10,750 nt of DNA from Candidatus Bipolaricaulia bacterium (GTDB taxonomy: Bacteria > Bipolaricaulota > Bipolaricaulia > JBHIAT01), in contig JBHIAT010000129.1 of assembly GCA_046758705.1 (NCBI GenBank), positions 1-10,750 on the forward strand. The letters are read 5' to 3'. Positions 1-10,750 of the stretch are shown piece after piece. The translations under genes and the position numbers were made by a program. The notes under the pieces are model-generated. The model had not been told where the DNA came from and did no database searches. It worked only from the letters and a program-made list of their open reading frames with translations. Position 1 is the first letter of the stretch. Every line of letters starts with the position of its first letter.

Positions 1-104
1 TCCGGCCCTGATCCAGGGAGCGATGAGGGCGAAGGGGACACAGCCGCGGCTGGGGTTGGGAAATACCAGCTTGTGTCGCAATTGAGCCCGAGCTCACCTG
101 GAAG

Positions 105-143
105 CTCCTACCAAACGGCCGCGTAAGCGAGGTTTGGTAGGAG
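105..143. repeat. Inverted repeat/hairpin with 12-bp perfect arms
   Basis: CTCCTACCAAAC (105-116) pairs with GTTTGGTAGGAG (132-143). The loop holds CGC-GTAA-GCG (120-129), a GNRA-type tetraloop on the + strand. Confidence 0.8.
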
Positions 144-449
144 TAGTTCACTTAGATCTTCACGGACGTACAGGTACACGATGCCAGGACCGCCCAACAG
201 CCACTTCAAGCCCCCGGTCACCAGAAAATCCACGTCGGATTCCTTCACGTCGATCGGGACCTGCCCCGTCGCCTGGTAATCGTCAATGAACAGGTAAGCG
301 CCGTGGCGGTGGGCGATCTCGGCGATCACGTGCTGCGACAACGCGCCCAACGAACAGGTGTTCAAATACGTTTTCTTGTTTAGAATCGGGAACTCTGAGC
401 GCAGTTGCGACCAGTCAGCTTCGGCAAGCGATTGGATTTTGCTCGACAT
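108..449 (-). pseudogene. Internally deleted, C-terminally truncated class-V PLP-dependent enzyme (kynureninase/cysteine desulfurase-like)
   Basis: GAGGTG RBS before ATG 449. The N-terminal motif LRSEFPIL..TYLNTCSLG is joined directly to IAEIAHRHGAYLFIDDYQATGQVPIDV...DFLVTGGLKWLLGGPG (PLP-contacting Asp and Schiff-base Lys region). Only 113 aa against roughly 380-420 aa for this family. Confidence 0.8.
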
Positions 450-483
450 CAGCACCTCGATGAGGTCACTTCAACCATCGCCT

Positions 484-1314
484 TTAGAACCACTCATCCT
501 CCATCGTCAGAAATTCGGTCGCCTCCCGTTTGGCCAGCCGATCGTGTAGCGGATACCGGTCGTTGATCGGAGCCCGGAGAGCGCGGTGTAGCAGCGCTTC
601 AAACAGCGCCTGATTGTCGGCCGCGGTTGCATAATAGCGGGCGTACATCGTATAGTTGCCCAGGAAGCCGGGGTCGAGCTCCAGCGCCCGGACGAAATGC
701 TCCCGCGCCCGCTCCAGGTCTCTGCCAAACAACCGGGGCAACTCTGCGTAGTAGGCACCATAGACTCGATGGATCCCACCGGCGAAGTAGGTTTCATCCA
801 GCTCCAGACTGCGCTCCCACATCGTCCGGAGCGTGGGAAGCGTCCGCAGCGATCGAAACACACCTCTGAACTGAAGCAGCCGACCCCAGTTGGTGGCGGT
901 CCAGAACAGAGCTTCGACGTCGTCAGCGCCTCGCACCGCCTCCCGGAACCCCTCGTCCGCCTCGACCTGGGCAAACTCGGGATCACTGCGCAGGCTGCGC
1001 ATCCCGTACTCTTTCCCTTGATCCAAGACCCGTTCCTGAGCCTCCCGGTCCTGGAGGTGGAAGGCGGCCAGCTCATAATAGGCCTTGCTGAGGCGGTTCA
1101 GCAGGTATCGGTTTCCCGGCTCCTGCTTGAGTGCTGCCTCGTAGATGGCGATCGCTTCCCGCAACCGGGCCTCAATATGTCGGTCCCGGTAAGCCGCGTC
1201 CCCTTGGGCGATCGGTTCGGCCTGCTCCACCGCCATCGCCCAGGCCGGGATCAGAATCAACAGAAGCATCGGGAGAACTGGCCATGGGATCCGGCTTATC
1301 GGATAGACCCCCAT
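484..1314 (-). CDS. Exported TPR protein, TRAP transporter TatT-component-like
   Basis: GAGGT RBS before ATG 1314, hydrophobic signal LPMLLLILIPAWAMA, helical TPR-like segments. Motifs ALFWTATNWG, SLELDETYFAGG.HRVYGAYYAELPRLFGRDLERAREHFVRALELDP and YARYYA resemble TatT-family proteins. Confidence 0.7.
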   Translation of the reverse strand: MGVYPISRIPWPVLPMLLLILIPAWAMAVEQAEPIAQGDAAYRDRHIEARLREAIAIYEAALKQEPGNRYLLNRLSKAYYELAAFHLQDREAQERVLDQGKEYGMRSLRSDPEFAQVEADEGFREAVRGADDVEALFWTATNWGRLLQFRGVFRSLRTLPTLRTMWERSLELDETYFAGGIHRVYGAYYAELPRLFGRDLERAREHFVRALELDPGFLGNYTMYARYYATAADNQALFEALLHRALRAPINDRYPLHDRLAKREATEFLTMEDEWF

Positions 1315-1336
1315 TGGGATACCTCACTTTCTGTTC

Positions 1337-1397
1337 TATATATCGTAATCCTGCCGGTCAGGTCAAGTTGAAAAATCGATCGATCATCGGGTATATC
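1337..1397. promoter_or_regulatory. Putative back-to-back divergent sigma70-type promoters
   Basis: Minus strand: TTGACC (1366-1361), 18 nt, TATATA (1342-1337). Plus strand: TTGAAA (1368-1373), 18 nt, TATATC (1392-1397). Lies in an AT-rich gap between divergent genes. Confidence 0.45.
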
Positions 1398-1441
1398 TTA
1401 AGTAAGGAAGATCACCTGACGACCAGAGGGAGGTGAGCGAG

Positions 1442-1642
1442 GTGATCACAGTGCATCGACCGGGAAACTGGACCGGACACAAGACAAAGCAGATGGAGGT
1501 TGAGGAGTTGCGACAGACGTTCGATGAGGAGGTGGAGTCTCTATTTCGCAAGGGAGCGACGGGGACCTACGAGCGGGTTGAGGTTGAGGAGGTCCAGGAT
1601 AAAGATGAGGTGATGATCCTCAAGCGATTGCGCGGGGGGTAG
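1442..1642 (+). CDS. Small ubiquitin-like (beta-grasp, MoaD/ThiS/SAMP-like) protein with C-terminal RLRGG
   Basis: GGAGGTG RBS ends 6 nt before GTG 1442 (the ORF track uses GTG 1433, which lies inside the RBS). 66 aa ending VQDKDEVMILKRLRGG-stop, matching the xDxDEVxIx(4)GG tail of beta-grasp proteins. Confidence 0.7.
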   Translation: MITVHRPGNWTGHKTKQMEVEELRQTFDEEVESLFRKGATGTYERVEVEEVQDKDEVMILKRLRGG

Positions 1643-1721
1643 ATCGAATTCATCGGGCGGATTCGAACCCTAAGGCCGGGTGCGGAGTAGCCAACGGACG
1701 ATTCGGCGGAAGGAGGGGCTT

Positions 1722-2204
1722 ATGAGTGTGGGGCTCCGGGTCTTCTTTTATGGACTCGGTGCTGTGATGATCATCCTCTTTAGCTTTTTGACAGGCATCG
1801 TGTTCAAGATCGCCATCGCCCTGGGTGTGGTGGGTTTGCTGATCTTGATTCGGGTCTTTATGAGGAATCAACGCAGGGCCGAGCGGTTCCTGGAGGCTGT
1901 CCTCGGGGAGAAGCGGTATCGAGAGTACAAGTCCAAAGGGTTTCTCCTGATCAACGGATATGCGATCACGACGGAGGGGGATGTCTTTGGGTTTCGAGGG
2001 AGTCGGATTGAGCCGTTCGGACTGCGCACCGGCTATCTCTATCCCGGCGATAACATCGTCGCGAGGATCATCTACCTGGACAGCGATCCGCAGAGTATAC
2101 GACGCACAGCCTGCGGGGCGGGCCCTTATCCGCCGGCTGAGGTTGTGGATGCGCTATTGCAAGATCGACGGGAAAGGGAGGAAGAGAGGGGAGAAACGGC
2201 CTGA
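1722..2204 (+). CDS. Hypothetical membrane protein: two N-terminal TM helices plus a ~110-aa soluble domain
   Basis: AAGGAGG RBS before ATG 1722. 160 aa; residues ~5-46 are hydrophobic and are followed by basic RNQRR. Single Cys at residue 131 and a charged C-terminal tail. Confidence 0.8.
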   Translation: MSVGLRVFFYGLGAVMIILFSFLTGIVFKIAIALGVVGLLILIRVFMRNQRRAERFLEAVLGEKRYREYKSKGFLLINGYAITTEGDVFGFRGSRIEPFGLRTGYLYPGDNIVARIIYLDSDPQSIRRTACGAGPYPPAEVVDALLQDRREREEERGETA

Positions 2205-2363
2205 GGGCCAGTGGTCGGACGATCCGATCCAGCCTCGTTCCCCTCTGGATGTCTCTCCGTCATGATGGTGTTTGCCAAGCCAACGTTGTTCACCCGGTTT
2301 CGATGCTTACCCCTGCCTTCCTGATCTGTGCTGGACCGCGTTGCATGACACACAAAGAGGGTG

Positions 2364-3467
2364 ATGATCATGTCAGATTTTCTATCCACGTTGCGGGAGG
2401 GGATGGCGAGCATCTACATTCGCGCCGTGGTCATTTTAGCCGTCTCGATCGGTCTGGCCAAACTGATCGATGTGCTGTTCACCCGGGTGTTACTCCGGGT
2501 GGCCGCCCGGACACAGACGGAGTTGGACAATCGAATCATCAACATGCTACGTCGCCCGATCTTTTACACTCTCCTGCTTGTCGGCCTTCGGCTGGCCATC
2601 TTGCCGATCGTGGCCAACTTGCCGATCGAGGACCAGGAGCAGGCCGGCGTTTATATCTTCGGAGCGATCGGGACGCTGATGGTGCTCATCTGGGTCCGGG
2701 CACTGACACGGATTTCCAAACTGTTCATCGAGAAGGTTGGAGATCAGGCGAATCGCTGGAGGTTCATCACACCTCAGTATGTGCCGTTGTTCCACAACCT
2801 CAGCCGGGTTCTGATATTCGTGATCGGAACGATGCTGGTGTTGTCGATCTGGGAGATCCGGATCACCGGGTTCATCGCCTCGGCAGGCATTGCCGGGTTC
2901 GTCATCGCGTTTGCCGCCCAGGATACCCTGGCCAACTTCTTTGGCGGGTTGTTCATCTACATCGATCGTCCGTACAAGATCGGGGATTACATCACCCTCG
3001 ACTCCGGCGAGAAGGGGGTGGTGGCCGAGATCGGGCTGCGAAGCACCCGGGTTCGAACGAAGGATGACGTCGAGATCATCGTTCCTAACGCCAAGATCGC
3101 GAACGCCAAAATCACCAACGAGAGTGCGCCGCGGGGGTTAACCCGGGTGCGGGCCCCGATCGGGGTCGCCTACGGCTCGGATATCGACCGGGTGCGGGAG
3201 GTGCTCATGGAGATCGCCCAGAAGACCGATCAGGTCGTCGACCGCCCCGAGCCGCGGGTGCGGTTCCGCTCGTTCGGCGACTCCTCGTTGAACTTTGAGC
3301 TGCTCTGCTGGGTCAAGAACCCTCTGCTGCGCGGCCGGGTGCTTGATGCACTGAACACCCAGATCTACAAGCGGTTCCATGAGACAGATATCAAGATCCC
3401 CTTCCCACAGCGGGACCTCCATATCCGGGACCTCCCCGAGCGCGGGAACGGTCGGATAGAACTATGA
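2364..3467 (+). CDS. mscS: Small-conductance mechanosensitive channel, MscS family
   Basis: Multi-TM N-terminus and motifs ASAGIAGFVIAFAAQDTLANFFGG, DRPYKIGDYI, IGLRSTRVRT, IIVPN, IGVAYGSDID, FGDSSLNFEL and IKIPFPQRDLH. Start could be 2361, 2364 or 2370. Confidence 0.93.
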   Translation: MIMSDFLSTLREGMASIYIRAVVILAVSIGLAKLIDVLFTRVLLRVAARTQTELDNRIINMLRRPIFYTLLLVGLRLAILPIVANLPIEDQEQAGVYIFGAIGTLMVLIWVRALTRISKLFIEKVGDQANRWRFITPQYVPLFHNLSRVLIFVIGTMLVLSIWEIRITGFIASAGIAGFVIAFAAQDTLANFFGGLFIYIDRPYKIGDYITLDSGEKGVVAEIGLRSTRVRTKDDVEIIVPNAKIANAKITNESAPRGLTRVRAPIGVAYGSDIDRVREVLMEIAQKTDQVVDRPEPRVRFRSFGDSSLNFELLCWVKNPLLRGRVLDALNTQIYKRFHETDIKIPFPQRDLHIRDLPERGNGRIEL

Positions 3468-3487
3468 TGATGCCTTGCGGTTGGCGG

Positions 3488-3853
3488 TTACCTCTCCTCG
3501 TCGACCTCGACCTCAGTTTCAGTTTCAGTTTCGGGCTCGGCCTCGATCTCGATCTCGATCTCGATCTCGGGCTCGGCCTGGGCCTCGATGGTCGCTCGGT
3601 CGACGCGCAGTATCACCCGGTCGCCGACCCTCTCGATCTCGGTTGCCTGGATCTGATATCGCCTGCGCCGAAACCAAGACCCGGTCCGCACCACGATGCC
3701 GGTCACCGTCCCCAGATTCAGGTTGAGGTAAATATCGTCAACCTTGCCGAACTCCTCAACATTGACGTCGAGGACACGCTTGCCGAGCAAATCCTTGACG
3801 CTGATCTGCTTCAGGTTCCCCCGTCTTGCTTCTCGGCCCGGTTCCTCGGTCAT
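3488..3853 (-). CDS. PRC-barrel domain protein with acidic low-complexity tail
   Basis: GAGGAGG RBS. KDLLGKRVLD...FGKVDDIYLN...GTVTGIVV...IERVGDRVIL is the PRC-barrel pattern. Tail EPEIEIEIEIEAEPETETETEVEVDEER. Confidence 0.85.
   Translation of the reverse strand: MTEEPGREARRGNLKQISVKDLLGKRVLDVNVEEFGKVDDIYLNLNLGTVTGIVVRTGSWFRRRRYQIQATEIERVGDRVILRVDRATIEAQAEPEIEIEIEIEAEPETETETEVEVDEER
3497..3589. repeat. Period-6 coding tandem repeat including (TCAGTT)3 and (CTCGAT)4
   Basis: TCAGTT x3 at 3513-3530 and CTCGAT x4 at 3542-3565, inside a degenerate hexamer run encoding Glu-X dipeptides. Confidence 0.85.
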
Positions 3854-3882
3854 GACGTTTCCCTCCTCATCCCTAATGTATC

Positions 3883-3912
3883 AGCATAGCAATTTCTGTG
3901 AACCTCTATCAA
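3883..3912 (-). promoter_or_regulatory. Putative sigma70-type promoter of the PRC-barrel gene
   Basis: TTGATA (3912-3907), 18 nt, TATGCT (3888-3883), with an extended -10 TG. Confidence 0.5.
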
Positions 3913-3937
3913 CCATGGGATGGGGCACGGTTGCCTG

Positions 3938-4603
3938 TCAACGGGAGATCATGATTCGCAATCGCCCTCCGGCATTCTCCATATGATCGACGACGTTTCC
4001 GATCTTCAGCACGATCTGGATGAGGTGGTATTTGGCGAACGGATCGAGGGTTTGCCCACGGTAAATCATCTTGACAAGCTTCCTCTCGATCAAGTCTGCC
4101 TCATGCTCGCGGTCGTTCACTTGGTTGATCAACGCGGTGATCTCCTCGATCTGATCTCTGGCGAACGAGGTCTCCAAAACCTTCGACAACTTCTCCATCA
4201 TCTCTGCATACGTCTCGGCGGTCTGAATCATCGCTCGGGAGAGTTCAAGGAACGTTTCCCGCATCTCCGCCGGCAGGTCCACCTGCATCAGCTCGAGAAG
4301 CAACGCGGTATCCTGGCAATTATCGGCGATCTGATCCTGTTGCCAGAGAAACTCGAGCAGATCCGAGCGCGCGACCGGCATTATCAGTCGCGACGGCAGT
4401 GCGTTGCGGATCGTTTGTTTGATTTCATCGGCTTCGTGTTCCAGGATGGAGATCGTCTCACTCTCCGGCGTTTGCCCGTCCACGTATCGGTCGATCAGCT
4501 TGGCGAGTTCATGGACCGTCTCTTTGACCTTTTCGGTGTGGAGGTACAACGGCTTGAACGGGGATTTAGAGAACAGCTTGGCAATGGTCCGTTGGAACGG
4601 CAT
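3938..4603 (-). CDS. DUF47/TIGR00153 phosphate-transport regulator (PhoU-like PiT accessory protein)
   Basis: LFSKSPFKPL, duplicated LEHEADEIK / REHEADLIER motifs, PVARSDLL, QDQIAD and IGNVVDHMEN. Directly downstream of the PiT gene. RBS spacing favours ATG 4603 over GTG 4612. Confidence 0.9.
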   Translation of the reverse strand: MPFQRTIAKLFSKSPFKPLYLHTEKVKETVHELAKLIDRYVDGQTPESETISILEHEADEIKQTIRNALPSRLIMPVARSDLLEFLWQQDQIADNCQDTALLLELMQVDLPAEMRETFLELSRAMIQTAETYAEMMEKLSKVLETSFARDQIEEITALINQVNDREHEADLIERKLVKMIYRGQTLDPFAKYHLIQIVLKIGNVVDHMENAGGRLRIMISR

Positions 4604-4632
4604 CTTTTCCACCCCCTCTTACTTTCCCAAAT

Positions 4633-5637
4633 CTACAACCCGAGCGCCCGAAGCGCCACATATATCCCCATCGTCAGGACGGCGGCGGTGGGGACGGTGA
4701 TGATCCAAGCGATGAAAATATCTTGGATCCGTCTCAGGTTCAGCGCCGCGAACCCGCGGGCGAGACCCACACCGATGACCGAGCCCACTAAGGTGTGGGT
4801 CGTCGAGACCGGCAAGCTCAGAGACGAGGCGATCAGGACCCCAGTGGCGGCGCCGAACTCAGCGCTGAACCCACTGATGGGAACGAGGGTGGTGATCTGT
4901 TTGCCCACCGTCTCGATCACCCGATACCCCCAACTGGTGACGCCGATGACGATCCCGCCTCCCCCTAAAGCGAGCAACCACAGCGGGATTTGGGATCCCG
5001 TTCCGCCCAACGCCACAGCCATCGGCCCGATCGCGTTGGCGACGTCGTTTGAACCGTGAGCAAAGGCCACGTATCCAGCCGATAGGATCTGCAATGTGGC
5101 AAATATCCTGGTTAATCTCCTGTATCTTACCCGATGGAGCATGGTGATCACAATCAGCTTGAAGGTCAAAAAAGCGAGCAGGCCGCCCACCAACGGCGAG
5201 ACCACCCAGCTGGCGACGATTTTGAGCAAGACTTTCCAGGCAATCTGCTGGACACCCACCGAGACCAGCCCAAAGCCGAGCGTCGCCCCCACGATCGAGT
5301 GGGTGGTAGAGACCGGCACCCCTCGCAAGGTGGCCAGGGTAATGAACAGGCCGGCTGCCAGGAGCGTCGCCAGGCCCCCCACGGCAACGACGTCCGCCTC
5401 CAGGGTGTCTAGGGGGACGATCGCCTTGGCCACCGTCTTCGTCACCCGGGATCCGAAGAAGACCGCGCCGACGAATTCCAGGCTCCCCGCGATGAGAACC
5501 ACCTGCCAGATGCGCAGGGCCCCACTTCCCACCGAGGTTCCCATCGCATTCGCCAGATCGTTGGCCCCGATGTTCCACGCCATATAAAATCCGACGATCA
5601 GGATCACGATCGCGATGGGATCGAATATCTCGATCAT
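4633..5637 (-). CDS. pit: Inorganic phosphate transporter, PiT/PHO4 family
   Basis: Paired signatures IGANDLANAMGTSVGSG and HGSNDVANAIG, and paired PVSTTH motifs. Strongly hydrophobic, compact 334-aa form. Confidence 0.95.
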   Translation of the reverse strand: MIEIFDPIAIVILIVGFYMAWNIGANDLANAMGTSVGSGALRIWQVVLIAGSLEFVGAVFFGSRVTKTVAKAIVPLDTLEADVVAVGGLATLLAAGLFITLATLRGVPVSTTHSIVGATLGFGLVSVGVQQIAWKVLLKIVASWVVSPLVGGLLAFLTFKLIVITMLHRVRYRRLTRIFATLQILSAGYVAFAHGSNDVANAIGPMAVALGGTGSQIPLWLLALGGGGIVIGVTSWGYRVIETVGKQITTLVPISGFSAEFGAATGVLIASSLSLPVSTTHTLVGSVIGVGLARGFAALNLRRIQDIFIAWIITVPTAAVLTMGIYVALRALGL

Positions 5638-5707
5638 GAGACCGACTCAGTGGGGGCGATGGCTCCACCGACTCCTCTCAAATCTCGATCCAAATCACAC
5701 CCTCGAG

Positions 5708-7387
5708 CTAACGACTGAGGTCGGGTGGGATCAGCTTGCGAATTATTACGCCGCCGAAACTGTCAGCACTCCACAACCCGATGCCGTCCCAGACGAGCCC
5801 CTCGGAGTTCCCCTCCTCCTCGTGGAAGCTAAACGCTTCGACCACCATCCCGTCTTCGGGACGGATCCGATAAACGGCTCTATCATCGTTGTCGGCAAGC
5901 CACAGGAAGTCGCCGTCCCAAGTCAGGCTGTTGGGGCCACTCCCCGGTGCGTCGAACGAATCGAGTACCTCACCGGTATCCGGGTCGAGCTGGTAGATGC
6001 GTCCTTCGCTGCTATCTGCGTTCCACAGATGAGTGCCGTCCCAGGCGAGTCCTTCAGGGAACTGCCCTGGAGCCGGGAACGAGTTGACAATCTCCCCGGT
6101 TTCGGGATCGAGCCGGTAGATGAACTGCTCGGTGAGATCAGCATTCCACAGGTGGGAGCCATCCCAGGTCAGGCCGGTCGGTCCGGGGCCCGGAGTGGCG
6201 AGCGACAGGATGACCTCACCGACGGTCGGATCGATTTTGTACAGGGTGGCGGTGTCAAAATCTGCGTTCCACAGGAACGCGCCGTCCCAGGCGAGTCCGT
6301 CGGGCGCGGTGCCAGGCGCGGTCCATGTCACGTCGATCTCCAGGGCGTTCCGGAGTTCTGTCACCACGGAGATATCAGGTTGCGACACCCCGAGGCTGGT
6401 TTCCAGGTCGACGATGTTGAGCATCTGATCACCACTGTGAGCGCTCCACAGCCGCGTCCCATCCCAGGCGAGGCCCTCAGAAAACCCGGCGGGGATGGCG
6501 AAAGTGTCGACGGCCGACCCATCCGTCGGGTTGATCTGGTAAATGACCCGGTCGTCATTGTCGGTCAACCACAGAAAACCATTAGCCCACTCAAGGCTGT
6601 TGGAGTTGCCCCCCGGTGTGTCGAACGAATCGAGCACCTCGCCGGTATCCGGGTCGAGTCGAAACAGCATTTGTTGGTCGGAATCAGCGTTCCACAGATG
6701 CAATCCGTCCCAAGCGAGCCCTTCGGGGAACTGCCCCGGAGCCGGGAACGAGGTGATGACCTCACCGGTCTCGGGGTCGATCTGGTAGAGGATCGCTTCG
6801 TTGAGATCGGCGCTCCACAGATGGGAACCATCCCAGGCGAGGCCGGTGGGTCCGGAGCCCGGAGCGGCGAGCGAGGTGATGACCTCGCCACTGTGGATGT
6901 CTATCCGATACAGGGTGGCGGTGCTAAAATCGGCGTTCCACAGATGAGTGCCGTCCCAGGCGAGCCCGTCGGGTGCGGGACCCGGCGAGCTGAACGGGCC
7001 GATCTGAACCACCAAGGTGCGGCTGACACGATCGGTGGCACCGGCGTCATCGGTCACCGTCAGCGTCACCGTGTAGTTTCCCGCCCGGCGGTAAGTGTAG
7101 GAGACGGTGCTATCGCTGGTGAAGCTGAAGCCGTCCCCGAAGTCGAATTGGTACCGGGTGATCGTGCCGTCCGGATCTGAGGAGGCGATCGCATCGAACT
7201 GAATCGGTTGACTGAATATCGGTTCCTCCGGCGATATCGACAGCCTGGCCGTCGGCGTTTCAGTCGCCGGGGTCTGTGATCTCAGCGCGAGGGGGCCGCA
7301 GCCGGCTGCGACGATCAGGACACTGATGATGAGCAGCGCGCCGCCGAACTTGCTCTTGGGGAGGGGGGTTTTAGGGAGAACGGGCAT
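5708..7387 (-). CDS. Lipoprotein with a PKD domain and two five-blade beta-propeller modules (glutaminyl-cyclase-like repeats)
   Basis: AAGGAGG RBS before ATG 7387 (559 aa), signal peptide with lipobox AAGC, PKD motif SSDPDGTITRYQFDFGDG...YTYRRAGNYTVTLTVTDDAG, and ten ~40-aa repeats of the form GLAWDGxHLWxAD...YxIDPxTGEV. Confidence 0.85.
   Translation of the reverse strand: MPVLPKTPLPKSKFGGALLIISVLIVAAGCGPLALRSQTPATETPTARLSISPEEPIFSQPIQFDAIASSDPDGTITRYQFDFGDGFSFTSDSTVSYTYRRAGNYTVTLTVTDDAGATDRVSRTLVVQIGPFSSPGPAPDGLAWDGTHLWNADFSTATLYRIDIHSGEVITSLAAPGSGPTGLAWDGSHLWSADLNEAILYQIDPETGEVITSFPAPGQFPEGLAWDGLHLWNADSDQQMLFRLDPDTGEVLDSFDTPGGNSNSLEWANGFLWLTDNDDRVIYQINPTDGSAVDTFAIPAGFSEGLAWDGTRLWSAHSGDQMLNIVDLETSLGVSQPDISVVTELRNALEIDVTWTAPGTAPDGLAWDGAFLWNADFDTATLYKIDPTVGEVILSLATPGPGPTGLTWDGSHLWNADLTEQFIYRLDPETGEIVNSFPAPGQFPEGLAWDGTHLWNADSSEGRIYQLDPDTGEVLDSFDAPGSGPNSLTWDGDFLWLADNDDRAVYRIRPEDGMVVEAFSFHEEEGNSEGLVWDGIGLWSADSFGGVIIRKLIPPDLSR
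5735..6991 (-). repeat. Intragenic tandem duplication of a ~590-bp five-blade module
   Basis: Modules at ~6404-6991 and ~5735-6322 align blade for blade at a 669-nt offset, e.g. CCGTCCCAGGCGAG at 6951 and 6282. SFPAPGQFPEGLAWDG and LDPDTGEVLDSFD each occur twice. Confidence 0.85.
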
Positions 7388-7415
7388 AGTAGCCTCCTTG
7401 ATATGGTTTGAGTCC

Positions 7416-7445
7416 AATATAACCCAAAGCAGAAGCGGGAGGCAA
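7416..7445 (-). promoter_or_regulatory. Putative promoter of the lipoprotein gene
   Basis: TTGCCT (7445-7440), 18 nt, TATATT (7421-7416), upstream of the RBS. Confidence 0.4.
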
Positions 7446-7475
7446 ATGTGACGGCGAGCCGATCGCGATAGTCGA

Positions 7476-9710
7476 TCAAGCGGTTTCGAACACGAACGCC
7501 CCATCCCGAACGTCCACGGAGACGGTGTCGCCTTCGTCGAACCGGCCCTCGATGATCTCCAGCGACAGGGGGTTCTCGATCTGCTTTTGGATCACCCGTT
7601 GCAGCGGACGGGCACCGTAGGTCGGGTCGTACCCCTTCTCGACGAGCAGCTCCTTCGCCTCGGGGGACACCACCAGCGTGATCTCTCGCTCGGCGAGCCG
7701 GCGGCTCAGCTCATCGAGTTTAAGCTCGACGATCTGTTTCAGATCTTCCGTGTTGAGCTGCTTAAAGATGATGATCTCATCCAGTCGGTTGAGGAACTCG
7801 GGTCGGAATTGCCCTCTGAGCGCCTCGATGATCTCATCCTGAACCTTGTGTGCATCGATCCCTTCGGTCGTGAACAGCTCGCTGCCGACGTTCGAAGTCA
7901 TGATGATGATCGTGTTCTTGAAGTCGACGGTCCGGCCCTGGCCGTCGGTGAGCCGGCCCTCGTCGAGCAGCTGGAGCAGCACGTTGAAGACGTCGTGGTG
8001 AGCCTTCTCGATCTCGTCGAACAGGATCACCTGGTACGGTCTTCTGCGGATCGCCTCGGTGAGCTGGCCGCCCTCTTCGTAGCCGACATAGCCCGGCGGA
8101 GAACCGATGAGGCGAGAAACCGAGAACCGTTCCATGTACTCGGACATGTCGATGCGCAGCAGCGCGTCCTCATCGTTGAACAGGAGCTCGGCGAGCGCCT
8201 TGCTGAGTTCGGTCTTGCCGACCCCGGTGGGGCCGAGGAACATGAACGTGCCGATCGGCTTCTTCGGGTCCTTGAGCCCGGCTCGCGACCGGCGGATCGC
8301 CTCGGCGACGGCGCGTACACCCTCCTCCTGATCGATCATCCGTCGGTGGAGCAGATCCTCGATCCGGGCGAGCTTGTCCCGCTCCTCCTCGAACATCCGT
8401 TCGACCGGGATGCCCGTCGCCAACGACACGACCTCGGCGATATCCTCCGCCCCGACCTCATGTCGCTCCTGGCTCTCGTCGAACGAGGCATCGACCCGGA
8501 TCTTGGCGGCTGCTTCATCGATCAGGTCGATCGCCTTGTCAGGCAGGAACCGGTCTGAGATGTAGCGATGGGAGAGTTTGGCCGACGCCTCGATGGCGGC
8601 GTCGCTGATCTTGAGCCGGTGATGATCTTCGAAGCGCTCCCGCAACCCATTCAGGATCTCGACCGTCTCCTCGACCGACGGTTCCTGGATCAGCACCCTC
8701 TGGAACCGCCGTTCGAGCGCCGAGTCCTTCTCGATATGCTCCCGGTATTCATCCAGGGTGGTGGCCCCGATCATCCGTAGGGTGCCGCGAGCCAGCGACG
8801 GCTTGAGTAGATTGGAGGCGTCGATCGCCCCCTCAGCGGCGCCGGCGCCGACCACCGTGTGCAGTTCGTCGATGAACGTGATGAACTTCCCGTCGCTGGC
8901 CTCGATCTCCTTGATGACCCCGGTGAGCCGCTCCTCGAACTCACCACGAAACTTGGAACCGGCGACCATCGCGCCGACGTCGAGCGTGATAAGCTCCTTC
9001 CCATTGAGGATCTCGGGTACGTTTCCGTCGACGATCCGCTGGGCCAAGCCCTCGACGATCGCCGTCTTCCCGACGCCAGGTTCGCCGATGAGCACCGGGT
9101 TGTTCTTTTTGCGCCGGGCAAGGATCTGAGCCACCCGGCGGATCTCCCGCTCGCGGCCGATGACCGGGTCGAGCTTCCCCTGCCTCGCCAGATCCGTGAG
9201 GTTGACGCTGTAGCGCTTGAGGATCTGGTAACGTTCCTCTGGGGTGCGGTCGGTCACCCGCTGCTCCCCCCGGATCTCGTGAAGGGCAGAGTAGATCGCT
9301 TCAGGAGTGATCCCGTGCCGGTTCAGAATCGTCTTCAGCTCCATGTGGGTATCCTGGCTGATGGCGATCAGCAGATGCTCCGCCCCGATGTACTCGTCCT
9401 TCAGCCGCTTGGCCTCATGCTCGGCGGCCCGGATCATGTGGTCGAGGCGGGGGGTGATGTAGATCTGCTGGCCGGTGGTGCTGGAAACGGTCGGCTTCTC
9501 GCTGAGCAGCGCGTCCAGGTCGGCGAGCAGACGATCGATCTTAACGCCCATCTCCTTCAGGATCTCTTGGCCGACGCCGTCCTCCTGAGCGGCGAAGACA
9601 TAGAAGATGTGCTCGATATCGAGCTGGTTGTGGTGGTATCGCTCCAGGAGCTCTTGGGCATCTTGGAATAATTGCTGGGTCTTCTCGGTGAAGTTCTCAA
9701 ATCGTATCAT
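7476..9710 (-). CDS. Class 1 Clp/Hsp100 AAA+ chaperone (ClpB/ClpC-like), lacking the middle domain
   Basis: Clp N-domain. NBD1 has [33 protein letters not shown] and ALERRFQ. NBD2 has [36 protein letters not shown] and YGARPL. 744 aa with a GGAGG RBS. Confidence 0.95.
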
Positions 9711-9743
9711 CAGAACCCATATCCTCCGGTGGTTTGCCCTGAA

Positions 9744-9770
9744 TTAGCAGTCAGATAGTGAGATTGCTAA
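9744..9770. promoter_or_regulatory. CIRCE operator (HrcA binding site)
   Basis: TTAGCAGTC-N9-GATTGCTAA against consensus TTAGCACTC-N9-GAGTGCTAA, one mismatch per arm. The inverted repeat extends to 9741-9773 and lies between the -10 box and the clp RBS. Confidence 0.93.
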
Positions 9771-9773
9771 TTC

Positions 9774-9802
9774 ATTATACTCAAGAGCGGGAGGGATGTC
9801 AA
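9774..9802 (-). promoter_or_regulatory. Consensus sigma70/sigmaA promoter of the clp gene
   Basis: TTGACA (9802-9797), 17 nt, TATAAT (9779-9774): perfect consensus. Confidence 0.92.
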
Positions 9803-9817
9803 GCGGTCCCGCTTCGA

Positions 9818-10681
9818 CTACCGCACCGAATCTTGTGCCGCCTTCAACGTGTTGCGGAGGAGCATGGCGATCGTCATCGGACCGACGCCGCCAGGAACCG
9901 GGGTGATATACCCGGCGACCGGCCGAGCACTCTCGAAATCGACGTCCCCGACCAGTCCTTCCTCCGTCCGATGCACCCCGACGTCGATGACCACCGCGCC
10001 CGGTTTGACCATCTCCCCGGTCACCAGCTTGGGCTGCCCCACCGCGGCCACCAGCAGATCCGCTTCCCGACATCGATCTGCGAGGTTTTGGGTCCGGGAG
10101 TGACACAGGGTCACCGTCGCATGGCGGGCGAGCAGCAGCAAGGCCGTCGGCTTCCCCACGATGATGCTTCTACCTATGACGGTCGCCCGTTTGCCCTGGA
10201 TCTTCACCTTGGTCGAATTGATCAGTTGCAATATGCCGGCGGGTGTGGCGGGCACCGGGCTTGAGATATCCTCGATATCTTTGGCGGCCAACAACCTCCC
10301 CAGGTTGATCGAGTGGAAGCCGTCCACATCCTTGGCGGGGGCGACCGTCTCCAGAATTTCCCCCGGGTTGATATGATCCGGCAGCGGGAGCTGGACCAGG
10401 ATCCCGTGGATCTTCTCATTCTGGTTCAGCTCACGGATCACCTTCACCAGATCCTGCTGGGAGATCTCCTCCGAGAGCAGACGCGTCTCCGAGTAGATTC
10501 CAGCCTCCTCGCACGCCTTCACCTTCATGTTGACATAGAGCTTAGAGGCGGGGTCCTCTCCGGCCAACACGGCGGCGAGCCCCGGAACGATCCCCGTCTC
10601 CGCCTTGAGTTGAGCGGTTTCCTTCCCGACCTCATCCCGGATTTTTTGGGCCAGCTGCTTGCCGTCGATGATCTGTCCCAT
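9818..10681 (-). CDS. folD: Bifunctional methylenetetrahydrofolate dehydrogenase/cyclohydrolase
   Basis: IIDGK, PGLAAVLAGEDPASKLYVNMK, HGILVQLPLP, KDVDGFH, VIGRSIIVGKP and ITPVPGGVGPMTIAMLL. AGGAGG RBS. Confidence 0.98.
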   Translation of the reverse strand: MGQIIDGKQLAQKIRDEVGKETAQLKAETGIVPGLAAVLAGEDPASKLYVNMKVKACEEAGIYSETRLLSEEISQQDLVKVIRELNQNEKIHGILVQLPLPDHINPGEILETVAPAKDVDGFHSINLGRLLAAKDIEDISSPVPATPAGILQLINSTKVKIQGKRATVIGRSIIVGKPTALLLLARHATVTLCHSRTQNLADRCREADLLVAAVGQPKLVTGEMVKPGAVVIDVGVHRTEEGLVGDVDFESARPVAGYITPVPGGVGPMTIAMLLRNTLKAAQDSVR

Positions 10682-10750
10682 AACGACCTCCTGTTGACTC
10701 TCGGTTCGCTAACTTTCCTGAGCAAAAACGAAATTTGTTCAGGCGCTTTC

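Follow-up and report, generated by a model that had tools for sequence, protein, structure and literature searches.

A small Gly-Gly protein and its downstream partner in Candidatus Bipolaricaulia as a likely divergent branch of an unnamed phage and plasmid two-gene unit

The two genes and their surroundings

The window, by which we mean the whole 10,750-nucleotide stretch of DNA that was analysed (contig JBHIAT010000129.1 of a Candidatus Bipolaricaulia bacterium), carries a small gene whose product ends in Gly-Gly and, directly downstream of it, a partner gene. Their features are the following.

1442..1642, + strand: 66-aa Gly-Gly protein, probably beta-grasp, no Cys, 5 Lys (from sequence, relatives and an Atlas model)
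1429..1436, + strand: Shine-Dalgarno sequence of the small gene, GGAGGTGA (from sequence)
1625..1639, + strand: codons of the RLRGG tail; GG alone (1634-1639) is conserved in three family members
1722..2204, + strand: 160-aa partner with a predicted N-terminal membrane anchor and an unnamed alpha/beta domain (from homology to the invariant-Cys partner of phage and plasmid modules)
1711..1716, + strand: Shine-Dalgarno sequence of the partner gene, AGGAGG (from sequence)
1734..1859, + strand: hydrophobic stretch of the partner, residues 5-46, then RNQRR (hydropathy scan: one helix, 14-32)
2016..2021, + strand: Phe99-Gly100, the site of the wider family's invariant Cys; no Cys in 3/3 bacterial members
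2112..2114, + strand: Cys131, in an Ala-Cys pair common to three members; at the aligned place, where the last helix ends, the family has Ala-Asn

The small ORF is a real gene, as borne out by a strong ribosome site, a paralog, one homolog and third-position-biased change. The start at 1442 was favoured over 1433 because GGAGG ends 8 nt 5' of the GTG at 1442, and the paralog, the homolog and the database record have the same start. When the window gene was aligned with its paralog over 65 codons there were 27, 18 and 41 changes at the first, second and third positions, respectively, and a synonymous codon is used at 21 of the 31 residues that are identical between the two proteins. Neither a sigma-70 promoter nor a sense-strand terminator was found in 1200-2400. 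The partner gene starts 79 nt 3' of the small gene and has its own ribosome site. Its hydrophobic stretch may be long enough for two helices, and the partner of the paralogous pair, on contig C63 of the same genome, has two. No significant family match was found for the small gene or the partner gene in Pfam, NCBIfam, PHROG or PADLOC.

The small gene and a TRAP T-component-like gene (484-1314, - strand) are divergently transcribed. Four other ORFs on the - strand of the window were also noted. The ORF at 108-455 (115 aa) is class-V aminotransferase/cysteine-desulfurase-like; its N-terminal piece runs into profile positions 161-223 and then stops, as though a large in-frame deletion had removed part of the gene. 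The ORF at 7476-9710 encodes a ClpB/ClpC-type AAA+ protein of 744 aa in which the AAA lid match ends at 68 of 104 positions, which suggests a very short middle domain. The ORF at 5708-7504 is lipoprotein-like and has a PKD domain; nearly identical LAWDG repeats occur in it in two runs and are beta-propeller-like. The ORF at 3488-3853 encodes a PRC-barrel protein with a 30-residue acidic tail in which Glu alternates with Ile, Thr or Val.

Relatives in the phylum and in phages and plasmids

The paralog of the small protein (G000:C63:9850-10047, - strand) is 45-48% identical to it (E 4e-15), and the homolog, which is in a kin genome labelled Ca. Fraserbacteria (G007:C5, L011:7842-8042), is 33% identical. 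When 184 genomes of the phylum were searched, the small protein had convincing matches only in these two genomes, G000 and G007, with four partial matches (E 6e-4 to 0.04) set aside, and convincing matches to the partner were found only in the same two, plus one partial match (E 0.004). The two-gene unit is rare in the phylum (2/184 genomes). Word-index searches returned either self only or the three known members and one remnant, and HMMER against 1.84 billion representatives returned self, the paralog and one spurious 2,575-aa repeat protein. Pattern scans with the window alignments gave no confirmed relative in viral or metagenome contigs and gave only G007 in genome contigs. A tblastn lead in Vibrio phage henriette 12B8 was dropped, as the gene that contains it encodes 296 aa and does not end in GG.

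One further protein, P0007 (105 aa), from a relative, consists of the first 55 residues of a G007-type small protein joined to the last ~45 residues of a G007-type partner, and is a deletion-fusion remnant of the two-gene unit. The pair on C63 is flanked by three related unnamed proteins (L010:6609-7865, 10084-10560 and 10591-11937) with a Met/Arg-rich helical repeat (weak DUF3106), two of which have membrane domains, and cupredoxin and heavy-metal genes lie near it.

At all three loci the gene that follows the small gene encodes the same unnamed domain, in unrelated surroundings, and both genes are intact with good ribosome sites. The partners matched each other at E 1e-5 (window and G007) and E 0.03 (C63 and G007). 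Membrane helices start the window and C63 partners and are absent from the G007 partner. No E1, E2 or JAB gene lies beside any of the three copies. An E2-like reading of the partner, based on motifs (a Cys, then x-P and a helix), had no database support. The window and family partners had no match to UQ_con or Prok-E2, and the UQ_con search of the genome is uninformative, as none of its controls gave a match. Similarly, a profile of 25 partner sequences gave no E2 at E<=10 and no meaningful match among PDB sequences, and the PDB sequences that did match (PPR repeats, BCL6 and designed trefoils) are chance matches. Prediction of a complex of the small protein with its partner scored 0.39 and the control scored 0.42.

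The entry point to the wider family was L047, the one real match of the 12 that a degenerate tail-pattern scan of viral contigs produced (the other 11 are off-frame or unrelated). On this 247-kb contig a small GG protein is followed by a gene with the partner domain. One of 4 partner-pattern matches (L196) is a family member, and members are also found in Virus Rctr197k (Rctr197k_113/112), in the 595-kb phage LR756511 and in Bradyrhizobium (WP_247973846/WP_247973912). The set that we compared has 112 loci, namely, Rctr197k, LR756511, three of ten Bradyrhizobium plasmids, 27 IMG/VR loci and, of 411 metagenome loci that were confirmed, the best 80; these were found via one peptide pattern and many are kin, so that the counts are not independent. 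In this set, with its best 80 of 411 metagenome loci, GG ends 86 of the 99 distinct complete small proteins and about 13 end otherwise (PG, AG, PS and others), the partner is present in 63 of the 64 loci whose downstream sequence reaches 1.5 kb or more (97/112 overall), one Cys and one Tyr are invariant in 84/84 distinct near-complete partner domains, and 111/112 loci have no E1 gene. The exception is L076, where a ThiF-family gene lies 0.9 kb behind the partner. A Cys-rich (CxxC-type) gene of ~120 aa without a Pfam family lies near the pair in 41 of the 112 loci (for example, L075:2486-2845), and three of the 84 partners (L096, L102 and L127) are clearly membrane-anchored and keep the family Cys. 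None of the family members that were scanned has a Pfam or NCBIfam family. No description of the pair was found in an abstract-level search of the literature, and the supplements of PMC1779556 and PMC1949818 may list such families.

Some loci of this family have features of their own. At L076 (2974-5684) the small protein has RKG in place of GG at its end, and a Cys-Thr-His-His motif is found in the partner. In Rctr197k the partner domain is encoded a second time (L050:7246-7983), with no accompanying small gene 5' of it, and a mini CRISPR array precedes the pair by 1.3 kb. At L077 (2902-3852) a longer Gly/Ala-rich ORF begins with the small domain, which is joined to the rest by a run of Gly, and the ORF is not followed by a partner gene.

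Because an E1 is missing from 111/112 loci, and because Gly-Gly lies at the junction in the L077 ORF, the partner could be an E1-independent peptidase or transpeptidase whose Cys, acting on fusions or conjugates, cleaves after GG and transfers the small protein to an amine without ATP. However, nearly all of the small proteins already end at GG and therefore have no peptide bond to drive the transfer, L077 is the one partner-less locus among the 64, and no His is conserved beside the partner Cys in the family. We consider this reading improbable.

The window partner itself aligned with the family profile in HHalign at 95.8% (E 7.6e-9), and of the 28,101 ORFs of the genome it was the top match to the family HMM (E 3.3e-5), whereas the C63 partner reached only E 6.8. 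It is therefore almost certain, as far as sequence comparison goes, that the window partner belongs to the phage and plasmid partner family. The Cys of the wider family lies 10-11 residues before a near-invariant Asp, and the three bacterial partners have Phe/Met/Tyr-Gly there. Their shared Ala-Cys aligns with the family's Ala-Asn (Asn in 43/84) at the end of the last helix. Cys131 is the sole Cys of the window partner, and from three sequences it may be proposed that it replaces the family Cys; the C-terminal halves of the C63 and G007 partners failed to align to the family HMM. The small protein behaved differently. The HHalign score of its profile, with three sequences on the window side, against the phage small proteins was 18.5 compared with a mean of 19.6 for tail-fixed shuffles, and the family small-protein HMM did not find it. 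As no homology to the phage proteins is detectable outside the tail, it would either have diverged greatly or be another beta-grasp protein that was combined with the same partner. Taken together, the window pair appears to be a divergent, membrane-anchored bacterial branch of the unnamed Gly-Gly and Cys-partner unit, with the Cys in a new place.

The absence of the family Cys from 3/3 bacterial partners could also mean that the catalytic Cys was simply lost, leaving a non-covalent membrane binding module or a phage-derived relic in which GG is kept for docking or by inertia. The patchy occurrence of the unit, the remnant P0007 and the lack of a linked E1, E2 or JAB would fit such decay, but intact genes with good ribosome sites at three loci, codon change biased to third positions and an Ala-Cys at the same place in three partners would not, and we regard decay as unlikely.

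Tail and fold of the small protein

Ubiquitin ends LVLRLRGG, and the original prediction was built on the identity of its last five residues with those of the small protein. Translation of 1442-1642 gives the C-terminus DKDEVMILKRLRGG with the stop codon immediately after GG, which confirms both the five residues and the claim that GG lies directly at the stop. The likeness goes no further, because residue -6 is Lys and not Leu, and RLR is not conserved: GG is the only common part of the tails KRLRGG (window), RQIQGG (paralog) and EPLAGG (homolog). An acidic body and a basic tail had also been described and are found in the window protein, the net charge being -6 in the body and +3 in the last six residues, but the basic tail is not kept in the relatives, where the last six residues carry +1 (paralog) and -1 (homolog). 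The meaning that had been read into the RLRGG identity is not upheld, since RLR and the basic tail are absent from both relatives and the related phage and plasmid modules have RLxGG more often than any other tail type (24 of 86 GG-ended small proteins). Among these 86 tails R is found at -5 in 29, L at -4 in 37 and R at -3 in 2, the pattern R[LIV]xGG in 29 and xRGG in 2; RLRGG is found in 0 of the 99 distinct family small proteins.

It was considered whether the small protein could nevertheless be a true ubiquitin mimic, with RLRGG selected to engage eukaryote-type E1s or deubiquitinases. Apart from the five identical residues, the LRGG end is unique to the small ORF among the 27,689 closed ORFs of at least 40 aa in the genome, and the chance of RLR given GG is low for any one protein, being ~0.003 when family position frequencies are multiplied and 0.0008 from the genome RLR tripeptide frequency. 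However, the tail was chosen after the fact from a scan that met very many GG-ended proteins, and with R[LIV]xGG and xRGG as frequent as they are in the family one such tail is expected in a large scan. In addition, RLRGG is absent from the paralog and the homolog, the small protein has no Pfam match to ubiquitin (PF00240) or its family, LRLRGG is not conserved in its relatives, and no signal peptide is evident in its sequence. Mimicry is thus extremely improbable. Because the match was picked post hoc among many GG proteins and the paralog has no RLR, the most likely explanation is coincidence on a tail that was already leaning to R-L-x-G-G, and the ubiquitin-tail identity is itself of no importance.

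The fold that had been predicted, strand-strand-helix-strand-strand and a final strand, was only partly recovered by the structure prediction and fold search that had been suggested as a check. The single-sequence AlphaFold (AF2) model, which is weak (pLDDT 56), has a strand at 13-19, a helix at 23-39 and two later strands at 54-56 and 59-65 (69-aa numbering), with residues 1-13 unresolved. Four fold searches with two low-confidence AlphaFold models (pLDDT 56 and 50) gave no beta-grasp or E2 match, a result that says nothing about the fold. The ESM Atlas model is better (pTM 0.67, pLDDT 0.78), and its ten listed structural neighbours include ThiS/SAMP2 (TM 0.69 by query and 0.67 by target), Ubiquitin_2 and RA domains; its beta-grasp neighbours at TM 0.57-0.71 are all below the Atlas bar for naming a family. 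The nearest Atlas feature neighbours are unnamed clusters of 66-70 aa (0.86-0.87), 2/3 of them 94% viral, which is a lead only. We consider it probable that the small protein is beta-grasp.

A profile of the three small proteins aligned with 27 MoaD/ThiS proteins of the kin genomes at 40.8% (HHalign, E 2.8e-4), and the score of 24.3 was higher than that of 40/40 tail-fixed shuffles in which the last 12 columns were kept. The free C-terminal Gly-Gly, present in 3/3 members, is in register with the MoaD/ThiS last-strand tails. The small protein is not, however, an ordinary MoaD/ThiS, in agreement with what had been predicted. It has no Pfam or NCBIfam match at E<=1, including PF02597, and its tail is unlike those of the 27 kin proteins, all of which end [PT]P[IVL][GS]GG. 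The genome's MoaD is elsewhere: a PF02597 search of the genome found the C35 MoaD only, and the MoaD-MoaE pair and the single MoeB are on contigs other than that of the small gene. No MoaE, ThiG, MoeB or other sulfur-pathway linkage was found among the neighbours at the three loci.

The small protein could still be a sulfur carrier like MoaD, ThiS, TtuB or Urm1, with GG thiocarboxylated via MoeB and a persulfide on the partner Cys. Its profile similarity to MoaD/ThiS exceeds that to the phage small proteins, the nearest named Atlas clusters are ThiS-like, and the broken desulfurase-like gene at 108-455 is in the window. These points have to be weighed against the lack of a Pfam ThiS match and of the PP-x-x-GG tail that 26 of the 27 kin MoaD/ThiS proteins have, the MoaD-MoaE and MoeB-TusA-like pairs that the genome already has, the absence of a desulfurase-like gene beside the other two copies, and the absence of a recurring sulfur gene among 793 clustered neighbour ORFs of the family loci (top 22 clusters read). 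A sulfur carrier is therefore distinctly unlikely, and it is the partner gene, and not the tail, that provides the evidence for a modifier over a sulfur carrier.

Proposed working and comparison with known systems

A free Gly-Gly together with a dedicated Cys partner is the signature that is expected of a carrier plus a thioester acceptor, and GG and the downstream partner are found in 3/3 members, whose identity to each other is only 33-48% and whose genomic surroundings are unrelated. A Gly-Gly carrier and a Cys thioester acceptor correspond to E2/HECT thioester-relay chemistry as covered in part of PMC1779556. Based on these findings we propose, tentatively and at somewhat less than an even chance, that the two genes are a minimal tagging pair, in which MoeB is borrowed and the Cys of the partner is loaded with the tail. 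The C-terminal carboxylate of the small protein would be adenylated in trans by the cell's MoeB/ThiF-type E1; such activation is possible because both bacterial hosts have a ThiF/MoeB gene away from the pair. The small protein would then be passed as a thioester to the single Cys131 of the partner and would either stay there or be handed to a membrane-near target, with the RLR residues being incidental.

A role of the small protein in degradation is unlikely because the proteasome operon of the genome has its own tag, UBact (PF20513, E 7e-21), which is unlinked to the small gene. This UBact-proteasome operon is complete (G000:C50:4189-10940; L048:244-423) and encodes an ATPase, a Dop-like protein, UBact ending GE, PrcB, PrcA and a PafA-like protein, the names beyond UBact and the proteasome being assigned by reading the sequences. 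Prok-JAB gave no match over the cut-off genome-wide, and two weak matches are RadC-like by sequence.

The fullest form of the proposal would be a two-gene ubiquitin-like conjugation that large phages and plasmids spread, with an acceptor that is neither E2 nor HECT and with activation by host MoeB. Here it would have been domesticated and membrane-anchored, with a different or fast-evolved beta-grasp protein, and the role of nucleophile would have passed from the Cys in the strand to another where the last helix ends. That all of these parts hold together is doubtful. If true, this pair of a Gly-Gly protein and a Cys partner other than an E2 would be the smallest conjugation system of its kind.

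With eukaryotic ubiquitin the small protein shares the last five residues and probably the fold, but elsewhere the two show no sequence similarity, and the small protein has Lys at -6, a tail that is unconserved in its relatives and no cognate cascade that we could find. It is like MoaD, ThiS, SAMP and Urm1 (PF02597 and relatives) in size, in the register of the last strand (D/E-E-hydrophobic...GG), in its free Gly-Gly and in weak profile and Atlas structural similarity; it differs from them in having no Pfam match, no PP-x-x-GG tail and no cofactor or tRNA-thiolation operon, and in its fixed pairing with an unnamed Cys partner. UBact has GE at its end, and a PafA-type ligase attaches it through the Glu, so that the chemistry of the UBact/Pup-proteasome system differs from that of a Gly-Gly protein, and the genes are unlinked.

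The Bil (BilABCD) and Bub operons and the type II CBASS Cap2 system encode an E1 and an E2, according to the part of PMC11601603 covered here, and in the corresponding part of PMC1779556 (Iyer, Burroughs and Aravind 2006) no such two-gene make-up was found among operon classes 6a-6e; the part of PMC11354881 that was covered has nothing on this two-gene pair. As far as these sources go, all of those systems resemble the window pair in that a bacterial Ubl and a Cys-bearing partner gene are in one operon, but they come with E1 and E2 and mostly a JAB peptidase, whereas the window pair is two genes only and its partner has no detectable similarity to E2, E1 or JAB.

Compared with the phage and plasmid module, the window has no upstream Cys-rich third gene (41/112 family loci), outside the tail no homology of its small protein to the FDPxxEE-type small proteins is detectable, and its branch has lost the fourth-strand invariant Cys and keeps another. 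What the window pair has in common with the module is the gene order, the GG tail and a homologous partner domain encoded directly downstream. This Gly-Gly and Cys-partner unit is tightly conserved over phages, plasmids and bacterial contigs, and the window branch offers a natural test of which Cys is important.
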